Shown here piece after piece: positions 1 through 64,000 of a DNA stretch of 64,000 nt. Made by a program: the position numbers and the translations under genes. Source of the DNA: a virus (Duplodnaviria > Caudoviricetes); the IMG/VR virus record IMGVR_UViG_2513237100_000001, positions 22,043-86,042 of that record; one strand, 5' to 3'. Within the stretch, counting starts at the first letter, position 1; each line of letters opens with the position of its first letter. The notes under the pieces were generated by a model. The model was not told the DNA's origin. It worked only from the letters and a program-made list of their open reading frames with translations, and did not search any database.

Positions 1-1
1 C

Positions 2-343
2 GAGGAGTCGGAGTTGGGTGGCGTAGGCGGGGGATGAGGGGCGAAGGTCGAGGCGTCTGGCCTGCGGGTCGAAGTGGGCGGGCTCGACGCGGCCGACGTA
101 CTGGGGGCACAGCTCGGGCCACTGCTCAAGAAGGTCGCCGCCTTGGACGCCGACTTGCCAGCCGAGTTCCCCGGACACTGCGGCGAGGACACTGCCGAGG
201 CCGGCGGGCTCGCGGCGCTCCCCGCGGGCAGGCCTGCGGGTGCGCACCTTGGGGGCGGCGCTGGGCTTGGTTTTGGATGCGGCGCGGGCGGCTTGGAAGG
301 CGAGGCGGGCCAGGTCGGCACCGGACGCGGGCTGGTCGGTCAC
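2..343 (-). CDS. DciA/DUF721-family protein (helicase-loader-like), 3' end outside window
   Basis: Manual translation from GTG 343 (not in the ORF track): MTDQPASGADLARLAFQAARAA...EPAGLGSVLAAVSGELGWQVGVQGGDLLEQWPELCPQYVGRVEPAHFDPQARRLDLRPSSPAYATQLRLL. Resembles the actinobacterial DUF721 pattern; GTGA overlap with the upstream gene. Confidence 0.75.
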   Translation of the reverse strand, partial: MTDQPASGADLARLAFQAARAASKTKPSAAPKVRTRRPARGERREPAGLGSVLAAVSGELGWQVGVQGGDLLEQWPELCPQYVGRVEPAHFDPQARRLDLRPSSPAYATQLRLL

Positions 344-723
344 GGCTGCACCTCGGGCATGGCGAAGTAGTCCTCGGAGGTGACCCACACGCCGTCCGTC
401 CGCATGGCCATCTCGCCAGATGTCAGGTCGTTGGCAAGGAACCTGGCCAGCTCTCCGGGGCTCAGGGGTGGCTCGCCGTCCGCGGTGAAGGAGGCGTTGA
501 GGTGGTCGCGCATCTGGTCGTAGGTGAGCTGCCGTACCTGCCCATCGGAGCACAGCATGGGCAGGTGACCTACGGCGAGCGCCTGCTTGAGTGCCTCCAG
601 GGTGGCCGGGAAGGCAGCGATCTCCGGGGAGGTGGGGCGGGTGCTTCGTGCGGCATGAGCCTTGGCCTGTCGCTGGACCTTGGCGGCCCTGCTGCTGGTG
701 TTGCGCTTCTTCTTGCTGCTCAT
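340..723 (-). CDS. hypothetical protein
   Basis: ORF with GGAG RBS, operonic between rep and the DciA-like gene. Confidence 0.7.
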   Translation of the reverse strand: MSSKKKRNTSSRAAKVQRQAKAHAARSTRPTSPEIAAFPATLEALKQALAVGHLPMLCSDGQVRQLTYDQMRDHLNASFTADGEPPLSPGELARFLANDLTSGEMAMRTDGVWVTSEDYFAMPEVQP

Positions 724-735
724 GGTGGTCTCCGG

Positions 736-2136
736 TCAGAAGGCGTTGGCGAGAGTGGGTTCGGGGTTGAGGCGCAGCAGTACGAGGGCCTGGTTGACGA
801 GGTGGTGGGTGAGAAGCTGGCGGGCGCCCTGCTCGCCAAGCTCGGCAATGAAGCTGCGGACGAACGTCGGGTCCTGGGAGGCCAGCTTTCGCTGCTCCAG
901 GACTTCCTCCCGAGTGAGGGAGTGCAGGTCGATGACGCCTTCGGGGTGCACGGTTTCGGTCTGCTCGGCCGCCCAGTCGTTCTGCCCCGGGCAGAACGTG
1001 TCGGTGATGGCCTGGCGGGCGGCGAACGCAGTGTCGGTGTCGGCGGCGTCCTCGATGGCGGGCTGGTCGTATCCGGCGTGCCGGAACTTCTCCTGCGCCC
1101 GGGAGTCTTCCCATGCGGTGAACATCAGGTGCCGGGACCGGGGTGATGCGTACAGGCGGTGGACGCCCTTGAGGCGGTGGGCGAGGAGTCCGGAGGGGCG
1201 GCGGGTGTCGGCCGGGTTGATGGGGTTGTTCTCTTCGGCGGCGGCCTGAACTTCCTGCCATGTCCATCCGGTGTCGGCGCAGTGGCGGGCGATCCACGCG
1301 ATGCGGGGTGTGGATGCTTTCGAGAGCCACGGCACGTTGGTGATGAGTTCGTGGGCGAGCTGGTAGCGGCGGCCGACGTGGTTGAGCTTCCGGGGCCTGC
1401 TGGTGGTGTTCTTCGGGGTGGGGTGAGTGTGGCTCCCGCTGGCGAGTTTTGCCTCAGAGGGGGGGATAGAACTACCGGTGGAGGAAGACTCAGTAGAACC
1501 ACCCTCCATTAGGGTGCAACGGCTGTTCCCGGAAACGGGGGTCCTGCGGCGGGGGCGGCGGACCTTTCGGGCAGCCTTGCGGGCGAGCTTCCCGAGAGTC
1601 TTGCGGTGCTCGTCTGCGGCGCCGACAGGGCGCCGTTGCACCCCTTCGCCAGTGGTGCGGATGCCGAGGGCGTCGTCGAAGACGGTGGGGATGACCCGCT
1701 CGTACACGGAGGCTTCGTCGCGGCCCTGGGTGACGCGGCCGCCCTTGGACCGGTAGGCGAGGAGGCCGGCCTCCCGGAGCATGCTCAGGTGGTACTCGAC
1801 GGTCCGCTCGGAGCACTTGGTTTTGCGGGCGAGGTAGGCGATGCCGGGCCGGCATGTCTTGAGGTTGGCGCATTCCTGGGCGATGAGGAGGGTGGTGTGG
1901 TTCATGCGGCGCGGCCCGTGGGTGCGGGTGGGGGTGTAGAGGCCGCTGCTGTGGACCCAGTGGACGGCGGTCATCCAGGTGTGTCCGTCGAGGGCGATGC
2001 GGCCTTCGGTGGTGGTGAGCCACTGGCACGCGGGGGCGACGTAGAGGCACTGGGTGCCCTGTTCGGCGGCAGACTTTTGCCGCGAATCCGGCGTCTGGGC
2101 GTGCTCAAGCTGACAAGCGGTGTTCGGGTACGGCAC
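736..2136 (-). CDS. helix-turn-helix replication-initiator-like protein (start uncertain)
   Basis: HTH segment PGIAYLARKTKCSERTVEYHLSMLREAGLL, low-complexity linker, lies upstream of the DciA-like gene. Confidence 0.6.
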   Translation of the reverse strand: MPYPNTACQLEHAQTPDSRQKSAAEQGTQCLYVAPACQWLTTTEGRIALDGHTWMTAVHWVHSSGLYTPTRTHGPRRMNHTTLLIAQECANLKTCRPGIAYLARKTKCSERTVEYHLSMLREAGLLAYRSKGGRVTQGRDEASVYERVIPTVFDDALGIRTTGEGVQRRPVGAADEHRKTLGKLARKAARKVRRPRRRTPVSGNSRCTLMEGGSTESSSTGSSIPPSEAKLASGSHTHPTPKNTTSRPRKLNHVGRRYQLAHELITNVPWLSKASTPRIAWIARHCADTGWTWQEVQAAAEENNPINPADTRRPSGLLAHRLKGVHRLYASPRSRHLMFTAWEDSRAQEKFRHAGYDQPAIEDAADTDTAFAARQAITDTFCPGQNDWAAEQTETVHPEGVIDLHSLTREEVLEQRKLASQDPTFVRSFIAELGEQGARQLLTHHLVNQALVLLRLNPEPTLANAF

Positions 2137-2232
2137 TATGGACCTCGTTCCGGAGTACGGCCCGGGACACCAAAAGGCCCCAGGTGGGTCTTGGTTCGTG
2201 GAGAACCTGAAAGTCGCTCGACCTGCTCGGCC

Positions 2233-2359
2233 CCGGTCGCCAAACCGGATCCGTAAGTCGGGCCTTAGCTCGGTCGCCAAACCGAGCCGTAGGAAGTGGC
2301 CGCGCACGATGCGCCAACATCAGCGGCCAGCGGTAGAGGAAGTGCCCCCGCCAAGGGGC
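2233..2359 (-). promoter_or_regulatory. array of four stem-loops with CGCCAA/UUGGCG loops in the rep leader
   Basis: CGCCAA at 2238, 2275, 2312 and 2349, each closed by a different complementary stem. Confidence 0.7.
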
Positions 2360-2384
2360 CCAGGACCTCCCACTCAGAACGTCG

Positions 2385-2621
2385 CTACGTCACCTGATCT
2401 CCCTTGCTGGGTTCGGTCTGCCCCTGCGCCTGGTCGGCGCGGGAAGTCTGGGTGATCTGCCGGACCGTCTGGCACGGCCACCATTCGCCGTCCATGCCGC
2501 ATGTTGGGTAGGTGTAGGGCACGCCTTCGATGTCCTCGTCGAACGGCTGGTGCGGCATGCCCTCAGCGTCGATGTACGGGGGCTCGTTCTCGGCCTGGCC
2601 GGTCGCACGGGCAGCGCTCAT
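2385..2621 (-). CDS. hypothetical protein
   Basis: MSAARATGQAENEPPYID...; ATGA coupling with GGAGG RBS. Confidence 0.6.
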   Translation of the reverse strand: MSAARATGQAENEPPYIDAEGMPHQPFDEDIEGVPYTYPTCGMDGEWWPCQTVRQITQTSRADQAQGQTEPSKGDQVT

Positions 2622-2999
2622 CGCTCGCCCTCCGTCCCGCTGGTGCCGGGGCACTGGAAGAGGACGTCCATGCGCATGAACGTGTGCGAGGAGTGCCGCT
2701 CCGCGTACCCGCAGAGGGGCGACTTGGCTTCGGTCCCGTTGATGACGCGGGCGACACGACAAGCGGTCTCCCAGATGCCGTAGCCGGGCTCGTTGTCGCG
2801 GTACGGGGCCAGCCACGCTAGGGCGTTCGCCGTCTCGTCCAGCAAGTCCGCCACCGGATCGGCCAAGCCCTTCAGCTTGCCGTCCAGGTGCGGGGCTGCG
2901 GCGCGCAGGGTGTCGGCAGCTTGCTGGAGTTCCGCTGCGGTGGGCCAGGTGGTGCGGCGGCGCGCTTCGAGGTTGTCGCTCATCGCTCGCCCTCCGTCC
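2615..2999 (+). repeat. 23-bp direct repeat pair flanking one gene
   Basis: CGCTCATCGCTCGCCCTCCGTCC at 2615-2637 and 2977-2999. Confidence 0.9.
2618..2983 (-). CDS. hypothetical protein
   Basis: MSDNLEARRRTTWPT...TEGER; ATGA coupling at both ends. Confidence 0.7.
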   Translation of the reverse strand: MSDNLEARRRTTWPTAAELQQAADTLRAAAPHLDGKLKGLADPVADLLDETANALAWLAPYRDNEPGYGIWETACRVARVINGTEAKSPLCGYAERHSSHTFMRMDVLFQCPGTSGTEGER

Positions 3000-3438
3000 A
3001 GCCGTAGCACTCCGCGAGCGCGACGACGGTCGGGCAGGGGTGCGGGGTAGCGGTCCGGAAGGACACCGAGTTTCCCTCGCTGTCCTCTTCCGACTCCTCG
3101 GGGCGGGCGCAGGTGATGCATCCGCCCATGCCGTCCGGCTGGTGCTCCGCGATGAGCTTGCGGTCGGCGGCGCAACGGCGCAGGACCGAGGCGGGGTCAT
3201 GCAGGGCGATGTGTACCGACTGCGGCTTAGTCGGGTATCCCTCGTCGTAGACGACTGTCCTGTCGCGCTCGTCGCTGACGCCAGCTCCGCTGGTCTCGCC
3301 TTCTTCGATTTCGTCGTCCGGGCACCAACCACTGTGCCAGCGGCCGTCTCCGCCGTCGCAAGCTTCTTGGGCGACTCGCTCATGCTCGGCGATGGCAGTG
3401 TTCAGGAAGGCGAGGATGGCCTCGCCCTGGGTGGTCAT
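2980..3438 (-). CDS. DUF6221-like phage protein
   Basis: ILAFLNTAIAEHERVA...HIALHDPASVLRRCAADRKLI...PCPTVVALAECYG pattern. Confidence 0.65.
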   Translation of the reverse strand: MTTQGEAILAFLNTAIAEHERVAQEACDGGDGRWHSGWCPDDEIEEGETSGAGVSDERDRTVVYDEGYPTKPQSVHIALHDPASVLRRCAADRKLIAEHQPDGMGGCITCARPEESEEDSEGNSVSFRTATPHPCPTVVALAECYGWTEGER

Positions 3439-3827
3439 GCGCTTGTGCGGGTAGTGGTGACAGGGCCTGCGTGCGTCGGCGGTGTGATCATCTCGCCGGA
3501 AACGCTAGGCCTACTGTCTGCGGGGATGAGTCCCCGGGTACTCTTCTGCATGTCGACACCTTGACCTTGTCTTTGGGGTGTTGGCCGGCCGCCGAAGTCT
3601 GTTGGGACTGTCTGCGGCACCGGCTCCGCGTCGATCCCGGTTACCAGCCGGGGGAGCGGAGCCGTTCTATTTGCTGTTGTGCCCCAGAAACCTGAGTGGT
3701 CGTCTGGCGCATAGCACAGCCTACTCGTTGCGGACACTACTTGTCCCCCTCCAGCCGATCGTGTTGTTCATCCGACAAGTCATCACATCCAACGACACCG
3801 GCAACCTGTGCGCCGTGGACCCGTGCC

Positions 3828-3861
3828 GTCCTATAGTTTTGCGACTTTAATAACGTGATCA
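3828..3861 (+). repeat. 34-bp inverted repeat, left copy (candidate recombination site)
   Basis: GTCCTATAGTTTTGCGACTTTAATAACGTGATCA, the exact reverse complement of 15894-15927. Confidence 0.9.
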
Positions 3862-3883
3862 AGCAAGGCTGGCCCGGCACCCC

Positions 3884-4312
3884 TCAAGACGCCCTGGCCA
3901 GCAAAAAGGCGGGAAGAGACTCGCCAACCCCGGGCCCTTCCACCCGGATCGGGTGCACGTCCGCCGGGCCCTGATTGCCCGGCGGGTCCTCGGCGGCGCG
4001 ACGCCCCGCCCTGGCTGTGGTGGCCGCCCGTGTGCACTTCGGGCAGCGGCACTTCAGCATGTTGTACCGGTACTCGTCGTGCGGGATGCCCTCCTGCCGC
4101 ACCTTCGCCCCCACCTCCCGGGCCTCGACCAGGGCGGCCGCGAACTTCCGATCCGTACGGGCATGCCGGGTAGGTACGGCCCGGTTGATCCCAGCGTGCT
4201 CGGCGGCCTCCCCCAGGCGCATGCCGTGCCGGACCGCGTCAAGGAACGCCTGACGTGTCGGCTCGTCGAACACGGTCGGCCGGCCCCGGCGGGGGGTGTG
4301 GGGTTGGGTCAC
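3884..4312 (-). CDS. HTH DNA-binding protein with C-terminal Cys motif
   Basis: GRPTVFDEPTRQAFLDAVRHGMRLGEAAEHAGINR; CRCPKC. Confidence 0.6.
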   Translation of the reverse strand: MTQPHTPRRGRPTVFDEPTRQAFLDAVRHGMRLGEAAEHAGINRAVPTRHARTDRKFAAALVEAREVGAKVRQEGIPHDEYRYNMLKCRCPKCTRAATTARAGRRAAEDPPGNQGPADVHPIRVEGPGVGESLPAFLLARAS

Positions 4313-4722
4313 GGGTGCCCTCCATCCCGCACCGGGCCTCGGGTGAGGGCTTCGGTGTCGGCAGGATGCTGGGGCGGGTGAACGCGTGCCGATCTACCGG
4401 CCATGCGTCCCATCGCCACGAACCCGGCCTCGTCCAGGGCGGCACGCAGCCGGTGCAGGGCGTCCGGGGTCCAGGTGGGGCGTGCCGCGGCTTTTCCCGC
4501 CTGGTAGCCGACGGCCAACGCCGCCTCCCACACCGCCCGCACCACAACCGGGTCCGCATCAGGGAAGAGCAACTCCGGGAGCTTGCCGGGGCGGCTGGTG
4601 GCTTTGAGCATGCCGTGGGCGATCAGGCCGGCGAGGTAGTCCCCGGAGGACTGGCACCGGTCGGCGAGCACCTGGTCGGTGTCGGCGGCCGCAGACGGCT
4701 GCGGAATGGGGGTGGTGGTCAT
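4309..4722 (-). CDS. hypothetical protein
   Basis: MTTTPIPQPSAAADTDQVLADRCQ...; coupled to neighbours. Confidence 0.6.
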   Translation of the reverse strand: MTTTPIPQPSAAADTDQVLADRCQSSGDYLAGLIAHGMLKATSRPGKLPELLFPDADPVVVRAVWEAALAVGYQAGKAAARPTWTPDALHRLRAALDEAGFVAMGRMAGRSARVHPPQHPADTEALTRGPVRDGGHP

Positions 4723-5741
4723 GCGGCAGGCTCCAGAACAGTCGGGATACGGCGAGAGCGTGAAGTGCGGGAAGAGTGGGCCGGTCCCGCGACGATGGCG
4801 GGGGCGGCGGCCGTCGAGGACACGGCCAGTACAACCGAGGTGTCGCCGGTGACCGTGACAGCCAGCAGCAGTTGCTCGTACGCGGCACGAAGCCGGGCCC
4901 GGAACCCTCGGCGCGGCGGAACCGTGGCAGGAAGCACAGGCACGGGGCGGCCGGCCAGGCGGCGGGGGCCGCGCGGCATGTCCTCCATACCCGGCAGCAC
5001 CAACTGGGGGCCCACCGTGCGGGTCGGTGGGGCGATACGGCGCTGCCGCACCCCGTCCACCGTCGGGGCCGCCGCGTACGGCATCGGCCCGTCCGGGCGG
5101 ATCCGCATCGACCGGGGCAGCAGCCCGTGCTCGACCGCGGCGGCGAGCAGTTGGTCGCGGGTTGCTCGTTCCCGGTCCAAGCCGAGCATGCCGACGAGCG
5201 CGGACCGGTGCCAGTTCGCGGTCCGTAGGTCCATGCTCGCCCGGTAGGCGACCGCCTCCGGGTCGGTGTTGCGGGCCAGGGCGGCGAGGACGGCCCGCTT
5301 CTGCGGTGTGCGGGCATCGTCCAAGCTCCGCACCGTGGGCGTCGCTTCGGTGGCCGCCGTGCCCGTGCCGACCGTCGCAGCATGCCGGCGGGCGATCAGT
5401 GCCCGGTGCCTGGCGAGAGCCAACTCCCCACCCATCACGCCTTCCGGCTCGACAAGGTGCTCGACACCAGCCTCGTCCAGCGTCGTGGTGTTCGCGTACG
5501 TACGGCAGGCGGCCAGGACAGGGCACCGCTTGCAGATCGCCAGGGCGGCACGCTCCCGGGCCCGGCGAACCCGCTGCGGCTCCGCACCGTCATCCGTGTA
5601 CGGGCCCCACGCGTCGATCGGCACACCCGGGTCCGCGGCCGACACCCGCGGGTCGTCCGGGTCGCCGGCGCAGCCCCGGTACTTGTAGTGCCGGTCATCG
5701 ACCAGGTGTTGCCGGGCGGTGATCGCGTCCATGGTGGTCAT
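4719..5741 (-). CDS. WhiB-like (Wbl) Fe-S transcription factor with C-terminal extension
   Basis: YRGCA...AALAICKRCPVLAACRTYA...EPEGVMGG (WhiB Cys pattern plus a GVWGG-like turn). Confidence 0.75.
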   Translation of the reverse strand: MTTMDAITARQHLVDDRHYKYRGCAGDPDDPRVSAADPGVPIDAWGPYTDDGAEPQRVRRARERAALAICKRCPVLAACRTYANTTTLDEAGVEHLVEPEGVMGGELALARHRALIARRHAATVGTGTAATEATPTVRSLDDARTPQKRAVLAALARNTDPEAVAYRASMDLRTANWHRSALVGMLGLDRERATRDQLLAAAVEHGLLPRSMRIRPDGPMPYAAAPTVDGVRQRRIAPPTRTVGPQLVLPGMEDMPRGPRRLAGRPVPVLPATVPPRRGFRARLRAAYEQLLLAVTVTGDTSVVLAVSSTAAAPAIVAGPAHSSRTSRSRRIPTVLEPAA

Positions 5742-6034
5742 GCGGGGTCCCCCTCGTGCGGGTGGTGCGGGTAGTGCGGTGTGCGGGCCAGTTCCGCGGT
5801 GACAATCCGGTCGGCCTCCGCGAGTACCTGGCCTTCGAGCTCGGCCGCCCGGTGCTCGGCAACCAGACCAGCAATCCGGGCTTGGAACGCGTCCATGTCC
5901 CGGTGGTCCGCGGCCCGCGTCAGGCGGACCGCGGCACGCTCCATACGGATCAGGTGCCGCAACTGGCGGACCCTCCACCAAGCGGCGGCCGCCAGGGTCA
6001 GGGCGCACGTGGCGCCCAGCAGAATCAGGTACAT
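5738..6034 (-). CDS. small membrane-anchored protein
   Basis: MYLILLGATCALTLAAAAWW; GGAGG RBS. Confidence 0.6.
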   Translation of the reverse strand: MYLILLGATCALTLAAAAWWRVRQLRHLIRMERAAVRLTRAADHRDMDAFQARIAGLVAEHRAAELEGQVLAEADRIVTAELARTPHYPHHPHEGDPA

Positions 6035-6078
6035 CGGTGTCGCCTCCTCCATGTCGGGGCGCCGAAACGGGCGTGTGG

Positions 6079-6225
6079 TCACCGGCGGGGGTGCCGGTCG
6101 GGCCGGTAGCGGGCGTACTCCTCGGGCAGCGGCGGCATACGGCCCGCCGCGTGCCGCCACCACGCCACCGCGAACGGGGCGGCCAGCAGCAGGAACACGA
6201 CGACCAGAACTACGGCGACGGCCAC
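6079..6225 (-). CDS. small membrane protein
   Basis: AAGGAGG RBS then VAVAVVLVVVFLLLAAPFAVAWW. Confidence 0.55.
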   Translation of the reverse strand: MAVAVVLVVVFLLLAAPFAVAWWRHAAGRMPPLPEEYARYRPDRHPRR

Positions 6226-6304
6226 CAGGGCCTCCTTCGCGGTGCGGGGAACAGAACGGCCGGCCCCGGGACGGGACCGGCCGGTGGTGCAGCGGGTGTG
6301 CGAG

Positions 6305-6898
6305 TCAGGCGATGTGTGTCCAGCCGTGCCCGTTGACAATGCGAGAGACGGTTGGGCGACTTATGCCGTACTCAGCGGCCAGCACTCGCTGGAGCTCGCC
6401 AGCCGCGGCGCGGGCCCGGATCTGCAACACCTGAGCGACCGTGAGGCGAGCCTGCCCGTTAACTTCCCCGGTGTTCCCTCGCCCCTTGGCGTCCCGGTCG
6501 GCGGCGTTGTCTGCCTTGGTCCCCAGAAACAGATGGGACGGGTTCACGCATGGCGGGTTGTCGCAGCGGTGCAGCACGCAAAGCCCCTCCGGGGCCCGGC
6601 CGTCGAGAAGGACAGAGACCCGGTGCGCTTTGATCGTTGGGCCGGTCCGCTGACCCTCGGGGCGCATCACGCCGTACCCGTGCTCGTTCAGGGCTGCGGT
6701 CCACTCCCAGCACTCGTCAGGGCTCCGCTTGTCGACCTTCGCCCAGAAGCGATCGGCCAGGGTCTGTTTGGCGGGGGCGTCCGTAGTGCCGGTGCGCTTG
6801 AGCCTGCCCAGGTGCATTTCGCATAGCCCGCGCCCCTTATGGGGGCGGGAGCAGCCGTCAAGGCTACACAGGCGGGGCGTGTTGTACTTCGCTGGCAT
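6305..6898 (-). CDS. HNH endonuclease (HNH_3, homing-type)
   Basis: RFWAKVDK...CWEW...GYG...AHRVS...VLHRCDNPPCVNPSHLFLGTKADN. Confidence 0.9.
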   Translation of the reverse strand: MPAKYNTPRLCSLDGCSRPHKGRGLCEMHLGRLKRTGTTDAPAKQTLADRFWAKVDKRSPDECWEWTAALNEHGYGVMRPEGQRTGPTIKAHRVSVLLDGRAPEGLCVLHRCDNPPCVNPSHLFLGTKADNAADRDAKGRGNTGEVNGQARLTVAQVLQIRARAAAGELQRVLAAEYGISRPTVSRIVNGHGWTHIA

Positions 6899-7782
6899 CA
6901 GGCAGCGCCCCTCTCGGTGTTGTGGCCGTTCGCGGTGGCCTGGTTCAGGAAGGTGATCTGCTCGTTCAGCAGGGTGCGCAGCGTCTGGCGGCCGTTCGGA
7001 CCGTCGACTTCCTCGTCGGCGACCTTGTGCTTCTCGGCGTCCGCGAGGACCTGGGAGAGGGCGATGGCGTTGGCCCAGCAGGTCTTCGCCTGGCCGACGA
7101 GCCGGCCAACGTGGCTGCCAGGCCCAGTGTCGGGCTTCGAAGGCTTCTGCCGTGCTGGTGCGGTCGTGGGCGCATCCTCGGTGTCCAGAGACGCACCCCC
7201 GGACTCCACGATCTCCAGGTCCGACGACGTCCACAGGTCCAGAGCCATCCCGAAGCGCATCCCCGCGTTCCGGATCGCGTCGCCGATGACCTCCTTCACC
7301 GCGTCGCCACCCGTCTTGTCGCCGGCGTGCCCGTACCCCAGCCGGGACATGCCGCACACTGTCAGGCGGATCCACAGACCGCGGTACCCGTCGACCTGCG
7401 GCAGCCCCCGCTCGTCGACCGTCAGGGGCTCCCAGTCCCAGAACGGGTCCACGTTCAGGAGGCGGTTCGTCGCTTCGGCGTGGCCGACGAACTTGAGGTC
7501 GATGTGCCCGTTCCTCGGCATGCGCTGCTTGCACTTGTCGCACGGGCCGTAGGTGTGCTGGTTGCAGCCCTTACCGCGAGAGTCCTTGCATGCCCTGCAC
7601 CACACGCGCGGCAGGTACCGGACTTCGGCGGGGAGGAACGGCTCACGGAGCTTGTGGAGAGCTTCGATCTGCTCGGCCCGGGTGTACCCGAAGGTGTTCG
7701 ACGGGCGGGTGTCGGCCTGGTTTTGGGTGTGCGTGGTGGGGCCCTCCGCCATGGTGGCGGGGGCCTCAGTGGTGGTAGCCAC
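6898..7782 (-). CDS. Rad52/Rad22 (Sak)-like single-strand annealing protein
   Basis: LREPF...FVGHAEATNRLLNVDP.WDWEP...LWIRLTVCGMSRLGYG...KEVIGDAIRNAGMRFGMALDLW, with a CxxC...CxxC insert. Confidence 0.8.
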   Translation of the reverse strand: MATTTEAPATMAEGPTTHTQNQADTRPSNTFGYTRAEQIEALHKLREPFLPAEVRYLPRVWCRACKDSRGKGCNQHTYGPCDKCKQRMPRNGHIDLKFVGHAEATNRLLNVDPFWDWEPLTVDERGLPQVDGYRGLWIRLTVCGMSRLGYGHAGDKTGGDAVKEVIGDAIRNAGMRFGMALDLWTSSDLEIVESGGASLDTEDAPTTAPARQKPSKPDTGPGSHVGRLVGQAKTCWANAIALSQVLADAEKHKVADEEVDGPNGRQTLRTLLNEQITFLNQATANGHNTERGAA

Positions 7783-7869
7783 GAGGTCTCTTTCCTCTAT
7801 GCGGTGGAAACGCTGTGCTGCGGGTGTGGGCCCTGTGTCGGCATTGCAGACCCCACACCCGCCGGGTGC

Positions 7870-8712
7870 CTACTCGGCGGTGCTCGGGTCGATGCCGTAC
7901 TCGGCCAGCAGGTACGCCAACCCGATCTGCATCGGCGTCAGCCCCTCCGCCTTGGCCTTGACCTCGTCGAACAGGTCATTGTTCGGGTTGACCTTCATCG
8001 GGACCATGTCCGCGTCCGCCGACCACACCGGGGCGGTCGCGGTGAACTCGCCGACGAGGAACCGGTCGAAGCCCGCCTCGATCTCCGTGGTCACGTTCTT
8101 CCCAGCGTCCGCGACCCGGGACCGGATCAGATCCCGGACGGGGCGCGGCACCTGTGGGGCGCGGGTCGCACCACTCGGCCGGACGGTGGTGTCCGCACCC
8201 GGGGCGTACGGGCCGGTCTCGTACGTGCGCATCAGCCAGTCCGCCGCCACGTGCATCGGCTTCACGCCGGTGTCCGCGACCCGCTGACGCAAGGCATCGT
8301 CGGGGCGGACGTTCAGATTTACCTTCTCCTCGCTGGTGCCGCGGCGGGCCCGCACCGGCGGGTTGGGGGTGAACGCCCCGGCGAGGTAGGCGGTGAACCC
8401 GTTGTTCACGTCGGCGGTCACCGTCCGGCCGGCCTGTTCGGCACCGGCGACGATGCGGTCCCGTGCGGTGACGGGGATGCGGATTGACAGGTTCTCGTCG
8501 ACGTTCAGGGCGTCACGCAGCTCGTACGTGGACAGGGTGAGGACCGTGTCGACGTGCTCGGCGAGGTCGGGTGAGTTGACTTCGCGGAGTCGGGCGGAGG
8601 CGGCGGTGAGTCCGGCACGCAGGTTGCGGCGGGTGGGCACGGGGCGGGGTCCTCTCGGGGGACGCCCGCTTGTGCGGTTGTTGGGCGGGCGCTTGTTGGG
8701 GGCGTTGGCCAC
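7870..8712 (-). CDS. putative regulator with internally duplicated ribbon-helix-helix-like units
   Basis: Two similar halves (LSIRIPVTARDRI...GFTAYLAGAF...VNLNVRPDDAL / APQVPRPVRDLI...GFDRFLVGEF...VPMKVNPNNDL); first gene of the leftward arm. Confidence 0.55.
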   Translation of the reverse strand: MANAPNKRPPNNRTSGRPPRGPRPVPTRRNLRAGLTAASARLREVNSPDLAEHVDTVLTLSTYELRDALNVDENLSIRIPVTARDRIVAGAEQAGRTVTADVNNGFTAYLAGAFTPNPPVRARRGTSEEKVNLNVRPDDALRQRVADTGVKPMHVAADWLMRTYETGPYAPGADTTVRPSGATRAPQVPRPVRDLIRSRVADAGKNVTTEIEAGFDRFLVGEFTATAPVWSADADMVPMKVNPNNDLFDEVKAKAEGLTPMQIGLAYLLAEYGIDPSTAE

Positions 8713-8728
8713 GCCAGGTTCCTCCAAT

Positions 8729-8837
8729 CGTATTGCAGACGCCCGGACGGTTAGTGGGTATCTGCGCCGGGGCTGTCCCGACACCCAGAACAATACCCGT
8801 TAACGTATTGCATAAGCAAGAGGGTTCATGGCATGGT
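8729..8837. promoter_or_regulatory. divergent promoter/operator region
   Basis: CAATAC-N8-GTATTG dyad at 8791-8810; CGTATTGCA at 8729 and 8804; possible TTGCAT-N18-CATGGT promoter. Confidence 0.5.
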
Positions 8838-8869
8838 GTTCCCAACGCCAAGACGACGCGGGGGACACG

Positions 8870-9268
8870 ATGCGACACACCAACCGGCAGACCGCCACCA
8901 AGACCCTCACCGACATCTACCGCAGCATCGACAAGGCCCAGGCGGTCACGATCACGTACCTCGACGAGGACGGCACCGAGTCGGTGCGGACGATTGAGCC
9001 GTTTGATGTCCGCACCACCAAGTCCGGCCGCATTCAGGTCCGCGCAATGTGTCGACTCCGGGGCGAGGCCCGCTCCTTCTACCTCCACCGGATCGTGTCG
9101 TACACGCTGCACCGGATGGCGTTCGTCCTCGACCGGCCGGAGGCAACAACTGCGGCCGGGGCCGTCATCGTGGTGCGTAGCGCCGCACAGGTCATCGCCC
9201 GCGAACTCGGCCGGGACTACCTGCCCCGCACCGCCGTCACCCACTCAGACACCACGCTCGCCGCCTAG
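8870..9268 (+). CDS. stand-alone WYL-domain protein
   Basis: AVTITYLDEDGTESVRTIEPF...VRAMCRLRGEARSFYLHRI. Confidence 0.85.
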   Translation: MRHTNRQTATKTLTDIYRSIDKAQAVTITYLDEDGTESVRTIEPFDVRTTKSGRIQVRAMCRLRGEARSFYLHRIVSYTLHRMAFVLDRPEATTAAGAVIVVRSAAQVIARELGRDYLPRTAVTHSDTTLAA

Positions 9269-9277
9269 GAGGCACCT

Positions 9278-9562
9278 GTGAACCTGCCGGACATCACCGC
9301 CCCGGACATGACGGGTCCGGTTGTGTGGATCCTCTCCGAGGGTGAGATGCATGAGGGCGGCTCGATCCTCGGGGTCTACCTTGACCGCGACCTTGCCCGA
9401 GGCGCTCTCACCGCTGCCGCCCGGAAGCTGCACGACCGGTTCACGATCGATGATGCCCGTCAGGACGACGACGGTTCCATCCACGTCGAAGGTGGGTGCG
9501 ACTGGATCGCTCTCGAACCGCACCCGGTTGTCACTGCGGCGCAGGTAGAGGCCGAGGCATAG
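9278..9562 (+). CDS. hypothetical protein
   Basis: AGGAGG RBS; followed by a hairpin. Confidence 0.65.
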   Translation: MNLPDITAPDMTGPVVWILSEGEMHEGGSILGVYLDRDLARGALTAAARKLHDRFTIDDARQDDDGSIHVEGGCDWIALEPHPVVTAAQVEAEA

Positions 9563-9596
9563 CAAGGCCACCTCCTGTGCAGGGGGTGGCCTTGCT
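9561..9596. terminator. intrinsic terminator hairpin
   Basis: AGCAAGGCCACC...GGTGGCCTTGCT. Confidence 0.7.
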
Positions 9597-9672
9597 GCGG
9601 GCGTACCCGTCAGATAACGGTGATTGTACAAAAACAGGATCACATCCGCTACCCACACCGGACACTGACCCC

Positions 9673-9867
9673 ATGACCAACCAACAACAACTCCACCTCG
9701 ACACCCAAGCACCCGCCCACCGATACCGGTACTGCCGACGCTGCGGACGACCCCTCACCGCCCCCGGGTCACGCTTCCGCGGCTTCGGGCCCGACTGCGA
9801 CCCCACCCGGCACCCCACCGCTGCGGCCACCCGCGACATCGACCAAGACGCCCTGCCCGGCACCTAG
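9673..9867 (+). CDS. DUF6011-like small Zn-ribbon protein
   Basis: CRRCGRPLTAPGSRFRGFGPDC. Confidence 0.7.
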   Translation: MTNQQQLHLDTQAPAHRYRYCRRCGRPLTAPGSRFRGFGPDCDPTRHPTAAATRDIDQDALPGT

Positions 9868-9876
9868 GAGCCCATC

Positions 9877-10092
9877 GTGAGACCCCTGAACCCTCCAACC
9901 GAGACGGACGCCGTTGAAGGCGAGCAGGACCCCTTCGGGCCGTACGAGTTCGTCGAGATCCATGATCGATGCCTCGGTGCGGAGGGGGACTGCGACTGGC
10001 AACGCTGCACCCAACGCCGGAGCACCTGCCGCTGCATGTGCCCCGCTTGCTGCGGCGACACCCCCGACGTCTGGGGTGCACCCGTCTACTGA
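9877..10092 (+). CDS. small Cys-rich protein
   Basis: AGGAG RBS; CRCMCPACCG. Confidence 0.5.
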   Translation: MRPLNPPTETDAVEGEQDPFGPYEFVEIHDRCLGAEGDCDWQRCTQRRSTCRCMCPACCGDTPDVWGAPVY

Positions 10093-11168
10093 CCCGGTGG
10101 TTCCAGCAGCGGGACCACGTCCACGGACCGGCGGATCTGCTCCATCGTCGTCGGCAACGGCTCCCACCCATACTCGCCAGCCATCACCCAGTTCAACGCC
10201 GTGATCCCCCGCGCGTACGCCTGCCGCAACCCCTGCGCCCTGAGCGGAATCCCCGTCGGCCCCGCCTTCGACGGCGTCAGCGACACCCACAACGCCGACC
10301 GGCCGCCCATCAAGGGCACCTCATCAACCAGCCGCTCCCGAACCTCCAGCCAACGACGCACCGCCACCCGGGACCCTTCCCGCAACTCGAACCACTCCAC
10401 CTCCGGCACCGGCGGCAACGCGGCCGCAACCTCCAGCACCCGGGCCTCCGCCGCCAACGACCGGTCATGCCCCAGCCCCGACAAGACCTTCGCCACCGTC
10501 GACGGATGCAACCCCGTCACCGCGGCGACCTCACCGACCCGAGCCTCATCCCGCCGCTGCGACTGCCGGCGCACCCCAACCGCCACCAACCCCGGCGCCA
10601 GGTCGTCCAACGTCTGCCGGGCCAACTCCCCCGACCGCGGCGCCGCGTCCAGGAGAACGGCGACCATCGCCAGCAGCCGAGCCCGGTCCTCCGGCGACAA
10701 CGCCATCCCGTCCCGCTCCAGCGGGCCCCGACCGGCCAGGTCCACCATCCCCCGATACAACGCCGCCAGCGACCGGCCGCCCACGGTCGGCTTGAGCTCG
10801 GGTACTTCCAGCTCCGGCAACCGCACCCGCCGACCCGCGGGCAACACCCGGGCGGCCAGAATCTCCAAGCAGTTACGAACCACCCGGAGCGTCGTTACCG
10901 GCAGCGGTTTCCCCACGTCCTTGTCCCAGTGCCGCAGCTCGCCGGCCGCAGCCAGGTCCCAGAACGGGCGCAGCGCCGCCCACGTGAACAACTGGGCGGC
11001 CGTACGCGAGGAGCGGGCCGGCATCTCGTCCCGGCCCACCGCCCGGTCGAACATGCCGACAACCATCCGCAATTGCCGCAACCTGCCCTCGGACACCGTG
11101 CCCGCCATGCCGTCGACCACCGCGGCGAGCTGCCGCACCGATGCCGCGCTGTACTGCTTGGGGGTCAC
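10086..11168 (-). CDS. degenerate tyrosine-recombinase-like protein
   Basis: RARLLAMVAVLLDAAPRSGEL (box I Arg), ALWVSL, TMEQIRRS at the HxxR position; the protein ends before any catalytic Tyr. GTGA-coupled to the Cre-like gene. Confidence 0.7.
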   Translation of the reverse strand: MTPKQYSAASVRQLAAVVDGMAGTVSEGRLRQLRMVVGMFDRAVGRDEMPARSSRTAAQLFTWAALRPFWDLAAAGELRHWDKDVGKPLPVTTLRVVRNCLEILAARVLPAGRRVRLPELEVPELKPTVGGRSLAALYRGMVDLAGRGPLERDGMALSPEDRARLLAMVAVLLDAAPRSGELARQTLDDLAPGLVAVGVRRQSQRRDEARVGEVAAVTGLHPSTVAKVLSGLGHDRSLAAEARVLEVAAALPPVPEVEWFELREGSRVAVRRWLEVRERLVDEVPLMGGRSALWVSLTPSKAGPTGIPLRAQGLRQAYARGITALNWVMAGEYGWEPLPTTMEQIRRSVDVVPLLEPPGQ

Positions 11169-12313
11169 GTGGGCCCCTCGCTCTGGGCGGCGGCCTTCTT
11201 CGCGATCTGGGACAGCGGGTTGCGGTCCCCAGTGCTGTCCTCCTCGTCGATGTACCCGATCAGGGCCTTCGACCGGTCGTCCCACCCGCCGTGCCGGCCG
11301 ATGTCCACGATGTCAGCCCCCGCGGCACGGGCACTCTTCACCAGGCCGCGGCGCAGTGAGTGCGACGTCCACTTTCCTGGCAGGCCGGTGCGGTGGATGG
11401 ACCGGCTGACGACGTCGGAGGCCCCGTTGATGCTCATCCGTCCGTCCGGGTCCCCGATCGGCTCACCCTTGCGGGTCATCTCGGCACCCATGTATCCCCA
11501 CTGGTCGATCCGCATGAACAGCGGCCCCTTGGTGTGCCCTTCGTGTGCGAGGGCTTCCACGAGACTGCGTACAGCGGCGACGGTACACAGGTCGTGGTCC
11601 GGGTCAGGCTGGACTTCGACGTTCTGCCACTTCTTCCGCTTCTTCCGGTACACCCGCACGGTGAACCCGCCTCCGGGCAGGTCGGTGAAGCTGCCCGGCC
11701 AGTTCAGCGGTGCGAGTTCGCTGCCTCGGGAGGCGATGGCGTGCCCGAGGAGCATGAGGGCGGCGTCCCGCTTCCCGACGAGGGTGTTCCGGTCGAGGTG
11801 GGCCAGGGCTTCGGAGAGGACGGTACGGTCGGCGGCCGTCGCCTTGTTCGGGGTCGCGGCCGGGTCCTGGGCTTCGGACAGTTCCCGCCGGTACCCGGCG
11901 ACGACCTTGCGGGCCCCCATGGTGTCCGGCGGCTTGTACCCGGCGGCCCGGTGGGAGGAGCGGATCGACGCGATGATCCGGTCCATCGTCGCGGGCCCGT
12001 ACGGCCGACCGGTTCGCTTGCGGGGCGTGCGCTTCAGGTAGGACAGGTATGCGGTGACGGTCTGCGGCGCGGCGGGCAGGACCCGGCGGCCCACCTGCTC
12101 GCACCATTCGGCGAACTGCTTCATGTCGCCCTCGTACGCCCGGCTGGTGTCCTTCGGGATGCCCGCCCTGACGTCCGCCTCGGCCTCGGGCGGCAGCCAC
12201 GCGTCCGGGTCCTCCTTGGCCAGCGGAACAGCCGGGGCCCGGTCTTCAGGGATCGCGGGGAGCAGGTCACCCTCGATCAACTCCCCGTCCATCACGTTGT
12301 CGTGCTCGGTCAT
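11165..12313 (-). CDS. Cre-like tyrosine recombinase
   Basis: TSRAYEGDMKQFAEWC...LPAAPQTVTAYL; RDAALMLLG..ASRGSEL; SHSLRRG; RHGGW...LIGYI. Confidence 0.9.
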   Translation of the reverse strand: MTEHDNVMDGELIEGDLLPAIPEDRAPAVPLAKEDPDAWLPPEAEADVRAGIPKDTSRAYEGDMKQFAEWCEQVGRRVLPAAPQTVTAYLSYLKRTPRKRTGRPYGPATMDRIIASIRSSHRAAGYKPPDTMGARKVVAGYRRELSEAQDPAATPNKATAADRTVLSEALAHLDRNTLVGKRDAALMLLGHAIASRGSELAPLNWPGSFTDLPGGGFTVRVYRKKRKKWQNVEVQPDPDHDLCTVAAVRSLVEALAHEGHTKGPLFMRIDQWGYMGAEMTRKGEPIGDPDGRMSINGASDVVSRSIHRTGLPGKWTSHSLRRGLVKSARAAGADIVDIGRHGGWDDRSKALIGYIDEEDSTGDRNPLSQIAKKAAAQSEGPT

Positions 12314-12564
12314 CGGCGCAGCCGGATCGTTCGTGCCGCCCGGTGAAGATCCTGGGCCATCGCCGCCTGCAACGCTGGCGTGTCCAAGACGAGCAAGCGC
12401 CCGGCAGGGCAGGCGGGACTCGTCATCACGGTGAGGACGGCATCCAGACCCTGCGATGCCACAGCATCGCGCACCTGTCCCTCGCGGTGAGGTTCGCAGA
12501 CGAGGGTGCGCCGCGCGTCACCGATGGCCTGCGCGTAGAACTTGATCTCCTCCTCCAAGGTCAC
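12310..12564 (-). CDS. hypothetical protein
   Basis: Coupled by overlaps to both neighbours. Confidence 0.6.
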   Translation of the reverse strand: MTLEEEIKFYAQAIGDARRTLVCEPHREGQVRDAVASQGLDAVLTVMTSPACPAGRLLVLDTPALQAAMAQDLHRAARTIRLRR

Positions 12565-12953
12565 GGTCGCCAGCCTTCCTGGTAGTCCGGGTGGTCGGCG
12601 TACGGCAGAAGCTCGTACGGAAGTAGCGCGGACGCCAAGTCGTACGAGTCGTGCCCAGCCTCGATGGCGTCAGACAGTGCGGCAAGACGCTTGCGTGCAG
12701 CCTGCGTCTCCCTCAGCGTTCGAGCCGGATCCTGTTTCGCAATGTGCTCGGCCTGCTCCTCGCTTGGAGACCCCTCATCGAAAACAACCGCCTCCGTGAA
12801 TACGTCGGCGTACTCCGGTGCGTTAGCGACGGACACGGGATAGCTTCCATCGGTTGTCCATTCGCCACTCAAGCCGTGGCGCGCACCCTCGGCGGTCCGC
12901 TCATCCTCGTCCAGACGTGACTGCCAGAACGCCAGCATTTCGGACTCGTTCAC
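12561..12953 (-). CDS. DUF6221-like phage protein (second copy)
   Basis: LAFWQSRLDEDERTA...AEHIAKQDPARTLRE...LPYADHPDYQEGWRP. Confidence 0.75.
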   Translation of the reverse strand: MNESEMLAFWQSRLDEDERTAEGARHGLSGEWTTDGSYPVSVANAPEYADVFTEAVVFDEGSPSEEQAEHIAKQDPARTLRETQAARKRLAALSDAIEAGHDSYDLASALLPYELLPYADHPDYQEGWRP

Positions 12954-13016
12954 GACCGTCTCCCCTGCTCTGATCTTTGACTCCATAGAAGGAACATTAC
13001 CAACAGTGATAGGCAT

Positions 13017-13054
13017 CACACTGCCCCGCGCGGACTGGCGCGCGGGGCAGTGTG
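13017..13054. terminator. strong hairpin
   Basis: CACACTGCCCCGCGCG...CGCGCGGGGCAGTGTG. Confidence 0.65.
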
Positions 13055-13390
13055 GACGTCTGTGTGAATCTTCGCTGTGCGCGATCCTAAGGATCAGGCC
13101 CGGATGCACGGAGTGCGGATCACCTTGTTCTCGCCCTTGTCGCGCCCGCAGATCCGGCAGGCACTCTCTATTGGGTGCTCAGGGCAGAAGGGGCGACCTC
13201 GCGAGTCCTGCGACCATCCTGCGACCAGGCGGCGTACCGGAGTTCGCCGGACGCAGTCGTCGACCTGGCAGCACGCCTGGGGCTTCGAGAGGAAGGGGCT
13301 CATGCTTCCAGCGTGGCACGGATGCGTTGTCGCGCTGCCCCCGCTCAAGGCATGCGCGTGTCCACCATTGCGGGCGCTCGTTGCCACGGT

Positions 13391-13570
13391 ATGAACGAAT
13401 TCACGCAGCAAGTGCAGGACGCGTACGACCGAGGCGGCAAGGGCGAGGCCCGAAAGGTCTTCCTGGACACGTGCCTTGAAAGGGACTGGACAAAGGACGA
13501 AATCGTCGAGGCCATCACGCTCTACAGGTCCTTCCCTATCAGGGAAGAGGCTGGCCACGCGTCAGCCTAG
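13391..13570 (+). CDS. small hypothetical protein
   Basis: MNEFTQQVQDAYDRGGKGEARKVFLDTC...; protein-like composition. Confidence 0.5.
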   Translation: MNEFTQQVQDAYDRGGKGEARKVFLDTCLERDWTKDEIVEAITLYRSFPIREEAGHASA

Positions 13571-13636
13571 CGGGCGCGCAGGGCCACCACGGCAGTACGG
13601 GGAACCACGGGCGGGACCACGTACCGAGCATCCGCG

Positions 13637-13795
13637 TCACGGGTACAGGAGCCGGGACAGTGGCGTGGGGCGGGCCCCGGGTTCGTGCGGCCGGTCCGGC
13701 GGTTCGGGCTCGGCCGCTGGCGCCTCGGTGACGATCTGGTCGTGCGGGTCCAGGCTGGCGGGTTCCGTGGCCGGCTCGGCGTGGTTCGCGCTCAC
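13637..13795 (-). CDS. small leaderless ORF behind an ACCAGGGG-box promoter
   Basis: GTG 6 nt after a -10-like GACCGT; VSANHAEPATEP... Confidence 0.35.
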   Translation of the reverse strand: MSANHAEPATEPASLDPHDQIVTEAPAAEPEPPDRPHEPGARPTPLSRLLYP

Positions 13796-13953
13796 GACTC
13801 CACGGTCCCACTGTGCGGGCGGGATGTTGCCCCTGGTGGTCTGTCACGGCGCGGTAAACGGGGAGGTGTTCCCCGGTTCTTCGCCAGGAGCGATCCTGCG
13901 GCGAGAGGGCGTGGAGTGCATTGGCGGGCGACACGCTGCATAACCCTTGGAAT

Positions 13954-13990
13954 CCTTGGGTTGCCAAACGTTACCTTGGGTTGCTAGCCT
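13954..13990 (+). promoter_or_regulatory. promoter of the small-gene array with repeated operator
   Basis: TTGCCA-N18-TAGCCT then ATG 6 nt later; CCTTGGGTTGC at 13954 and 13974. Confidence 0.6.
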
Positions 13991-13996
13991 GATGGC

Positions 13997-14311
13997 ATGA
14001 CAGGCACCGCAGAACCCACCGGCCGCTGCTACTGCGGCTGCGGCAAACTCGTCGGCTACGGCCGGTACTTCGCCGCCGGCCACGACAAGACCGCCGAAGC
14101 CGCCTTCCTCGCCCTCCACCACAACGGCACCGTCGCCCAGATGCTCCACGACCACGGCTATCGGGCCGTCGCCGACCGGGACGACGCCAAGTCCGTCACG
14201 AAGGCGGCCGTCGACCAGAAGTTGTGGCAGGAGTGCCCGAAGGGGTGCGGCTACCGAGGCGCCCGCGAAAGCATCAACAACCACGTCAACCGACACCACA
14301 AGGAGAACTGA
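13997..14311 (+). CDS. small Cys/His-rich protein
   Basis: CYCGCG...FAAGHD...CPKGC...H..RHH. Confidence 0.75.
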   Translation: MTGTAEPTGRCYCGCGKLVGYGRYFAAGHDKTAEAAFLALHHNGTVAQMLHDHGYRAVADRDDAKSVTKAAVDQKLWQECPKGCGYRGARESINNHVNRHHKEN

Positions 14312-14313
14312 CC

Positions 14314-14574
14314 ATGGCGCAGGTAACCGCCCGCGACGCCCTGACCTACTCGCTCAAGCGAGAGCAGGCCCAGTTCGCGGAGGAGGCCGAGCGGCTGGCC
14401 AAGCAGGCCGCGTACATCGCCGCGAACCCGGCCGCCACTGGTCGGACGATCTCCGGCGACATCGCCCGCCTGCTTCAGGAGGCCACCTTCCTCCTGAAGC
14501 GCGCCGCCACCATCGAAGCCGGACTCGAAGCTGTCGAGCTCATGGGTGCCGAAGCCATCACCACCGAGCAGTGA
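14314..14574 (+). CDS. cassette gene 1, helical protein ending TTEQ
   Basis: AAGGAG RBS; ends in the junction motif. Confidence 0.75.
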   Translation: MAQVTARDALTYSLKREQAQFAEEAERLAKQAAYIAANPAATGRTISGDIARLLQEATFLLKRAATIEAGLEAVELMGAEAITTEQ

Positions 14575-14585
14575 GGACGACGACC

Positions 14586-14756
14586 ATGGCGCTGTGCCGC
14601 GACTGCTCCCGCGTCATCCCGTGCCACTGCCACGTCGCACCAGCCGTACAGATCCGGCCCGGTGTGTACGAGGCGGGGACTCGACCGAGTGCACCACTGA
14701 CCATCGAAGAACGGCGGCGCCTCGTCGGGGGCCCGTCACCCACCACCAAGCAGTAA
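14586..14756 (+). CDS. cassette gene 2 (CxxC) ending TTKQ
   Basis: Starts and ends in junction motifs. Confidence 0.6.
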   Translation: MALCRDCSRVIPCHCHVAPAVQIRPGVYEAGTRPSAPLTIEERRRLVGGPSPTTKQ

Positions 14757-14767
14757 GGACTACGACT

Positions 14768-14965
14768 ATGAGTAACACCGTCACCCGGATCACGAATCGG
14801 CTGCACGAGGAAGCGCTGATCGAAAACGAGGAGCGCGACTGGTACCGAACGGGCCGAATCCCGTGCAGCGACTGCGGCACGATGGTCCGCACCAAGACCC
14901 TGGAAACCCTGCCGCCGCACGGCTGCACCGACCGCCAGCGTGCCCGACACGCCACCGAGCAGTGA
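14768..14965 (+). CDS. cassette gene 3 (CxxC...H.C) ending ATEQ
   Basis: Starts and ends in junction motifs. Confidence 0.7.
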   Translation: MSNTVTRITNRLHEEALIENEERDWYRTGRIPCSDCGTMVRTKTLETLPPHGCTDRQRARHATEQ

Positions 14966-14976
14966 GGACCACGACC

Positions 14977-15366
14977 ATGGAGGAAACCTTCCAGCACCAC
15001 TGGGGACAGGTCTACGAATCCTGCAACCCCGACGAGAAGAAGCACCTGATCATCGAATCCATCGACCGGGCCGCAGGAACCGCCAAGGTCAGCTTCCCCG
15101 GCGGACGCGGAGGCCGCGACCGAAACAGGCGACGGCGCACCATCAAGCTGTCCTCGCTCCATTCCACCGGAACAACCCGAACCGGAGCTCAGCGACGCAG
15201 CGGATATCGCCTCATGGCCGGTCCCCCGAAGAGCGGTGAGGACATGTGCGAGATGTGCTACCACTACTTCAACCGGCCTGACCTGGAATCCGGTTGCTGC
15301 CAGCCGTGTACACAGTGGCTGACGGAAACCTTCCCGCGCCCCTCCGTAAGGACCACCCATGCGTAA
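14977..15366 (+). CDS. cassette gene 4 (C-terminal Cys cluster)
   Basis: GQVYESCNP...IKLSSLHST...SGYRL; CEMC...CCQPC. Confidence 0.7.
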   Translation: MEETFQHHWGQVYESCNPDEKKHLIIESIDRAAGTAKVSFPGGRGGRDRNRRRRTIKLSSLHSTGTTRTGAQRRSGYRLMAGPPKSGEDMCEMCYHYFNRPDLESGCCQPCTQWLTETFPRPSVRTTHA

Positions 15367-15661
15367 CGTCGTTCCGCAAGACATCGACGACATCAGCGAA
15401 GACGACGTGAAGCGGATCGTCGGCTGGATCGGACGGCACGCACTGCCTGCGACGCTGCCGCACACCATGCCGGAGTACCGCACAGGGCTCGCCCTGGACG
15501 CGGCAGTCAACTGGACTGCGGATCACCTGAGGGCCCGGTACCCGTTGTTGTCAGCTCAAGAGCACCGGAACGTCGTACGCAACGACTGGAACATGCTCGT
15601 CAAGGTCGCAAGTGTGTGGAGTGACGAGGACGACTACCCCGGATGGCAGACCATCCGCTAG
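15359..15661 (+). CDS. cassette gene 5, hypothetical
   Basis: Preceded by GTAAGGACCACCCATG. Confidence 0.7.
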   Translation: MRNVVPQDIDDISEDDVKRIVGWIGRHALPATLPHTMPEYRTGLALDAAVNWTADHLRARYPLLSAQEHRNVVRNDWNMLVKVASVWSDEDDYPGWQTIR

Positions 15662-15893
15662 TAGCGGACCGCGACCATGACGACGTGCCGGGTATACGGC
15701 ACGGTCAAAGCGCCGCCTGACCGAAGCCCAACAGGCCATCAACGACGCCAGCGAGCAGTGAGGACCGCGACCATGAATGTCCGCAGGATCACCAGCGTGC
15801 CCATGAGCGGGCCTGCCACCTACGGCCCCGACGCGGGCAGTATCACGCGTTGGACGATTTAGGGGCGGGTTGGGCGTGGCAGCTCCGCGAGCA

Positions 15894-15927
15894 TGATCAC
15901 GTTATTAAAGTCGCAAAACTATAGGAC
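15894..15927 (-). repeat. 34-bp inverted repeat, right copy
   Basis: TGATCACGTTATTAAAGTCGCAAAACTATAGGAC. Confidence 0.9.
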
Positions 15928-15967
15928 AACGAGGGGCGAGCCCGAGAAACCCCGGACCACCCCACCC

Positions 15968-16348
15968 TCACACTCCAGTTCGGTTGTACTCATCCACCAA
16001 CGGATGCGGATCCGGCGGCGGGCCAACCGGGCTCCGTGCCCACCGGTACAGGTCGTCCATCGACCAGGAGAACGCCTGCAAAATCCGTTCCATGCGGGTC
16101 TGCTTCACCCGGATCTGCTCGTTCTCCGACCGCAGGAGACCGTTCTCCTTGTCCACCCGCTCAACCGTCGCCTGCAACACCGCCAGATCGGCCGTACGAA
16201 GAGCGGGAGCGGCCTGCGCGGCAGCCGCCGCCGTGTTCGCCGCCGCAGTCGCCTGAGCAGCCCGCGTCGTCGCACGGGCCGTGAACACCCCCGCTACAAC
16301 CATGCCAACCGTCCCCAGGACAGCCACCAGCCCAGACCAAATGCTCAT
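15968..16348 (-). CDS. lysis-cassette membrane protein (TM + coiled coil)
   Basis: MSIWSGLVAVLGTVGMVVAG then a heptad region. Confidence 0.7.
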   Translation of the reverse strand: MSIWSGLVAVLGTVGMVVAGVFTARATTRAAQATAAANTAAAAAQAAPALRTADLAVLQATVERVDKENGLLRSENEQIRVKQTRMERILQAFSWSMDDLYRWARSPVGPPPDPHPLVDEYNRTGV

Positions 16349-16812
16349 GCTGCGTTGCCTTTCCCAGGGCGGCAAGGCACTGGGGGAACCGAATACTCGG
16401 GAACCGTGGCCGCCCACATGATGACCCCGACATGCGAGGTGAGGTACCAGAGCGCAACAAACGCGCCCCGCGAATACTCGCCGCTGACGGCAGCAGCAAG
16501 ATAGGCGACAGCCCACACCGTGGGGGGCAGGAGTGCCGCCACGTAACCGGCCCAGTCACGACCGATACGAAGAAACGCGGAACTGACCGTGACCAGCCCC
16601 ACCACAATCCACAACCACGCCCAGTGCCGCAGCGAACACATAGACGTGAGAAGTCGCAGACCATGCGCGTCCGGAGGAGCAACGAGGAAGCTGATCCCCC
16701 AGCACGTTTTGCCGGCGCCGATGATGAGAAGGAAGACGCCGCGGCGGCCCACACGCTCACCCAGACGCCGCAGAGTGTGGCGTAGCGCTCGCAGAGGGGC
16801 CGCCGAACCCAT
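16345..16812 (-). CDS. lysis-cassette multi-TM membrane protein
   Basis: GRRGVFLL...; about four hydrophobic helices. Confidence 0.7.
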   Translation of the reverse strand: MGSAAPLRALRHTLRRLGERVGRRGVFLLIIGAGKTCWGISFLVAPPDAHGLRLLTSMCSLRHWAWLWIVVGLVTVSSAFLRIGRDWAGYVAALLPPTVWAVAYLAAAVSGEYSRGAFVALWYLTSHVGVIMWAATVPEYSVPPVPCRPGKGNAA

Positions 16813-17069
16813 CAGACGCCCTTGGCGAGGCTGGCCGAGTTGGTGACGTCCCGCCACCGGGCGACAAGCCCCTTCAGCAGGGATGTGGCTGCGGCGACAC
16901 CGGCAACACCGGCGGCCTGCCACATGCCAATGTCGAACGGCTGGGTGAGAACGAGACCACCGACGAACGCCTGGAGGCCGGTGGAGACCACCCGCTCGGC
17001 CAGGTCGCGGGCGTAGGTCTTGGCTCCCTTGATGACGGTCTGCGTCTGGGGCAGCAGGGGGTCGGTCAT
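16812..17069 (-). CDS. holin (r1t-like)
   Basis: YARDLAERVVSTGLQAF...AATSLLKGL, directly after the endolysin. Confidence 0.8.
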   Translation of the reverse strand: MTDPLLPQTQTVIKGAKTYARDLAERVVSTGLQAFVGGLVLTQPFDIGMWQAAGVAGVAAATSLLKGLVARWRDVTNSASLAKGV

Positions 17070-17070
17070 G

Positions 17071-18039
17071 TCAGTGCTCCGTTTCCAGGCGTACGGTGAC
17101 GCCCTTGATGGCGGTCTCGATGCGGGTGATCAGGGCGTCCACGTCCACCGTGGCGTCGCGGGCGGCCAAGGCTTCGGCGAGGGTGCGGACCGTCGCGGTC
17201 ACCGCGGCGATCTCGGTCTGGGCCTGCCGGACCCGCACGTGAATGTCGCGGATGTACGAGTCGGGCGTCCAATGGGTGTTGCCCGGCGCGGCCGTCAACG
17301 GCGACTTGAGGATGCCGTCGGTGGTCCAGATCTTCTTGACGTCGTCGGCGGTCAGGGCCACAGCGACCTCCTTGGTGGGCGTAGTGGGCGTAGTGGGTGC
17401 GGGTGCGCCGCCGGGATTCCAGCTGGCGGGGTGCTTGAGCCGCTCGGCGACATCAGCCCGCAAGCCGGCCATGGCGAACCCGCGGGGGTCGATCTTGTCG
17501 CTCGACCACTCCAGGTGACCGATCACGGACTTCGCGGTCCAGCCGTGGGCCCGGCACAGGGCGGCCTGGACGCGGACGATCGCGTCGTACTGGGCGGCGG
17601 GCCAGGGGTCCTTGCCGTCACCGAGGTTCTCGCACTCCCACCCGTAGAACCGGGCGTTCCCGTCGACCCCGTTGCTGTTGCCCTTGGTGGGCGGCGTGGG
17701 TCGGGTGCTGTACGACTCGGCGATCACCTGGTCCAGGACCTTCGGGTCGCCGCCGCCGGCGTGGTTGGTTCGGCCCCAGCCGACGAGGTGCACCTGACCG
17801 TCCTTCGCGATCATGCCGTGGCACAGGGGGCCCGGTAGTCCGGAGTACCCGTCACGGACCATGGCGACGGTGGATGCGGTGCCCTTGGTGACGGTGTGGT
17901 GGACGATGCTGCCGTTCAGCGGGCCCCAAGCCCCGTGACCGGCCCGGTTGCGGGTGCGCCAGTTGCCGACCTCGACAACGGTCACGCCCTCGTCGAGCAG
18001 CGCCTTGAGGACCGCGGCGGCGGACAGTGGTGTGGCCAT
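17071..18039 (-). CDS. endolysin, N-acetylmuramoyl-L-alanine amidase
   Basis: SIVHHTV...PGPLCH...GRTNHAG...GNARFYGWECEN...VIGHLEW...KIDP. Confidence 0.9.
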   Translation of the reverse strand: MATPLSAAAVLKALLDEGVTVVEVGNWRTRNRAGHGAWGPLNGSIVHHTVTKGTASTVAMVRDGYSGLPGPLCHGMIAKDGQVHLVGWGRTNHAGGGDPKVLDQVIAESYSTRPTPPTKGNSNGVDGNARFYGWECENLGDGKDPWPAAQYDAIVRVQAALCRAHGWTAKSVIGHLEWSSDKIDPRGFAMAGLRADVAERLKHPASWNPGGAPAPTTPTTPTKEVAVALTADDVKKIWTTDGILKSPLTAAPGNTHWTPDSYIRDIHVRVRQAQTEIAAVTATVRTLAEALAARDATVDVDALITRIETAIKGVTVRLETEH

Positions 18040-18041
18040 GG

Positions 18042-18440
18042 TCAGCTTCCCTCCTTCGGGTTGGGCGTCACCCGCGGCACGTGGAGCTGGTCCCACGCCA
18101 CCTCGTCCGGGATGCCACTGGTGTCACCGCTGCCCTTGGGGCGCAGCGTGTGCTGGAACGCGGCGAACGCCCGCTTGTGACCGTTCGTCCAGTCCGGTCC
18201 GGGGCTCTGAGCGGTGCCCCAGTGCCCCTCCTGGAACAGGCGGTAGGCCATGGCCTGGACGATCGGGCTGTTGCGGCCGCCGTGGAAGAAGCTGGCGCCC
18301 GGGTAGGGCTCGTACAGGGAGTGGTCCGGGGCCGGCGGGGTTTCCGGTGTTGCGGGTGCCGATGGGGTTTCCCCGGTGTCGGGGGCGTTGTGCTTGGTCG
18401 GCGGGCCGTCGTCCGGGTCGGGTTTGGTGGTGCGGGTCAT
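18042..18440 (-). CDS. stand-alone peptidoglycan-binding-domain protein
   Basis: YEPYPGASFF...SPIVQAM...GPDW...FAAFQ...GIP...WDQLHVP. Confidence 0.7.
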   Translation of the reverse strand: MTRTTKPDPDDGPPTKHNAPDTGETPSAPATPETPPAPDHSLYEPYPGASFFHGGRNSPIVQAMAYRLFQEGHWGTAQSPGPDWTNGHKRAFAAFQHTLRPKGSGDTSGIPDEVAWDQLHVPRVTPNPKEGS

Positions 18441-19267
18441 CGGGTGCTCCAGGAGTCGATGCGGGGCTGTATGACGTCGATGTCGTCGCGGAGGGTCAGG
18501 TAGGTGCGGAGGGTGAGGCGGCCGTCGCCGTGGTCGCCCCAGGCGCTTCCCCAGGACTGGCGGAAGCGGAGGACGGTGTGGTCGGGGTCGAGGGTGCCGT
18601 CGACCAGGGCGACGTCCTCAAGGGCGGTCAGGCAGACTTCGTGGCCGCCCTCAAGGGGGCTGTCCGCCCAGGCGGGGTCGGCGTCCACGAAGCCGTGCTG
18701 GTCGGGGTCGGAGAACGCCGCGTGCCACGGAAGCCCCATGAGCGCGGGCCCGGTCTGGAGGAGGGTGCAGAGTTCCTCGGCGGTGGTGGCGTGCCCGTAC
18801 TGGTCGATCAGGCCGCGGTTCCGCATGGCCTTGGCGACGCCGAGACCGGACGAGCCGACGTCATGTGTGGGCCAGGCCAGTTCGGACCACCGGTCGCAGG
18901 AGGTGGCATCCGCGTACAGGCCGATAGCGAAGTGCTCGGCTGCGACCGCGTCCGTCAGGTTCAGGGATGCGGCGTGCGCCTGCTCGGGGCTGAGGATGAC
19001 CGACAGGAGTGCGGTGGCTGCGTTGCCGGTACAGGACGCCAGGGCGTCGACATCGTCGTCGAGCCCGTATGCCTGTGCTGTGCGAATGCCCTGGGCGAGG
19101 AGGTTCCTCTGGTCGAGGACGGGGATGCGGGGTTCCCACGCTGACACCCGGAGCGGTTGCCCGTCGTACGGGCGCCGGTAGGCAAGGCTCCGCGGGTCGA
19201 GGACCATGTGTCGGCCGAGACTGGGGTGGACCTCGTAGGTGTGGATCGTGAGATCGGTGGTGGGCAC
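18437..19267 (-). CDS. papain-like (C1) cysteine peptidase
   Basis: LDQ...SCTGNA (Cys), GGHEV (His), RQSWGSAWG. Confidence 0.75.
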   Translation of the reverse strand: MPTTDLTIHTYEVHPSLGRHMVLDPRSLAYRRPYDGQPLRVSAWEPRIPVLDQRNLLAQGIRTAQAYGLDDDVDALASCTGNAATALLSVILSPEQAHAASLNLTDAVAAEHFAIGLYADATSCDRWSELAWPTHDVGSSGLGVAKAMRNRGLIDQYGHATTAEELCTLLQTGPALMGLPWHAAFSDPDQHGFVDADPAWADSPLEGGHEVCLTALEDVALVDGTLDPDHTVLRFRQSWGSAWGDHGDGRLTLRTYLTLRDDIDVIQPRIDSWSTR

Positions 19268-19381
19268 TGCGCCCGTGCTCCTGCACTCCCCGCGCCCAGA
19301 GCAGATTGGTTGGCGTGCTGCACCGGCCGGGGCCGGGTGGCAGTCCCTCGGGGGTGGTGCCGGGCGGAGGGTCGCCCTATG

Positions 19382-19421
19382 GATCAGCGTACGGGTGTGC
19401 GACCCGGATGCTGCCCCTGGT
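19382..19421 (-). promoter_or_regulatory. ACCAGGGG-box promoter (lysis operon)
   Basis: ACCAGGGGCAGCA-N13-CCCGTACGCTGATC, same boxes and spacing as 41250-41289. Confidence 0.7.
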
Positions 19422-19423
19422 GG

Positions 19424-19921
19424 TTAGGGGGTTGGGGTCAGGCGGCGGATGGTGAGGAGGCAGTACTCCTGGTCCACGCGGACGGTCTCTCCTGCTGCGG
19501 GGGTGGTGCGGAATGCGGCGGCTTGGAGGACGACCATCGCGCGGTGTCCTGTCGGCCAGTCGGTGGGGACTTCCCAAGCGGTGTGTGTGGCTATTGGCAT
19601 GTGGTGGCGGGTGGGGTCGACGTTGTCAGCAGTCCAGGGCGCGATGCGTGTCCAGGGGCGTTGGGCTACTGGGACTGCGGGTTGCAGGTCGACGTCGTAG
19701 ACCCACAGGTGCCAGCCGACGCCAATGTTTTTGCCGGTGTCGTTGGTGACTTGCATACGTGCGGTGATGTCCAGGATGTCGCCGGGGTTGGCTGGTACGG
19801 GGGCCCGGAGGATGGTGCGCATGGTGGACGAGGTGGCCACGGTGAGGGCGGTGGTGGCGGGTTCGTCGGTTTGGACGATGCGTTCCGTGGCCAGGGGCCC
19901 GGACGTGGTGCTGATCATCAT
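19424..19921 (-). CDS. hypothetical (tail-associated) protein
   Basis: GAAAGG RBS, last gene of the tail operon. Confidence 0.6.
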   Translation of the reverse strand: MMISTTSGPLATERIVQTDEPATTALTVATSSTMRTILRAPVPANPGDILDITARMQVTNDTGKNIGVGWHLWVYDVDLQPAVPVAQRPWTRIAPWTADNVDPTRHHMPIATHTAWEVPTDWPTGHRAMVVLQAAAFRTTPAAGETVRVDQEYCLLTIRRLTPTP

Positions 19922-19940
19922 GCGCCTTTCGTGGGTGGGT

Positions 19941-21779
19941 TCATGCTTCGCGGTACCAGCCTTGGATGGTGATCCGGGCGTCCGCGACGAGGGCGGTGCC
20001 GTTGACGATTCCGTCGCGGTTGTTCGCGTTGTCGTTGGACATGGTGATTTGGTCGATGACCGCCCCGGTGCCTGTTTCGTAGGTGTAGGCGTGTCCGTTT
20101 GCTGCGAGCCCGAAGAGGTAGACGCCGCGCCCGTGGACGGGGAGGACTTGTCGGGTGCCTCGGTAGATGTTGCTGGGGGTGGTGATGGTGACGGTGGTGG
20201 TGCCGGATCCGGCAGCGCTGACGACGACATCGGCGCAGAAGTACACCATTTTGCCGAGTTTGTAGTACCAGCCGGTTCGGGTGCTGAAGGTGGCTGAGCC
20301 GCCACCGGCGACGACGGGGGTGTAGGTGGTGAAGGGGGTGGCGGACACGGTGAGGGTGCCGCCGATGGCGACACCGGTAGGCGTGATGGTGGTGGTTTGG
20401 TCGGCGGTGTTGTTACGGGCTCGCAAGCTGATCTGGCTGCCCGACATGCCGAGGATCGTTCCAGGTCCGAGGGACCCGTTGCCGCCAGGGGCGTTGGTGC
20501 CGTCAGAGCAGGAAAGTGTCAGGGATGACGTTCCGGCGGAGTCCTTGGCCACGTATCCGTAGGCTGCCGCCTGCCCGGAGGCACTGTTGTACGCGTTCGC
20601 ATTGGCGTTCAGTTCGAAGCTGCCGCCGCGCACGCCTGGCTGGCTGGACAGGAGGCGCAGTTCAGAGTTGATGAACTGCCCGTTTGGTCCGATTGATGCG
20701 ACGGACGGCGAGCAGAGAGAGGCGTAGGGGTACGCCGATGTGTCGTCGGTGACCTGCGCTGACAGTGAGCCGGGGCCTGTTTGCCCTGCTGCCCCGGAGT
20801 AGAGCTCGACGGCGGGAACGGTTGCGGTTGGGTCGGTCGGGTCGGTGGCTTGGGGGTTGAGAACGACTCGCTGTCCGGATGCTCCTGTTTGCACGATGCC
20901 GCCGGTGACAACGGCCCCGTTGACTGATCCGCCGGTGATGGTTTTCCCGGTGATGGCGTCGGCCTTGAGGGCGGTAGCGTCCACTGCCCCGGCGGCGATT
21001 TTCCCGACGGTGATGGCGTTCGCGGCGAGCTTGTCGGTGGTGACGGCGAGTGCGTCGAGTTTCGCGGTGGTGACGGCCCCGGCGGCGATCTTCGAAGCGT
21101 TCACGGCGAGCGCGTCAAGCTGGGCGGTCTGCACCGCACCAGCGATGATCTTCGGTGTGGTGACGGCGCCGTCCGTGATCTTCGTGGTTCCGATCGCCCC
21201 CGTTGCTACCTTCGCGGCGGTGACCGCGTTCTCGGCGAGCTTCACCGTGGTGACGATCCCGTCGAGGATGTCCGTAGCCACCACGGGTGTGGGCCCGAGC
21301 GGGCCAGTCTCGGTGGACGGCATGGACGGCGTCCCGGACGTGCTGCGGGCAACAAAACGTACGTACACGGGGGTGTCGGTCGGGATAACAACCGTGGCGC
21401 CCTGCGCCGTCTCAATGGTCGAGCACAGGGTCGTAGCGTCCGGGGTGAACCCGCTGCCGGCGGCGGCGTGGACTTCGGTACGCGACCAGTCCAGCGGAAG
21501 CACCTGATCGTCAGTGAACAGGCCGTCCCACGATGCGATGACGCCGCCTAGGACCGAGCCGATGACTGGCGCGGACGGAGTTGGCGGCGGGGGCCCGTTC
21601 ACGATGTTCACCGCGGTGGTGCCGTCGCCCTGCTGGCCCACGATGCCACGCAGTGAACCAGTGCCGTCACGAACCTCCAGGGCTGCATCATCCAGCGACG
21701 CGTACGACAGACGGGACGCGCGCTGGAGATCCTTCACCGCCTTCTCCAACTGGGCGAGCTTCGCACCGATGTCCGTCAC
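19941..21779 (-). CDS. tail fibre / receptor-binding protein
   Basis: AVTTAKL/AITVGKI decamer repeats, Gly/Thr-rich, TGWYYKLGKMVY C-terminal domain. Confidence 0.75.
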   Translation of the reverse strand: MTDIGAKLAQLEKAVKDLQRASRLSYASLDDAALEVRDGTGSLRGIVGQQGDGTTAVNIVNGPPPPTPSAPVIGSVLGGVIASWDGLFTDDQVLPLDWSRTEVHAAAGSGFTPDATTLCSTIETAQGATVVIPTDTPVYVRFVARSTSGTPSMPSTETGPLGPTPVVATDILDGIVTTVKLAENAVTAAKVATGAIGTTKITDGAVTTPKIIAGAVQTAQLDALAVNASKIAAGAVTTAKLDALAVTTDKLAANAITVGKIAAGAVDATALKADAITGKTITGGSVNGAVVTGGIVQTGASGQRVVLNPQATDPTDPTATVPAVELYSGAAGQTGPGSLSAQVTDDTSAYPYASLCSPSVASIGPNGQFINSELRLLSSQPGVRGGSFELNANANAYNSASGQAAAYGYVAKDSAGTSSLTLSCSDGTNAPGGNGSLGPGTILGMSGSQISLRARNNTADQTTTITPTGVAIGGTLTVSATPFTTYTPVVAGGGSATFSTRTGWYYKLGKMVYFCADVVVSAAGSGTTTVTITTPSNIYRGTRQVLPVHGRGVYLFGLAANGHAYTYETGTGAVIDQITMSNDNANNRDGIVNGTALVADARITIQGWYREA

Positions 21780-22876
21780 GACACACCTCCGTACTGGTAG
21801 GACGACGACGGGCGGAGACTGATTACGGCCTGCGGGCCTCCGGTCGCCTGCGGCTTGATGGTCCAGCCGATGACCCGGCACCACCCCGTGTACGACGTCC
21901 ACGCGTTATGGACCCGCGTGTACACGTCGTCGCCGACCTGCCACGCCCCGAACGGTGCCGCCGGGGTGTTCCGGATGGTGATCTCAGCGACCGTCCCAAG
22001 GGTTTGCCGCCACGCCCTCTCGGCGGCCGCCCGGATGGCGAGAATGTCAGTGCCGGTGATGTCGGGCAGGTCCAGGACGTGCTCCAGGCGGAGTCGGCCG
22101 TTGCGGATGGCGCTGATGCTGCGGCGCTTCGCGGACCCGTCACCGCCGCCATTCGCGATGACGACCTGGGCGTACTCGTCGGCGGCCAGCTCAGCTTCCG
22201 GGGGGTCGATGATGTTCTCCCCCGACGCGAACGACAGGTCAGTGCGGCGGGCCCCCAGGCGAGGCCACCCGAGACGGATGCGGCGCACCGGGGCTGTCAT
22301 CGCGGCGTTCCACGCGGTGGTACACGTGTAGTCGGGGGTGGCGTCCCCCGACACCAGGTCATCCACCACATCCCCAAGGACTGGGAACTCCCACCACAGG
22401 GACTTGTGCGGTTCGGCGATCGTGCCGACCGTCGACGTGGACGTCGTCGCGTCGACGACCACCCCGAGGTCCCCGTCCGCAACGGACTGGGCGTACGCCC
22501 AGATGTCGCGGATGACCTTGCACCGGTCGGTGTTGGTGTACGGGCCGCGGCCCCCGTAGTTCCCGTCCAGGTCGTGGCGCTTCTGGAGGTACGAGGACCA
22601 GCCGGCGGCCTCGATTGTGAAGGTGTTGTCCTGGGAGCGGGCATCCCACACCAGTCCGCCCCATCGCAGTTGGCCGGCGGACTCCACGTAGATGCAGGTG
22701 GTGCCCGGGTTGAGGAGCGTCGGGTTCTGCGCGAGCAGGCGCGGTTCCAGCTTCCCCGTCAGACTTCCTGGCCCGTTGAGTTCGTCGCCGTACTCCACCT
22801 CGGTGAGCGGCAGTGCCGTTGACAGCCACTCACCTGTCAGGGCGTGCTGGGTGAGGATCCGGTCCGGGCTGGTCAT
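21776..22876 (-). CDS. minor tail protein (baseplate hub / Gp37-like)
   Basis: ELNGPGSL...WGGLVW; position after Dit. Confidence 0.75.
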   Translation of the reverse strand: MTSPDRILTQHALTGEWLSTALPLTEVEYGDELNGPGSLTGKLEPRLLAQNPTLLNPGTTCIYVESAGQLRWGGLVWDARSQDNTFTIEAAGWSSYLQKRHDLDGNYGGRGPYTNTDRCKVIRDIWAYAQSVADGDLGVVVDATTSTSTVGTIAEPHKSLWWEFPVLGDVVDDLVSGDATPDYTCTTAWNAAMTAPVRRIRLGWPRLGARRTDLSFASGENIIDPPEAELAADEYAQVVIANGGGDGSAKRRSISAIRNGRLRLEHVLDLPDITGTDILAIRAAAERAWRQTLGTVAEITIRNTPAAPFGAWQVGDDVYTRVHNAWTSYTGWCRVIGWTIKPQATGGPQAVISLRPSSSYQYGGVS

Positions 22877-23811
22877 ATCGGCGTCTCCACGAACTGGACG
22901 TCGGCGACCAGTGTTGTTGCGGTGTCAACGGCGATCCCGCCCGCGTTCCCCGCCCGTCCAGCGCCCTGTGCCCGGAGGGTTTGGGTGGTGCCTGGGTAGA
23001 TGCTCGGCAGGGTTACGGTGTCGCCGGAGATGACGGAGACGCGGCGGGTGCCGGTGGAGCCGTCGTCATTCAGGGATACCGCCTCCGTGGTGAGGGAGAC
23101 CCCGAACGTGGCGCGGAAAGAGCCCACGATGCTTCCGGTGGTGTAGCGGATCTGCCCCACGTCGAACCGGAGTTTCACTTGGGTTGCCCATGTCGGGATG
23201 GGGACCTGCCATCCGGGGGCGCTGTTGAAGGAAGTGAAGACGCCGTTGGTGTTGCTGATGACGTTGCTGAGGGCGGTCGGGGACTGGGTGTAGATGTCGC
23301 GTACGGTGCGGGGGTTCGCGATCTGCCGAATGTCCTTGATCATGGCGTTGGTGATCGTGGACGTGGACGCGGGTATGTCGATGCGGGCCAGGGGGATGCC
23401 GGTCCGCCCGTCCGGGATGGTGGTGGCGGACGAGCTGACACCGGAGATGACCTGAAAGTAGTTGATCTTGTCTACTTCTGGGTTCAGGTTCCCCTCGTAC
23501 TGGGGGTCCTCGACACGCAGAATCAGCATGTCGGACCGTGCGGACCCGCCCGTCCCCGAGATGGGCACCGTCTCAGCCCCCTGATTGCGCACGGAATAGC
23601 TGCCCTGGAAGGCACTGACGCGACCGCGTACGATCCCGGACCCACTCCCCACCTGCACGCTGGTGCCCGGAGTGCTGAGCTGGGTGACCTTCAGATCGCC
23701 ACCCTGAGTAATGCCTTCTGCGCCACGGGCAAGGTCTTGGACCATGGCCCGGAACTGCTCGGCGGAGTGAGTGGCACCGTTCGTGAGGATCGGCACTTGG
23801 TACAGGGACAT
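22873..23811 (-). CDS. minor tail protein
   Basis: GDLKVTQ..PGTSVQV...RSDMLILRVEDP...IPLARIDIPA...IKDIR. Confidence 0.75.
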   Translation of the reverse strand: MSLYQVPILTNGATHSAEQFRAMVQDLARGAEGITQGGDLKVTQLSTPGTSVQVGSGSGIVRGRVSAFQGSYSVRNQGAETVPISGTGGSARSDMLILRVEDPQYEGNLNPEVDKINYFQVISGVSSSATTIPDGRTGIPLARIDIPASTSTITNAMIKDIRQIANPRTVRDIYTQSPTALSNVISNTNGVFTSFNSAPGWQVPIPTWATQVKLRFDVGQIRYTTGSIVGSFRATFGVSLTTEAVSLNDDGSTGTRRVSVISGDTVTLPSIYPGTTQTLRAQGAGRAGNAGGIAVDTATTLVADVQFVETPI

Positions 23812-23823
23812 GGTGTGCGCTCC

Positions 23824-24732
23824 TCAGAGGGCGGTGTAGGCGTCGCGCCAGGTCAGGCGCATGCGGGCGGTGTTGGTGGAGTCGAAGCCGGTCCACCGGA
23901 ACTCCGACTGGCCGGGCGGCAGGGAGAACAGGTCGATACGGGATGAGGGGGCCAGCAGGGTGGAGGCGTTACCGCCGTTCTCCCGGGTGACGGTGCGGCG
24001 ACCAGGCCGGGTGTCGATCTCCACCCACTGGCCGGCGGTCAGGTTGATGGTGGGCAGGTCGAGGCGGCGCCCGGACGTGGAGTGGATGACGGACACGTTG
24101 GCGACCGGGCCGGTGATCCGGATGATCGGCCACGCGTTTCCGGTCCCCTGGTTGCGCGCCCAGCCGGGCCGGTCCGCCGCTGTCGTTCCGGACTGCACGT
24201 AGATCGGGGCGACCACCGGCGCTTTGAACCCGCCGCCGGTCAGCCAGCCCAAGGGGATCTCGGTGGTGGTCTCCTCGTCGGCGTAGAACGTGGGGTCCGT
24301 CGCCACGAACTCAAGATCCAGTGGAACGTAACCGTGGATGACCTGCGCATACTCGGGATCCACCTTGCGGAGGCGCCCATCGAGACGTTTCACGGGTCGA
24401 CCGGGGCGCTTCAACCGCAGCGGCATCGTCTCCCCGCCAACCAGGCGCACCGCCGGATCGTCCGCCGCAGCCTGGAGGGCGGCAACAACATCGTGGGCGG
24501 CGGCCGGGTCTCCGGGGGTACGAACCGCGGCATCGAACTGGACCTGCCGGGACGCGTAGTAGTCGGGGCCGGCGAACGCCCCGTCCATGCTGGGCTGGTC
24601 GACGTCGTTGTCCCGGACCGGGGCCCGGCCGAGACCGGTCGTTTCGATGACCTGTACCAGGGTGCCAGCGCCCATGAGGACGCCCCCGAGTTCGTACTGC
24701 CAGTCCGTCAGCTCAAGCGGCGGCACGGGCAT
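23824..24732 (-). CDS. distal tail protein (Dit)
   Basis: Directly after the tape measure gene; LEFVATDPTFY, WPIIRITGP. Confidence 0.8.
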   Translation of the reverse strand: MPVPPLELTDWQYELGGVLMGAGTLVQVIETTGLGRAPVRDNDVDQPSMDGAFAGPDYYASRQVQFDAAVRTPGDPAAAHDVVAALQAAADDPAVRLVGGETMPLRLKRPGRPVKRLDGRLRKVDPEYAQVIHGYVPLDLEFVATDPTFYADEETTTEIPLGWLTGGGFKAPVVAPIYVQSGTTAADRPGWARNQGTGNAWPIIRITGPVANVSVIHSTSGRRLDLPTINLTAGQWVEIDTRPGRRTVTRENGGNASTLLAPSSRIDLFSLPPGQSEFRWTGFDSTNTARMRLTWRDAYTAL

Positions 24733-27700
24733 TCACCCCTCCCCTGCGTGCGCGGCGGACCGAACGCCCGACCTGGGCGCCGATGTCCGAGGCGGACGCC
24801 CCGGTGCGTACAGCGGTGACCGCGACGTGGGTGTCGCCGCCCTCGCGGACGATGACGACCGGGCGGGTCGCGGACATGTCGGTGAGGCCGATCCCGAACC
24901 GGCCGGCAACGTCCTTGAGGACGTTGGTGGCGGCGCGGCGCTTGCTCGCCCCGAGTGGGATGTACGCCTCCCCGCCGGTCTCCGGTTCGGCGAAGGTGAC
25001 GGCGCCGCCGCGGGTGGCGTAGATGCCTTCCCGGATTCCGCCGTTCGCGTAGCTGAGCCCCTTGTTCGCGCGGGCCAGGTCGGCGAGGAACTGGGTGGCC
25101 CGAGCCCCGAGACTGCTCTTGATCTGGGCGGTGGCCTTGTTGGCGATGGTGACGATGTCGTCCTCGCCGAGCCCGGTGGTGTCCGCGACCGCGTGCAGAC
25201 CCGTTTTGCTGGTCTTGACGGCGGCGATGATCGCGATGAGCTGCTCCAGCTCCTCCCCCGACAGGGTCTTGCCCGCGGTCTTCGCCGCAGTGTTCGCCGA
25301 CGCGGCCTTCGTTTTGTTGCCGGCGGCTTCCGCGGCGAGCTTCTGTGCGGCCTCGTCGCCTTGGCCTGCGAGCTGGGTGGCGAGGTCGCCGTAGCCCATG
25401 GACGCGAGCTTGGCGAGGTTCGCCTGGAAGGCGGTGGACGTCTTGTTGGAAGCGTTGAGCTGCTTGGTGTAGTCCGCCAGGGACGCCTTGGCCAACGGTC
25501 CGAGTTTCCGCAGGTTCGCGATGATGTCCTTGAACTGCTTGTTGCTGGCCTTCGCGAGGGCGGCGACCATTGCGGCGCCTTCTTCGCCGAGGTCGCGGAG
25601 CTGCTCGATGACATCGGACCCGCCGCGGGACGCGATCTTCGTCAGGTTCTTCTCGTACGAGGCGTTGGCGGACACCGCCGACTTGAGGGTCTTCTGCCAG
25701 TCGGCCAGGCTGAACTTCTTCTTGTACTGGGCTTCCGCCTTCCGGGCCGCGTCCGTGGCCGTGGCCAGGGTGCGGCGGGCCTTCGCGACCCGGTTCTCGG
25801 CGGCCACCATCTGCGCCCCGGTGTGCTTTCGGCGGCGCAGCGCGGCCAGGGCGGCCTCCGCCGACCGGAGGCCGTCGACGGCGTTCTTCCTCGCGCGGAT
25901 CTTCTTGTTGTACGTGTCCTTGTCGATCGGCTGGTGTGAGTCCGTGTACGCGGACTGGACGTACGACGTGTCGCGGCGCATGCCGGTCGGGGTGTAACTG
26001 AAACCGCCGGAGTCGAATGCGACGACCGCACCGTCGGCGTGCCATTGCACGCTCTTGGGGTCGCCTCCGAGCCGGCGGATGGTCTCCTCGGTGATGGCCC
26101 TGCTGCGCCCGCGCTTCGACGCGGCGAGGGGAATGTACGCTTCCCCACCGGTTTCCTCCTCGGCCCACACCCGCCACGCCCCGGCGGGGGCGATCTGCGC
26201 GGTGTGGTCCTCGCGGATGCCGCGGCGGTTGGTGCCGCCGTCGGCGTAGAAGTCAAGGACCGACCCGCGCGCCTGCGGGGCCTGGACCATGTCGGGGACG
26301 CCGTTGGCGTCCTTGTCGTAGCCGGTGCGCTTGTAGTTGACCAGGACGCTGACCGTTTTGCCGCGGATGTTGTTGATGGCGTTTTGGATGGTGGCGGCGT
26401 TGCGGGTGGCGTCGCCGGTGGGGACGGTGACGATGACCTTTTTGCCCTTGGTGTTTTTGATCTTGAAGCCGAGGAGTTCGAGGTGCTGCCGGGCCTCATC
26501 CGTGGGCGCCTTGATCGTGAGCGTTTTGCCCTTGGTGGCCTTGACCTTCTCCTGGATGGACTGGAGCTCCTGCTTGACCTTGCCGGTCGGGGCGCTCATG
26601 TGGAGTGTCCGGCCGTTGGTCTCCCCGAGCTTTTTGATCAGCTTGTCGAGCTCGTCACGGGCACCCTTCGTCGGGGCGGTGATCTTGTACTCGCGGGTGC
26701 CGGGAATCAGGTCGATCTTGTAGCCGAGGTCCTCAAGCTCCTTCTTCGCCTCCTCCCCCAGCGCCTCGACCTTGACCGTCTTCTTCTTCGGGAACCGCTC
26801 AAACTCCGCCTGCACACCCAGCAGCCCAGCCAGGGCCGTATCAACCCCCTCGGTTTGAAGAAGGATCGCCACCCGGCCCGGGATGAGGCCCATGGCGTCC
26901 GCGACACCAGCAGCCTGCTTCTCGGTCAGCCCGTACTGGTCCCGGAGATCAAGTACAGCGTCTCGACCCTTCTGCATCTCCTTCGTCGCCGCAGCGATCG
27001 ACTGCGGGACCGTCTTTCCCTGCGACCGGGCGAAGTCGTACGCGGCGACGGCCGCCGACGCGGAACTGTCCGCGATCGTGTCGAGGGTGCTGTAGAGCTG
27101 CTGCCCGTTCTTCGTTGTGGTGTCCAAGGCGCCGGTCGAGCTGACCAGCGCCTTCCCCCACCCGTCCGCCTTGTCGATCCCAGAAGCCATCGCATCGTTG
27201 GCGTTGGTGATCGCCTCATTCACTCGGGCCTGGGCGGCCTGGAGGGACACGGACCCGCCGGACAGAAGGTCCAGCGCGTCCCGGAGGGCACGGGTACGGG
27301 AGTCGGCGTCCGCCGTCTTGTCCGCGAGAGCACCCACCGCACTCTTCAACCGGTCATAGGCGGTAGCACTCCGACCCGTGATCGCATTGTCAAGATCCTT
27401 GGCGTTCTTGGCCGCAGCCTTCGCGTCCCCGGACATGCCACGGAGCGACTTGGCAGCGAGCCCGTACTCGACCGCCCGCTTCGCAGCCCCGTCGCCGCCC
27501 TTGTCGAGTTCCTTCTTCGCGAGGGAGTCCATCTCCGCCGCCAGGCCCTTGATGCTGCCACGCTGCCCCAGGTAGGCGTCGGTGACGTCCTGAAGGGTGT
27601 GCCCCTTCTTCTCCAGCACCTTCATCAGGCTGGTGTTGACGCCGATGCTCTTCGACTGGAGCTTCGTGTCTGCCAGGGTCTGGGCGGCCTGGGTGCGCAC

Positions 27701-30109
27701 GTTGTCGGTGATCGCCCCGTTGGACTCACGGAGCGCCGCCGTGAGGCCTTCCACGGATGCCTTGTGCTGGGACGCGGCTGCGGCAGCGTCCTGCTGGGCG
27801 CTCAGGTACGTGCCGAGGAGCATTGTCGCCCCAGTCAAGGCCAGGCCCCACGGCCCGCCAAGCGCCCCGGTCAGGCCGCTCATCGCACTTCGCGCCCCGG
27901 TGCTGGCCGCTGCGGTTACCCCCCGGAGGGTGCTCGTGAACCGGTTGCCTTGCGCGGACGCGGTACGGAACGCGCTACCCATGGCCCCGATCGCGGGTAC
28001 CCGGGCTTGGAGAACAGCCATGGCCGCCCCGTACCGGGTGAGGGACTGGCCGGCGGAGGCGGCCAGCGTGCGCTGGACAGTCATCTGCTGGTTCAGGGAC
28101 CGGTAGGCGCCGGTGAGGCGGCCGCCGACAGTGCCAGCGAGGCCTTGGGCCATGGGGCCGACGCGGCGCATGAGGAGCATTGCCAGGACCGCAGCCTGGA
28201 CGGGGCCGGGGAGGGCGGCGAAGCCGGAGACGAGTCCGCCGACCGCGCTACCAATCGGGACGAGGACGCCGGACAGGGCGGACACGGCGCGCGCGGCGGA
28301 GTCGAGGACGAACACGAGGATGTCGAGACTGCTGGCGGCGCCGCTGCCTTCCCCGGCCACCTCGCCGAGCGCGGACACGACCGGCTCCACGCCCTTTGCC
28401 AGGTTCTTCAGGACGTCTACGACCATCTGCCCGAGTGACAGCAGGACGTGGAGGGCGGACGCGGCCGCGTCCGTACCCAGCTCCTTGAACGGGTCGAGCA
28501 TGTCCTTTGCTGCGTCACCGATGTCGCCGAACTCGCGGCGGGCGGCTGCGGCAACGTCCGGCCCGAACAGAGTCGCGGCGTCGTTGAAGTGCTTGAAGAA
28601 CTTCTCGATCTTGGGTGTGGCGTCAGAGATCCACCCGGTGACACCTCGGATCATGTACTCCAGGCCGGGCGCTAGGCCCGTGTACAGGGCAAGACCGGCC
28701 TGCTCGGACTTCGCCTTGAGTTGGACCATGGCACCGGCAAGACCCTTACCCTTGGCTGCCGCAACATCGGTGGCCGCCCCTACACGATGGGTAGACACCA
28801 TCAACGAATCGAAACTGTCCACCCCTTGGTGAGCAAGAGCTGCCATTCCCTGGACAGCAGGCTTACCGAAAGCCTTTGTTATGGCAGCGGTAAAGTCCTT
28901 GTTTGTTAGATTGTGCTGGGCATCCGACAAACGCTCAATCATGTATCGAAGGCCCTTGAACTTGCCTTCGGTGGTCCACGCCTCAATTCCCATAGCCTTG
29001 AGGCCCTGGACCATCATGGGAGTCGGCTTGGACAGGTTGGTAAACATGGCACGCAGGCTGGTACCTGCGGTCTGCCCCAAAATTCCGGCCTTGCCGAGCA
29101 TCCCTACGGCGCTGGCCGCTTCCTGCATCGTTACGCCAAGGTGGTTAGCGAGCGGCCCGGCGTACTTCATGGCGTAGTAAATGTCCGTGATGGACCCGGA
29201 CGCAGAGTTTGCCGTAGCAGCAAGGGTGTCGGCAGCAACGCTTGCCTTGTCAGCCCCCATTCCGAACTGGTCCATCATGTCGCCCAAATACCTGGCAGAC
29301 ATAGAAGCAGACACTTGGGCGGCGGAAGCAAGAACCAGCGCTGACCGAGTAGACGAGATTGCCTGGTCGGTTCTGAACCCGGCTTTTGCCAGCTCGACCA
29401 TGGCTTCGGCAGCGTCAGCGGCAGTAGCGGTCGGAATGGTGAGGTCAGCGCCGAGCTGATTAGCTGTGGCTCCGGCCCGCTGCATTTGTACCTGGGACGC
29501 CTGGGTGACCGCGCCGAAGGTACTCATCGCTAGCTGGTACTCGTTGCCGTGCTTGAGCATCCCGGAGAAGCCCATGACGAGGGCCCCGCCGGACATCAGC
29601 GCGGCCAGCCCGGTCAGTTGGTGGCGGAGCCGACCGGACTCGGAGGTCATCTGCCGCAGGCTGCGGGTCCCACCGGACCCGACGCCGCGCATGCCGTGGG
29701 ATGCCCGCTGGGCGGCTTGAGCGAGACGGGTCAGGTCTCGTACAGCGCTGGTGATCTGCCTGGACATGCTGGCCAGGTCCCGGCCGGCAGTGCGGGAGTT
29801 TCCGCCGAGGCTGGTGAGGTGCCGGTTCGCGGTGCGGGCTGCGTCCCCGTACCGGCCGAGGTGGCGTCCGGCGGTGCGGGCGTTGTTGCCGAGGGTGTTG
29901 AGGTGGCGTCCGGTGGTGCGGGCGACGGTACCGAGGGTGCGGATGTGGCGGGTGGCGGTCTGGGATGCCTGCCCGAGGCCCCGCACTTCGGTTTTCGCGG
30001 TGCGAGCCGCAGTACCGAGGGTGCGGGCGTGCTTCGCGGCGCTCTTGAGGGACTGGGCCAGGTCGTTACCGTGACCGCGCAGGTCAACCGAGAGGTTCCA
30101 GTTTGCCAC
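24713..30109 (-). CDS. tape measure protein
   Basis: 1798 aa, Ala-rich, TP901-type core (AAEAMVELAKAG...GQTAGTSLR), two ETGGEAYIPL motifs. Confidence 0.95.
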   Translation of the reverse strand: MANWNLSVDLRGHGNDLAQSLKSAAKHARTLGTAARTAKTEVRGLGQASQTATRHIRTLGTVARTTGRHLNTLGNNARTAGRHLGRYGDAARTANRHLTSLGGNSRTAGRDLASMSRQITSAVRDLTRLAQAAQRASHGMRGVGSGGTRSLRQMTSESGRLRHQLTGLAALMSGGALVMGFSGMLKHGNEYQLAMSTFGAVTQASQVQMQRAGATANQLGADLTIPTATAADAAEAMVELAKAGFRTDQAISSTRSALVLASAAQVSASMSARYLGDMMDQFGMGADKASVAADTLAATANSASGSITDIYYAMKYAGPLANHLGVTMQEAASAVGMLGKAGILGQTAGTSLRAMFTNLSKPTPMMVQGLKAMGIEAWTTEGKFKGLRYMIERLSDAQHNLTNKDFTAAITKAFGKPAVQGMAALAHQGVDSFDSLMVSTHRVGAATDVAAAKGKGLAGAMVQLKAKSEQAGLALYTGLAPGLEYMIRGVTGWISDATPKIEKFFKHFNDAATLFGPDVAAAARREFGDIGDAAKDMLDPFKELGTDAAASALHVLLSLGQMVVDVLKNLAKGVEPVVSALGEVAGEGSGAASSLDILVFVLDSAARAVSALSGVLVPIGSAVGGLVSGFAALPGPVQAAVLAMLLMRRVGPMAQGLAGTVGGRLTGAYRSLNQQMTVQRTLAASAGQSLTRYGAAMAVLQARVPAIGAMGSAFRTASAQGNRFTSTLRGVTAAASTGARSAMSGLTGALGGPWGLALTGATMLLGTYLSAQQDAAAAASQHKASVEGLTAALRESNGAITDNVRTQAAQTLADTKLQSKSIGVNTSLMKVLEKKGHTLQDVTDAYLGQRGSIKGLAAEMDSLAKKELDKGGDGAAKRAVEYGLAAKSLRGMSGDAKAAAKNAKDLDNAITGRSATAYDRLKSAVGALADKTADADSRTRALRDALDLLSGGSVSLQAAQARVNEAITNANDAMASGIDKADGWGKALVSSTGALDTTTKNGQQLYSTLDTIADSSASAAVAAYDFARSQGKTVPQSIAAATKEMQKGRDAVLDLRDQYGLTEKQAAGVADAMGLIPGRVAILLQTEGVDTALAGLLGVQAEFERFPKKKTVKVEALGEEAKKELEDLGYKIDLIPGTREYKITAPTKGARDELDKLIKKLGETNGRTLHMSAPTGKVKQELQSIQEKVKATKGKTLTIKAPTDEARQHLELLGFKIKNTKGKKVIVTVPTGDATRNAATIQNAINNIRGKTVSVLVNYKRTGYDKDANGVPDMVQAPQARGSVLDFYADGGTNRRGIREDHTAQIAPAGAWRVWAEEETGGEAYIPLAASKRGRSRAITEETIRRLGGDPKSVQWHADGAVVAFDSGGFSYTPTGMRRDTSYVQSAYTDSHQPIDKDTYNKKIRARKNAVDGLRSAEAALAALRRRKHTGAQMVAAENRVAKARRTLATATDAARKAEAQYKKKFSLADWQKTLKSAVSANASYEKNLTKIASRGGSDVIEQLRDLGEEGAAMVAALAKASNKQFKDIIANLRKLGPLAKASLADYTKQLNASNKTSTAFQANLAKLASMGYGDLATQLAGQGDEAAQKLAAEAAGNKTKAASANTAAKTAGKTLSGEELEQLIAIIAAVKTSKTGLHAVADTTGLGEDDIVTIANKATAQIKSSLGARATQFLADLARANKGLSYANGGIREGIYATRGGAVTFAEPETGGEAYIPLGASKRRAATNVLKDVAGRFGIGLTDMSATRPVVIVREGGDTHVAVTAVRTGASASDIGAQVGRSVRRARRGGVNARAAA

Positions 30110-30137
30110 CGGTTCCGCCCCTCCCTCTCAGTGCTGT

Positions 30138-30545
30138 TCAGTCGTCGTCTGTGATGCGGTGCCGGTGTCCGGCGAGTTCTCGTTGCGCTTGGAGGGCGGC
30201 GGCCGCCGCTGCGGGGATCAGCCCGACCTTGACGCCGTTCGTGTCGACCCCGTCCCGGCCGAGCTGGTCTTGCCGGTCGGCGATGACCTGGCAGCCGACG
30301 CAGCGTTGGACGGTGACCGCGTAGGCGTCCTCCTGGCCTTCGCCGCCGTGGTCCCAGTCGTCGTACCGGGTGTTGCACTGGGGGCACACGGTCCGCTGGT
30401 ACTCCAGGTAGGCGAGGGCTTTCTCCCGGTCGCGGGCTGTCCAGGTGCCGTCACCGATGCCCCGGAACTGGCTGTGGGGAATGCCCCACCGGTCGCAGAG
30501 GACGAGCTCACCGCGTAGACGCTCATCCCGGATTAGCCTTTTCCC
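30138..30545 (-). CDS. tail assembly chaperone, -1 frameshift extension (gpT-like)
   Basis: Slippery GGGAAAA at 30539-30545 leads into ...GKRLIRDERLRGEL. Confidence 0.8.
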   Translation of the reverse strand, partial: GKRLIRDERLRGELVLCDRWGIPHSQFRGIGDGTWTARDREKALAYLEYQRTVCPQCNTRYDDWDHGGEGQEDAYAVTVQRCVGCQVIADRQDQLGRDGVDTNGVKVGLIPAAAAAALQAQRELAGHRHRITDDD

Positions 30546-31087
30546 AGGTCCATGCGTGCGGCTTCTTGGACGTTCCACGCGGCGTTGAAGAGAGCGGACG
30601 CTTCCGCCTCGGACCAGGTGTCGAGGTACTCGCGGGCGTCATCCGCGGTCATGCCGTCCATGGACGCCTTGGCGATCAGCTCAGGGCCGAGCGACTCGAC
30701 GTTGAGGTCGTGCCCGTCCTCCGCCTGGTCCTCCGTGGCTGGGTGGGCCTTCTTCAGTGCCTCGAATTCCAGCCGGGGCAGCGCTTGGAACCTCAGCACG
30801 ATCGACGCGGCGTCGTACGCCTCCTGCGCGTCGGTCACGTCCTGCTCGGCCTGGGCGACGGCGGTCGGCCCGGTGGAGTCGTCGAGGCGGTCTTCGGCTG
30901 CGGCCTTGATGCGGCGCAGGGTGTGCTTCGCGGACTCCAGGGTGACCCGGAGGTCGAGGTCGTCGCAGATCGTCAGGGCGACGGTGGGCCGGGTGCGGTT
31001 GCGGAGCTTCTCGCGGGTGGCGGCCCAGTGGGCGTCCTTCGCGACAGCTTCGGCGGGCGGGGCGGGGGTGGTGGTCTTGGTGGGCAT
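30533..31087 (-). CDS. tail assembly chaperone (gpG-like)
   Basis: Between major tail and TMP; ends MDLGKG over the slippery site. Confidence 0.85.
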   Translation of the reverse strand: MPTKTTTPAPPAEAVAKDAHWAATREKLRNRTRPTVALTICDDLDLRVTLESAKHTLRRIKAAAEDRLDDSTGPTAVAQAEQDVTDAQEAYDAASIVLRFQALPRLEFEALKKAHPATEDQAEDGHDLNVESLGPELIAKASMDGMTADDAREYLDTWSEAEASALFNAAWNVQEAARMDLGKG

Positions 31088-31187
31088 GGTGGTCCTCCGT
31101 CAGAGGGGAAGGGGGCCCGGCCGGGCGCCGTGCGGCGCCCCTTCCCGAACGTCGTCGGGCCCGGCCGGGAGCAGTGGGGAGCGCGGC

Positions 31188-31670
31188 TCAGCCGCCGCCA
31201 CCGGAAGCGGGCACGGTGGCGTTGAGGAGCGGGCGGTCGGTGATCGCGAACGCCACGTTGATCTTCGCGGCCTCGTTGTCGAGGGTGATCGCCGCACTGT
31301 TGGAGGACACCGTCACCGGGAAGACGTCCATGCCGGGCGACGCGGGGGTCATGCCCTTGCGGCAGACGATGACGAACCCGACGGTGCCCTTCGCGAGGTC
31401 CGACTCGACGTCGGCAAGCTTGTCGTCCTCGTAGAACGTGATGCTGGAGTCCGCCGCCGAGTCGTCGCCGGAGATCTTCGACACGAACGTCGACGCCATG
31501 TCCGGCGTCTCGATCATCTGGTTCTCCAGCGAGAACCCGTCGACCGCGGCGATCTGCCGGCTGTAGTCGGTGGCACCGGTCAGCTCGGCACTGGTCGGCA
31601 TGTATCCCGGATCGGCGATCGTCTCCGCGAAGAGAATCTTCGAGACGCCCTTGCGCTGGAACCTGGCCAT
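31188..31670 (-). CDS. major tail (tube) protein
   Basis: PTSAELTGATD...ETPDMAS...MDVFPV; position. Confidence 0.85.
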   Translation of the reverse strand: MARFQRKGVSKILFAETIADPGYMPTSAELTGATDYSRQIAAVDGFSLENQMIETPDMASTFVSKISGDDSAADSSITFYEDDKLADVESDLAKGTVGFVIVCRKGMTPASPGMDVFPVTVSSNSAAITLDNEAAKINVAFAITDRPLLNATVPASGGGG

Positions 31671-31770
31671 TGGTGGACCCCTTGTCCTCACATGTGGTGT
31701 GGGTGCGGCCACCTGCGTGGTGGCGTCCGCGTGGGGTCCCGCCGCGGTGCGGTAATACGGCCTGACAGGG

Positions 31771-32220
31771 TCAGGCTGGGGTCAGGTCAAACCTGAACCT
31801 CTGTACGTAACTGATGATCCCATCCGTGGGGTCATTCGTTGCCCCCGCTTCGATGTCGAGGGCTCGCCCAATGACGCTGACGCCGGGGATGACGAGGGGG
31901 TGCAGCCACAGTCCGGTGACGGGGTTGCGGCCGAGGAGGGCTTCGCGGGCCTTGTCGGCCATCCACTCGACCTGGTCCGGGTCGCCGACCGTGCCGGGCT
32001 TCGACGGGTCGGGGCCGGACACGGACGTCACCTGGTAGACGGGGGACATGTCGTCGTTGGTGTCGGCGAGCGGCGGCCCGTCAAGAGTGGTGTCGAGGGA
32101 GTACAGCAGGTAGTAGTGCTGGCCGCCGCCGGTGGGCTGTTTGCCTCGGCCGACGGGGCGCCCGCTGGCGGAGGCGAGGAGCGCGGCCAGGGCCATGCTG
32201 ACGGGGCGCCGGAGGATCAC
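31771..32220 (-). CDS. tail terminator-like protein
   Basis: YQVTSVSG...EWMADKAREAL; position. Confidence 0.65.
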   Translation of the reverse strand: MILRRPVSMALAALLASASGRPVGRGKQPTGGGQHYYLLYSLDTTLDGPPLADTNDDMSPVYQVTSVSGPDPSKPGTVGDPDQVEWMADKAREALLGRNPVTGLWLHPLVIPGVSVIGRALDIEAGATNDPTDGIISYVQRFRFDLTPA

Positions 32221-32603
32221 CGGAGGACCTCCGCGACGGCGTACCGCATCTCCATCATCAGCGTCGACCCGATGTACGGGATTGCTGGCCCGACGTGGGC
32301 GAACGGTGGTTGGTTGTAGACGCGGCCGAGGCTGTCTGGGCCGGAGAAGCCGAATTCGAGGCGCCGCCCCTGGGGTGCGTTCGTGCCGATGGTGCACGCC
32401 GCCCCGTACGGCAGGCGTCGTGTCTGCGTCTGCCAGGAGTTGCGGTAGGCGCCGGTGATGACGTTTGGTCCGGGTCTGCCGGATGCGTTGCCTCGGATGC
32501 GGGCACGCCCGAGTTCCCCGGTGTGCTGGACAGCCCGCTGGATAGCGGGGCCTATCTGGGCGGCGGCCTTGTCGAGGCGGGTGGCGAGCTGTTCGGGGGT
32601 CAC
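32217..32603 (-). CDS. HK97 gp10-like tail completion protein
   Basis: TGAYRNSW...IGTNAPQGRRLEFG. Confidence 0.8.
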   Translation of the reverse strand: MTPEQLATRLDKAAAQIGPAIQRAVQHTGELGRARIRGNASGRPGPNVITGAYRNSWQTQTRRLPYGAACTIGTNAPQGRRLEFGFSGPDSLGRVYNQPPFAHVGPAIPYIGSTLMMEMRYAVAEVLR

Positions 32604-33052
32604 GGTGCACCTCCTGCCGCGGCTGCTTGGTTCTGGTCGAGGGGGGTGATGCGTACAACTTCGACGGTTCCGGCGCGGCCGGGGTCTTGGCTGGTCCAGG
32701 ACCGGCCGAGGAGCCCGGTGCGGGCCGGGTCGTGGACGGCGACGACGGTGACGATGGCGTCCTTGGGTGGGATGTGGGCGTTGAGGGGGGTGAGGAGCCG
32801 GTAGCGGGAGGTGGTCTCCTGCACCCATGGGGTGAGCGCCCCGGGGGTGGCGGAGAGTTCCTGGGCGCTGCTGCCTTGTACCGCGCCGGGCCCCTCGTAG
32901 AGCACCTGGTCGTCGGGGTAGTCGAGTTCGCCGGTGTCGGGGTTGAAGACGGGGTCGCCGGTGGCGGGCAGGGTGACACGGACGGTGTCGATGCAGATGT
33001 TGTTTTCTACCCAGGCGACGACTCCGGCGAGCGCCCCGTCGAGCCCGGCCAT
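32600..33052 (-). CDS. DUF6093-like head-closure protein
   Basis: DTVRVT...FNPDTG...LYEGPGAVQ. Confidence 0.75.
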   Translation of the reverse strand: MAGLDGALAGVVAWVENNICIDTVRVTLPATGDPVFNPDTGELDYPDDQVLYEGPGAVQGSSAQELSATPGALTPWVQETTSRYRLLTPLNAHIPPKDAIVTVVAVHDPARTGLLGRSWTSQDPGRAGTVEVVRITPLDQNQAAAAGGAP

Positions 33053-33432
33053 CAGCCCCTCCCCTGCGCCCAGTCGGCGAGCTGCTGGAGCATCGCCACG
33101 GTCAGCTCGTTGGGGCTGCCGTCGAGGTCGTCCCGCTCCAGGGCGGCGCGCGCGAGGGCGGCGGGGTCGATGTTCGCCAGGAACGCGGCTACCAGCTCCC
33201 CTTCGTCCTGCTCGGGGGCGGCGACGGCGACCTGGGCGAGCCCTTCGAAGTCCAGGCCCCGGTGCGGGGCGGTGTGGAGCACGAGGAGTGGGGCGGCACC
33301 AACTTGGTGCTGAAGGTTGTAGCCCTGGAGGGACCGGCTGATGTCGGTTCCGTCGATCTCCACCTTCCCCGTGACACCGTCAGCGGTGATGCGAACGTGG
33401 CGCGGCTCGTCGGCCATGCTCGGGGCATCCAT
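33052..33432 (-). CDS. hypothetical phage protein
   Basis: RHVRITADG..GKVEIDGTDISRSL. Confidence 0.75.
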   Translation of the reverse strand: MDAPSMADEPRHVRITADGVTGKVEIDGTDISRSLQGYNLQHQVGAAPLLVLHTAPHRGLDFEGLAQVAVAAPEQDEGELVAAFLANIDPAALARAALERDDLDGSPNELTVAMLQQLADWAQGRG

Positions 33433-33920
33433 TACAGAGTTACCTCCGGGTCCTCGTCGAGAGGCACGGCCTGCCGAACGCGGCGTTCGACTGTCACGAG
33501 TCCTTCGGTAGGCGCATCTGTGAACCGCTGGCCGTTCTCGTCCCGGCAGTACTCCGTGTACCGAATCTGGCAGGCCCCTTCGTTGTGGTTCACAACCCGC
33601 GAGTGCACGGTGATCGGGGCTCCGGTGAAAACGAACTGCGGGTCGATACTGTTCGCTTCCAACCAGGATCGCACTCGCTGCTTCTGGGCCTTGCTAAGTA
33701 CCTGGCCCGCTTCTATGACGGTGACAATGCGGCGTTGCACGGGGTAGGGCACGGGCTTGGGCCGTGGCGTGGGGGCATGCACAGGGCTGTGACGCATGAG
33801 CCCGCCGTCACCCCAGTGCGTCGTGACTGTGACGACTGCTTCGGCGACGCGCTCACCTTCCTCCATGTCGATCACGAGCCCGAGGGCGTCAAGCTGCGCG
33901 CCGATCTTCTGCTCAGTCAT
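33432..33920 (-). CDS. hypothetical inserted protein
   Basis: MTEQKIGAQLDALG...; lower-GC codons. Confidence 0.65.
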   Translation of the reverse strand: MTEQKIGAQLDALGLVIDMEEGERVAEAVVTVTTHWGDGGLMRHSPVHAPTPRPKPVPYPVQRRIVTVIEAGQVLSKAQKQRVRSWLEANSIDPQFVFTGAPITVHSRVVNHNEGACQIRYTEYCRDENGQRFTDAPTEGLVTVERRVRQAVPLDEDPEVTL

Positions 33921-34030
33921 ACGGAGTCTCCGGATTCGATGTCGGTGCCGTCGATAACGACCTTCCCCATGGCGCCGTCGGCGGTGATACGGACGTGGCG
34001 CGGCTCGTCGGCCATGCTGGGGGCGGTCAT
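33917..34030 (-). pseudogene. 37-aa chimeric remnant
   Basis: MTAPSMADEPRHVRITADGAMGKVVIDGTDIESGDSV: N-terminus of the 33052 gene joined to the C-terminus of the 34987 gene. Confidence 0.75.
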
Positions 34031-34347
34031 GCTGCGTCACCGCCCCGACGGGCGCGGCGCATATGCCTGTCAATCTCGCGGGCCAGCGGCACGTACGCCT
34101 CGCCTTCACCGTTGCTGCACATGAGTACCTGCCGCATACCGGCAGGCTCGTAAGTGGCGCCGCACCACTGGCAGCGGCGGCTGATTCCTTGCACCTTGGC
34201 TGCCGGGTGCCGCCCTCGGCGGTGCAGGTATCGCATGCGGATCGCATAGCACCGTGAGTAGATAGCGGTGAATGCGGTGTACAGCCCGCCGCTCTCCCGC
34301 TTGAAGCTCGGGAGGAAGCGGTACGCCAGCGTCAGAGCGGGGTTCAT
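34027..34347 (-). CDS. hypothetical protein
   Basis: MNPALTLAYRFLPSFK...CQWCG; ATGA coupling. Confidence 0.55.
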   Translation of the reverse strand: MNPALTLAYRFLPSFKRESGGLYTAFTAIYSRCYAIRMRYLHRRGRHPAAKVQGISRRCQWCGATYEPAGMRQVLMCSNGEGEAYVPLAREIDRHMRRARRGGDAA

Positions 34348-34616
34348 GCCGGGGTCCTTTCCGTGCACAGGTCGCAGGTGCAGGCGGCGGCGTCGGCTTC
34401 CACGCCACCGAGCCAGCGGTCGCACTCCTGCATGGCGATGCGGTCTGCTTCACCGCCTCGCACCTGCCCGTTCAGTGCGATCCCGAGGGCGCCTCTCAGG
34501 CCGATGAGTTCGCCGAGAACCTGGGCGCTGGCAAGCGGCGTGTAGTCGGTGCGCGCCTCGATGTGGGTTCGGCGACGGTGGTACTCGCGCAACAGCGCGT
34601 CGCTGATGGCGGTCAT
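34344..34616 (-). CDS. hypothetical protein
   Basis: MTAISDALLREYH...CTCDLC; ATGA coupling. Confidence 0.6.
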   Translation of the reverse strand: MTAISDALLREYHRRRTHIEARTDYTPLASAQVLGELIGLRGALGIALNGQVRGGEADRIAMQECDRWLGGVEADAAACTCDLCTERTPA

Positions 34617-34990
34617 GCGGCACTCTCCGTCAGCAGTGCCGCGTCGTCGGCTCGCAGCAGGTGGTGGGCCAGGTAGTACTCGGCGCGGTGGCCACGCATG
34701 TGCTCCGTGTCGTCGCCCGCCTGAGGTTCGGGCCCCATCTCGGCTGCAAACGCTGAGTCCGGCGGGGCGGTTCGCCAGGCGAGCGTGCACCAGGCGTAGT
34801 AGTCGGCGAAGGTCGGCGACTCGATGGCCTTCTGTGCCCGTCGTACGTAGTGCTGTCGAGCCCGCTCGTCCATCTCGTCCCACGCTGGATGGGCGGGCGC
34901 GGCCCCGGACTGGATCAGTTGGAAGGGGAGGAGCGTGCCCTCATAGAGGGCCTTGGCTGCTACTTCGAGGGCGCGGCTGGGAAGGGTCAT
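34613..34990 (-). CDS. hypothetical protein
   Basis: MTLPSRALEVAAKALYEG...WDEMDERARQHY. Confidence 0.65.
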   Translation of the reverse strand: MTLPSRALEVAAKALYEGTLLPFQLIQSGAAPAHPAWDEMDERARQHYVRRAQKAIESPTFADYYAWCTLAWRTAPPDSAFAAEMGPEPQAGDDTEHMRGHRAEYYLAHHLLRADDAALLTESAA

Positions 34991-35841
34991 GTGGGGTCTC
35001 CTGATTCGATGTCGGTGCGGCCGTTGAGGTCGGGGCGGGGAATCCAGGAACGGATACAGCCGTGGTGGGCGGCGGGGTACATGGACGCGTCGTCGATGCT
35101 GCGGATCGTGCCGTCCGCATGGTCCGTATCGGGGTGTGAGGCGAAGCCGCACTCGCTTCCGTCGACGCACTGCATCCACTGGGCACCCAACTCCCACCGG
35201 GCGGTGTTGATCGCACCCGTGTTCGCGGCCACAACGCCCTGCCACAACAGGGCGGATCGGGCCCACGCCTCTACGGGGTGCCGGGACTGGTCGGCGTAGA
35301 TGACAGTGGTCAGAGGGTGTTCGGCGGCGAGGCGGGGACTGTCGATGCCCTCGTGCTGGCGTCCGGCCGTTACCTCGCGGGCGGCGTCCTGTGCGGCGCG
35401 GGAGAACGCTTGGGCACGCCGCACGGTCTCCTGTACCCGGCGGATCAGGTCGACGTAGAACGTGGCGGTGAGCGGGGTGAGGGCCGCCTGGTGGTCGGTC
35501 GTCCACCGGAACAGGGTCACGTCCCGGCGGGCGCGGCGGAGGGCTTGGAGGGCGCCGTCGCGGTACGCGGTCGGTAGGTCCGTGGCCGCCCACCGCTCGA
35601 CAAGAGCCCTCACCTCACGGTCGAAGCGTGCCACCTGCTGGTTGTAGTCGCGGACCGCCGCCCGGATACGGGGTGTGGCACCCACACCGGGCCGGATCCG
35701 CTCCAGAGCGCGCAGCAGAGCATCCTGCGCGGTGGTGAGGAGCTTCCAGGTACGGACGAGGCGGGTCAGGAGCAGGGCGACCAGGGCAAGGAGTTCCTCA
35801 TGCTGGCCGGTGCGGTCCTGGGTGGGTGTGGGGCTGGTCAT
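34987..35841 (-). CDS. minor capsid / head morphogenesis (MuF-like) protein
   Basis: VIYADQSRHPVEAWA...CVDGSEC...AHHGCIRSW. Confidence 0.7.
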   Translation of the reverse strand: MTSPTPTQDRTGQHEELLALVALLLTRLVRTWKLLTTAQDALLRALERIRPGVGATPRIRAAVRDYNQQVARFDREVRALVERWAATDLPTAYRDGALQALRRARRDVTLFRWTTDHQAALTPLTATFYVDLIRRVQETVRRAQAFSRAAQDAAREVTAGRQHEGIDSPRLAAEHPLTTVIYADQSRHPVEAWARSALLWQGVVAANTGAINTARWELGAQWMQCVDGSECGFASHPDTDHADGTIRSIDDASMYPAAHHGCIRSWIPRPDLNGRTDIESGDPT

Positions 35842-36167
35842 CGGCGTGGCCGCTCAACGAGACGGATGATGCCGAACCCGTTGCCGGTCAGGTCGTCGTC
35901 CGGGTCGTCAGGGGCTGGGGGCTCCCCCGAGATGAGGGCGGCGAGCTGCCGTTCGTACGCCTTAATGGACTCCGTGTACGACACGGACACCACCCCGGTC
36001 ACATTCACCGTGGACGGCTGCCCCCGTAGTTCCGCGAGACGCCCGCGCACAACCTCGATCGCCACTGCCCGGCCGGAGCCGAGACGCTGGTAGCGCTGCT
36101 CCAGGTCCGCGACGTCGGTGCCCTTGCCGAGCTCGGCGAGGAGCCAGGCTTGTACGGCTGTGTCCAC
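35838..36167 (-). CDS. head-tail adaptor-like protein
   Basis: Position after the capsid gene; small helical protein. Confidence 0.6.
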   Translation of the reverse strand: MDTAVQAWLLAELGKGTDVADLEQRYQRLGSGRAVAIEVVRGRLAELRGQPSTVNVTGVVSVSYTESIKAYERQLAALISGEPPAPDDPDDDLTGNGFGIIRLVERPRR

Positions 36168-36255
36168 CAGATCCTCCGGGAGCAGGGGTTAGGAAGGGGT
36201 GCAGGTGCGGGCCCGGCCCTTGGCGCCCCACCAGGGGGGCCGGGCCCGCCTCCGC

Positions 36256-36603
36256 TTACTGGCCGCCGGTACCCTCTGCGGCGGCCGACCGGCCCCGGGC
36301 CGGCTTCTTGGCCGCCGTCTTACGGGCGGCCGGCTTGGTGTCCTCGGAGTCGTCGCTCTCGTCGGACTTGGTGTCAGCGTCGCCCGGGGCCGATGCGTCG
36401 CCAGAGGCGGCGTCCGGGCCGCTTCCGGCACGGCTGCTGTCGCCCCCGGTCTTCGGGAGGTTCGGGAGCTTCCCGTCGACCCAGGCGTCCGGGTTCGTCA
36501 CCAGGGCGGCCAGACGCGGCTCCGGTTCCTCCCCCGCCCGCAGGACGACCGTCGCGTGCCGGTCCGGGTCCCGGACGAACACCGTGTTGCGTAGCGTCGC
36601 CAT
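36256..36603 (-). CDS. capsid-associated small protein
   Basis: LRNTVFVRDP...LRAGEEP...LVTNPDAW. Confidence 0.7.
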   Translation of the reverse strand: MATLRNTVFVRDPDRHATVVLRAGEEPEPRLAALVTNPDAWVDGKLPNLPKTGGDSSRAGSGPDAASGDASAPGDADTKSDESDDSEDTKPAARKTAAKKPARGRSAAAEGTGGQ

Positions 36604-36606
36604 GGC

Positions 36607-37659
36607 TCACGCCCCGAGGACGGTCGCGGAGATGTGGATGTCCGGGACGTACAGGACGGGCATGCCGATCGCGGCGCCGCGGGAGTAGATCTGCACCGGG
36701 TCGTCTTCGACCTTGGTGACGACGACGATGCCCGGGGCCTCTTCGCGGGTCAGGGCGGGGTTGGTGCCGGAGGTGAACTTCATGGACTCGCGGGTGACGC
36801 CGTACTGGGTCTGTCCCCACTCGGAGGCCGGAACTGCCGGGATCATGATCCACTTATTGTCGGGGAGGACCCGCTTGTACACGTCGTCGTCCCAGACCTG
36901 AACGTCGTACGTGACGATCGGCGGGAGCCCGTACCTCGACCTGACCGTGTCGACCTCGTTCGGGGCGAGCGTCGCCGTGGGCGTACCCCCGATCGTCGAG
37001 GACCCGTAGAACGCGGCCCGATACTCGGCGTTCGACGCCAGCAGGGCGCGGGCCCGACGGGACGTGATGATCTCGCGCGGGGCGGGGGCCCCGTTGTCGA
37101 CGAGGTAGTCCATCCACGCCCGCTCGTCGGACAGGGGGGTGGCGGCCGGGTCGTCCCACAGGACGCCTGCGGTCGGCATGTTCTCCGCCGGAACGTTCCA
37201 GTCGACGTCCAGACCGAGACCAGGCAGGTTGACCGAACCGGTAGCCAGGAGCTGACCGGCAGCGAGTTCCTGGGACGTCTTGATGGACTCGACGTGCCGC
37301 TCCGTGTCGGAGTACAGCAGGTCGATGTACTCCTGCGTGTTCTTGCCGTGGCCGACGTCGAGGAGGATCTGGTCCATCTCGGAGACGGCGAGGGTCTGGC
37401 CCAGGGCGGGCAGCATGCCCTCGTTCACGACACGCTCGGCCTGGCGCTTCGCCATGGCCGTCGGCGCGTCGTATGCCCGGAACTTCGCGGCGTTGACGCG
37501 GCGCTTCGCGGATGTGGTGCGGAACCGGATGCCCTGGATCTGCTTCTCGGGCAGAACCTCGCGGGTCAGGCGGTAGTTCGCGGGGGTATCGATGGCGCGG
37601 GCGAACACCGTGAGGTCGGTGTCGTTCGTGTCGCGCAGGAGGAGCTCAAGAGCCTCCAT
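36607..37659 (-). CDS. major capsid protein (lambda-E-like)
   Basis: AAKFRAYDAPT...LWDDPAATPLSD...GMPVL. Confidence 0.9.
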   Translation of the reverse strand: MEALELLLRDTNDTDLTVFARAIDTPANYRLTREVLPEKQIQGIRFRTTSAKRRVNAAKFRAYDAPTAMAKRQAERVVNEGMLPALGQTLAVSEMDQILLDVGHGKNTQEYIDLLYSDTERHVESIKTSQELAAGQLLATGSVNLPGLGLDVDWNVPAENMPTAGVLWDDPAATPLSDERAWMDYLVDNGAPAPREIITSRRARALLASNAEYRAAFYGSSTIGGTPTATLAPNEVDTVRSRYGLPPIVTYDVQVWDDDVYKRVLPDNKWIMIPAVPASEWGQTQYGVTRESMKFTSGTNPALTREEAPGIVVVTKVEDDPVQIYSRGAAIGMPVLYVPDIHISATVLGA

Positions 37660-37674
37660 GGTGATCTCCTCCTT

Positions 37675-38427
37675 CTACCGGTAGTGGATGTTGACGCCGG
37701 GGGCCACCGCAGTGACGTTCGCCGGGTCGAGGGGGACGGGAAGCTCTCCGGCGAAGATCTCGCCGCGCCACAGCAGGGCACCGGCGGCCTTCGTGGAGGT
37801 GGGGTTGAAGCTGATCTGCGAGACGAGGAACCCGGCGAGGACCTCCGTGCCGTCCGATGCGGCTGCGGCGCCACCGGCGGTGGTCGTGGTGACGGTGACG
37901 GCCGGGTCGGTGCCGCCGGACAGGTTGGTGCCGGAGGCGGTCATCTGGGCGACGTTGTCGCCGGTGAACTGCCCGCCGAACGTGACGGTGACCGGGGTGC
38001 CGGGGAGGGCGCCACCGCCGGTGACGACGTCACCCGGGTTGATGTTCGACAGCGCCTCGAGAGCCGTCCGCACCTGCGCGGCGGTTGCGTTGTACGGGAT
38101 GCCGGAGGTGGTCTGCCCGGAGAACGTCAGCGTGTACGTGCCGCCGGTCGGGCCGCCGGTGATGGTGACGGTCTGGACCTCGGATGTGACACCTGCGAAC
38201 GGGGCGTACAGACCCGACGCGGTGACCTTCCCGAGGGGGATCCCGGACTTCATGACCGTACGGCCCTGGAGCAGCGGGTTCGACGCGACCACGTAGTGGG
38301 TGCCGGCCTCGAACTTCGTCAGGTCGAGGGTGATGGTGTTGGTGTCCTGGACTCCTACCAGGGACGCGAGCCACGGCCGGTCGGCTGTGACGCTGTCCGT
38401 GTAGGAGTAGGGCTGGAAGTCGTTCAC
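37675..38427 (-). CDS. head decoration protein with inserted domain
   Basis: TITLDLTKF...SGIPLGKVTASGLYAPF [insert] ASDGTEVLAGFL. Confidence 0.8.
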   Translation of the reverse strand: MNDFQPYSYTDSVTADRPWLASLVGVQDTNTITLDLTKFEAGTHYVVASNPLLQGRTVMKSGIPLGKVTASGLYAPFAGVTSEVQTVTITGGPTGGTYTLTFSGQTTSGIPYNATAAQVRTALEALSNINPGDVVTGGGALPGTPVTVTFGGQFTGDNVAQMTASGTNLSGGTDPAVTVTTTTAGGAAAASDGTEVLAGFLVSQISFNPTSTKAAGALLWRGEIFAGELPVPLDPANVTAVAPGVNIHYR

Positions 38428-38537
38428 AGCTCTCTCCTCGTGCTGCGGTGTGCGGTGACAGCTGCACCCCTGGGGGTGTGCGTCCACGAGGAGGAGGGCG
38501 TGGTCCCAACCCCAGCCGGTGGCCGGGAAGTCTGCGG

Positions 38538-39287
38538 TCAGGCGGCGGGCTTGTGGCCGCGAAGTCGGGCCATTTCCCGGCCGCGGTCTCCGGGCTTGCC
38601 GGTGGGGGTCTGTCGTGCGGGAGGTCCGCCTGCGGGTGCACCGCTGGGGGCCGGGGGGAGCTGCGGGGTCTGGGCCGACGGGTCGGCGGCTGTGCGGGCG
38701 GCACCGAAGAGTTCACCGCGGCGGCCCTTCAGCGCTTCGGCAGCTTCGGTGATCGTGGTGTCGTCGGCGTCGTCGGGGACACGCAGGAGAGCGACAGCGT
38801 CCTCAAGGTCGACGCCAGTCGCCCCGAGTCCGACGAGGATGGCCCGCCGGTTCGCGATCCGCTCACGCTCGGCTGCCGCCTTCTCACGGGCGTCGGCACG
38901 GGCCTCACGGTCGGCGAGGTCGCGTTCCTTCTTCTCCTGCTCGGACAGCCGCGCTTCCTTGGCCTTGCGGCCTTCCTCGATGAACGCCTTCGCGTCGTCG
39001 AGGTTCGAGAATCCGAGGTCGGCGGCGACCTTCTCGAGAGCAGCCCTCGCGCCGGCACGTTCGCCCTGGGCTTTCTCCTTCGCGGCGAGCGCGGTGAGGT
39101 CGTCCTGAGTGAAGGTGCGCTGGGCGGGCGGGCCCGGCTTCGGGGGGTCCTGCGGGCTCGGTGCGCCACCGGCGGGCGGGTCGCCGCCGTCGTTGTAGAA
39201 CACCCCGAGGGCGGGGACACCGGCGTACGGGTGCACCCACGCCGACTGGATGGTGGGGGTGTTGTGGTGCTGCGTGGGGCGACGCAT
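38538..39287 (-). CDS. scaffolding protein
   Basis: RTFTQDDL...coiled coil; between portal and capsid. Confidence 0.8.
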   Translation of the reverse strand: MRRPTQHHNTPTIQSAWVHPYAGVPALGVFYNDGGDPPAGGAPSPQDPPKPGPPAQRTFTQDDLTALAAKEKAQGERAGARAALEKVAADLGFSNLDDAKAFIEEGRKAKEARLSEQEKKERDLADREARADAREKAAAERERIANRRAILVGLGATGVDLEDAVALLRVPDDADDTTITEAAEALKGRRGELFGAARTAADPSAQTPQLPPAPSGAPAGGPPARQTPTGKPGDRGREMARLRGHKPAA

Positions 39288-39352
39288 GAGCGCAAGTCCT
39301 CCCAGACTTGTTCCAGGCCCCGCGCCTTGATCCAAGGAAAGCACAGCCCTGG

Positions 39353-41215
39353 TCATTCGTTGCCCCTGGTCGGCTGCTGCCCTTGGTCGGCGGGTACATC
39401 CGGCAGGTTCACCGCGGGTGCTTTGTCAACGCTCGGCGCCTTCAGGCCGAGGAAGTCAGCGACCTCCTGTGTGCTGTTGAGTGCGTCGGCGAGGAAGCGG
39501 GCCTGCTCGAACTGGCGGGACTGGATCTGTGCGATCTCCGTCTCGACGTCGTCAATGGGGAACCCGGCGTCGGTGAGCATTCGCACCCCGGTCTCCAGGG
39601 ACAGGACTCCCTTCTCCACACCGCTTGCTACCTGCTCCAGGACGGCCGCCTTGTCGGTCGGGGTGTACGGGCCGCGGACAAGGAGAGCGTCTTGGGGCGT
39701 GATGCCCGCCCAGTCAGGGTGCTGGCCGGCCATGAAGAGGCGCTGCGCAAACTTGAGGATGAGGCTTTCTTTGTGTTCGCGGGCCAGGCGCATGCTGCCG
39801 ATGAGGGAGTCGAGGGGGCCGAGGCTGATCTGCATGGCGAAGCCGGAGGGGACCTCGGACGGGCTGAGGGTGCCCAGGGATACGGCGGGAAGCCGGACGA
39901 TGGTGGAGGCCCGGTCCTTGAGGTCGGCAACGTGGTTGCGGAGCTCGGCCAGGGCCCGGGACGTGTCGACGGCGCTGAGCTTCCCGTTCTCCCCCAGCTT
40001 GAAGACCATGCCGGGGCCAGCTGCGAGTTCCTGCCGCGGGTCGGTAACGCCGGATACGGCCAGCATCGGCAGGCCAGTCGTGGCGGATGCTCGGGCGGAG
40101 TCGGTGTCGGAGCCGGCGAGCTCATCGAACACCTGCAAGGCCTTCGCGAGGGACGACTGGCCCCAGTGCTCTTCGGCGGGCGGGACCGTGTTGGGGACGT
40201 GGATGACCGGGATGAAGTCGATGAGGAGGTCGAGGTGGTCGAGGACTTCACCGTCGGACCGGGTGGCGTAGGTGGCGCTGGTGGCGGGAAGGGAGTCGAC
40301 GTCGATGTTGCCCTTGAGGTCGCCGATGACCCAGGTGGCGTCGGTGAGGTAGCAGGTGAAGTAGGAGGGTTCGTCGTTCCACGCGTACTGGCGGGCGATG
40401 GCCCCGGAGGCGGGGTCGACCATGTCGCCAGGGCTCAAGGTGGGGCCCGCGGGGTCTGTGGCGTCCGGGTCGGACTCGGGGGTAGGGGGAAGGGCACGGA
40501 CGGCCCGTGTGCCAGTCTCGTCGACCCCAGCAACGGTCAGGGGACGGATCCAGTCCAGCTCGTAGGTGATGCGACGCAGGCGGGCTTTCAGGCCGCGCTT
40601 CGGGTCCTCGGGGAGCTCCCACGCGAAGTGGACGCGCCGCGGGTACTCGCCGCCGTCGTCGTCCTCGCCGATGACGGGGAAGTAGAAGCCGGGGTCGGTG
40701 ACGCGTAGGGTGGGGCGCTTCTTCGCCGGGTCCCACGCCATGCGGTACACGCCGTCTCCGAGGGCGACGGTCTTACGTTCGCACTGCTGAAGTCGCATGG
40801 GGAGCAGCTCGGCCTTCGCCCAGTCCCGCAGGAGGGCCTGGACGCGTTCCGCCGCAGCGATTGACGCCTCGGCCGCTTCTCCCGCGGTGGACTGCTCTGC
40901 CCCGGGGACCACGATCTTCTGGTCTCGGCCGAGGACGTTGGAGACGAGCGTGTCGATGAACATGCTCGGGTCGCCGAACTCGCGGCGGTCCCGGGCGCCC
41001 GCACCATCGACGACCTCTGCGATTTCTGAGGCCTGGTTGTGGTCGTAGGCGGACAGCAGCTTGTATGCGGCGAGACGCCGTTCGTCTTCGGCGGGCACCC
41101 ACATGGCCTGCGCTTCGGGGAACGCCCGCCGGTTGGGCATGCCCTGGCTGTCGGAGTAGACCGGCTTGTAGTTCAGCCAGCTCCATGCGTGGATGGCGAT
41201 CTGCCTGAGACCCAC
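39353..41215 (-). CDS. portal protein
   Basis: Follows terL; FIPVIHVPN...WGQSSL...PSGFAMQI. Confidence 0.8.
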   Translation of the reverse strand: MGLRQIAIHAWSWLNYKPVYSDSQGMPNRRAFPEAQAMWVPAEDERRLAAYKLLSAYDHNQASEIAEVVDGAGARDRREFGDPSMFIDTLVSNVLGRDQKIVVPGAEQSTAGEAAEASIAAAERVQALLRDWAKAELLPMRLQQCERKTVALGDGVYRMAWDPAKKRPTLRVTDPGFYFPVIGEDDDGGEYPRRVHFAWELPEDPKRGLKARLRRITYELDWIRPLTVAGVDETGTRAVRALPPTPESDPDATDPAGPTLSPGDMVDPASGAIARQYAWNDEPSYFTCYLTDATWVIGDLKGNIDVDSLPATSATYATRSDGEVLDHLDLLIDFIPVIHVPNTVPPAEEHWGQSSLAKALQVFDELAGSDTDSARASATTGLPMLAVSGVTDPRQELAAGPGMVFKLGENGKLSAVDTSRALAELRNHVADLKDRASTIVRLPAVSLGTLSPSEVPSGFAMQISLGPLDSLIGSMRLAREHKESLILKFAQRLFMAGQHPDWAGITPQDALLVRGPYTPTDKAAVLEQVASGVEKGVLSLETGVRMLTDAGFPIDDVETEIAQIQSRQFEQARFLADALNSTQEVADFLGLKAPSVDKAPAVNLPDVPADQGQQPTRGNE

Positions 41216-41249
41216 CAGATACCCCTCTGCACCAGGCCCCGCGCCATGT

Positions 41250-41289
41250 GATCAGCGTACGGGCGATGCGGTGAGGTGCTGCCCCTGGT
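41250..41289 (-). promoter_or_regulatory. ACCAGGGG-box promoter (portal)
   Basis: Same boxes and spacing as 19382-19421; followed by a GGCGCGGGGCC leader. Confidence 0.7.
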
Positions 41290-41524
41290 CTGGGCAGAGC
41301 AGGCTTCCTAGCCCTTCCGGGTGATTACCCGCAGGTAGGGGTGAACGAATGCCCGGATATTGCGGGTTGCCCGCCGATACACGCCCCGGATGGTTCGGAG
41401 GGTCACCACGAGGACGTAAAGTGGTGCGCCACGGATCGTTCACCGCAGCTTCCTGAACGGCCCCCTGGGACGCACGTGTGCTTGGGGTACCGCACCTCGG
41501 GCCTGACCCTGCAGGGGGAAGCTG

Positions 41525-41605
41525 ATGGAGAACGAAGAGCCGGACTGGAACTTCTGGTGCTTCGTGATCGCTGTCATTGAGTTGGCCGCTCAGGCGATGA
41601 CGTAG
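41525..41605 (+). CDS. 26-aa hydrophobic peptide (type I toxin-like)
   Basis: MENEEPDWNFWCFVIAVIELAAQAMT; GGGGGAA RBS; terminator follows. Confidence 0.5.
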   Translation: MENEEPDWNFWCFVIAVIELAAQAMT

Positions 41606-41642
41606 CTGTAGGTAGAAGCCCCAATCCGGGTCCGTGGCGGAC

Positions 41643-41672
41643 GGCCGCCTCCCAACCAGGGAGGCGGCCTTC
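41643..41672. terminator. intrinsic terminator
   Basis: GGCCGCCTCCC-AACCA-GGGAGGCGGCC-TTC. Confidence 0.75.
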
Positions 41673-41812
41673 TGCGTTGCAATGCATCAGCTAGTGCGTT
41701 GGGCCAGCGTACTCGCCTTTCCATCGATTTTTAAAATCTGCACGGATTGACACCTGCTCAAAACGCCGATCTGCACGTATGCCGGGATCTGCGAATCCAC
41801 GCACATCGTCGA

Positions 41813-43378
41813 TCAGCGGCGCCCAAACAGCCTGGTGTCCGAGTACGTCTCGCTTCTGATCGATGCTGTTGCTGGATCTGCTAGTTCGGTCAGTGCATGC
41901 ACAGCAGCATCCATGCGGTCGGGGCTGTCGAGGCCTGGCACCCAGGTGACCATCTGCGTTTCGAGCTGGTTGAACTCGGCGCAGTGATGGACCTGTCCTG
42001 TCTCGTACAGCTGGGCGATCGGCTCAGCGCGGAGTCTCTTGCCCTTCTTCGCGGTGACGTCGACGATCCGCGGCATGAGCTGGCCGCCGGTCTTGCCTTG
42101 GCGTTCGAGTTCGGCCCAGGCCTGGACGACGTTCTGGCGGGCCATGTCGCCTCCGTAGTTCGTTTCGACGACGATCGCGTCGGCGCCCAGGTCGAGGGCG
42201 AGGAGGCAGGTTTCGCGGCCGCGGGCTTCGGCGGAGTGGGTGCCGGTGCGATCGGCAAGGACGTAGTAGTGGCCGTCGGTGGACCGGCCAGCGGCTACGA
42301 TGCCGGATTCGTCGTGGCCGGGGGTGTCGCCTCCGGCGGGGTCGAGGGCGACGACGACACGGGACAGGTCGACGGCCCGGAACGCGATGGGGCTGATGCG
42401 GTTGTCGGTGATCCAGGGCCATTGCCACACTCCGCCTTCGAGGGGTCGGGGTTGCTGCTGGTAGAGGGACCACCAGACGCGCTCGCCGACTGCCCTACGG
42501 GTCCGTTCCAGCTCTTCGGCGTCGTATTGCTCGGGCCACAGGGCTTCGCCGGGTGCGCGGCCTAGGGGGTCGTCATCGGACAGTGCTATGGCCGGCAGGT
42601 CGATGAGGGTCCAGTTCTCGGGTTCGGTGGCGAGGATGCGTCCGGACAGGTCGTCTTCATGCCAGCGTGTGTTGATCAGCACGATTGAGGCGCCGGGGGC
42701 TCGGCGGGTGTAGAAGACGGACTGGTACCACTCCCACTTGCGTTCGCGTTGGGTGGGGCTGTTGGCGTCCTCGCTGCCCTTGAATGGGTCGTCGATGATG
42801 CCGAGGTTAAAGCCCTTTCCGTTCAGTGAGCCTCCGACACCAGCGGTGACCATGCCGCCGCGGACGGAGGATCCGCGGGGCTGTTCGAGGTCGAAGCGGT
42901 TGGCGGCACGGGAGCCGTCGTCGAGGCGTACTCCCAGGGTGTGGGTGTACTCGCGGAGCTGGTCGCGGACCCAGCGGCCGTGGTCGTCCGCCAGTTCGGC
43001 ACCGTATGAGGCGAGCATGACTCGGTGGGTGGGGTGGCGGCGTAGGTACCACAGGGGGCCCCAGCGGGAGGCGCGCTGGCTCTTCCCGTGCCTCGGCGGG
43101 CAGGTGATCATCACCTGTATGCGTTCACCGGCGGCGATCCGCCGGAACACGTTATCGATCATGTCGAGGTGTGGGGCCTGCTTCTCCCTGCCTTCGGTGA
43201 GGACGGAAGCGAGGGCGCCTGGGGAACGGTCCATGGCCATCTGCCGTTCCACCCAGGCGAGGCGGAGACGAACATCGGGGCCGGCCTGCGCGACGATGCG
43301 TCGGCGTTCGAGAACGGGAAGCTCCCGGTAGTGATGGAGCAGTGCGTCCTCAAGGAGGTCACCCGTCAGTGTCGCCAC
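41813..43378 (-). CDS. terL: terminase large subunit
   Basis: PPRHGKS Walker A, IIDDPFK, NTRWHEDDL, ALDPA...DESGI, SPDRMDA. Confidence 0.95.
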   Translation of the reverse strand: MATLTGDLLEDALLHHYRELPVLERRRIVAQAGPDVRLRLAWVERQMAMDRSPGALASVLTEGREKQAPHLDMIDNVFRRIAAGERIQVMITCPPRHGKSQRASRWGPLWYLRRHPTHRVMLASYGAELADDHGRWVRDQLREYTHTLGVRLDDGSRAANRFDLEQPRGSSVRGGMVTAGVGGSLNGKGFNLGIIDDPFKGSEDANSPTQRERKWEWYQSVFYTRRAPGASIVLINTRWHEDDLSGRILATEPENWTLIDLPAIALSDDDPLGRAPGEALWPEQYDAEELERTRRAVGERVWWSLYQQQPRPLEGGVWQWPWITDNRISPIAFRAVDLSRVVVALDPAGGDTPGHDESGIVAAGRSTDGHYYVLADRTGTHSAEARGRETCLLALDLGADAIVVETNYGGDMARQNVVQAWAELERQGKTGGQLMPRIVDVTAKKGKRLRAEPIAQLYETGQVHHCAEFNQLETQMVTWVPGLDSPDRMDAAVHALTELADPATASIRSETYSDTRLFGRR

Positions 43379-43913
43379 CAGCGTCCTCCTGGTCGCTGTT
43401 ATCCGCGGTCGGGGTGTTCGGTTGGCCGGCGTATCCGATGAGGGTGTTCAGCTCGTCGAGTGATCCGCTGCCGAGCGGTACGGCGCCTCCGTCTGGGCCG
43501 GACAGTTCGGTGCGCTGCGGCATGTCGAGCCCGTTGAGCTTGGCGCGGCGGTCCATGAGCTTGAGGACGGTGTCGACGGCCTTGAGGTCGATCTCCTCTC
43601 CGACGATCTCGCGTTCCTTGTTGAACACCGGGCTGGGGGTGGTGGCCTTGTCCCAGACAGCTTCGAGGAGGGAGTCGAGGCGCTCGTTCTCCTGCTGCCG
43701 GTACACGCTCGCCTCCGCCTTCTCGGCGTCGCGGGCTTCTTCGAGGGCGCGGATGAGGTCCTTAGAGGCGCCTTGGACGCTGGAGTAGCCGAGGCAGGTG
43801 GGGGATTCGGGGCCGGTGATGCGGGGGTCGTCGTAGCGGATGCCTTCACGGCGGTAGGCGATGAGTTTGGCGCGGCGGGCGCTGATGGCGGCTTGGGTGG
43901 CTTTGGAGTGCAT
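43359..43913 (-). CDS. terS: terminase small subunit
   Basis: HTH plus AVDTVLKLMDRRAKLNGLD...ELSGPDGG; upstream of terL. Confidence 0.85.
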   Translation of the reverse strand: MHSKATQAAISARRAKLIAYRREGIRYDDPRITGPESPTCLGYSSVQGASKDLIRALEEARDAEKAEASVYRQQENERLDSLLEAVWDKATTPSPVFNKEREIVGEEIDLKAVDTVLKLMDRRAKLNGLDMPQRTELSGPDGGAVPLGSGSLDELNTLIGYAGQPNTPTADNSDQEDAGGDTDG

Positions 43914-44032
43914 GGCGGTGGGGCTCCCGCGTCTCGTCGTTGTTCTGGTTGGGCCCCGCGCCTGTTACTGATGATCCCCGATGTCCGGGTTTTGCTTCCC
44001 CCTGGTGGGTGGGGGGTGTCATCCTGCGCGGC

Positions 44033-44734
44033 ATGAACATGATGCGCGGGGTGGGGGTTGTGGCTGCGGGTGTGGCCGCGGTGGTGTTGGCGGGCTGTGG
44101 TGGGGGCGGGGAGGGGGACGTGGGGGCGAAGGCGTCCTCGAGCCCGTCCGTGACGGCATCGCCGGATCCGGAGGAGTCGGTGGAGGAGCCGGTGTATCCG
44201 GCCGGCCCGGAGGGTGACATCGACCGCCTGGCGGATGAGGAGGGCTGGGTTGTTGACGACTTGTACGAGTCGGCATCCGAGTTCGTGGCGGACATCTGCG
44301 ATTCGCTGCCGGACAGTAGTGCGGGCGGTGCGTCGCGGCCGCAGTGGTTGGCGGAGTCCGGGAACTTCGACGGGGACGGGAAGGACGTCTTGCAGGCGGG
44401 GGTCCCGAAGTTGTGCCCGAAGTGGTCGAAGACGCTGACAGAGGCGGTGTCTGGGGACTATGAGCGGTGGTTCGGGAACGGCACGTTCCTGGTGTCGTCG
44501 AAGTCGCCGACTGCGGCACAGTTGGAGGGCGACGAGGATGTGCAGACGATTCCGCCGGGCACATACCGGGCGGCGGGCAGCATGGAGGACTGCTACTGGG
44601 AGCGGACGTCGGAGTCCGGGGAGATCGTCGACAACAGTTTTGCGACGTCGGCCAGGGTGATCACGGTGACGATCGCCTCATCGGACGGGCAGTTCACGTC
44701 GCGGGGGTGCGCGGTGTGGAAGCCGGTGAAGTAG
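44033..44734 (+). CDS. lipoprotein
   Basis: Lipobox LAGC; C-terminal IPPGTYR...CYWER domain; opposite strand to neighbours. Confidence 0.8.
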   Translation: MNMMRGVGVVAAGVAAVVLAGCGGGGEGDVGAKASSSPSVTASPDPEESVEEPVYPAGPEGDIDRLADEEGWVVDDLYESASEFVADICDSLPDSSAGGASRPQWLAESGNFDGDGKDVLQAGVPKLCPKWSKTLTEAVSGDYERWFGNGTFLVSSKSPTAAQLEGDEDVQTIPPGTYRAAGSMEDCYWERTSESGEIVDNSFATSARVITVTIASSDGQFTSRGCAVWKPVK

Positions 44735-44747
44735 CTGACCGGAATGG

Positions 44748-44783
44748 CGAAGACCCCACCAGGGGGGAGTCTGGTGGGGTCTT
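44748..44783. terminator. bidirectional terminator
   Basis: GAAGACCCCACCAG...CTGGTGGGGTCTTC. Confidence 0.75.
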
Positions 44784-44928
44784 CTGTTGTCCGCCTCCCA
44801 GCGGAGTGTGTGGCACGGCCCGGCTGGTGGTCCGGGCGCGGGGACACCGTGAGACTGCCGTTCGGGCCGTGCGTGTCTAGCGTGGCGTATGAATGCTGGT
44901 TTGTCCGGGCTGGTCTTCCCCGGGTTGT

Positions 44929-45348
44929 CTACAGCTGCCGATACCGTGCGGCAACGTTCAGTGCGGTTTGGGTGGCGACGCGGCCGTCGTACTGTCTGAG
45001 CGCGTCAGCCAAAGCCTCGGCAGGGGTGTGGTCGGTGGAGCCTTCCCGGGAAAGCGGGGCGTAGGAGAAGACCGCAGCGCCGGACGGGGTGCGGTCGCTG
45101 CCGTGAGGGTTTCGGTCGGATGGCCACGGCTCTGGCCAACCGTCGGGGAGCACGCTGGTCTTGGGCCACAAGTAGATGTTGACGCGAATGGTTCCGAGGC
45201 CCGGGTTTTCCTCGCGGGCTTTTTCTACGATCGACCGCGCTACGTCCCACTCTTTGATGGTGTCGTCGACTGTGGTGTGTCCGGCGGCGAGCCGGGTCCG
45301 ATCACGGGTGTCGTCGGTGATTCGCCAGGCGTAGATGCGATCGGCCAC
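44929..45348 (-). CDS. hypothetical protein
   Basis: GGAGG RBS before GTG. Confidence 0.6.
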   Translation of the reverse strand: MADRIYAWRITDDTRDRTRLAAGHTTVDDTIKEWDVARSIVEKAREENPGLGTIRVNIYLWPKTSVLPDGWPEPWPSDRNPHGSDRTPSGAAVFSYAPLSREGSTDHTPAEALADALRQYDGRVATQTALNVAARYRQL

Positions 45349-45531
45349 TCAGTCCTCCCAGGACATTTCGGGGACGGCGGGGAGCCCGGCCACCTCTCGC
45401 CGGGCCATCTCGCGGCGCACCGAGTTGGCGCTTTCCGGGCTGAGGCCGGGGGCGTTGCGGCCCAGGAGGGTGTCGCGGTGTGCGTCCGGCTCGATGTCGT
45501 CACCGATGTAGGACTCGGGGTTGTAGCTCAT
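45349..45531 (-). CDS. hypothetical protein
   Basis: AAGGAG RBS; MSYNPESYIGDD. Confidence 0.6.
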   Translation of the reverse strand: MSYNPESYIGDDIEPDAHRDTLLGRNAPGLSPESANSVRREMARREVAGLPAVPEMSWED

Positions 45532-45673
45532 GGTGGTCTCCTTCCAGTGGGTGTGGTCATACCCCTGCTGTGGCGCTAGATGGCCATAAACGGCATTTTC
45601 GGGGCCGGTGTGGCTGGTGGGGTTCGTCATGCGGCGAGGGAGACGGCTGCTGTCGTGGTGCGGCGCGTGGCGG

Positions 45674-46177
45674 TCACTCGGGGAGCTGGTTCCGGGTGTG
45701 GGCGATGACGCCGCGGGTCTGGGTGTGAATGGCCCGCTGGTCGACGGTGACGTTCCCGTTGTAGTGGTGGTGGACGGGTGCGGGCAGTGCTTCGGCAACG
45801 GTCTTGGCTTTGCCGACGAGTCGGGCGATGGCGAGGACGAGCACGGTGGGCGCCCCGAAGGCGATGGCGCAGACCGTGGGGTCGGCGTACCCGGAGGCGA
45901 CCATGACGAGGGACGCGCCGCCGCCGACCATGAGGGTGGCGGCTCCGCCGGTGAGCATGAGGGTGCTGACGTCGGTGGCTTTCTGGGACATTGGGGGCCG
46001 GCCGGGCTGAGGTACGGGCGGGGTGGCGCCGACGACCGGGAGCGGGGTGTCATCGCGGTAGGCGGTGGCGTGCTGGGCGGCAAGGGCTTCCTCGACGGCG
46101 TTGATGAGGTCGGTGGCAGTGTTGGCGGGCTGCCCGGCCGTGGCGGTGGGCTACTGATGGTCGGGCAGGCGGTTCAC
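45674..46177 (-). pseudogene. plasmid-type membrane protein with in-frame TAG at codon 9
   Basis: AAGGA RBS + VNRLPDHQ*PTAT...TAYRDDTPLPVVGATPPVPQPGRPPMSQKATD...two TMs; stop at 46151-46153. Confidence 0.65.
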
Positions 46178-46261
46178 GGTGAGGTTCCTTACGCAGTGGT
46201 GGGTGAGAGGGCGCAAAAAGCCCCCGGGTGCGACCCGGGGGCTTCCTGGTCGTGTGTCGTG

Positions 46262-46435
46262 TCAGTCGTTGTCCGGCTCGTTCTGCGACATCTCGTTGAA
46301 GTAGATCGCCGCGAATCGGACAGCGGAGGGTTCGCTGAGGCCGGCCTTCTTCAGGCCGACGATCAGCTCAGCCATGTGGAGCATCGCCTCGTCCATGTGC
46401 GTCATCTTCAGGTCCGGGAACTCGTCCGGTTGCAT
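46262..46435 (-). CDS. small hypothetical protein
   Basis: MQPDEFPDLKMTHMDEAML...GLKKAGLSE; hairpin downstream. Confidence 0.5.
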   Translation of the reverse strand: MQPDEFPDLKMTHMDEAMLHMAELIVGLKKAGLSEPSAVRFAAIYFNEMSQNEPDND

Positions 46436-48506
46436 CGTGTGAAACCTCGCCGGTAGGGGCTGCGTAGGTTCCATCATCGCCTCTCATGAGCCTGTTTTGC
46501 AGGCCGAGTTTGGAGCAAAGGTCGCGGAACGTTCGGTCGGACTTGTCGTAGCCGGCGCGAACCATCAGGGGGTAGATCTCGGACGGTTTCGCGGGCCCGC
46601 CTTGGGCGGTGAACAGTTCGACGGCGAGGTCGTCGTTCGACTTGGGGCGGGGTGCAGCCTTGGCGAGCTCGATGGCGGCTTCCTGCTGGGCGGCGCGGTC
46701 GAGGTCGTTGTCATCGAGGAACGCTTCGGTCAGGCGGGGGATGTCGGCGTTGTTTCCTGCGGTGGGGGCGTTGTCCGGGTCGAGGAGCAGGGAAGGCGGG
46801 ACGGGGGTGTCCCAGGACTGGTAGAGCTCCCACACGGATTCGTGCATGCGGTCGGGGGTGACGTTGCCGTGGGCGTCGCCGCGGAGGTTCGGGATGATGC
46901 GGGCCCAGCGCTGGGTCCAGGCGAGTCCCATAGCCCGTGCGGTGAGCTCGTCCATGTCGGGGCGGTGGGATGAGAGATCGCGGGCGGCGTCCATGAAGAG
47001 GGTCTGCATCCGCTGGTGATCGGCGGAGCCTTCAGGAAAGGCCTCGGCCATGGTGGCGTACGCCTTCGCGGGGGTGGGGTGGAAGGGGCCCTTGGTCGTG
47101 GACATGTAGGCGATGGTTCCGGGGTCGGTGAAGATCGCCATGTCGGGTGCGCCGGCGTCGGGGAACAGCATCTGGAGCTCGCTGCTGTTGTTGGTGCGGA
47201 GGCCGAGGCGGCCGGGGGTGAGTTCGTCCATGGTGCCGGTGATGTATTCGCGGGTGGCGCGGAGGCCGGTGTTGGAGACGCGGACGTTGACGGATCGGCC
47301 TTCCTCGATGATGAAGTCGATACCGTCCAGGACGTCGTCGGGCATGGATTTCGTCTCGTCGACGCGGATGTGGATGGCGGGGATGTCGGGGCGGGCGGGC
47401 AGGTTGTCGACGTCTTCGTCCTCAAGGAGGTCGGCGTACTGGGTTTTGCGGGCGGCGATGGCGGCCTTCGCGGCCTGGATGACGAGGCGGCATTCGTCTT
47501 CGGTGGTGGCGGGCCAGTCGATGAGAGGCCGGCCGATGCCGTACCGCAGGTACGGGTTCACGAAGACCGCGGACATTTTCGCGGACGTGTCGAGGTCGAT
47601 GACGATGGCGTCGACGCAGCGGACCAGGCCGAGCCCGAGGGTCTTCATGAGGGCGGTCTTGCCGGAGCCCTGGGCGCCGACCGCGATGAACCCTTCGTCC
47701 TTGAGGTTGAGGGCGGCTTCGTCCCCGTTCCCGACGATCCCGAACCCGACGGGGTTGTTGATCGTGGTCGGGGTGAGGGACGGGTACGGGATCGCGCCGG
47801 CCATCATGTTCTTCCTGGTGATGGCCATGAACACGACGTTGCGGGGGACGTCGGGGCCGCCGGCGTTGAAGGAGACGCCGCCGCCCTTGGGGAGGTGGAG
47901 GGCTCCGGCGAGGGCGGCTTCGTAGCCGCGGAGCGCGTCGACGTTGAGGTGGGAGGGCAGGGTCAGCTTCACGGTTTCGCCGGCGCCGGACTTCCACCGG
48001 TCAACGACCGGGTCAGCGACGATGCCATCAATGCCACACACGTCGTCAAGGAGCTTGGCCCACCCGTTCTGCGCCTTCTTGATCTCCTCGCCCTGTTCCA
48101 GGCGCCGGTCGAGTTCCTTCTCTGCGGCCTTGGTCTCCTCGCCCCACAGGTCCATGCCGATGTTGACTGCGCCGCCGGCGGCCCAGATCGCCCCACCGAA
48201 CGCCATGGTGAGGAGGGTGGGGCCGGTGGCGAGGGTGTAGGACAGCCAGCCGGTGGTGGCGAGCCAGGATGCGGCGCGGGCGACCTGGACGCGTCGCCAG
48301 GATCCGCGGGCGTGTTCGTAGGCGACTGCGGTGCCGGTGGCGATGACTCCGGCACCGGCACCGGCCTGCCAGGGGATGTCGGCTAGGGGGGCGACGAGGG
48401 CGGATGCGAGGGCGAGTTCGCTGCCCCAGGCGACGAGGCGGCCGGGGGTGACGGAGTCGCGGGAGAAGTCCCACCGCTTCGGCACGGTCTCGATGTTGCT
48501 GGTCAT
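46368..48506 (-). CDS. traB: FtsK/SpoIIIE-type conjugative DNA translocase
   Basis: N-terminal TMs, GAQGSGKT Walker A, IHIRVDE Walker B, EEGRS, C-terminal wHTH-like segment. Confidence 0.8.
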   Translation of the reverse strand: MTSNIETVPKRWDFSRDSVTPGRLVAWGSELALASALVAPLADIPWQAGAGAGVIATGTAVAYEHARGSWRRVQVARAASWLATTGWLSYTLATGPTLLTMAFGGAIWAAGGAVNIGMDLWGEETKAAEKELDRRLEQGEEIKKAQNGWAKLLDDVCGIDGIVADPVVDRWKSGAGETVKLTLPSHLNVDALRGYEAALAGALHLPKGGGVSFNAGGPDVPRNVVFMAITRKNMMAGAIPYPSLTPTTINNPVGFGIVGNGDEAALNLKDEGFIAVGAQGSGKTALMKTLGLGLVRCVDAIVIDLDTSAKMSAVFVNPYLRYGIGRPLIDWPATTEDECRLVIQAAKAAIAARKTQYADLLEDEDVDNLPARPDIPAIHIRVDETKSMPDDVLDGIDFIIEEGRSVNVRVSNTGLRATREYITGTMDELTPGRLGLRTNNSSELQMLFPDAGAPDMAIFTDPGTIAYMSTTKGPFHPTPAKAYATMAEAFPEGSADHQRMQTLFMDAARDLSSHRPDMDELTARAMGLAWTQRWARIIPNLRGDAHGNVTPDRMHESVWELYQSWDTPVPPSLLLDPDNAPTAGNNADIPRLTEAFLDDNDLDRAAQQEAAIELAKAAPRPKSNDDLAVELFTAQGGPAKPSEIYPLMVRAGYDKSDRTFRDLCSKLGLQNRLMRGDDGTYAAPTGEVSHDATGRVPGPEDDAHGRGDAPHG

Positions 48507-48538
48507 GGCTGGTGTCTCCTTCCTGGTTCAGGGGGTGG

Positions 48539-50740
48539 TCAGTTGGATGAGCTGGTGCGGCCGACGACGTCCCACTTGCGTTCCGCGTAGGCGCCCTTCC
48601 CGGCACGGCCGACGGAGTTAAGGCGCAGCTCCCGTTCGTGGGCCTTCTGGGCGGCGCTGATGGCCTTGCGGATCTCGGCGGCGACACGGCGTACCTGCCC
48701 GGCGGTGCGGTGCACGGTCTCGTCGACGACGTTCTCCGTGGGCCAGGTGTCCTGCATCCGCTTGTAGAGCTTGTTGATGGAGTCAGCGACGGCGTCGACT
48801 CCGGCCTGGGCTCCGTACACCTCGGACAGGACGGTCACCATGTGGCCGCGGTTGAAGTTCTTCATCAGGTCGATGAGCTTCTTCGTGCTGGCATCGGAGA
48901 CGGGGACGAGCTTGCTGACGCCCTGGCCAGCCCCGGACTGCCCGGAACTGCTGGCGGGGAGGGCCCGGCGGTTGGTGTTCGCGGTGGCGATGGCGGCCCG
49001 AAGCTTCGCCGCGTCGAGGGTGCCGCGGGCGTTGCGGATGTTCCACCGTTCCTCGCCGAGGCGCGGGTCGAGGACGCGGATGATGTCTTCGCGGTGTGCC
49101 TGGACGAACACGGTCATGATGCTTTCGGACATGACGCCAGCGGTGCGGGCAGCGACGGCAGCGTTCTCCAGGTGCTTGATGACCGAGGGATGCAGCGGCG
49201 CGGTACGGGCGAGGGCCTGGGCGGCTTCCTTGACGGCCACGGACAGGTTCTTGCACATGTTCGGGATGCCGGTGAGTTCGACGATGTGGTCGGCCATGTC
49301 GGCGTCGGCGTCGCTGTGGAGGCCGTGGGTGAGCTGGTCGGCCATGGCGCGGAGGATGAGGTAGGCGGTGGTACCCCGGTGGTCGATGCGCCGGGCGATG
49401 GCGACGCCGGCGGTGCGGGTGGCGACGGGGCCAGCGGGGATCGCGGGGTAGTTCACGGGGGTGCTCCTCGGCGTTTCGGCTGCTGCGGTGAGGTCGAGCA
49501 GGTGGTCCTGGCGGTGCACTTCGAGGTCGATGACGTGGTTGGCGCGGGCGGTGACCTGTCGGCGGACGGTGCGGGGGTCACCCATGTCGCCGTCTCGGGC
49601 CGCCTGGGCGGCGGCCTTCTTCCCTGCGATGGCGGCCTGGCGGCGGCGGGCCTTTTCGCGCTTGGCGCGGATGAGGGCGATGCGGTCCTCATCGATGACT
49701 TCGCCGTCGATGACGTCGCCCGGGACTTTGCGGGGGCGGGGCGGGTAGTCGTCGTCGACGAGTTCGGCGTCGATGACCTCGTCGGGGGCGTAGCCGGGCT
49801 TCGGGGGTACGCCGCCAGTTCCTCCCCCAGGGCGCTTGGGGTTCTTCGGTTCGAGGCCGTCGCGTGCGGTCGCGCTGGACTCGTCACCGGCACCGTTGCT
49901 GTTGCGGCGGCGCTTCTTACGGTCTCGGTCCTTCTTGTCCTTGCGGTCCTTCGGCGTCTTCGGACCGAGCCCGTCGGGGGTGCTTGCCCATGGGGCGCCG
50001 TCGCCGTTGCTCTTGCGGTTCCTGTTCTTCTTGCCGTTCTTCTCGTCGGTGCCACTGCTGTTCTTGGGGGTCTTGTCGGTCGCGCCGCGGTTTTTCAGCT
50101 TGTTGGCGAGACCCTTGCCGAGCTTGCTGAGCCGGTCGGCTACGGGGTCCTTGATCTTCGGTTTCTTCTGGGCGCCGGTCCCGCTGCTGCTGTTCGACGC
50201 GCCGAGCCCGTTCGAGGTGCGGTGCCGGCCGCTGCCTCCACTGCCGGGGCCCTGGTTGCGGAGACCGCTGCCGTTGTTCCGGCCCCCGTTCCCGCGGCCG
50301 TTCCCGCGCCCCGGACCGCCTGATGACCGTCCTCCGGAGGGCGAACCGGGGCTGGTGCTGTTGCTGTTCTGGTCGTGCTCGTGGCGCCTGCTGCGCCACA
50401 TCACTGCGGCGGCGATTACGGGTCCACTGATGCCTCCGATGACGGCTCCGACGGGGCCAGCGATGAGGAATCCGGTACCGATCGCAGCCGTTTCACCGCT
50501 CACGCTGTGTGAGATCGCCGCGTATCCGTTTCGCAGGGAGTTACCCCCATTAGTCCGAGACGTTCGCGGGGCGGGGCGGGGCGGGGAAGGGTTCCGGGGC
50601 TGCTGAACGACCACCAGGGGCCCATTCTGGCTTCCGCCCCGCCCCGCCCCGCCGCCTGCATCGTCACTCAACGTGAACGCCGGAGGTGTCGTTGGGCCTG
50701 GCTCGGCCGGGGTAATCGTGTCTGCGCTCACGTCCTGCAC
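48539..50740 (-). CDS. large transfer-associated protein
   Basis: TM segment, disordered Gly/Lys region, two similar C-terminal helical units; directly upstream of traB. Confidence 0.65.
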   Translation of the reverse strand: MQDVSADTITPAEPGPTTPPAFTLSDDAGGGAGRGGSQNGPLVVVQQPRNPSPPRPAPRTSRTNGGNSLRNGYAAISHSVSGETAAIGTGFLIAGPVGAVIGGISGPVIAAAVMWRSRRHEHDQNSNSTSPGSPSGGRSSGGPGRGNGRGNGGRNNGSGLRNQGPGSGGSGRHRTSNGLGASNSSSGTGAQKKPKIKDPVADRLSKLGKGLANKLKNRGATDKTPKNSSGTDEKNGKKNRNRKSNGDGAPWASTPDGLGPKTPKDRKDKKDRDRKKRRRNSNGAGDESSATARDGLEPKNPKRPGGGTGGVPPKPGYAPDEVIDAELVDDDYPPRPRKVPGDVIDGEVIDEDRIALIRAKREKARRRQAAIAGKKAAAQAARDGDMGDPRTVRRQVTARANHVIDLEVHRQDHLLDLTAAAETPRSTPVNYPAIPAGPVATRTAGVAIARRIDHRGTTAYLILRAMADQLTHGLHSDADADMADHIVELTGIPNMCKNLSVAVKEAAQALARTAPLHPSVIKHLENAAVAARTAGVMSESIMTVFVQAHREDIIRVLDPRLGEERWNIRNARGTLDAAKLRAAIATANTNRRALPASSSGQSGAGQGVSKLVPVSDASTKKLIDLMKNFNRGHMVTVLSEVYGAQAGVDAVADSINKLYKRMQDTWPTENVVDETVHRTAGQVRRVAAEIRKAISAAQKAHERELRLNSVGRAGKGAYAERKWDVVGRTSSSN

Positions 50741-50769
50741 TTCCTTCCAGCGAGTTGCGGGTGGGTGGC

Positions 50770-50976
50770 CTAGAGGGGCTCGTAGGCGTATTCGGAGGCC
50801 TCGTAGGGGTGCTGTCGGGGCAGGTCCTCGATGTGGCGGAGGGCCGCGGCGAGCTCCTCCTGGACCTGCTGCATGTCGAGGACCTGGTACGCCTCGTCGG
50901 TGGCCGGCAGGGGGGTGGTGCCGACGGGCCGGAGGGCGGGGCGGGCGGAGTACGACGGGGTGAGGGTGGGGTTCAT
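50770..50976 (-). CDS. hypothetical protein
   Basis: GAGGAG RBS. Confidence 0.6.
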   Translation of the reverse strand: MNPTLTPSYSARPALRPVGTTPLPATDEAYQVLDMQQVQEELAAALRHIEDLPRQHPYEASEYAYEPL

Positions 50977-51000
50977 GGGGGCTCCTCTGGTGGCTGACGG

Positions 51001-52221
51001 TTACGGGTTGTTGCCGGTGACCTTGATGTGGACCTCCTTGTAGAGGGCGCGGATGTCGTCGGTCTTCAGGCCGTATCCGGCGTCACGCCAGGCCTTCTCG
51101 AAGGCGTTCTGGGAGGGGGCCTGGCCGGTGACGCGGAGGTCGAAGTAGAGGTCGAAGGCGAGGGTGCGCCGGTCCGGGGTGCCCCCGGTGGGTCCCTGGT
51201 TCGCCTGCGCCGTGGCGGGGTTCGCGTTGGGCGTGCCTGCACCGTGGCCGGGGGTGTGCCCGGGTGCGCCCCCGCTGGTCAGAGCGTTGCCGCCGTTCGT
51301 CTGTGCCTCGGGTGCGCCCTGCGGGTCGAATGCGGGGCGCAGCGAGCGAAGGCTGTACTCCTCGGACCGGTCGGGGAGGTTCTTGAAGGCCTGCATGCGG
51401 TCGATGCGGGTCGTGATCCGCATCTCGACGCCGAGTTCGTCGAGGGTGTCTCCGAGTCCGTGGAAGGAGGCGTCGCCGGCGCGCATGAGGGCCTTCTCGT
51501 AGCGGCGGGTTCCGAACTTGCCGATGGCCCACCAGGGCTTACCGAGAGTGGCGAGGGTGATCAGCTTGTCCTGGGCGTTGCGGCGGCTGATGGACTCGGC
51601 GTCGGCGCCTCGGGAGCCGATGCCGAGCTTGGATTCGAGGCGCTTGAGCCGGTCGCGCCAGGCTCGGGCAAGGATGCCGTCGGACCTGATCTCGATCTTC
51701 TTGAGCTTCGTTTCGAGCCCGAGGAGCTTGTGGAGGCCGTAGGCGAGCATCACGGGTCCGACGATGCGGACAACTGCGGTGCCGAGGTCTTCGTGCTGGA
51801 ACCTGACGACCTCAACGGCTCCGATGGCCTGGGCGAGGACGAGGAGGTACGCGGTACGTGCTGTGCCTTTGTCCTCGAAAGCCCAGGAGTAGAGGGTGAG
51901 GCCGAGGACGATGCCTTCGAGTGCGAGGCCGATCGTGAGGGTCCAGGGGGACTTCATGTGGAGTCGTGCCCCGGCGAAGACGATTGAGGTGTTGGCGGAG
52001 AGTCCGAATCCGAGGAGTACGACGAGGCCCATGCCGGCGAAGCCGGTGAGGGTGCGTCGCTTCTTCGGGTTCGGGGCCTTCGCGCGGCGGGTGACAGCGC
52101 GGGTCTTGCTGCCGATACGGCGGCCGAGGATGAGTGTGGCGAGGGCGAGGAGGGTGGCCCATGCCTGCACGGGCACCTGCTCGGCCGCGGTCTGCACTGT
52201 GGTCAGCATGGGCGTGGTCAT
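51001..52221 (-). CDS. Spd-like (spread) multi-TM protein
   Basis: 4-5 TMs, VRIVGPV, helical middle region and C-terminal HTH-like segment. Confidence 0.6.
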   Translation of the reverse strand: MTTPMLTTVQTAAEQVPVQAWATLLALATLILGRRIGSKTRAVTRRAKAPNPKKRRTLTGFAGMGLVVLLGFGLSANTSIVFAGARLHMKSPWTLTIGLALEGIVLGLTLYSWAFEDKGTARTAYLLVLAQAIGAVEVVRFQHEDLGTAVVRIVGPVMLAYGLHKLLGLETKLKKIEIRSDGILARAWRDRLKRLESKLGIGSRGADAESISRRNAQDKLITLATLGKPWWAIGKFGTRRYEKALMRAGDASFHGLGDTLDELGVEMRITTRIDRMQAFKNLPDRSEEYSLRSLRPAFDPQGAPEAQTNGGNALTSGGAPGHTPGHGAGTPNANPATAQANQGPTGGTPDRRTLAFDLYFDLRVTGQAPSQNAFEKAWRDAGYGLKTDDIRALYKEVHIKVTGNNP

Positions 52222-52376
52222 CGGGTTCGGTGTCCTTTCCAGGCGTATGCGGTGGCTGTGGCGGCGAGGAGTGCGGGTGCGAGTTGGTTGGTGAGGAGTG
52301 CGAGGAGGGTGAGGGCGAGGAACCCGTAGCGGGCGAGGGGTGAGCTGCGGCGCGAGTGTCTGCGGGTGTGGGTCAT
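52218..52376 (-). CDS. small membrane protein
   Basis: YGFLALTLLALL...; ATGA coupling. Confidence 0.55.
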   Translation of the reverse strand: MTHTRRHSRRSSPLARYGFLALTLLALLTNQLAPALLAATATAYAWKGHRTR

Positions 52377-52756
52377 CGGCAGCGGCGGCAGCCCGCGCCG
52401 TGGGCGATCCGGCACAGTTCCTCCGGGGTGAAACCGCCCAGAGTGCCGGTGTGGGTCACCTCGGATTCCGTTACACGCCCGCGTCCGCTGCCGTCGGGAA
52501 CGTCGATCTCCCACCCGGTGGTGACGTACTTGCCACGCCCGACCTTCTTGATCTGGCCGACGGTCCTGATCCGTGCACGCTTTGCCGCGCTGGCTTCTCG
52601 GCGTTCCTGCGCCCGGACCATCGCCGTGCGCTTGGCCTCCTGGTAGACGGCTTCCGGAATGGCCGCCGCCGGGGCGGTAGCCGCAGCCTGCTGGGCGGCG
52701 CGGTAACGCTCCTCTTCCGTGCTGACGCGGTCGATCTTGCGGCTGAACAAGCCCAT
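52373..52756 (-). CDS. hypothetical protein
   Basis: AAGGAG RBS; MGLFSRKID. Confidence 0.65.
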   Translation of the reverse strand: MGLFSRKIDRVSTEEERYRAAQQAAATAPAAAIPEAVYQEAKRTAMVRAQERREASAAKRARIRTVGQIKKVGRGKYVTTGWEIDVPDGSGRGRVTESEVTHTGTLGGFTPEELCRIAHGAGCRRCR

Positions 52757-52843
52757 GGGGTTCTCCTTCGGGTGGGGTCCGGGTGGTCCGGGCCTCTCCA
52801 CCGCCACCAGCCGACGTGGCTGGTGGCGGTGGGGCGGGCCGGG

Positions 52844-53110
52844 TCAGAGGGTGCGGGTGACGGCGCCGCGGACGCGGGTCTCGGGGAAGGCGATGGCGTA
52901 CCCGTCGGACAGGTGGATCTCGACCCAGCCGGCCGCGAGTTCGTAGCCCTGGACGGTGACGGGGATGTCCTCGTCGGTGCTGGTCGTGATGGTGCCGGTG
53001 GGGGCGGCCTGTCCCTTGCGGTAGGTGGCGCCGTCGGTGGTGGTGATCTCGAAGTGCACCTGCTGTGGGGTGGTGTCGGTGGTCGGTTCGGTGTCGGTCT
53101 GCGTGGTCAC
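52844..53110 (-). CDS. hypothetical protein
   Basis: ORF with RBS, followed by a hairpin. Confidence 0.65.
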   Translation of the reverse strand: MTTQTDTEPTTDTTPQQVHFEITTTDGATYRKGQAAPTGTITTSTDEDIPVTVQGYELAAGWVEIHLSDGYAIAFPETRVRGAVTRTL

Positions 53111-53144
53111 GGCGGGCCCTTTCGGTAGGTGGGTGGTGGGTGGG

Positions 53145-53450
53145 TCAGCACATGTCGCGGTACTCGGAGACCATGTCGTCGGCGTAGACCAGGTTCCTCG
53201 CGGCCTTCTTCAGGAGCACGGCTCGCTCGGCGGGGTCCGTGCTGCTGGCGGCGTCGACCAGGTACGTGGCTGCGGTCTCCAGCTCCTCGGTGCCGTTGAT
53301 CCCGGCGAGCTCGAAGTTCCGGATGGAGTACCGCAGGTGGGTGGCGAAGTCGTCGACGGTGGTGGCGGGCTCTTCCTCGGCGACGTACGCGATGTCGACG
53401 GCGTAGTCGGCGAGGAGAGTCTCGGCGGTGATGGTCTTCGTGGCGGGCAT
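53145..53450 (-). CDS. hypothetical protein
   Basis: MPATKTITAETLLADYAVD. Confidence 0.7.
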   Translation of the reverse strand: MPATKTITAETLLADYAVDIAYVAEEEPATTVDDFATHLRYSIRNFELAGINGTEELETAATYLVDAASSTDPAERAVLLKKAARNLVYADDMVSEYRDMC

Positions 53451-53461
53451 GTTGGTCCCTT

Positions 53462-53569
53462 TCAGCAGTCGGGGCAGGTGTCGTCGCCGGTGCACTGGTC
53501 GGCATGGCGGCAGCCTTCGTTGCAGTACGGGTAACCGCCGGGCGCGCCGCAGAGGATGCACTCGTCCAT
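53462..53569 (-). CDS. 35-aa Cys-rich peptide
   Basis: MDECILCGAPGGYPYCNEGCRHADQCTGDDTCPDC. Confidence 0.5.
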   Translation of the reverse strand: MDECILCGAPGGYPYCNEGCRHADQCTGDDTCPDC

Positions 53570-53572
53570 GGG

Positions 53573-53752
53573 CTAGTCCCCGTAGTTCTCGGGGAGGCCG
53601 TGGCGGCGAAGCCACTCGCTCTCGTAGTCGATGCGGCCGACTGCCTCGAACGTGGCGCGGGCGTCGTTGACCTCGGCGTCGGTCATTTCCGGGGTGGTCT
53701 TGTTCGCCCAGGTCTTGCCGATGAGGTTGGGCCAGCGGTCTGCGGATCCCAT
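53573..53752 (-). CDS. hypothetical protein
   Basis: AAAGGA RBS; MGSADRWPNLIGKTWAN. Confidence 0.6.
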   Translation of the reverse strand: MGSADRWPNLIGKTWANKTTPEMTDAEVNDARATFEAVGRIDYESEWLRRHGLPENYGD

Positions 53753-53845
53753 GAGCGGTCCTTTCGGTGGTTGGGGTGGTGGGGAGTGCTCTGGGCCCGA
53801 GTCGATCGGGCGGCCTCGCGCCGTGATCCAGAGCTGTCGGGCTGG

Positions 53846-54091
53846 TCAGCCTGCGGCGGACCAGGTGCCGTCCGGGTTGCGGTCGAAGCCGGTGGCGGTG
53901 GCCCGGTGGGCGAAGCGGCGGGTGATGACGGCCCGGTTGCCTCGGGTCTTCACGTCGGTTCCGGACTCGCGGCCCCAGGCTTCGATCTGGGCGGTGGTGA
54001 ACTTCTGCTTCTCCGGGCGGTCGCTGTAGGTGTTGCTGCCGATGGATCCGGTGGATCCGTTGTCGGGAAAGAGGCGGGAGAGGAGTCCCAT
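53846..54091 (-). CDS. hypothetical protein
   Basis: GAAGGA RBS; MGLLSRLFP. Confidence 0.65.
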   Translation of the reverse strand: MGLLSRLFPDNGSTGSIGSNTYSDRPEKQKFTTAQIEAWGRESGTDVKTRGNRAVITRRFAHRATATGFDRNPDGTWSAAG

Positions 54092-54110
54092 ATGCGTGGT
54101 CCTTCCGGGG

Positions 54111-54482
54111 TCAGTAGCTGCTGATGGCGGCGGATGCGTTGCTGGTGTGGGTGCGGAGGTCGGGGTCCTGGAGGTTGTAGGCGGCCAACTGGCCGTGGTG
54201 TTCGCACGCTTTGCGGCGTTCGGCGGGGAGGTTGGCGACGGCGGGTTGGGTGTCGGGGTTGGTGAGGTGGGTGATGGTGTGGGCGATGGCGGTGAGGACG
54301 TCGGCCCCGTCGGAGCCGGCGAGGGCGGCGATGATGGTCTGGAGCCGGTCTGCGGTGTGGGTGCTGGCGGCCAGGAGTGCGAGGCCGTGGCGGATGTGGT
54401 CGATGCCGTGGTGGATGCCGGACAGGTCGTCGAGGGTGTCGTCGAGGTCCGTGGTGGCGGTGAGAGCGGTGAGGGTGGTCAC
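54111..54482 (-). CDS. hypothetical protein
   Basis: GGAGG RBS, GTGA coupling. Confidence 0.65.
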   Translation of the reverse strand: MTTLTALTATTDLDDTLDDLSGIHHGIDHIRHGLALLAASTHTADRLQTIIAALAGSDGADVLTAIAHTITHLTNPDTQPAVANLPAERRKACEHHGQLAAYNLQDPDLRTHTSNASAAISSY

Positions 54483-54613
54483 TTGTGGCCTCCGGCGGTC
54501 TTCCGCGCTTTCTGGGCGGCTTCTGCGGCTTTGGCGGCGGCCTTCGCTTCGGCGATGCGCTTCGCGGCGAGGGCGTCGGCGGCCTGCTGCTCCTCGTACG
54601 GGCTGGGTCTCAC
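54479..54613 (-). CDS. small Ala/Lys-rich protein
   Basis: Coupled by overlaps. Confidence 0.5.
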   Translation of the reverse strand: MRPSPYEEQQAADALAAKRIAEAKAAAKAAEAAQKARKTAGGHK

Positions 54614-54990
54614 AGGGCACCCCCACTGCCGTCGTCGGTGATCTGATCGAACGCGGCGACTGCCTGATCGGGGTTGATGACGGCCATGGCCATCAGGTAG
54701 TCGGGGTCGAGGCTGATGCAGTGGTCTTCGAGCTGGGCGATGAGGAGCGGGTCGAGGCCGTCGGCACCCTGGTTGGGTGCGAAGTTCTCGGGGGCCCGGG
54801 TCGCGTAGTCGGCGACGGCGGACACCGCCTGCGTGGTGTGCTCTAGGCCGGGGGTGGGGAGTGTGACGTCGCCGATGTAGTCGCCGTCGCCGGTCAGGGC
54901 GATCAGGCGGATCGCGGTCGGCTGGTCGGGGTTGGTCAGGCGGCGGAGTTCGGCGAGGAGTTGGAGGGCGTGGAGGTCGTCGGGGCTCAT
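54610..54990 (-). CDS. hypothetical protein
   Basis: MSPDDLHALQLLAELRRL; ATGA coupling. Confidence 0.65.
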   Translation of the reverse strand: MSPDDLHALQLLAELRRLTNPDQPTAIRLIALTGDGDYIGDVTLPTPGLEHTTQAVSAVADYATRAPENFAPNQGADGLDPLLIAQLEDHCISLDPDYLMAMAVINPDQAVAAFDQITDDGSGGAL

Positions 54991-55325
54991 GCCGCACCCC
55001 TCACCTGGGTGGGGGTGGTGAGGGCGGTGAGCTGTTCGGGGGTGACACCGAGCCGGTCGATGACCTCTGCCAGGCCGGCGTCGGTGATGTCGAGGCTGAC
55101 GCACTTCGTGTGCGCGTCCTCGGTGTACATGGGGATGGGGGAGATCGTGATGCGGACCCCGGTCTGCCCGACCCGGATGCCGGTACCGGCGATGCGGATA
55201 AGGGCGACCTTGAGGACGTCGATGGTGGTGAGGGTGCGGGGGGTCAGCGGCTTCCCTCCCCACAGGTAGGTGCCGTCAGGCTGGGACTGGGGGGCGGCCG
55301 GTTCGGGGGTGCGGTTCGTTGTCAC
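54987..55325 (-). CDS. hypothetical protein
   Basis: GTGA coupling. Confidence 0.6.
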   Translation of the reverse strand: MTTNRTPEPAAPQSQPDGTYLWGGKPLTPRTLTTIDVLKVALIRIAGTGIRVGQTGVRITISPIPMYTEDAHTKCVSLDITDAGLAEVIDRLGVTPEQLTALTTPTQVRGAA

Positions 55326-55810
55326 GCTGCCACCGCCTGGATGACGAAGCCCCCATTGCCCCGCTTGATGCCGGTGGCAAGGAGACGGCGGCCGGTGCCC
55401 GGTACCAGCAGGCGGGTGATGCGGTCCAGGAGGTCCGTGGTCGTCATCTCCGAAGCCGTGGTGTCGGCGAGGAGGGTGTACGCCCGGTCCGCGTCCTTCG
55501 TTGCCTCGTCCCACGCGTAGTCGGCCATGTCGTCGGCTTCCCGGATGTTCCGTTCCCGGGTCTCCTGGGTGTGGTAGTTGCCGTGCCGGTTGTCGGACCG
55601 GGTGATGGAGGCGGCGCGGTTGAACTGGGCGCACTGGTGGGTGAGGCGGGCGGACGCGTGCAGCACGTTGCGCAGTGCGGCGTGGGTGAAGACCCGGTCC
55701 TGGTTGGTGGGCTGGGCGAGCCGGCGGGCGAGGTCGGTGAGGAACTCGCTGGACGGCAGGCGGGTGGGGGTGAGTGCGGTGGGCCCGCTGGTGCGGCTAC
55801 GCTGATTCAC
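55322..55810 (-). CDS. hypothetical protein, first gene of the Kor-controlled operon
   Basis: AGGAGG RBS + GTG. Confidence 0.65.
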   Translation of the reverse strand: MNQRSRTSGPTALTPTRLPSSEFLTDLARRLAQPTNQDRVFTHAALRNVLHASARLTHQCAQFNRAASITRSDNRHGNYHTQETRERNIREADDMADYAWDEATKDADRAYTLLADTTASEMTTTDLLDRITRLLVPGTGRRLLATGIKRGNGGFVIQAVAA

Positions 55811-55964
55811 GCGGATCGACCTCCTGGTTAGAGCAGGTGGGACACGGTTCGTCGGGCTCTTCGGGGCCCCCATTGGGTCCGGGTGGTGACACACCCGGGC
55901 CCTTTGGCGTTTTTGGGCCGCCGCCGTTTCCGACAACATCAATGTAGCGCCCTTGCGGCGCCTT

Positions 55965-55980
55965 GCGCTAGTACTAGCGC
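55965..55980. promoter_or_regulatory. palindromic operator (probable GntR/Kor site)
   Basis: Perfect 16-bp palindrome GCGCTAGTACTAGCGC between divergent genes. Confidence 0.75.
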
Positions 55981-56062
55981 GAGTTCTTTCGGTCGACTAC
56001 TCTCGAACACACCGCTGCACACAACGAAGTGCGCAGCACACACCCTCGAAGGGAGGCAGTCC

Positions 56063-56806
56063 ATGCGCGAGACCCCTGGATATGCGGAGATCGCAGCGAA
56101 GTTTCGTCAGCAGATCCAGGACGGAACGCTCAGCCCCGGCGCCGAGATGCCGAGTTACGACGAAGCCGCCACGCAGTTCGGCGTAGCGCACACGACCGTC
56201 AATCGCGCATACCGGGTTCTCAAGATGGAAGGCCTGGTCCTCGCCAGGCCCGGCAGGAAGACCGTTGTGGCGGCGCCGGCCAGCACCAGCATCGGCACCC
56301 GGGTGGCCTTGCATGCGGCTACGGGTAGCGCGATGGCTGGTGGCGAGTCGTCGCGGATTTTGGAAGTGGGCACGGTCGGAGCTGACGCCCTGGTCGCCCC
56401 ACGGCTCGAAGTCCCGCCAGGCACGCCTGTTCAGGTACGACGGCGTGTCGTAAGCAGGGGCGGGATGCCCGTCCACCTGAGCAGTAGCTACTACCCCGCC
56501 TACGTGATCGCGGTAACGCCCGAGCTCCAGGAACCGGTGTCCACCGGAGCCTCGCGAGAGCTTGCGGCGTCACGTCTAGGCGTTGCTCAGGACCAGGTCC
56601 TTGAGGAGGTCACCAGCAGGCTCGCCACGGCGGCGGAGAAGGAGACGCTAGGGCTGACTGCGGCCGAGGTCGTCGTCACTCAGATCGTTCGCACCGTGAC
56701 TCTGGAAGACGGTCGCGTCGTTGAAGTGGCAGTGAAGGTCGCCGAGGGATCGACGATTCTTCGCTGGACGACGTCTCTACGACCCCGAGAGGAAGGCAGC
56801 GCCTGA
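56063..56806 (+). CDS. GntR/HutC-family repressor (KorSA/TraR-like)
   Basis: YAEIAAKFRQQIQDGTL.PG.EMPS...FGVAHTTVNRAY..LKMEGLV, plus a UTRA-like domain. Confidence 0.9.
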   Translation: MRETPGYAEIAAKFRQQIQDGTLSPGAEMPSYDEAATQFGVAHTTVNRAYRVLKMEGLVLARPGRKTVVAAPASTSIGTRVALHAATGSAMAGGESSRILEVGTVGADALVAPRLEVPPGTPVQVRRRVVSRGGMPVHLSSSYYPAYVIAVTPELQEPVSTGASRELAASRLGVAQDQVLEEVTSRLATAAEKETLGLTAAEVVVTQIVRTVTLEDGRVVEVAVKVAEGSTILRWTTSLRPREEGSA

Positions 56807-56997
56807 TCCTGACGCGTCCCGGTACCCAGCCTGGACGCGCGGACGGCCGACCGGTCATCACCCCGGCCGACCGTCCTTACAGCAGCCACCGACCTGCGAA
56901 GACAAGTAGCTGCGTGAACCGATCCGCGAAGAAGGGTTCGTCATGAGTCTATGGGTTATTGCGAGACTCCGAAAAGGTCATGGGGGGTGTGCACCTC

Positions 56998-57297
56998 ATG
57001 GTCAGCACTTCCACCCCTGACAACCTCCCGCCGTACGTGACCTTCGAGGGAGCCGCACGACTCCTCGTCGAACGGAACCTCCTCCCCCACGCCACCGGTG
57101 ACACCATCCGCTACCTCGCCCGGACACGGGACGACTGGCCGTTCGGTGACGGGCAACGCCTCCCGTACATCCGCATCGGCAACGCCCGAACGATGGAGAC
57201 CGGGATACTCCTGGACTACTTCCAGAAGCGGCCAGCCTCGACCGACGTCAGGGGCCCCGACAAGAAGCCGCGGGTTCGGCGGCCGCGCCGGTCATGA
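56998..57297 (+). CDS. small DNA-binding protein (Xis/HTH-like)
   Basis: VTFEGAARLL...TIRYLAR...LPYIRIGNAR. Confidence 0.6.
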   Translation: MVSTSTPDNLPPYVTFEGAARLLVERNLLPHATGDTIRYLARTRDDWPFGDGQRLPYIRIGNARTMETGILLDYFQKRPASTDVRGPDKKPRVRRPRRS

Positions 57298-57529
57298 CGC
57301 GGTTACGCCCCGACATAGCCGCAGTTCGCGGTAGTCCTGGACATGCAAGAAGGCCAGCAGTCGCAGCACCGCCGGCCTTCCAAGTGCAGCAGCGGATCGC
57401 AGCCCGCTGCTCGAAGAACGTCCGCTCCACTCATAGAACGAGGTCGCCCATGCGTCCGAGAGTACCCGCAGTTCCCCGCACACCCGCAAGTGCACGCTCC
57501 GTGATTCTCCGTACGGCGGGGGTGACGGC

Positions 57530-59122
57530 ATGAGGAAGCGCCCCTCACGGCCGCGCCGGTTCGCCGCCGTCGACAACGACGCCATCGACGCTCTCCCGTC
57601 CATCCTTGGCGTGGGCCTCCTTACCTGCTTGATCCGGGCAAAGGACGGGGCCAGCCTGACGGTGGAGTCCCTGGCCGAGTGCTACGACGAGGGCGAGAAG
57701 TCCCTCACGAAAGCCATGCGGTCTCTCGTCGATGGGGCCTACGTCGTGAAGTTCAAGATCCAGCGGGCCACAACAGAGGCCGTGATCGAGGACGGCAAGG
57801 AAGTCGTGAAACGCGGCGGGTCCTGGTACACGACCTTCAACGTGGACTCCATCCCGTTCACTGCGGCCGACGTGGCGGCGATGCTCGAAGAGATCTACGC
57901 CGAGGGCAACGTGAAGTCGCACCGGGTTGAGCCGGTCCGCCTGGACCCGAAAAAGCACTCTGGAAGCACCCCCAGCCGACCGACACCCCCCGGAGGCGGT
58001 GTCGGTCCGACCAGGGACGATATCGAGCCGGAGGGCGTTGAGACCCCCAACGCAGGTACTCGACCGACACCCCCCTCAGGGGCCCCCGGTCGACCGACCC
58101 CCGGTCAGGGGGGTGCTCATATAAGGAAGAAAACTACTTCCGCGAGCGCCGCAGACGAACAGCCTGAAGACGAGACCGATGCCCTTGCAGGGCGTAGCCC
58201 TGGTGACGGCCGGAGGCCATCTGACGGTAGTAGTACGTACGCGCGTGAAAGCGGCTCCGCCGCGTCCGGCACAACCAGCCCCTCCCCCACACCACACGAC
58301 GACACCCGCAGGCCGGCCCCGGCCAAGAAGAGCAGCAACAAGAAGCCAGCCCACACCCGGGAGCAGCTCGACCAGGTCCGCCAGGTACGGGCCTTGTTCC
58401 CCCGGGAGCTCCTCGACGCCGAGGGAGGTCTCCCCAACCTGCCGACCCTGTCGTCGGCGATCCTGGCCGCCATGGGCGAGGGCCGCACGGTGAAGCAGAT
58501 GCGGGACCGGATCTGGTACCGGTGGGCGAATCACGGGTTCGCGGACATCTGGGCGGAGGAAGGCCGGTTCGAGAAGCCGGTCGGTGTCGCTGTCGCCCTG
58601 GTGCGCCCGTTGCGCCGTGGTGACCGGTTCGCGTGCCCGGATCTGCGGTGCGAGAACGGGGCGGACATCGACACGAAGGTGCCGTGCCGGTTGTGTGCGG
58701 AGCGGATCGCGGACTGGAAGGCGGAGTGGGCCCGTAAGCGGGGTCAGGCGGCCCCCAGGGGCGCGAACTCGGTTTCGGCGGGCGCGGGTTCACCTGACGC
58801 CGCGCTGCCGTCCCAGCGGGCCGCACAGCCCTCCGCGCCCCTGTTGCGGGACTGCGCCAACGATCAGTGCCCGCTCTCCGTCCCCACCACCGGAAACCCG
58901 CTCTGCCGTCCGTGCCAGGACGACCAGGCGGAGGCTGAACAGGCAACCCGGGACATGCTCGCCGCGTGGGAGGCCGAGAAGGCGGCGGCCGCGACCGAGA
59001 GGCCGCCCAAGGAAGTCGACGAGGACGCCCTTGAGACCGCCCGGCTGCGTGCCGAGCTCGCCGCCCAGTACGGCACCCCCGATCAGCAGGCCGCGTACTG
59101 CGGAAGCAACGCCCCGTTCTGA
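57530..59122 (+). CDS. second replication-initiator-like protein
   Basis: RFAAVDNDAI...LTVESLAE...EGEKSLTKAMRSLVDGAY (wHTH), repeat-rich linker, C-terminal Cys clusters. Confidence 0.65.
   Translation: MRKRPSRPRRFAAVDNDAIDALPSILGVGLLTCLIRAKDGASLTVESLAECYDEGEKSLTKAMRSLVDGAYVVKFKIQRATTEAVIEDGKEVVKRGGSWYTTFNVDSIPFTAADVAAMLEEIYAEGNVKSHRVEPVRLDPKKHSGSTPSRPTPPGGGVGPTRDDIEPEGVETPNAGTRPTPPSGAPGRPTPGQGGAHIRKKTTSASAADEQPEDETDALAGRSPGDGRRPSDGSSTYARESGSAASGTTSPSPTPHDDTRRPAPAKKSSNKKPAHTREQLDQVRQVRALFPRELLDAEGGLPNLPTLSSAILAAMGEGRTVKQMRDRIWYRWANHGFADIWAEEGRFEKPVGVAVALVRPLRRGDRFACPDLRCENGADIDTKVPCRLCAERIADWKAEWARKRGQAAPRGANSVSAGAGSPDAALPSQRAAQPSAPLLRDCANDQCPLSVPTTGNPLCRPCQDDQAEAEQATRDMLAAWEAEKAAAATERPPKEVDEDALETARLRAELAAQYGTPDQQAAYCGSNAPF
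57977..58138 (+). repeat. iteron-like repeats and A-rich tract inside rep
   Basis: CGACCGACACCCCCC at 57977 and 58061, CGACCGACCCCC at 58091, inverted GGTGTCGGTC at 57998, ATATAAGGAAGAAAACT at 58119. Confidence 0.6.
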
Positions 59123-59308
59123 CACCCTGTCCGGGCCAGCCCGTGCGGGCTGGCCCGGGTAGACCACAACCCATCAAGTCCCAGGGGGGACCATGACCGA
59201 CACCACCGCAGAGACCGCAGAAGAGGCCGCGCCTGACCAGGCCGTACGTGCTGGCCGACCTCACCGAACCCCCGGACAAAACCTCGCCACAGCGATAAAA
59301 CTGACCGC

Positions 59309-59758
59309 ATGACGACGAACCGGCCGCCGGCGGCTCAGCACTACCTGCTCGTCCAAGTCGATGGCACTCTGACCTCCCACAGGGACACCTTCCAGGTAAT
59401 GCGCGACAAGATCGACGGAGGGGAGGGTGAGACTGGCCTGGAGGACATCCCGAACTGCTACCCGGTCACGGCCTACCACTACGTGCCGTTCGGCAACCCC
59501 GAACAGCAGCGCATGAACAAGGTCGCCAACGGCATCTTCTGGGAACTCAGCAAGCCAGACCCCGACAGCGCCACGCCTGAGCCCTTCGAGCCTTACGAGC
59601 AGCCCGAGCCCCACGACCCGAAAGACCGCGTCATCAAGATGCGCGGACCCGTCGTCTTCTGCGCCCGCTTCGACAGCCTGAGCTTCACCCACGCGGACAC
59701 CATCAGAGCCGCGCACGAACGGACCCTCGAACGACTCCGGTCCAAGGGCTGGATCTAG
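59309..59758 (+). CDS. hypothetical protein
   Basis: ORF with high GC3. Confidence 0.7.
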   Translation: MTTNRPPAAQHYLLVQVDGTLTSHRDTFQVMRDKIDGGEGETGLEDIPNCYPVTAYHYVPFGNPEQQRMNKVANGIFWELSKPDPDSATPEPFEPYEQPEPHDPKDRVIKMRGPVVFCARFDSLSFTHADTIRAAHERTLERLRSKGWI

Positions 59759-59872
59759 CCGCACGCACAGACCGTCCCCGCTCCAGCCCACGATGGACGT
59801 CCGGCAGCTCGGGGCCGCCGCCGGCCTGTACGTACCCCAGATGCCAGCCTGACGCCCTGTTCAAGGAGACTC

Positions 59873-60268
59873 ATGAGCGACAACCCTTCCCGCCACCTGT
59901 CCGCCGCCGCCGAGAACGTGCGCGCCTTCAACCACGACTCCCACGACATGAAACCCGGCTGGCAGTACCCGCCGAACGCCTACGACGCGATCGGTAGCCT
60001 GTCTACCCTGGCCGGGACGCTGGAGCAGGCCGTGCGGCAGTCGGTGTGGCCCGTGATTCACACCTTCGAGCAGGGCAGGATTCGCCTTGATGGTGGTGGG
60101 GTTGCCGCGCGAGCTGTTCGTGAGTTGGTGGCCGCGCGGAATGATGCTCAGGCTGCCGCTGCCGCACTGGCGGCCGCCGTACAACGGATGCACAACGCTG
60201 TTTCCCCCATGGGCCTCGACACGACCGGACTCCCGGAGTTCGAAGACGACGAGGGGCACACGGTCTGA
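59873..60268 (+). CDS. helical hypothetical protein (paralogue of 61234-61662)
   Basis: AAAENVRAFNH...AIGSL. Confidence 0.75.
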   Translation: MSDNPSRHLSAAAENVRAFNHDSHDMKPGWQYPPNAYDAIGSLSTLAGTLEQAVRQSVWPVIHTFEQGRIRLDGGGVAARAVRELVAARNDAQAAAAALAAAVQRMHNAVSPMGLDTTGLPEFEDDEGHTV

Positions 60269-60528
60269 TGACGAAACCGAGGCTCAACTTTGAGGAGCAC
60301 CAGCAGCTTGGCGACCGCTTGAGAGACATTCGGGACGAGTTGGTCCACCTGAATGTTCAGCTCGCCAATGCCTACCCGCGGTCCGGTCCCGAGTCGGCGC
60401 CGGCCACGGAACTGGAGGCGGCGCACGAAGCCGTTGACCGGGCGCGCCGGGGGCTCGAGAGAGCGCTTTACGACGAGCACCCGCGGTGGGCTGCGACGTC
60501 CGTGTACTTTTCGCGGCGCGAGAACTAG
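60268..60528 (+). CDS. hypothetical protein
   Basis: TGATG coupling. Confidence 0.7.
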   Translation: MTKPRLNFEEHQQLGDRLRDIRDELVHLNVQLANAYPRSGPESAPATELEAAHEAVDRARRGLERALYDEHPRWAATSVYFSRREN

Positions 60529-60584
60529 GCCTTGTTGTCCTGCATGCCGCCCCCAACCTGGTCCGGGTTGGGGGCGGCGGTGCG

Positions 60585-60815
60585 TCAGGCGCCGCGGCGC
60601 TTCAGCCAGTCAGCGACCAGTGCCGCCGACGCTGCCGCCAGAACGGCAGCCCACACGGTGACGACCGAGTCGACCACCTTCTCCGCCTGGCTGGCCGGCA
60701 GCCATCGGACGGCGGCCGTGACGACCCCGATAGTGCCGATCACCGCGACCAGGGCCTCGGCTGCCGTCCGGTGCCGTCGCAGGGCATACTGGAGCCGGGA
60801 TAATACGTGGTTCAC
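60585..60815 (-). CDS. small two-TM membrane protein
   Basis: GAGGGG RBS; two hydrophobic helices. Confidence 0.55.
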   Translation of the reverse strand: MNHVLSRLQYALRRHRTAAEALVAVIGTIGVVTAAVRWLPASQAEKVVDSVVTVWAAVLAAASAALVADWLKRRGA

Positions 60816-61233
60816 GTGCAATTCCCCTCTGCCCCGCCGGGCCGGGACCCTGAGTCCGGGAAGATTCCAGAAACCGGCCGGCGGGGCCTTTCGTGTTCCC
60901 GCGCCCCTGTTTGAGCGCCCGCTCACGGTAGGCCATAAATCAGTCTGACACCAAATCAGGGGCGAGCATCGTTGCAGGTCAGAGCCCTTTTTTGCTCCAT
61001 CCCTATCCGAAAAAGGGGCGCCCCTGTGGGGAATTTTCATGTGGGAGATTGGGCGGATAGCCCACCACCTGGAACGCCGCGCTTCTTTGACCAGCGCGAA
61101 TGCCGCCTACCCTGAACGATGGCCAACGCTTTCGGGTATGGGTTTTCTGGGCCGCCCTATGGGGAATCTGCACCGGATTGTCAGTGCCCGCTGCCACACT
61201 GGTCGCAGACACCCCCACACCAAGGAGATGGCC

Positions 61234-61662
61234 GTGGAACTGACCCGTGACCCGCACTACAGCATCCGTGCCGCCGCCGAGAGTGTCCGCGAGTACAACC
61301 ACCGCACCATCGACGGCCCCCAAGCCTTCTACGGCGAGCACCCCATCAACACGGCGCCCCCCGCCATCGGTGAGGCCATCGGCGCCCTCTACACCCTCTT
61401 CGAGCGTCTCCCCCAGGCCGTCGATCAGACCGCGGCCGCCGTGCGGCATGTCGAGGAGCAGGAAGCCATCCGCATGGCCAACGACGACGACCCCGGCGAG
61501 GCGGTGTCCCGGTTGCTGCGGGCGCTGATCGACGCCAGGCAGTCCATGCTCCTTGCGCAGACACATTTGCGGTCTGCGGTCCAGGTGTCGTCGAACCTGG
61601 CCGGCCACTGGCTGGATGACGCGGATGACGGCGACTTTGAGGGTGTGGGTGTCATCGGGTAG
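61234..61662 (+). CDS. helical hypothetical protein
   Basis: AAAESVREYNH...AIGAL; AAGGAG RBS. Confidence 0.75.
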   Translation: MELTRDPHYSIRAAAESVREYNHRTIDGPQAFYGEHPINTAPPAIGEAIGALYTLFERLPQAVDQTAAAVRHVEEQEAIRMANDDDPGEAVSRLLRALIDARQSMLLAQTHLRSAVQVSSNLAGHWLDDADDGDFEGVGVIG

Positions 61663-61935
61663 GTGTGGTGGTGCGTGCGTGAGCCCCTGGCCGGTGGTCG
61701 GGGGCTTCGTCATGTCCGGGGTCGGGTTACCGCGCACCGTCAAACATCTGGCGTTAGCCATACGTTTGTTGGTATGGTGGTGATTCGCCTTCCGGGCGGG
61801 GGGAGCGATCGACCGAAGCCGCGCGACCCTGAAAAGGCCCGCCCCGCGACCACCGCCCTGAACCGCACCCGCGCCGTCCTCGACACCCCGCCACCCGAAC
61901 CCATCCCCGGACAACTCGACCTCACCAGGAGCGAC

Positions 61936-63210
61936 ATGACCGAGTACTACCGTGACGAGCAGGTGACCCTGCACCTCGGTGACTGCCTCGACATCCTCGC
62001 CGCCCTGCCCGACGCATCGGTCGACGCGATCGTCACCGACCCGCCGTATGAGATCGGGGTGGCCGGCCAGGCATGGGACTCCACCGGCATCGCGTACAGC
62101 GTCCCCCTGTGGGCCGAGTGCCTGCGCGTCCTCAAGCCCGGCGGACACCTGCTCAGCTTCGGGGCGCCGCGCACCTATCACCGCATGGTCGTGGCCGCCG
62201 AAGACGCCGGGTTTCGGATCGTCGATCAGCTGGACTGGATTTACACCCACGGCAAGCCCAAGGGCACCGACCTGGCACGGGCCATAGACCGGCACCGCGA
62301 CGACCGCGAGCAGGTCCTGCAGGTCACCGCATGGCTCAAGGCGGCCCGCGACACGGCCGGGTGGACGAACCGGCAGATCAACAACCTGTTCGGGTTCTCT
62401 GGAATGGGTGGCCTGTGGACCACCCAGGGCAAGGCCGCGATCATCCCCACCATCGAGCAATGGACCCGGCTTCGGGACGCGCTCCAGTTCGACGACACGG
62501 AGATCCTCCCGCTCGTCACCGAACTCAACGCCCGCAAGCGCACCGTCGGGGAAGCGTTCGAGCAGCGAGAGATCATCAGCCGCACGCAGGGCACCGCCCA
62601 GACCGCAGGCCTGTACGGGGCAATGTCCGGGGACCGCATCAAGTCCCGTGCCGCCAGCACCGAAGCCCGCCGTTGGGAGGGCTGGCACACCCAGCTCAAG
62701 CCCGCCCACGACCCGATCCTCCTGGCCCGCAAGTCCACCGGCTACGACAGCCTCGTCGGTGGGCTGCTGCGCCACGGTGTTGGTGGCCTCAACGTGGCCG
62801 GCTGCCCGGCCGACGGGGGTGGCTACCCGACGAACATACTCCTCGGTCACGACTGCCCGCCCGGTGGGTGCCTGCCTGGCTGCCCAGTCCGTGAGACCGG
62901 CGACGCTGCCCGGTCGTTCCCCGTGTTCCGACTGGAATCCAAGACTCCCGCCCGCGAGCGGGTCGAAGTTGACGGGGTCCGGCACGACACCCCGAAGCCC
63001 CTTGTCCTGATGCGGTACCTCGTTCGCCTCGTCGCTCCGCCGGGCGGTCTGGTCCTGGACCCGTTTGCCGGGTCGTCCACCACCCTGCTGGCCGCCCGCG
63101 ATGAAGGCATGCACGCGATCGGTATCGAGCAGCACGAGCCGTATGCCCGCCTGTCCGCGGCCCGGCTGTCCGAGCCGTACACCGTCGGCCTGTTCGACGC
63201 CACCGCCTGA
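61936..63210 (+). CDS. DNA methyltransferase (N4-C/N6-A, beta class) with HTH-like insert
   Basis: LHLGDC, TDPPY, RVLKPGG, TPKP, VLDPFAGS. Confidence 0.9.
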   Translation: MTEYYRDEQVTLHLGDCLDILAALPDASVDAIVTDPPYEIGVAGQAWDSTGIAYSVPLWAECLRVLKPGGHLLSFGAPRTYHRMVVAAEDAGFRIVDQLDWIYTHGKPKGTDLARAIDRHRDDREQVLQVTAWLKAARDTAGWTNRQINNLFGFSGMGGLWTTQGKAAIIPTIEQWTRLRDALQFDDTEILPLVTELNARKRTVGEAFEQREIISRTQGTAQTAGLYGAMSGDRIKSRAASTEARRWEGWHTQLKPAHDPILLARKSTGYDSLVGGLLRHGVGGLNVAGCPADGGGYPTNILLGHDCPPGGCLPGCPVRETGDAARSFPVFRLESKTPARERVEVDGVRHDTPKPLVLMRYLVRLVAPPGGLVLDPFAGSSTTLLAARDEGMHAIGIEQHEPYARLSAARLSEPYTVGLFDATA

Positions 63211-63292
63211 CCACCCAACAGGCCGCCCCCGTTCGACCCGGGGGCGCCCCACCCGCCCAGTGTCCACCACACACCCCGCACGAGGAGACACC

Positions 63293-64000
63293 GTGACCAT
63301 GACACCAGCCGACGACGCCGCCTCGATCCTCGGCCCGATCACCCCAATCCGCTGCCCCCTGACCGGCTGCCACTGGTCCTGCCACGGGGTGCCGGACAAG
63401 TACGCCGACAGTCGGGCGCGGATCGTCCGCGAGCACCTGGCTGCCGAGCACACGCCGACGCCGGAGCCCGCCGACCGCCCCGCCGACCAGCTGCGCGCCG
63501 CTGTGGCGCGGGCGCTGGTCCGCTACGACTGGAACGCCGGGCTGTCCGGCCGCGACACGCCGAGCGAGCACCACTACGGGGAGGCCGACGCTGCGCTGGC
63601 GGTGCTGCCCGCGCCAGCCCTGGTGGTGGCCCGGCAGCTCCTCGGCACCACGAGCGAGGCGAAGCGCAACGAGATCCGCCAGTCGTACTCCGAGCTGGCC
63701 GCGCAGGCTCGCGAGGACCGAGACCACGAAGGCGCGGCGGACGTCGAACTCAAGCTGCGCGATCGCGAGGAGCAGTGGCGGCGCGAGGACGCTGCCGCCG
63801 TCGAGACCGTCGAGGAGCGGGAGCCGATCCAGCTTCGGTGGGGTCTCGACGACGTCATGTACGGCGACGACGACACCACCACGGTTGTACTGTCCGGACC
63901 CGGCGGTGAGCCGTACTGGGTGGAGCTGGACCCGGAGCGCACGGCCGCGCTCCGGAACGCGCTCGCCGGACCCGAGAGCACCGCCCAGCCCGCTCCTGTC
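63293..64000 (+). CDS. hypothetical protein, truncated by window
   Basis: GAGGAG RBS; open to the edge of the window. Confidence 0.6.
   Translation, partial: MTMTPADDAASILGPITPIRCPLTGCHWSCHGVPDKYADSRARIVREHLAAEHTPTPEPADRPADQLRAAVARALVRYDWNAGLSGRDTPSEHHYGEADAALAVLPAPALVVARQLLGTTSEAKRNEIRQSYSELAAQAREDRDHEGAADVELKLRDREEQWRREDAAAVETVEEREPIQLRWGLDDVMYGDDDTTTVVLSGPGGEPYWVELDPERTAALRNALAGPESTAQPAPV

Follow-up and report, generated by a model that had tools for sequence, protein, structure and literature searches.

Control of rep genes by antisense RNA is textbook plasmid biology. In ColE1 the contact is made by three kissing loops, and the antisense systems of R1 (CopA/CopT) and pIP501 (RNAIII) use one or two loops on RNAs of ~90-140 nt. 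In plasmids of the IncI/IncB type there is a single recognition loop, together with a leader peptide and with a pseudoknot made with a second UUGGCG/CGCCAA by the rep ribosome-binding site. Many hairpins are also found in the chromosomal sponge RNAs of the CsrB/RsmZ type, whose GGA loops bind CsrA/RsmA.

Excerpts of PMC4485353 state that recognition-loop mutations in plasmid antisense systems create new incompatibility groups, and that pIP501 RNAIII needs two loop pairs simultaneously. The loop motif of the antisense Inc RNA of ColIb-P9 (IncI-alpha) is 5'-rUUGGCG-3' in the part of PMC10724649 that names it, in agreement with an earlier note on the present DNA, which had connected UUGGCG/CGCCAA with IncI antisense control. 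Direct and inverted repeats of another kind, the 'iterons', adjoin rep in Streptomyces theta plasmids (pFP1, pFP11 and pWTY27) and can determine incompatibility, and for pWTY27 a RepA-bound fold-back structure has been proposed (excerpts of PMC3583192).

Here we describe an array of four hairpins, with one loop hexamer on four different stems, that lies in the leader of a Streptomyces rep gene and may form part of an antisense RNA. With ColE1 RNA I/RNA II such an RNA would share the form of a multi-stem-loop antisense making several loop-loop kisses at once; unlike ColE1, with its three different loops, its lack of a Rep and its replication primer as target, it would be ~300 nt long and present four loops of the same sequence to a rep leader. 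Loop changes make new incompatibility groups in ColE1 as well (excerpts of PMC4485353). The Inc RNA and repZ leader of ColIb-P9 (I-complex: IncB, IncK) have the same hexamer pair, and their control region likewise lies in the rep leader. The present locus, however, has no second hexamer by rep (neither CGCCAA nor TTGGCG lies between 2100 and 2232), no conserved small frame, four loops, an actinomycete host and no sequence relationship to the IncI/IncB type (no Rfam match); we take the shared hexamer to be convergence on a good kissing loop and not kinship. R1 CopA/CopT and pIP501 RNAIII are rep-leader countertranscripts, as is proposed for the RNA here, and in them a U-turn loop kisses first (excerpts of PMC4485353), and by these partial descriptions the array is set apart from them by carrying an identical loop four times. 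Like the iterons, it consists of repeats by rep; unlike them (duplex repeats that bind their own Rep and co-evolve with it), it repeats a 6-nt loop, its stems covary and it swaps between Reps. As in CsrB/RsmZ, many hairpins show one short loop motif, but here the motif also occurs as its complement and no protein of that kind is known.

In the literature searched we found no description of four identical tandem recognition loops, of antisense control of pZL12-type Streptomyces replicons, or of copy-number control and incompatibility avoidance in these replicons; a pZL12 replicon-mapping study lay outside the scope of that search and may mention repeats. Antisense control of rep and multi-loop kissing, the latter in ColE1, are known, and the candidate novelty is the multivalent form with four identical loops.

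One loop hexamer on four different stems

The DNA analysed (the window) spans 64 kb of a Streptomyces phage-plasmid of the pZL12 type, 86 kb long, and corresponds to bases 22043-86042 of an IMG/VR virus record. Its replication region matches 115 Streptomyces plasmid records in PLSDB, as well as Streptomyces phage ZL12, which is the plasmid pZL12; the leader matches 57 PLSDB records. According to excerpts of PMC4487206, pZL12 and pSLE1 are 'plasmid-phages' of 85-92 kb. The genes neighbouring the array are all on the minus strand. Among them is rep (736..2136, minus strand), whose 466-aa product, judged from the ORF and PHROGs, is a replication initiator containing a winged helix-turn-helix: the winged-helix part matched 'replication initiation protein / O-like' with E-values of 7e-7 to 3e-3, and Pfam gave only weak HTH matches under its cut-off. 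The counterpart in pZL12 is pZL12.20c, which adjoins parA and parB. The probable start of rep is a GTG (complement of 2134-2136, from the frame and PGAP starts) with the Shine-Dalgarno sequence GAGG at the complement of 2143-2146. The frame from a GTG/TTG start is open in 33/33 relatives, and the PGAP start is identical in several plasmids; we call this start probable and not certain, because the first 50 rep codons show no 3-nt periodicity of variation. The array lies 93-240 nt upstream of rep, its near end 93 nt from the probable start, which bears out its earlier placement in the rep leader.

The hexamer CGCCAA, located by reading the plus strand and by pattern search, occupies 2238-2243, 2275-2280, 2312-2317 and 2349-2354, at a start-to-start spacing of 37/37/37. 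Every copy is closed by a perfectly paired stem, and no two of the four stems are alike. P1 (2216..2263; from sequence, MFE fold and covariation) comprises an outer helix GCTCGAC/GTCGGGC, a middle helix CGG/CCG and the core hairpin CCGGT-CGCCAA-ACCGG (2233-2248). The remaining three units, drawn from sequence and covariation, are P2 (2264..2293), with the core hairpin GCTCGGT-CGCCAA-ACCGAGC (2268-2287) and an extension CTTA/TAGG; P3 (2297..2329), with GATG-CGCCAA-CATC (2308-2321) and an outer helix GGCCGC/GCGGCC spanning 2298-2328; and P4 (2330..2373), with GCCCC-CGCCAA-GGGGC (2344-2359) and outer helices GCGG..GAGG / CCTC.CCAC, where pair 2331/2372 is a C-A mismatch in the window. The loops at 2238, 2275, 2312 and 2349 and their stems are those listed in the earlier note.

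CGCCAA occurs 58 times on both strands of the 64-kb window, against an expected 41.7 +/- 5.6; by our own arithmetic, the chance that a given copy is followed by three more at one exact spacing is ~1e-9, too low for coincidence. The array is not built of duplicated sequence: no repeats in it were reported by Tandem Repeats Finder, and common to all four units are 6 nt only, with a 14-nt core shared by hairpins 1 and 2 alone. The lone sequence did not fold significantly better than its shuffles (z = -1.38 for the plus and -0.44 for the minus strand), and so the argument for structure must rest on relatives. When window positions 1-8000 were compared with Rfam by cmscan at E up to 10, four weak matches were returned, all with scores far under the gathering thresholds and none in 2100-2450. 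Two further candidates were discarded: a second fuzzy 'copy' at 15.2-15.6 kb is without hairpins and represents a chance match, and a pairing between the P4 and P5 loops is not kept in relatives.

Homologous regions from 30 plasmids, phage ZL12 and 8 IMG/VR contigs were compared. The earlier note had proposed a covariance model of homologous leaders as a check, and such a model (R1), built on 11 close relatives with a hand-drawn structure, found exactly one array in each of the 30/30 sources first searched (E 2e-46 to 4e-4). The array was also present in 4/4 further plasmids and 5/8 further IMG/VR loci, giving 39 elements in total. Three of the ten matches of a 16-nt motif scan of IMG/VR (L037, L038, L040) were unrelated sequence with chance 16-mer matches. 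Among genome contigs, a Rep-based search gave 131 pattern matches, none of them confirmed, and a 19-nt motif search gave no match.

In the alignment of 30 elements, which was fitted to the plus-strand model and hence favours the structure, standard pairs fill 98.2% of the 1317 pair cells, and compensatory changes on both sides occur at 17/49 pairs. None of 500 column shuffles reached the observed value on any of five measures, and pairing dropped to 35-50% when the partners were slid by 1-3 columns. In the P2 helix (helix 4), both-side changes occur at 5/11 pairs. The pairing is not just an artefact of the alignment, because variants of the stem are plain in the raw sequences; the P3 loop, for instance, is closed by gatg/catc, cgatg/catcg, ggtg/cacc, ggtgt/acacc, tggtg/cacca or cggtg/caccg. 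On these comparisons, selection on pairing can be regarded as established, as had been supposed from the constant loop and changing stems of the window.

The exact 37-nt period, which holds in the window, is not a conserved trait: loops in the relatives are spaced by 36-39 nt, with 37/37/37 in only 6/30 elements, and some elements have fewer motif loops. The array measures 144-176 nt among relatives in steps that are not multiples of 3, which argues that the region is non-coding. No small frame is conserved across the array in relatives; a 111-aa plus-strand ORF (2120-2455) was rejected as coding, its frame being broken by indels in relatives.

Strand and outline of the predicted RNA

The modelled helices contain 105 G-U cells versus 13 A-C cells, and pairing is 98.2% on the plus strand and 91.2% on the minus strand, again in the alignment fitted to the plus-strand model. 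The asymmetry is carried by the outer helices, with 89 G-U versus 9 A-C cells and 97.4% (plus) versus 87.2% (minus) of cells paired. The four core hairpins, counted in the same fitted alignment, consist of 516 Watson-Crick, 16 G-U and 4 A-C cells; being nearly all Watson-Crick, they can fold on either strand, a prerequisite of kissing. At several positions U-A alternates with U-G, or G-C with G-U, so that pairing is retained on the plus strand only; at pair 89/119 of the P2 helix, U-A and U-G are found in 16 and 13 sequences. Tetraloops of RNA type are also read on the plus strand: a C(UUCG)G hairpin (CCCGC-TTCG-GTGGG in 11/30, counted by eye), which in one element (L039) replaces P1, and a GCAA tetraloop hairpin in arrays whose plus-strand loops are TTGGCG. 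The G-U asymmetry and the UUCG and GCAA tetraloops favour a folded RNA read from the plus strand, the strand that had been proposed earlier.

Within the antisense interpretation set out below, the array is, with somewhat better than even probability, the core of a structured plus-strand RNA of ~300 nt running from ~2146 to ~2445, divergent from rep. Alignment of the 30 elements revealed a promoter-like element on the plus strand (2110..2139), composed of CTGACA (2110-2115), an 18-nt spacer and CACTAT (2134-2139), which overlaps the rep start codon and would place the transcript start at ~2145-2148. Invariant letters are AGCTGACA together with C, A, A and T in CACTAT, among them the A of position 2 and the T of position 6 that count most in a -10 box, and the letters of both hexamers are overall invariant or nearly so in the 30 sequences, while the spacer varies in sequence at fixed length. 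The element has 8/12 matches to the E. coli consensus and fails a 9-of-12 rule in 4/4 loci scanned; consensus scans of both strands at 4 loci called no promoter, and no minus-strand rep promoter was located upstream of the array.

The 5' part of the predicted RNA (2147..2207, from MFE fold and alignment) would contain a hairpin at 2147-2168, an A-rich linker, a hairpin at 2174-2192 (capped in many relatives by a C(UUCG)G tetraloop) and a hairpin GGTTC-N5-GAACC at 2193-2207. The 3' part (2396..2449, from MFE fold and relatives) would comprise hairpin P5 (2396-2418), the terminator-like hairpin P6, CCTGCGCC-TGGTC-GGCGCGGG (2423-2443, plus strand), and a tail AAGTCT, and overlaps the 3' end of a minus-strand ORF (2390-2608). 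A plus-strand terminator was called in two of the four loci scanned (L013 and L007) and not in the window or L006; an ungapped scan at P6 found the hairpin in 24/30 elements and a T-rich tail in only 3/30. The terminator is without a U-tract in most elements.

Four public runs of RNA type, from three studies, contained contigs of 151-295 nt that cover only ~2202-2432 of relatives, out of 1.2 kb. The runs were found via this most conserved stretch, their contigs are strandless and three of the four libraries are RNA by guess, so that we regard them as a weak hint of RNA. Transcripts from either strand over the array, and the promoter and terminator, are predictions made here from sequence.

A cassette with switching loops

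The conserved span begins at ~2066-2072, within the first 25-35 rep codons, and stops past the last hairpin. Many plasmid matches are limited to this span (leader query 106-113 to 452-461), and past it the upstream genes vary between plasmids. The same cassette, joined to rep, is found in plasmids of 102-892 kb, some of them typed as conjugative or mobilizable.

Two classes of Rep can be told apart, with no relationship beyond about residue 35, and array and Rep do not follow one another. L003 and L007 have arrays 99% identical and 25% identity over Rep residues 36-190, and L027 and pZL12 have 97% and 25%; conversely, L003 and pZL12 have arrays 60% identical with 90% identity over the same Rep residues, and L027 and L021 have 57% and 84%. 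This independence of the array from the Rep class implies that the array and the first rep codons form a separately recombining cassette; exchange independently of the initiator also makes the array unlikely to be the origin itself. The first 25-35 rep codons, the only gene part in the cassette, do not sort by loop type.

The earlier note had expected the loop to be conserved in homologues. It is held within each array but switches between arrays, and does so jointly: within any one array the loops change type in concert, the types being CGCCAA, CGUCAA, UUGGCG and YGGCA. CGCCAA fills all four loops in 14 of the 39 elements, the window included, and in 9 more it fills three or two loops, the others being a near variant (CGCCAG, GGCCAA, TGCCAA, CAGCCA or CTGCTA) or a non-motif hairpin. 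CGTCAA fills all four loops in 4 elements (L009, L013, L021, L032) and three in another (3+1, L014), and one element has mixed loops (L020). Seven elements carry TTGGCG on the plus strand (pZL12, L005, L027, L035, L036, L041, L042), with the motif in P1 and P3, in P2 in five of the 7, and with the distal P4 absent. Loops of the YGGCA type (TTGGCA, CTGGCA, GTGGCA or CGGCAA) are found in 3 elements (L017, L025, L026). By our own arithmetic an identical C-to-T change in all four loops has a chance of ~1e-6, in arrays that are 13-17% diverged; judged from these sequences, the joint change cannot be drift. CGUCAA against UUGGCG still permits a G-U pair, which would make discrimination between the two commonest types one-sided.

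A loop core G-N-C-A is retained where the register shifts (CAGCCA, CTGCTA, CTGGCA). The U-turn motif YUNR is present on the minus strand as UUGG in CGCCAA types and as UUGA in CGTCAA types, and on the plus strand as UUGG in the 7 elements of the TTGGCG type; in L025 and L026 the CGGCAA loops lack YUNR on both strands, and a random 6-nt loop carries one ~30% of the time (own arithmetic).

In strains with two members of the family, the loop type differed between the co-resident members in 5/5 cases. NBC_00842, NBC_00873, NBC_01240 and NBC_01369 each have a CGTCAA and a CGCCAA array, and NBC_01238 has a YGGCA-type and a CGCCAA array. Random pairing would yield five different pairs out of five ~6% of the time (own arithmetic, with the type frequencies seen here), and some of these strains come from common sampling sites and share one plasmid. 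The pattern is a correlation, consistent with the loops being a specificity determinant.

Proposed antisense control of the rep leader and other readings

We think it somewhat more probable than not that the plus strand gives rise to a ~300-nt antisense RNA to the rep leader, which through four kissing loops controls copy number and incompatibility. Its sequence would be perfectly complementary to the untranslated leader that a rep mRNA is predicted to include. In both RNAs the core hairpins, all four of them, could form, and CGCCAA would meet UUGGCG in four equivalent kissing contacts, from which the duplex would zip as far as the rep ribosome-binding site, which the 5' end of the RNA would abut. 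The duplex would lower Rep synthesis and with it copy number. With recognition starting from the loops, cross-inhibition between related plasmids, and so their incompatibility, would depend on the loop hexamer; all four loops would change jointly, since any loop left shared would maintain cross-talk. YUNR on either strand fits the U-turn requirement, so that the loop could flip while the frame stays. The kissing and its effect on Rep are what we infer from this arrangement. A plain cis-antisense pair needs no four identical loops. The four identical loops are explained only loosely, by offering more ways to meet and by the U-turn constraint.

Where the earlier note had left a choice among antisense, attenuator, protein-binding and immunity functions, the evidence favours antisense RNA and incompatibility; Rep as the protein that reads the loops is argued against by the array and Rep identities.

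An unlikely reading, although the best placed of the rivals, accepts the plus-strand RNA as real and has its loops read by a common partner in trans, an RNA-binding protein of plasmid or host or one short complementary site on an RNA, so that the array would be a platform or sponge, an array of 'RNA iterons'. Four identical loops on four different stems suit a single reader, as do the C-to-T substitution shared by every loop of the four CGTCAA arrays and the core G-N-C-A held despite shifts of register. No candidate partner was found, however. Rep is ruled out as a co-varying reader because loop type cuts across the Rep classes, and the cassette holds no gene beyond the first 25-35 rep codons, which are unsorted by loop type. 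A TTGGCG within rep (1865-1870) was rejected as a target in trans; it encodes Ala-Asn-Leu and is constant in the CGTCAA-type plasmids. The same-strand flip to UUGGCG in 7 elements would destroy a protein site but is natural for RNA-RNA pairing, and mixed arrays (L014, L020) also speak against a single reader. A stricter version, in which the four loops are addresses for one dedicated partner and titration of that partner senses copy number, as an RNA counterpart of DNA iterons, seems to us more doubtful still.

Also doubtful, to about the same degree, is that the minus strand alone is transcribed and that the array forms a folded leader at the 5' end of the rep mRNA (an attenuator, translational operator or processing site) with no antisense RNA. 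The core hairpins, being almost purely Watson-Crick, would fold equally on the minus strand, and on that strand the 2174-2192 hairpin precedes a short U run that lies 40-50 nt ahead of the rep ribosome-binding site, an arrangement resembling an attenuator; the lack of a called consensus promoter on the plus strand would fit too. Against this stand the better pairing of the outer helices on the plus strand and the overall excess of G-U over A-C cells, the UUCG and GCAA tetraloops, which are read on the plus strand, and the invariant -35/-10-like hexamers with their variable spacer, which point in the plus direction.

It is less probable again that the array acts as DNA, as a part of the origin (Rep-bound iterons or cruciforms) or as single-strand priming hairpins. 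The array adjoins rep, as do the direct- and inverted-repeat 'iterons' of Streptomyces theta plasmids described in excerpts of PMC3583192, and different repeats in co-resident plasmids would fit iteron incompatibility as well. Yet 6 nt are repeated between differing flanks, whereas the usual iteron is a directly repeated duplex of ~17-22 bp; near-identical arrays serve two unrelated Rep classes while close Reps adjoin different arrays; and tetraloops of RNA type, like long-range helices containing G-U pairs, would be unexpected in duplex DNA sites.

That the RNA serves the phage-plasmid in immunity, in the manner of the small immunity RNAs of P1/P7 or P4, and acts on lytic genes instead of rep, is very improbable: the window and pZL12 are indeed phage-plasmids, and double carriers with differing loop types would fit heteroimmunity, but no separate nearby target has the complementary hexamer, and the cassette is joined to rep in plasmids of 102-892 kb, not 85-92-kb phage-plasmids, which replicon control fits better.

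The array is a candidate new RNA family, by sequence comparison absent from Rfam, and its module is common to two unrelated Rep classes and to replicons from 85 kb up to 892 kb in size. In Streptomyces, large plasmids and phage-plasmids of the pZL12 type are frequent. If antisense control through the loops is true, a few loop 'dialects' would give a simple rule for which of these elements coexist, and the loops would supply orthogonal control parts for Streptomyces vectors; if the loops are instead addresses for a dedicated partner, a one-letter change in all four would make a new orthogonal replicon 'address'. The array would also let one ask, in a natural system, whether recognition by an antisense RNA is faster when kissing is multivalent. 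A corollary of the more doubtful address reading starts from the loop-for-loop complementarity between the plus-strand RNAs of the TTGGCG and CGCCAA types: the regulators of the two plasmid types could then bind and neutralise each other in a dialogue of RNA with RNA within one cell.

Variation in the array and distribution of its motif

In two of the homologous loci a short hairpin devoid of the motif takes the place of P1, the first hairpin of the array: GCCCT-TTCG-AGGGC in L039 (array at 11038-11181) and GCTCCGG-GATT-CCGGAGC in L024 (array at 856-1000). Because P2-P4 of both arrays retain CGCCAA, three motif loops are evidently enough in nature. The 892-kb linear plasmid NZ_CP108874.1 (locus L023) carries the array twice, on opposite strands (record positions ~78,235-78,585 and 813,837-814,007). 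The two copies are approximately equidistant from the respective plasmid ends, and presumably sit in terminal inverted repeats.

Across the whole window CGCCAA was somewhat over-represented (58 occurrences versus 41.7±5.6 expected), and a pattern search revealed strong strand bias at 42-58 kb, where every match fell on the minus strand. Both the excess and the bias probably reflect coding-strand composition.

Surroundings of the RNA cassette

Upstream of the cassette (window 2390-3438 and relatives), gene content varies from plasmid to plasmid. Small hypothetical proteins and DUF6221 proteins are encoded there, with a DUF6221 gene at 2983-3438 in the window, and pZL12 and the homologous locus L012 have a DNA adenine methylase gene in this region.

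On the rep side, when the minus strand is read, the hairpin at 2174-2192 leads into a stretch of 3-5 U that lies ~40-50 nt ahead of the ribosome-binding site of rep. This arrangement resembles a weak attenuator within the leader of rep. In relatives, this U run is the complement of the A-run preceding the UUCG hairpin. Inside the 5′ part of rep lies a perfect palindrome, GGCAC-TGG-GTGCC (2046-2058), conserved in the majority of relatives; an operator function or the formation of a small hairpin is possible.

The 5′ end of rep and modular exchange

Comparison of the window (2040-2136, minus strand) with loci L001-L033 showed that the first 25-35 rep codons are common to both Rep classes, although the initiators are unrelated after approximately residue 35. 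The N-terminal pattern conserved in both classes is V-P-Y-x-x-x-x-C-Q-L ... D-S-R-Q-K-S ... G-T-Q-C. In the same comparison, these codons travel together with the upstream RNA cassette. The initiator body and the control module are separate units in shuffling.

Follow-up and report, generated by a model that had tools for sequence, protein, structure and literature searches.

What does a protein with the fold of a tyrosine recombinase do when it lacks the catalytic tyrosine and is encoded directly behind a complete recombinase? Two adjacent genes of a pZL12-like Streptomyces plasmid-phage raise this question. They lie within 64,000 nucleotides of DNA (the window) from an 86-kb viral record, an element that carries Rep-like, ParA-like, siphovirus structural, lysis and Tra genes.

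Genes 1 and 2 form the 3' half of a four-gene operon on the minus strand, in which every junction is a 4-nt overlap. The first operon gene (12561..13016) encodes a DUF6221 protein of 151 aa (Pfam DUF6221, 1.1e-20) and overlaps the second by GTGA. The second (12310..12564), taken from the ORF list and the sequence, encodes 84 aa without family assignment, and its stop codon overlaps the ATG of the recombinase gene (ATGA). Gene 1 (11165..12313) encodes a Cre-like tyrosine recombinase of 382 aa, and gene 2 (10086..11168) encodes a tyrosine-less recombinase-fold protein of 360 aa, P0002. Translational coupling of the pair, proposed in an earlier note on this DNA, can be read at their junction, a GTGA (11165..11168) in which the GTG start codon of gene 2 overlaps the TGA of gene 1, with a GAGGGG Shine-Dalgarno-like motif just 5'; the same overlap is seen in relatives. 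GC3 is 0.85 for both ORFs. By tblastn, DUF6221 homologues lie 5' of the recombinase in six loci, and one homologue of the 84-aa protein was found, in locus L007. Promoter and terminator consensus scans returned no sites, small convergent genes on the plus strand, not a site, take up the 490-nt stretch 3' of gene 2, and none of the four operon proteins, nor either of two relatives, matched a defence system in PADLOC. A WYL protein encoded nearby (8828-9268) is another regulator candidate.

Gene 1 matches Pfam Phage_int_SAM_1 (5.9e-5) and, under the gathering score, Phage_integrase (2.1e-4). All 17 of its matches among PDB sequences are Cre or Tre (E 6.9e-7 to 3.1e-5). The R, HxxR, W and Y residues that the earlier note had seen are indeed present: alignment to Cre places R196 (11726-11728), H318-x-x-R321 (11360-11362 and 11351-11353), W344 (11282-11284) and Y354 (11252-11254; all minus strand) on the RxxE, HSAR, GGW and NYI motifs. 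Comparison with neighbouring recombinases adds K225 (11639-11641, minus strand), and the R-K-H-R-H/W-Y catalytic set is complete. R196, K225, H318 and Y354 are unchanged across 22 neighbouring recombinases, and gene 1 is the sole PF00589 match in the 86-kb record. Cre resolves dimers of the P1 plasmid, and by analogy gene 1 probably serves to resolve multimers of the plasmid or to circularise the genome. The likeness to P1 Cre lies in the PDB matches, the aligned catalytic residues and the plasmid-prophage host. However, identity is low (E ~1e-6), and Cre acts alone, without a coupled pseudo-recombinase.

Gene 2 is recognisable as a recombinase relative mainly by its fold. P0002 has no PF00589 match at E up to 1, and NCBIfam holds no model for it. 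In its AF2 model (mean pLDDT 83), the best PDB matches returned by Foldseek are all tyrosine recombinases, with VIA Z 11-12 over ~245 residues to XerH, Cre and Tn1549 Int (also IntI). These structural alignments end at about Cre residue 314-316. The predicted architecture is thus a core-binding-like N-terminal domain and a catalytic-like domain that ends ahead of the W/Y helices.

The features listed for this gene in the earlier note were confirmed when re-read from the DNA: an intact 360-aa ORF, a PRSGEL box I, EQIRR instead of HxxR, and an HTH-like stretch. Box I (APRSGEL, 10623..10643, minus strand) contains R178, G180 and E181, which are invariant in 22/22 HTH-type sequences; R178 falls on R196 in the alignment to the recombinase profile and on box I in those to XerA and XerD, and is substituted in some HTH-less family members. 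EQIRR (residues 343-347; 10128..10142, minus strand) occupies the box II position and aligns with H318-S-L-R321 of the recombinase, such that the arginine is retained and the histidine is replaced by glutamate. In an alignment of 29 family members, R346 is invariant and E343 and R347 nearly so. The protein does stop before the tyrosine, ending 14 residues past R346 with a Tyr-free tail. Judged by these residues, gene 2 would not be a catalytically active tyrosine recombinase: the box II His, the H/W-III residue and the Tyr are all missing.

The helix-turn-helix is an insertion of the LacI type (residues 205-255; 10404..10556, minus strand), assigned by reading the DNA and by fold match. It sits between two beta-strands and fills the turn of the beta-hairpin in which recombinases carry the catalytic Lys. 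Residues 206-255 of the model match the LacI-type HTH of CcpA and RbsR (Z 5.6-6.0), several gene 2 homologues have a precomputed PF00356 match, and distant family members lack the insertion. The name LacI-family regulator, given to family members in some records, was rejected. That family combines an N-terminal HTH with a periplasmic-binding-protein-like effector domain, whereas in gene 2 the HTH-like segment is internal, covers ~50 residues, and the remainder has a recombinase fold. The word paralogue, used in the earlier note for the relation between the two genes, is too strong, since the best BLASTP match between them has E = 5.2 and is not significant; sequence comparison does not support gene 2 being a recent paralogue of its neighbouring recombinase.

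P0002 is part of a widespread family of actinomycete proteins that descends from tyrosine recombinases and has no name yet. A word-index search gave 197 homologues at E up to 0.001, of which the 120 listed are 289-393 aa long, and a full search gave 119 cluster representatives. The earlier note had allowed for a simple truncation in this element, with full-length homologues that carry the catalytic Tyr. Instead, the canonical H/W...Y tail is found in 0/29 aligned members and in none of three long representatives. A Tyr within the ~100-aa C-terminal extension of distant members was considered and rejected, as no conserved Tyr occurs there. Because every aligned member lacks the canonical Tyr, the missing nucleophile is a family property and not a local truncation. 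The recombinase ancestry is more visible in the distant members: 11/28 match Pfam Phage_integrase, two of them above the gathering score, and all of these matches end at or before profile position 140/172. A search with the family profile finds XerA (8.4e-6) and XerD (0.004). The model of an HTH-less member, P0158, has the same fold, with Z 14.5 to XerA, 13.0 to the C-terminal domain of XerD and 11.9 to SroF.

Family members are variously labelled "hypothetical", "LacI family regulator" or "site-specific integrase". They occur in Streptomyces plasmid-phages, in a chromosomal clade without recombinase neighbours (the solo clade), and beside plasmid partition genes. The last setting is typical of the HTH-less branch, where a ParA-type ATPase gene lies within 4 kb in 11/14 loci, and several of these loci are ordered parA, an ORF of ~104 aa with a weak CB_ParB_C match, and the gene 2 homologue. 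One relative is pZL12.34c of Streptomyces phage ZL12, which is 56% identical to P0002 over the full length and is annotated in its record as a hypothetical protein. Like gene 2, it lies 3' of an "integrase/recombinase" gene (pZL12.36c) in the same orientation. In pZL12, where the trio runs pZL12.36c, pZL12.35c, pZL12.34c, an EndoVII-like (junction nuclease) gene separates the two, whereas none does here, and the pZL12 recombinase is of another lineage, 29% identical to gene 1. Apart from the primary description, the pZL12 literature yielded nothing on pZL12.34c or pZL12.36c, and a literature search found no description of such a pair or of tyrosine-less recombinases in Streptomyces plasmid-phages.

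The alignment and dN/dS analysis of homologues suggested in the earlier note indicates that gene 2 is under purifying selection (dN/dS 0.13-0.52 in 28 homologue pairs). Within the gene, the HTH region has a median dN/dS of 0.85 against ~0.2 in the rest; this roughly fourfold faster evolution is what a specificity determinant would be expected to show. The solo clade is likewise under purifying selection (0.15-0.34 in 36 pairs) and keeps 15/15 of the conserved residues checked.

How firmly is gene 2 tied to a recombinase? The pairing recurs, and so does the GTGA coupling, but the association is not obligate. A recombinase lies 5' of the gene 2 homologue in 24/33 assessable HTH-type loci, namely directly upstream in 22, as a contig-truncated copy in L006 and as a 3' remnant in L021. 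The junctions of 23 pairs comprise eleven overlaps of 4 nt, one overlap of 8 nt, five gaps of 14-32 nt and six gaps of 373-1005 nt; 17/23 are thus overlaps or gaps of at most 32 nt. The neighbouring recombinases fall into five lineages with <45% identity between them, and their identities are discordant with those of gene 2. Between L003 and L004, the gene 2 homologues are 87% identical and the recombinases 31%; between L004 and L008, 89% and 29%. Between L004 and L032, the order is reversed, at 54% for gene 2 and 87% for the recombinases. On the starred branches of the gene 2 tree, recombinase lineage c2 requires at least five label changes and c3 at least three, and the labels of both cluster no better than shuffled ones. 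On this sequence evidence, the recombinase partner of gene 2 is interchangeable. The solo clade comprises nine loci in a single clade with 100/100 support. None of the nine has a recombinase-like sequence within 4 kb, and PF00589 was absent from the same contig in 5/5 solo-clade genomes checked. These solo copies adjoin chromosomal or primase genes, not par genes.

We also looked for DNA sites that might be recognised by either protein. A perfect inverted repeat with 16-nt arms and a 6-nt asymmetric spacer (13017..13054, no strand assigned) was found by sequence scan and abuts the ATG of the first operon gene. It is a candidate operator or recombination core site, and is probably the 34-bp site whose co-occurrence with the pair the earlier note had proposed to check. 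That co-occurrence is not seen: the repeat is unique in the window and in the whole 86-kb record, and at up to 3 mismatches it is missing from 4/4 genomes of relatives with the same recombinase lineage, which leaves it unsupported as a conserved lox-like site. Three loci with lineage-1 recombinases have a 13-6-13 repeat 5' of the operon, the arms of which are conserved while the spacers vary. A CTCGTATAA-type repeat 5' of some operons was discarded, being complete in just 3/22 loci. Direct-repeat and k-mer searches detected no repeated operator-like motif in the window, shared 11-mers gave no usable common non-coding motif among six close loci, and no lox-like 13-8-13 site conserved among relatives was found.

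Proteins that keep a recombinase fold and have given up recombination offer a comparison. According to the published accounts, MrpR has a recombinase fold, has lost recombinase function and is a master repressor acting on repeated elements (PMC10516654), and SroF is a repressor that contacts DNA via an integrase-like fold (bioRxiv 10.1101/2025.11.27.690993). MrpR/YopR of the Bacillus phage SPbeta and SroF of phi3T are, in the same accounts, encoded by phages, share the two-domain fold of tyrosine recombinases and bind DNA without carrying out recombination. MrpR, YopR and SroF are among our fold matches, with Z 8.0-10.0 for P0002 and 9.4-11.9 for P0158; for P0002, this similarity is lower than that to true recombinases. 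No sequence link connects P0002 to MrpR or SroF: phmmer against all PDB sequences was empty at E up to 10, and the family-profile search returned only Xer recombinases, neither MrpR nor SroF. The routes of inactivation also differ. According to Table 3 of PMC10516654, MrpR keeps the Tyr (Y304) and lacks R-I and the box II His. P0002 shows the reverse, keeping R-I and R-II and lacking the entire W/Y segment. Two further features set P0002 apart from MrpR and SroF, the inserted LacI-type HTH and the coupling to a predicted active tyrosine recombinase, while SPbeta uses a serine recombinase; a repressor role is putative in P0002. TnsF of Tn6022-like Tn7 transposons can be likened by its description. 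In the published account, it is a target selector derived from a recombinase: its tyrosine-recombinase domain is inactivated, the catalytic chamber being gone, and serves site-specific DNA recognition. Related proteins that are still active, found in Tsy elements, act together with another tyrosine recombinase and a small HTH protein (PMC10293859). It differs in belonging to a transposon, not a phage-plasmid, and in its N-terminal zinc fingers.

XerC/XerD, RIT trios and TnpS/TnpT resemble the present pair in their tandem genes and in the action of recombinase-fold or helper proteins at one site. To our knowledge, all partners keep the Tyr in XerC/D and RIT. Here, by contrast, gene 2 is predicted to be unable to cleave, the partners do not co-vary, and gene 2 also occurs alone. 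In place of the fixed, co-evolving and doubly catalytic pair that XerC/D exemplifies, we find a Tyr-less protein, shuffled partners and a solo clade.

We then propose a model for gene 2. The family has lost the C-terminal helices that bear the H/W residue and the nucleophilic Tyr, and because of this loss gene 2 would be unable to form a covalent intermediate. The predicted two-domain, C-shaped clamp for DNA is kept, as are the arginines that contact phosphate, and in its clade a LacI-type HTH has been added to the hairpin that would otherwise reach into the DNA. A Tyr-less recombinase fold with an inserted DNA-binding motif therefore most likely binds DNA without cutting it. Given the shuffled recombinase lineages, the solo clade under selection and the HTH-less relatives beside parA, it is most likely autonomous. 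Translational coupling at the end of the operon would supply it at a fixed ratio to the recombinase. We thus favour, at about even confidence, gene 2 being an autonomous, non-catalytic DNA-binding regulator or architectural factor in the manner of MrpR and SroF, which needs no particular recombinase. By analogy with these recombinase-fold repressors in its working mode, it may be a sequence-specific regulator or architectural factor of a plasmid-prophage maintenance module.

Some observations speak against the regulator proposal. Most plasmid-phage copies still have a recombinase beside them (24/33 assessable loci), the WYL protein encoded next door is a competing regulator candidate, the similarity of P0002 to MrpR, YopR and SroF is below that to true recombinases in fold and absent in sequence, and no binding site for gene 2 emerged among the repeats of the window or of six close loci. 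The exact GTGA coupling survives the lineage swaps, which points to a functional link of some kind with recombination. Unlike MrpR, gene 2 homologues keep R-I within the HTH clade and R-II throughout the family, and gene 2 could for that reason still engage a recombination-type site. One possible alternative, which we hold with clearly less confidence than an even chance, is that gene 2 is a recombination accessory factor that binds at or beside the site of the upstream recombinase and gives the synapse its shape. It might filter for direction or topology, or occupy one half-site such that only one strand pair is exchanged; no lineage-specific protein contact would be needed. The directly upstream recombinase in 22 loci, the short junctions, the two arginines, the EndoVII-type gene between the two genes in pZL12, and the lineage-specific inverted repeats 5' of the operon (16-6-16 here, 13-6-13 in the three lineage-1 loci) are all consistent with such a role. 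However, purifying selection maintains gene 2 in the solo clade, whose checked contigs carry no recombinase, the recombinase lineage switches repeatedly beneath a near-constant gene 2, and the 13017..13054 repeat is missing from all four same-lineage relatives. The arginines have also been taken further. In a Flp-type heteromer, the arginine pocket of gene 2 (R178, R346) would receive the Tyr in trans from the recombinase, or gene 2 would be a non-cleaving subunit that stops the reaction at a Holliday junction. R178, E181 and R346 are kept under selection, coupling would yield equimolar synthesis, and the EndoVII gene of pZL12 would fit, but the box II His is Glu in almost all family members, the HTH takes the place of the Lys hairpin, R178 is lost in some family members, gene 2 does not co-vary with the recombinase lineage and solo copies exist. 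This is very improbable. A generic form is quite unlikely too, in which gene 2 serves as a "dead partner" of all five lineages, a synapse subunit that fills half-sites by means of the arginine pocket and either takes the Tyr in trans from any upstream recombinase or blocks the second strand exchange, leaving a Holliday junction to be resolved otherwise. That gene 2 is a heteromeric partner dedicated to the recombinase is also less likely than the regulator.

A partition-related role is unlikely, with gene 2 as a centromere-type or segregation DNA binder that works with ParA systems and aids plasmid segregation. It would explain the ParA-type gene within 4 kb in 11/14 HTH-less loci and the recurrent order of parA, ~104-aa ORF and homologue; in addition, a ParA-like match lies ~11 kb from the pair in this record, and the yeast centromere protein Ndc10 is among the fold matches (Z 8.1-8.4). 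Multimer-resolution genes also commonly adjoin par loci, which makes the parA adjacency ambiguous. In the parA-linked loci the small ParB-like ORF already serves as adaptor, in the present element parA is 11 kb off and the recombinase is the immediate neighbour, and the solo copies do not adjoin par genes. That gene 2 is a decaying, functionless remnant of a duplicated recombinase gene is hardly credible: the absent catalytic tail and the missing Pfam recombinase match of P0002 would suit it, but it is already contradicted by the 197 homologues (289-393 aa among the 120 listed) and by dN/dS well under 1 in paired and solo lineages, and the conserved residues are invariant and the predicted fold is confident. 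The reading in the earlier note is upheld in part: a recombinase fold without nucleophile, shared by the family, purifying selection, and a pairing that recurs. Recent paralogy, an obligate pairing, a fixed partner and co-occurrence with the 34-bp site find no support. Both a regulator and a TnpS/TnpT- or XerC/D-like helper are putative, and the regulator fits better.

Recombinase-fold proteins that no longer recombine are a recently recognised class, represented by the MrpR/SroF repressors and the target selector TnsF. The gene 2 family adds another route of inactivation, in which the whole Tyr-bearing C-terminus is gone, the arginines remain and the DNA-contacting hairpin has received a LacI-type HTH. 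A correct description of the family would fix the "hypothetical", "LacI family regulator" and "site-specific integrase" annotations, and would also offer an entry point to the control of plasmid maintenance versus lytic growth in the ~90-kb Streptomyces plasmid-phages. Should the heteromer reading hold, tyrosine recombination would be regulated here in a new way.

The tyrosine recombinase of the pair (gene 1, 382 aa, 11165-12313, minus strand) shows weak Pfam matches to both phage-integrase domains and is the only PF00589 match across the entire record. All 17 of its PDB sequence matches are Cre or Tre (E 6.9e-7 to 3.1e-5), and in these alignments R196, H318/R321, W344 and Y354 fall on the Cre catalytic motifs. 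Gene 1 and gene 2 (10086-11168, minus strand, 360 aa; protein P0002) both have a GC3 of 0.85 and make up the distal half of a four-gene minus-strand operon, in which a DUF6221 gene (13016-12561), an 84-aa ORF (12564-12310), gene 1 and gene 2 are connected by three 4-nt overlaps. The translational coupling proposed in the earlier note is borne out: gene 2 starts at a GTG within the gene 1 TGA, preceded by GAGGGG.

The earlier note read gene 2 as a catalytically incomplete paralogue of gene 1. The motifs behind this reading (APRSGEL, EQIRR and an HTH-like stretch) are confirmed, and gene 2 stops 14 residues past R346, with no tyrosine in that tail. P0002 has no Pfam recombinase match, no NCBIfam match and no PDB sequence match. 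For its AlphaFold2 model, based on 22 homologues (mean pLDDT 83), the top Foldseek matches are exclusively tyrosine recombinases. The model aligns with XerH, Cre, Tn1549 Int and IntI at Z 10.6-11.9 over ~245 residues of both domains, and the structural alignments stop at about Cre residue 314-316, just ahead of the tyrosine-bearing helix. Residues 206-255 separately resemble LacI-type HTH domains (CcpA, RbsR; Z 5.6-6.0). The model of P0158, an HTH-less family member (pLDDT 85), matches XerA (Z 14.5), Cre (Z ~12.5) and the XerD catalytic domain (Z 13.0, rmsd 2.9 Å, 143 residues).

A profile of 29 family members matches XerA (8.4e-6) and XerD (0.004) around box I. Pfam Phage_integrase is matched by 11 of 28 distant members, two of them exceeding the gathering score, and no match extends past position 140 of the model's 172. 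A weak profile-profile match (probability 20%, E 0.0011) to the 22 neighbouring recombinases sets R178 on R196 and E343-x-x-R346 on H318-x-x-R321. The predicted folds thus point clearly to a recombinase relationship, and since the fold matches of P0002 and P0158 agree with the profile matches, gene 2 is correctly described as a catalytically incomplete recombinase-fold protein. Direct comparison of genes 1 and 2 detected no relationship (best E 5.2), and gene 2 is not a recent paralogue of its neighbour. Overall, what the earlier note observed holds, and its interpretation is supported only in part.

A word-index search found 197 gene-2 homologues; the 120 listed span 289-393 aa, and their named sources are Streptomyces or unclassified actinobacteria. 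An exhaustive search gave 119 cluster representatives (E <= 0.001). All 29 sequences of a family alignment have R346 and nearly all have E343 and R347; none has the H/W...Y tail. The missing tyrosine segment is therefore a trait of the family and not a local accident. Some members carry a C-terminal extension of ~100 aa, which holds no conserved tyrosine. The HTH insertion is limited to a pZL12-like clade. Pairwise dN/dS is 0.13-0.52 for gene 2 and seven close homologues (28 pairs) and 0.125-0.20 for the recombinases (10 pairs). By region, the median for gene 2 is 0.19 in the N-domain, 0.20 and 0.23 in the catalytic-like domain and 0.85 in the HTH insertion. Gene 2 is kept by selection, and its HTH evolves fast.

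The window covers 64 kb (record positions 22043-86042) of an 86,042-bp record and has a G+C content of 65-73%. PHROG scans of long ORFs identified siphovirus tail, tape-measure, major head and portal proteins and an endolysin, together with an FtsK/SpoIIIE-like Tra protein, a single-strand annealing protein and a replication-initiator-like protein; just past the window edge, the record also has a ParA-like match. Among phage records, homologues of both genes occur together only in ZL12 (pZL12), a circular 90-kb Streptomyces plasmid-phage, and contigs of 84-100 kb carry 48 of the 120 listed gene-2 homologues (197 found). The element is therefore a pZL12-like plasmid-prophage, with the pair in its interior, as the earlier note had placed it.

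To assess pairing, we fetched 56 loci, on contigs from one genome per species. An HTH-type homologue is present in 35 (L002-L035 and L056), of which 33 were assessable, the upstream DNA being too short in L011 and L024. Pfam and tblastn searches revealed a full-length same-strand tyrosine recombinase upstream in 22 of the 33. One further locus (L006) has, at the edge of its contig, the final 25 codons of a recombinase gene, and in another (L021) a 136-aa 3′ remnant (3537-3944) of a lineage-3 recombinase retains the GTGA overlap with the gene-2 homologue. Upstream, this remnant runs into sequence of chromosomal type on a scaffold of 1.1 Mb; the element could have integrated or degraded, or the scaffold could be misjoined. 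Conservation of the pair thus holds in most assessable loci, although nine have no recombinase-like sequence within 4 kb. Spacing was compared in 23 pairs (the window, pZL12 and 21 loci), omitting L033: in this complete plasmid record, the gene-2 homologue (4001-5154) is apparently split into at least two reading-frame pieces, and the upstream recombinase is intact. The genes overlap by GTGA in 11 pairs and by 8 nt in one, and are separated by 14-32 nt in five and by 373-1005 nt in six; inserted genes occupy the larger gaps, among them EndoVII in pZL12 and, in L017, a GNAT gene.

Five lineages, with less than 45% identity between them, account for the 23 recombinases, whereas the gene-2 homologues mostly form a single cluster. 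R, K, H and Y are invariant in the alignment of 22 neighbouring recombinases, which does not include that of pZL12. L003 and L004 share 87% identity in gene 2 and 31% in the recombinase, L004 and L008 share 89% and 29%, and L004 and L032 share 54% and 87%. On the gene-2 tree (maximum likelihood, 37 homologues), branches with good support require at least five label changes for recombinase lineage c2, at least three for c3 and at least two for c1; for c2 and c3, the labels are no more clustered than after shuffling. The recombinase partner of gene 2 is interchangeable. Nine solo genes form one clade (support 100/100) nested within paired genes, and no PF00589 match was found on the contig bearing the solo gene in the five solo genomes examined. 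Across 36 pairs of these genes dN/dS is 0.15-0.34, and none of the 15 conserved residues checked, R178, E181, E343 and R346 among them, has been lost; the solo genes lie beside chromosomal genes or genes for Prim-Pol and D5-type primases.

HTH-less homologues occur at 14 loci (L038-L050, L053), and a ParA-type ATPase gene lies within 4 kb in 11 of them (L038, L041-L046, L048-L050, L053). Several are ordered parA, a ~104-aa ORF with a weak ParB-C match, and the homologue. Genes for Tn3-family transposase, zeta-toxin and HIT proteins lie close by, which indicates that these loci are on plasmid backbones. In two Oryzihumus loci, a gene for a PD-(D/E)XK nuclease lies upstream.

A perfect inverted repeat (16-6-16) at 13017-13054 lies directly against the first ATG of the operon that includes the recombinase gene. 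This repeat occurs once in the record and is absent, allowing up to three mismatches, from four genomes of relatives with the same recombinase lineage. Three lineage-1 loci (L017 1516-1547, L022 2058-2089, L034 2582-2613) carry a 13-6-13 inverted repeat (GGAGAAGTCGTTG / CAACGGCTTCTCC) 315-720 nt upstream of the recombinase gene, with conserved arms and three different 6-nt spacers; this arm/spacer pattern, typical of recombination core sites, makes it look like a candidate for one. No repeated operator-like element was found among window repeats or by comparing six close loci. Downstream of gene 2 lie no site but a hairpin and two conserved small plus-strand genes (9596-9867 and 9877-10092) that converge on it, one encoding ~64 aa with a RYCRRCGRPLT...GFGPDC motif and the other a Cys-rich 71-aa protein; a conserved block, TACAATCACCGTTATCTGACGGGTACG, adjoins the hairpin (9562-9595).

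A small WYL-domain protein gene (8828-9268, plus strand), with a minus-strand gene (7870-8793) beside it, is a homologue of pZL12.31, annotated "transcriptional regulator", and is a candidate switch regulator. It is divergent from the early, recombination and replication genes and convergent with gene 2. Palindromes centred on ATTGCG...CGCAAT (L013 6315-6348, L014 6306-6335, L015 6154-6187, L016 7110-7143, L022 6085-6118, L034 5658-5691) are candidate early-region operators; they are A/T-richer and sit between the WYL-domain gene and a divergent pZL12.30c-like gene. A 31-nt motif (...CCGAGCAGTGAGGACSACGACCATG) in four copies, 81-100% identical (14558-14588, 14740-14770, 14949-14979, 15745-15775), is probably the "cassette motif" of the earlier note. 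It is a conserved stop-RBS-ATG junction joining successive small plus-strand genes. In the structural-gene region, an 87-nt repeat (33340-33426 and 33938-34024, 87% identical) and a 38-nt repeat (33916-33953 and 34986-35023, 84% identical) suggest small paralogous genes in tandem whose 5′ ends resemble one another.

Gene 2 thus encodes a selected protein with a tyrosine-recombinase fold, no nucleophile and an internal LacI-type HTH, and its evolution is uncoupled from the identity of the neighbouring recombinase and, in one clade, from its presence. We propose that it would bind DNA specifically and may act alone, as a regulator or architectural factor of a plasmid-prophage maintenance module. 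Simple decay is excluded, as the gene is under selection. The main rival is that gene 2 is an accessory factor in recombination, which stays alive because adjacency to a recombinase and translational coupling persist, even as the partner changes from locus to locus. A hemi-active heteromer of gene 1 and gene 2 is less likely, and so is a role in partition, for all the ParA-type genes beside HTH-less relatives.

For the proposed regulator or architectural factor acting alone, the closest functional precedents are MrpR/YopR of SPbeta (PMC10516654) and SroF of phi3T (bioRxiv 10.1101/2025.11.27.690993), each described there as a recombinase-fold repressor that does not recombine. According to Table 3 of PMC10516654, MrpR has kept the tyrosine and lost R-I and the box II His, whereas P0002 keeps the arginines and is without the tyrosine segment. 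In TnsF of Tn6022, an inactivated recombinase domain is described as reused for target recognition (PMC10293859). We found no description of the gene-2 family or of the pair in the literature covered, which did not include the original pZL12 paper. Widespread and uncharacterised, the gene-2 family is a variation on the theme of the "domesticated recombinase fold" and merits experimental follow-up.

What the first reader, a model, noticed from the sequence alone, without database searches (positions are those of the whole stretch)
14314..15775. Integron-like array of small genes joined by a conserved 28-bp stop-RBS-start motif
Seen: CCACCGAGCAGTGAGGACGACGACCATG (14561), CCACCAAGCAGTAAGGACTACGACTATG (14743), CCACCGAGCAGTGAGGACCACGACCATG (14952), CCAGCGAGCAGTGAGGACCGCGACCATG (15748), plus degenerate copies ending at 15361 and 15679. 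Unrelated proteins end TEQ/TKQ/SEQ, so conservation extends well beyond an RBS. The array runs opposite to flanking modules behind one promoter, 2 kb from two tyrosine recombinases, and ends near the right 34-bp site. No attC-like hairpin is evident. Inference: a gene-cassette acquisition or shuffling system for small, often Zn-binding effectors (anti-defence or host takeover), driven by the recombinases or by Sak. Loose precedents are T4-like PeSL modules and mycobacteriophage start-associated sequences.
Basis: partly seen in the sequence, partly recalled or inferred. Interest (0 to 1): 0.88.

Follow-up and report, generated by a model that had tools for sequence, protein, structure and literature searches.

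The report
Conserved connector joins shuffled phage genes
A Streptomyces plasmid-phage carries a row of small genes of unknown function joined by a near-identical 35-base stop, ribosome-site and start connector, and related phages use the same connector between quite different genes, so it looks like a plug-and-play joint for swapping genes.

Summary
The window is part of an 86-kb pZL12-like Streptomyces plasmid-phage. Its four good copies of CCACCGAGCAGTGAGGACnnCGACCATG are the genome's only copies, all on one strand, at stop/start junctions of a one-way row of small ORFs.

The same connector occurs in 42 viral-contig stretches and 34 Streptomyces genome stretches. Its consensus is gCCGACCGCaCCACCGAGAAG-TGA-GGACACCGACC-ATG. 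In 44 walked regions (43 yielded a chain) I called 173 cassettes in 97 families, 66 of them singletons. 88 of 130 junctions have exactly 11 nt between stop and ATG.

Neighbours are almost random. Identity between unrelated junctions rises from 0.32 to 0.84-0.95 inside the connector and falls back just after the ATG. Single cassettes of 94-99% identity are bounded by connector copies, and one clean one-cassette indel was found.

There is no attC-like hairpin, no integron integrase and no Sak/RecT/ERF/Rad52 match.

Best reading: a standard translational connector that also serves as portable homology for cassette shuffling. It is PeSL-like in effect and SAS-like in position, but a member of neither family and not an integron. 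New variant of a known kind.

The parts
13945..13996 (+). Putative promoter of the array: three CCTTGG palindromes (13945, 13954, 13974), -35 TTGCCA (13961-13966), 18 nt, -10 TAGCCT (13985-13990), then 6 nt to the ATG (leaderless start)
   Evidence: Read. The architecture TTGnCA-18-TAGnCT-GACGGC-ATGACA is conserved in 7 of 7 aligned relatives even though the first gene differs. The strict sigma-70 scan found nothing. The promoter role is inferred.
13997..14311 (+). gA, 104 aa, first gene of the array. It has CxCxC and CX3C-X11-HX3HH patterns. It is joined to gB by a short variant joint, AAGGAGAACTGACCATG
   Evidence: 86% DNA identity to pZL12.37. Relatives lie in 30 of 80 fetched regions. No Pfam, PHROG, NCBIfam or PDB match. 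Atlas clusters of actinobacterial hypothetical proteins.
14314..14574 (+). gB, 86 aa, ends ..ITTEQ*
   Evidence: GC3 0.83-0.93 in frame. 86% DNA match in Streptomyces plasmids whose right end is the junction ATG, where it has a different upstream neighbour.
14552..14588 (+). Connector copy 1: tail codons ACC ACC GAG CAG, TGA, GGACGACGACC, ATG
   Evidence: 45.7 bits
14586..14756 (+). gC, 56 aa, CxxC..CxC, ends ..PTTKQ*
   Evidence: The coding signal is weak in its second half. No relatives among the fetched arrays.
14734..14770 (+). Connector copy 2 (diverged: AAG CAG TAA GGACTACGACT ATG)
   Evidence: 34.6 bits
14768..14965 (+). gD, 65 aa, CxxC..HxC, ends ..HATEQ*; member of cassette family F3
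   Evidence: The five F3 members have five different left and five different right neighbours.
14943..14979 (+). Connector copy 3
   Evidence: 45.1 bits
14977..15366 (+). gE, 129 aa, CxxC..CCxxC near the C-terminus; overlaps gF by 8 nt
   Evidence: GC3 is 0.77-0.83 in frame except 15124-15213, where it is 0.67.
15340..15361 (+). Degenerate connector (cctccgTAAggaccacccATG); its TAA is out of frame with gE
15359..15661 (+). gF, 100 aa, no tail (..GWQTIR*)
   Evidence: GC3 0.77-0.87 in frame; no convincing relatives
15656..15679 (+). Degenerate connector (cgcTAGtagcggaccgcgaccATG)
15677..15761 (+). Decayed cassette remnant. The start MTTCRVYGT resembles family F18 (MPTYRVYGTA). It is joined out of frame to an unstarted frame ending ..RLTEAQQAINDASEQ*
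   Evidence: No frame has a clear GC3 signal here.
15739..15775 (+). Connector copy 4
   Evidence: 40.4 bits
15773..15862 (+). Last small ORF, 29 aa, behind connector 4
   Evidence: GC3 0.80-0.87 in frame
15891..15927 (+). Right arm of a 37-nt inverted repeat (partner at 3828-3864), just beyond the array
   Evidence: Also present right of the array in pZL12. Role unknown.

Best explanation
The array is one rightward operon of a pZL12-like Streptomyces plasmid-phage. It sits between the integrase region and the converging lysis/late genes. It consists of a promoter with a leaderless first gene, then small accessory ORFs, each joined to the next by a standard connector of about 35-38 nt. The connector is the last 4-7 codons of the upstream ORF (..GCC GAC CGC ACC ACC GAG AAG/CAG), a TGA that overlaps a GAGG Shine-Dalgarno core, a fixed 11-nt spacer and the ATG.

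The connector seems to do two jobs. First (inferred), it is a translational coupling or re-initiation signal, so any ORF placed behind it is expressed without a promoter of its own. Second (shown by comparison; the enzymology is inferred), the same near-identical sequence stands in the same orientation between all cassettes and across a whole family of phages. It therefore acts as portable homology. Homologous recombination or copy-choice between connector copies deletes, inserts and swaps whole cassettes and always leaves intact, expressed ORFs. The shared TEK/TEQ protein tails are connector DNA that happens to be translated. They are not a functional peptide.
For: Shown:
- The motif is confined to the array: 4 of 4 hits in 86 kb, all forward. 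In 274 kb of related loci there are 105 forward and 0 reverse hits.
- Anatomy of 130 internal junctions: 88 have a gap of exactly 11 nt, 120 use TGA and 111 use ATG. PGAP independently annotates five consecutive 11-nt gaps in a complete S. californicus plasmid.
- In 3,609 junction pairs with unrelated genes on both sides, identity is 0.32 in the background, 0.51 at -30, 0.84-0.95 at -20..-11, 0.71-0.82 in the spacer and 0.33 from +5.
- Shuffling: 173 cassettes, 97 families, 66 singletons. F1 has 6 members with 6 left and 5 right neighbours, and F3 has 5/5/5. Of 46 pairs that share a downstream cassette, only 3 also share the upstream one.
- Breakpoints: pairs that share only the downstream cassette are at background identity until about -35 (43 pairs). 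Pairs that share only the upstream cassette are at background from +5 (87 pairs).
- Single-cassette matches bounded by connectors: 99.3% over 293 bp with ends at -21 and +2, while the shared backbone is 92-95% identical; 96.7% over 517 bp with ends at -35 and +2; 94.3% over 263 bp.
- L014 differs from L012 by exactly one cassette plus one connector (173 bp). L012's single connector aligns to both L014 copies.
- The tail belongs to the junction, not to the protein. Thr at tail position -3 is ACC in 57 of 57 cases, against 63.5% in cassette bodies. Non-Thr substitutes keep the third-position C. Within one family the conserved core ends earlier and the tail varies: the gA family ends ..NRHH followed by REK, REQ, RRDEN, RTTEK or KEN. 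EK/EQ tails occur on 92 of 130 internal cassettes and 15 of 43 terminal ones.
- The GAGAAG extension adds pairing to the Streptomyces 16S 3' end GGATCACCTCCTTTCT: -9.5 kcal/mol against -5.6 for the core alone.
- No hairpin forms in either DNA strand.
Against: - Nothing here is experimental. No RNA or ribosome data were available.
- 16S pairing is only moderate. 19% of random 30-mers from the same loci reach the junction mean of -10.3 kcal/mol. It also does not explain the conserved ACC ACC codons or the ACCGACC spacer.
- No annealing protein of five Pfam families is encoded in the genome, so the recombination would depend on the host or on an unrecognised function.
- Most homologous cassettes are old (0.55-0.63 DNA identity), so the rate of shuffling is unknown.
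- Connector copies within an array are more alike than copies between arrays (0.737 against 0.696; 0 of 500 permutations reach this). That fits gene conversion, but it equally fits a genome-specific trans-acting factor.
- Most loci were found through the motif itself, so positions -16..+2 are fixed by ascertainment. Only -35..-17 and the 11 gA-anchored arrays are unbiased.
- Some contigs are near-duplicates of each other.
Confidence: 0.6

Rival explanations
1. The connector is mainly the binding site of a trans-acting factor on the mRNA, either a phage or host protein or an RNA. This factor would switch translation or stability of all array cistrons together, as proposed for the start-associated sequences of cluster K mycobacteriophages, or as T4 RegA/RegB act on early ribosome sites (the T4 comparison is recalled). 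Shuffling would be a by-product of the repeated site.
For: Conservation goes beyond what 16S pairing explains: ACC ACC upstream and the ACCGACC spacer. The motif is strictly one-stranded and start-associated. There are two flavours, GAGAAG..GGACACC and GAGCAG..GGACCAC. They are largely array-specific: AAG+ACC 43, CAG+CAC 11, and mixed 5+1. This could reflect co-adaptation to a genome-specific factor. The published SAS case is similar in position and equally unexplained (PMC3203893, passages read).
Against: No candidate factor was identified. gA, the commonest first gene, was seen in only 30 of 80 fetched regions, though flanks were limited to 2 kb in most. The reading does not by itself explain why the stop codon and the upstream frame are locked into the motif. 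It is compatible with the best explanation rather than exclusive of it.
Confidence: 0.2
2. An integron-like system: the neighbouring tyrosine recombinase, or another dedicated enzyme, recognises the connector as a recombination site and excises and inserts cassettes as circles.
For: A tyrosine recombinase gene is divergently placed 1.7 kb upstream. The same arrangement is seen in pZL12 and in a S. californicus plasmid. The cassettes are promoterless, point one way and stand behind one promoter. Breakpoints lie at the motif.
Against: The recombinase gives only weak XerC/XerD-like matches and no integron-integrase match. The connector has no dyad symmetry and no hairpin: z-scores of six single-strand folds run from -1.8 to +1.8. 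Its boundaries are exactly a stop and a start codon, which a recombinase site has no reason to respect. An integrase relative was seen in only 23 of 80 fetched regions, with the caveat of limited flanks. Some contigs carry a second array elsewhere.
Confidence: 0.07
3. A stoperator-like DNA operator: a repressor binds the asymmetric site in every intergenic gap and blocks transcription through the array in the prophage state, as in cluster A mycobacteriophages (recalled; mentioned in PMC3203893).
For: The site is asymmetric, in one orientation relative to transcription, and sits in short intergenic gaps.
Against: It is confined to one operon rather than spread over the genome. It is locked in exact register to the stop and the ATG (88 of 130 at 11 nt). 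It carries a ribosome-site core at the right distance from the ATG.
Confidence: 0.05
4. The shared C-terminal peptide (..DRTTEK/TTEQ) is a functional tag, such as a degron or a sorting or packaging signal, and DNA conservation follows from that.
For: 92 of 130 internal cassette proteins end in EK or EQ.
Against: Conservation is at the nucleotide level. Thr is always ACC (57 of 57 and 25 of 25), and non-Thr substitutes keep the third-base C. The untranslated 11-nt spacer is as conserved as the tail. Terminal cassettes mostly lack the tail (28 of 43). Tails differ within one protein family.
Confidence: 0.03

Closest known systems
PeSL regulatory cassettes of T4-type phages (Arbiol et al. 2010, PMC2839356, abstract read; Comeau et al. 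2014, PMC4122927, search listing only)
   Same: Short conserved regulatory sequences are repeated between small non-essential ORFan genes in a hypervariable region. Recombination between the copies inserts, deletes and replaces genes. Each shuffled gene arrives with its expression signal.
   Different: PeSLs are a sigma-70 promoter plus a terminator stem-loop and act at the level of transcription. The connector here has neither. It is a stop/ribosome-site/start joint inside one operon, reaches into the upstream coding sequence and fixes the stop-to-start distance at 11 nt. Mini-circles were shown for PeSLs and are untested here.
Start-associated sequences (SAS/ESAS) of cluster K mycobacteriophages (Pope et al. 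2011, PMC3203893, passages read)
   Same: Both are asymmetric, one-orientation repeats just upstream of mostly ATG starts of non-structural genes. Both contain a Shine-Dalgarno core plus conserved positions that cannot pair with 16S rRNA. Both are associated with genes of different families, are absent from the host genome background, and have unknown function.
   Different: SAS is 13 bp (GGGATAGGAGCCC), scattered over half the genome in 11-19 copies. It is not described as including the upstream stop and tail codons at a fixed distance, nor as marking shuffling breakpoints. The SAS consensus is absent here: 1 match with 2 mismatches against 2.35 expected.
Integrons (gene cassettes with attC, IntI, attI and Pc)
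   Same: An array of promoterless cassettes, all in one direction behind one promoter, next to a divergent tyrosine recombinase gene. Cassette content is highly variable.
   Different: There is no IntI-type integrase match, no attC hairpin, and no sign of single-strand folded sites. The repeated unit is a translation joint.
Conserved boundary or linker sequences between genes of lambdoid phages, and the stoperators of cluster A mycobacteriophages (both recalled, not read here)
   Same: Short conserved sequences at gene boundaries, proposed as crossover points (boundary sequences), or asymmetric one-orientation intergenic sites (stoperators).
   Different: Neither is a fixed stop-SD-11 nt-ATG unit repeated at every junction of one operon. 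Stoperators are repressor sites spread across the genome.

Membership tests
Integron | Integron-type tyrosine integrase (IntI) | tested here: not met
   NCBIfam scan of 11168-12313(-) gave only weak XerC/XerD-type matches (25 bits against cut-offs of 279-371) and no integron-integrase model. 10089-11285(-) matched nothing.
Integron | attC sites: imperfect inverted repeats that fold as single-strand hairpins at each cassette end | tested here: not met
   Six single-strand DNA folds of junctions (both strands) gave z-scores of +1.79, +1.32, -1.03, -1.78, +0.72 and -0.74. The motif is asymmetric.
Integron | Promoterless cassettes in one orientation behind a common promoter, with variable content | tested here: met
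   The promoter itself is inferred.
PeSL (T4-type) | Sigma-70-like early promoter within the repeat | tested here: not met
   No promoter-like site in 13500-16100. The connector is 35-38 nt of tail codons, stop, spacer and ATG.
PeSL (T4-type) | Stem-loop terminator within the repeat | tested here: not met
   Mean unpaired probability is higher in the connector (0.53-0.65) than in the background (about 0.38), except at -15..-11.
PeSL (T4-type) | Gene insertions, deletions and replacements between relatives are bounded by the repeat | tested here: met
PeSL (T4-type) | Mini-circles formed by exchange between nearby repeats | not testable with these tools
   The only full holder of the stretch is kept as assembled contigs. 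Outward PCR or long reads are needed.
Start-associated sequence (cluster K) | The 13-bp consensus GGGATAGGAGCCC | tested here: not met
   1 match with 2 mismatches in 64 kb against 2.35 expected, and it is not in the array.
Start-associated sequence (cluster K) | Asymmetric repeat with an SD core, a few nt upstream of mostly ATG starts, in one orientation, on non-structural genes of different families | tested here: met
   (ATG at 111 of 130 junctions)
Stoperator (cluster A) | Bound by the phage repressor; copies spread over the genome | tested here: not met
   Spread: copies occur only in the array. Repressor binding cannot be tested here.

The most novel reading that the evidence does not exclude
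The connector is the recombination site of a dedicated cassette-exchange system, a 'translational integron' of Streptomyces plasmid-phages. In this reading an as yet unrecognised phage function acts specifically on the stop-SD-start joint. That function could be a recombinase, an annealing protein, or the conserved first-gene product gA with its zinc-finger-like motifs. Promoterless ORFs would be captured, excised and exchanged between co-resident elements and be translated at once. The connector would be maintained by selection for this exchange and not only for translation.
Probability: 0.12. Interest if true: 0.85.

Novelty: new variant of a known kind. Interest (0 to 1): 0.62.

Why it matters
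The array shows a way for phages to keep a hypervariable set of accessory genes that differs from promoter-terminator cassettes (PeSL) and from integrons. Here the exchangeable joint is a translation signal that includes the end of the upstream ORF, so every recombinant is automatically an intact, coupled polycistron.

It gives a concrete, testable case for an old question: whether short conserved boundary sequences drive phage mosaicism. The element lives as a plasmid-prophage in Streptomyces, which is genetically tractable.

It also marks out about 100 families of small, mostly unknown proteins as a pool of likely host-interaction genes. Finally, it offers a natural, standardised intercistronic connector for polycistronic expression in high-GC actinomycetes.

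Tried and rejected
- No RNA holder listed for the stretch. Read laying was not used, because the only full holder is kept as contigs.
- Rfam: no match at E up to 1 in 13400-16200. Tandem Repeats Finder: nothing. The strict promoter/terminator scan found nothing.
- Pfam, PHROGs and NCBIfam on the seven window ORFs and on ten representatives of the larger cassette families gave no family of known function. The only hits were PHROGs of unknown function for two of them.
- PDB sequence search with gA: nothing. Atlas: gA falls in unnamed actinobacterial clusters, and gF has no hit above 0.76.
- Annealing proteins Rad52, RecT, ERF, SSAP_Sak and AAA_24: 0 of 5 found in the genome.
- The first try for a 16S gene (the genome of L090) found none. 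A second try succeeded.
- My regular expression for the leaderless promoter found it in only 7 of 44 regions. Other arrays start differently or lie outside the flank.
- A frameshift or fusion reading of gE was considered. GC3 mostly supports the single 129-aa frame, so I left it as one ORF.
- Stop-codon readthrough or frameshift fusion of cassettes was considered and dropped. Each ORF is one frame back from the previous one, and no slippery site is evident (my reading).
The pZL12 paper (PMC2897331) is not held, so I cannot say whether its authors noted the half-connector after pZL12.38.
- Paper searches for the motif letters and for Streptomyces-phage start or intergenic motifs and cassette shuffling found no description of this connector. 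Supplements were not seen.
Full report
**What is there**

The window is bases 22043-86042 of an 86,042-base virus record. Its closest named relative is the Streptomyces plasmid-phage pZL12 / phage ZL12, which matches only over the first array gene (86% over 377 bp).

On the + strand, between leftward genes on both sides, lies a row of small ORFs. The leftward genes are a tyrosine integrase at 11168-12313 and DUF6221 at 12564-13109 on the left, and a membrane protein and an amidase endolysin at 17074-18096 on the right. The ORFs are gA 13997-14311, gB 14314-14574, gC 14586-14756, gD 14768-14965, gE 14977-15366, gF 15359-15661, a decayed stretch at 15677-15761, and a 29-codon ORF at 15773-15862.

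- The 28-mer occurs at 14561, 14952 and 15748 with up to 3 mismatches, against 0 expected.
- The diverged copy at 14743 and the two degenerate copies are also there.
- In the whole genome the motif occurs only in the array and only on this strand.
- It is the top direct-repeat family of the window.
- It is therefore not a generic ribosome site of the element.

**The connector in relatives**

Nine loci found through the gA protein, independently of the motif, all carry junctions of the same kind, written ACCGAGAAG-TGA-GGACACCGACC-ATG.

- A scan of viral contigs for the 19-nt core found 42 stretches, mostly in contigs of 80-93 kb.
- A 23-nt pattern found 36 stretches in bacterial genomes. 34 of these are Streptomyces, and 14 of the contigs are 84-101 kb, among them a complete 92,592-bp plasmid.
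- The two non-Streptomyces matches are single copies.
- In 65 distinct junction windows, conservation extends beyond the searched pattern to about -27, fading by -35. C at -24 is 92%, C at -21 is 94%, G at -20 is 94%, A at -19 is 92% and G at -18 is 91%. Conservation stops at the ATG.
- A weight matrix finds 105 forward and 0 reverse hits in 274 kb of these loci.

**Arrays**

A simple walker called arrays by following stop to next start, requiring high GC3. Start positions of first genes are approximate. It missed gA and gB of the window, and one of the 44 regions yielded no chain.

- In 44 regions it called 173 cassettes in 97 families, 66 of them singletons. The median length is 83 aa.
- Of 130 internal junctions, 88 have exactly 11 nt between stop and start, 120 use TGA and 111 use ATG.
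- NCBI's own annotation of a complete S. californicus plasmid shows the same thing: six hypothetical genes with five consecutive 11-nt gaps, a divergent tyrosine recombinase on the left and converging late genes on the right.
- None of 72,556 plasmid records holds more than 28% of the window's array.

**Shuffling and breakpoints**

Neighbours are close to random. The six F1 cassettes have six different left and five different right neighbours. F3, which includes the window's gD, has five of each.

For the 88 canonical junctions I compared all pairs. The 42 junctions with other gaps were left out.

| Pair type | Pairs | Identity profile |
|---|---|---|
| Unrelated genes on both sides | 3,609 | 0.32 background; 0.51 at -30; 0.84-0.95 at -20..-11; 0.71-0.82 in the spacer; 0.33 from +5 |
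| Same downstream cassette only | 43 | background until about -35 |
| Same upstream cassette only | 87 | background from +5 |
| Same on both sides | 3 | n/a |

In an all-against-all BLASTN, 110 of 981 internal left ends fall at -45..-21 and 136 of 874 right ends at 0..+9 from a junction ATG. The rest are mostly backbone matches far from junctions.

The clearest cases are these:

- One cassette is 99.3% identical over 293 bp between two contigs whose other shared parts are 92-95% identical. Its ends lie at -21 and +2.
- Another is 96.7% identical over 517 bp, with ends at -35 and +2.
- L014 differs from L012 by exactly one cassette plus one connector (173 bp). The single L012 connector aligns to both L014 copies.
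- gB of the window matches plasmids at 86%, up to the junction ATG.

**What the tails are**

Unrelated proteins end in ..(A/T)DR(A/T)TEK or ..TTEQ. This is conservation of nucleotides, not of the peptide.

- Thr at tail position -3 is ACC in 57 of 57 cases and at -4 in 25 of 25, against 63.5% ACC in cassette bodies. These junctions are not independent of one another. Other residues at these positions keep the third-base C.
- Within one protein family the conserved core ends earlier and the tail changes with context. This is seen in the gA family, F9, F14 and F1.
- Tails are present on 92 of 130 internal cassettes but only 15 of 43 terminal ones.
- Where a terminal cassette keeps the tail, the 3' half of the connector has usually decayed, and a GC-rich hairpin follows.

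**How it probably works**

The TGA overlaps a GAGG core placed 9 nt before the ATG. The 16S 3' end read from two Streptomyces genomes is GGATCACCTCCTTTCT.

- The GAGAAG codons extend the pairing: -9.5 kcal/mol, against -5.6 for the core alone and -8.7 for GGAGG. The window's GAGCAG form gives -8.1.
- This fits a coupling or re-initiation joint. However, the pairing is moderate, and 19% of random 30-mers reach the junction mean.
- The ACC ACC codons and the ACCGACC spacer are not explained by pairing.
- The connector is somewhat less structured than its surroundings and forms no hairpin as single-stranded DNA.

About 35 nt of near-identity, repeated in the same direction every 150-500 bp and shared across a phage family, is a natural substrate for homologous recombination or copy-choice. 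Any product keeps intact ORFs with their start signals. Which enzyme acts is unknown: no Rad52, RecT, ERF, Sak or AAA_24 family member is encoded.

Connector copies within an array are more alike than copies between arrays (0.737 against 0.696; 0 of 500 permutations reach this). Two flavours are largely array-specific, with a few mixed arrays and chimeric junctions. This fits gene conversion and crossovers inside the connector. It fits a genome-specific binding factor equally well.

**Left and right ends**

Upstream of the first gene, 7 of 7 aligned relatives share CCTTGG palindromes, TTGnCA, 18 nt, TAGnCT, GACGGC and ATGACA. The first gene itself is gA, a 75-aa protein or a 131-aa protein. 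I read this as one regulated promoter with a leaderless start; this is inferred. In pZL12 the array is only gA plus one gene, which still ends ..TTEQ followed by a decayed half-connector.

**Comparison with known systems**

In effect this is closest to the PeSL cassettes of T4-type phages (PMC2839356, abstract read). In position it is closest to the start-associated sequences of cluster K mycobacteriophages (PMC3203893, passages read). It is a member of neither:

- It has no promoter or stem-loop.
- The SAS consensus is absent.
- It fails two defining tests for an integron: integrase type and attC hairpins.

I found no description of this connector in the library. The pZL12 paper could not be read, and supplements were closed.

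**Verdict**

The integron-like and Sak parts are not. I rate it a new variant of a known kind, of moderate to high interest.

Noticed in passing
window 3828-3864 (-) and 15891-15927 (+): A 37-nt inverted repeat, 97% complementary and AT-rich for this genome (GTCCTATAGTTTTGCGACTTTAATAACGTGATCA..). It brackets a 12-kb segment that holds the WYL gene, the integrase, DUF6221 and the whole array. Read inward, each arm resembles TTGTCC-16-TAATAA. The same site lies right of the array in pZL12, but no exact copy is in the other fetched loci. It could be a pair of convergent promoters or the ends of an invertible or mobile segment.
   Followed up: partly
window 13997-14311: gA has a CxCxC motif near the N-terminus and a CX3C-X11-HX3HH pattern at the C-terminus that looks like a C2H2 zinc finger. 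It belongs to unnamed actinobacterial protein clusters (481, 55 and 57 members in the Atlas) and has no Pfam, PHROG, NCBIfam or PDB match. As the commonest first gene of these arrays, it is a candidate regulator.
   Followed up: partly
window 13945-13999; alignment A1: The conserved promoter-like region has three CCTTGG palindromes and a -10 box 6 nt before the ATG (a leaderless start). It is kept even where the first gene differs, and the first two codons ATG ACA are kept too.
   Followed up: partly
window 15677-15775: A cassette scar. The start resembles family F18 and is fused out of frame to the tail of another cassette (..RLTEAQQAINDASEQ*) just before connector 4. It looks like a deletion that did not use the connector.
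   Followed up: partly
L012 about 6890-6935, L014 about 6590-6640, L011 about 7320-7370 and others: Many arrays end with the same GC-rich hairpin (ggtgccccgcctgaggtaagcaggcggggcacc) a few bases after a decayed half-connector. This is probably the operon terminator. The window has no such hairpin.
   Followed up: no
IMG/VR contig behind L026 and L045; genome contig behind L060 and L081: Some 86-95 kb elements carry connector arrays at two separate places, about 33 kb apart.
   Followed up: no
window 33340-33426 and 33938-34024: An 87-nt direct repeat, 87% identical and 598 nt apart, which suggests two adjacent paralogous genes on the minus strand.
   Followed up: no
L061 (Nitratireductor indicus contig): A single exact match to the 23-nt pattern lies at a true stop/start junction (..GISEK* + 11 nt + ATG of a lipoprotein-like ORF) in an alphaproteobacterium. 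The upstream part is not conserved, so this is probably chance or convergence.
   Followed up: partly
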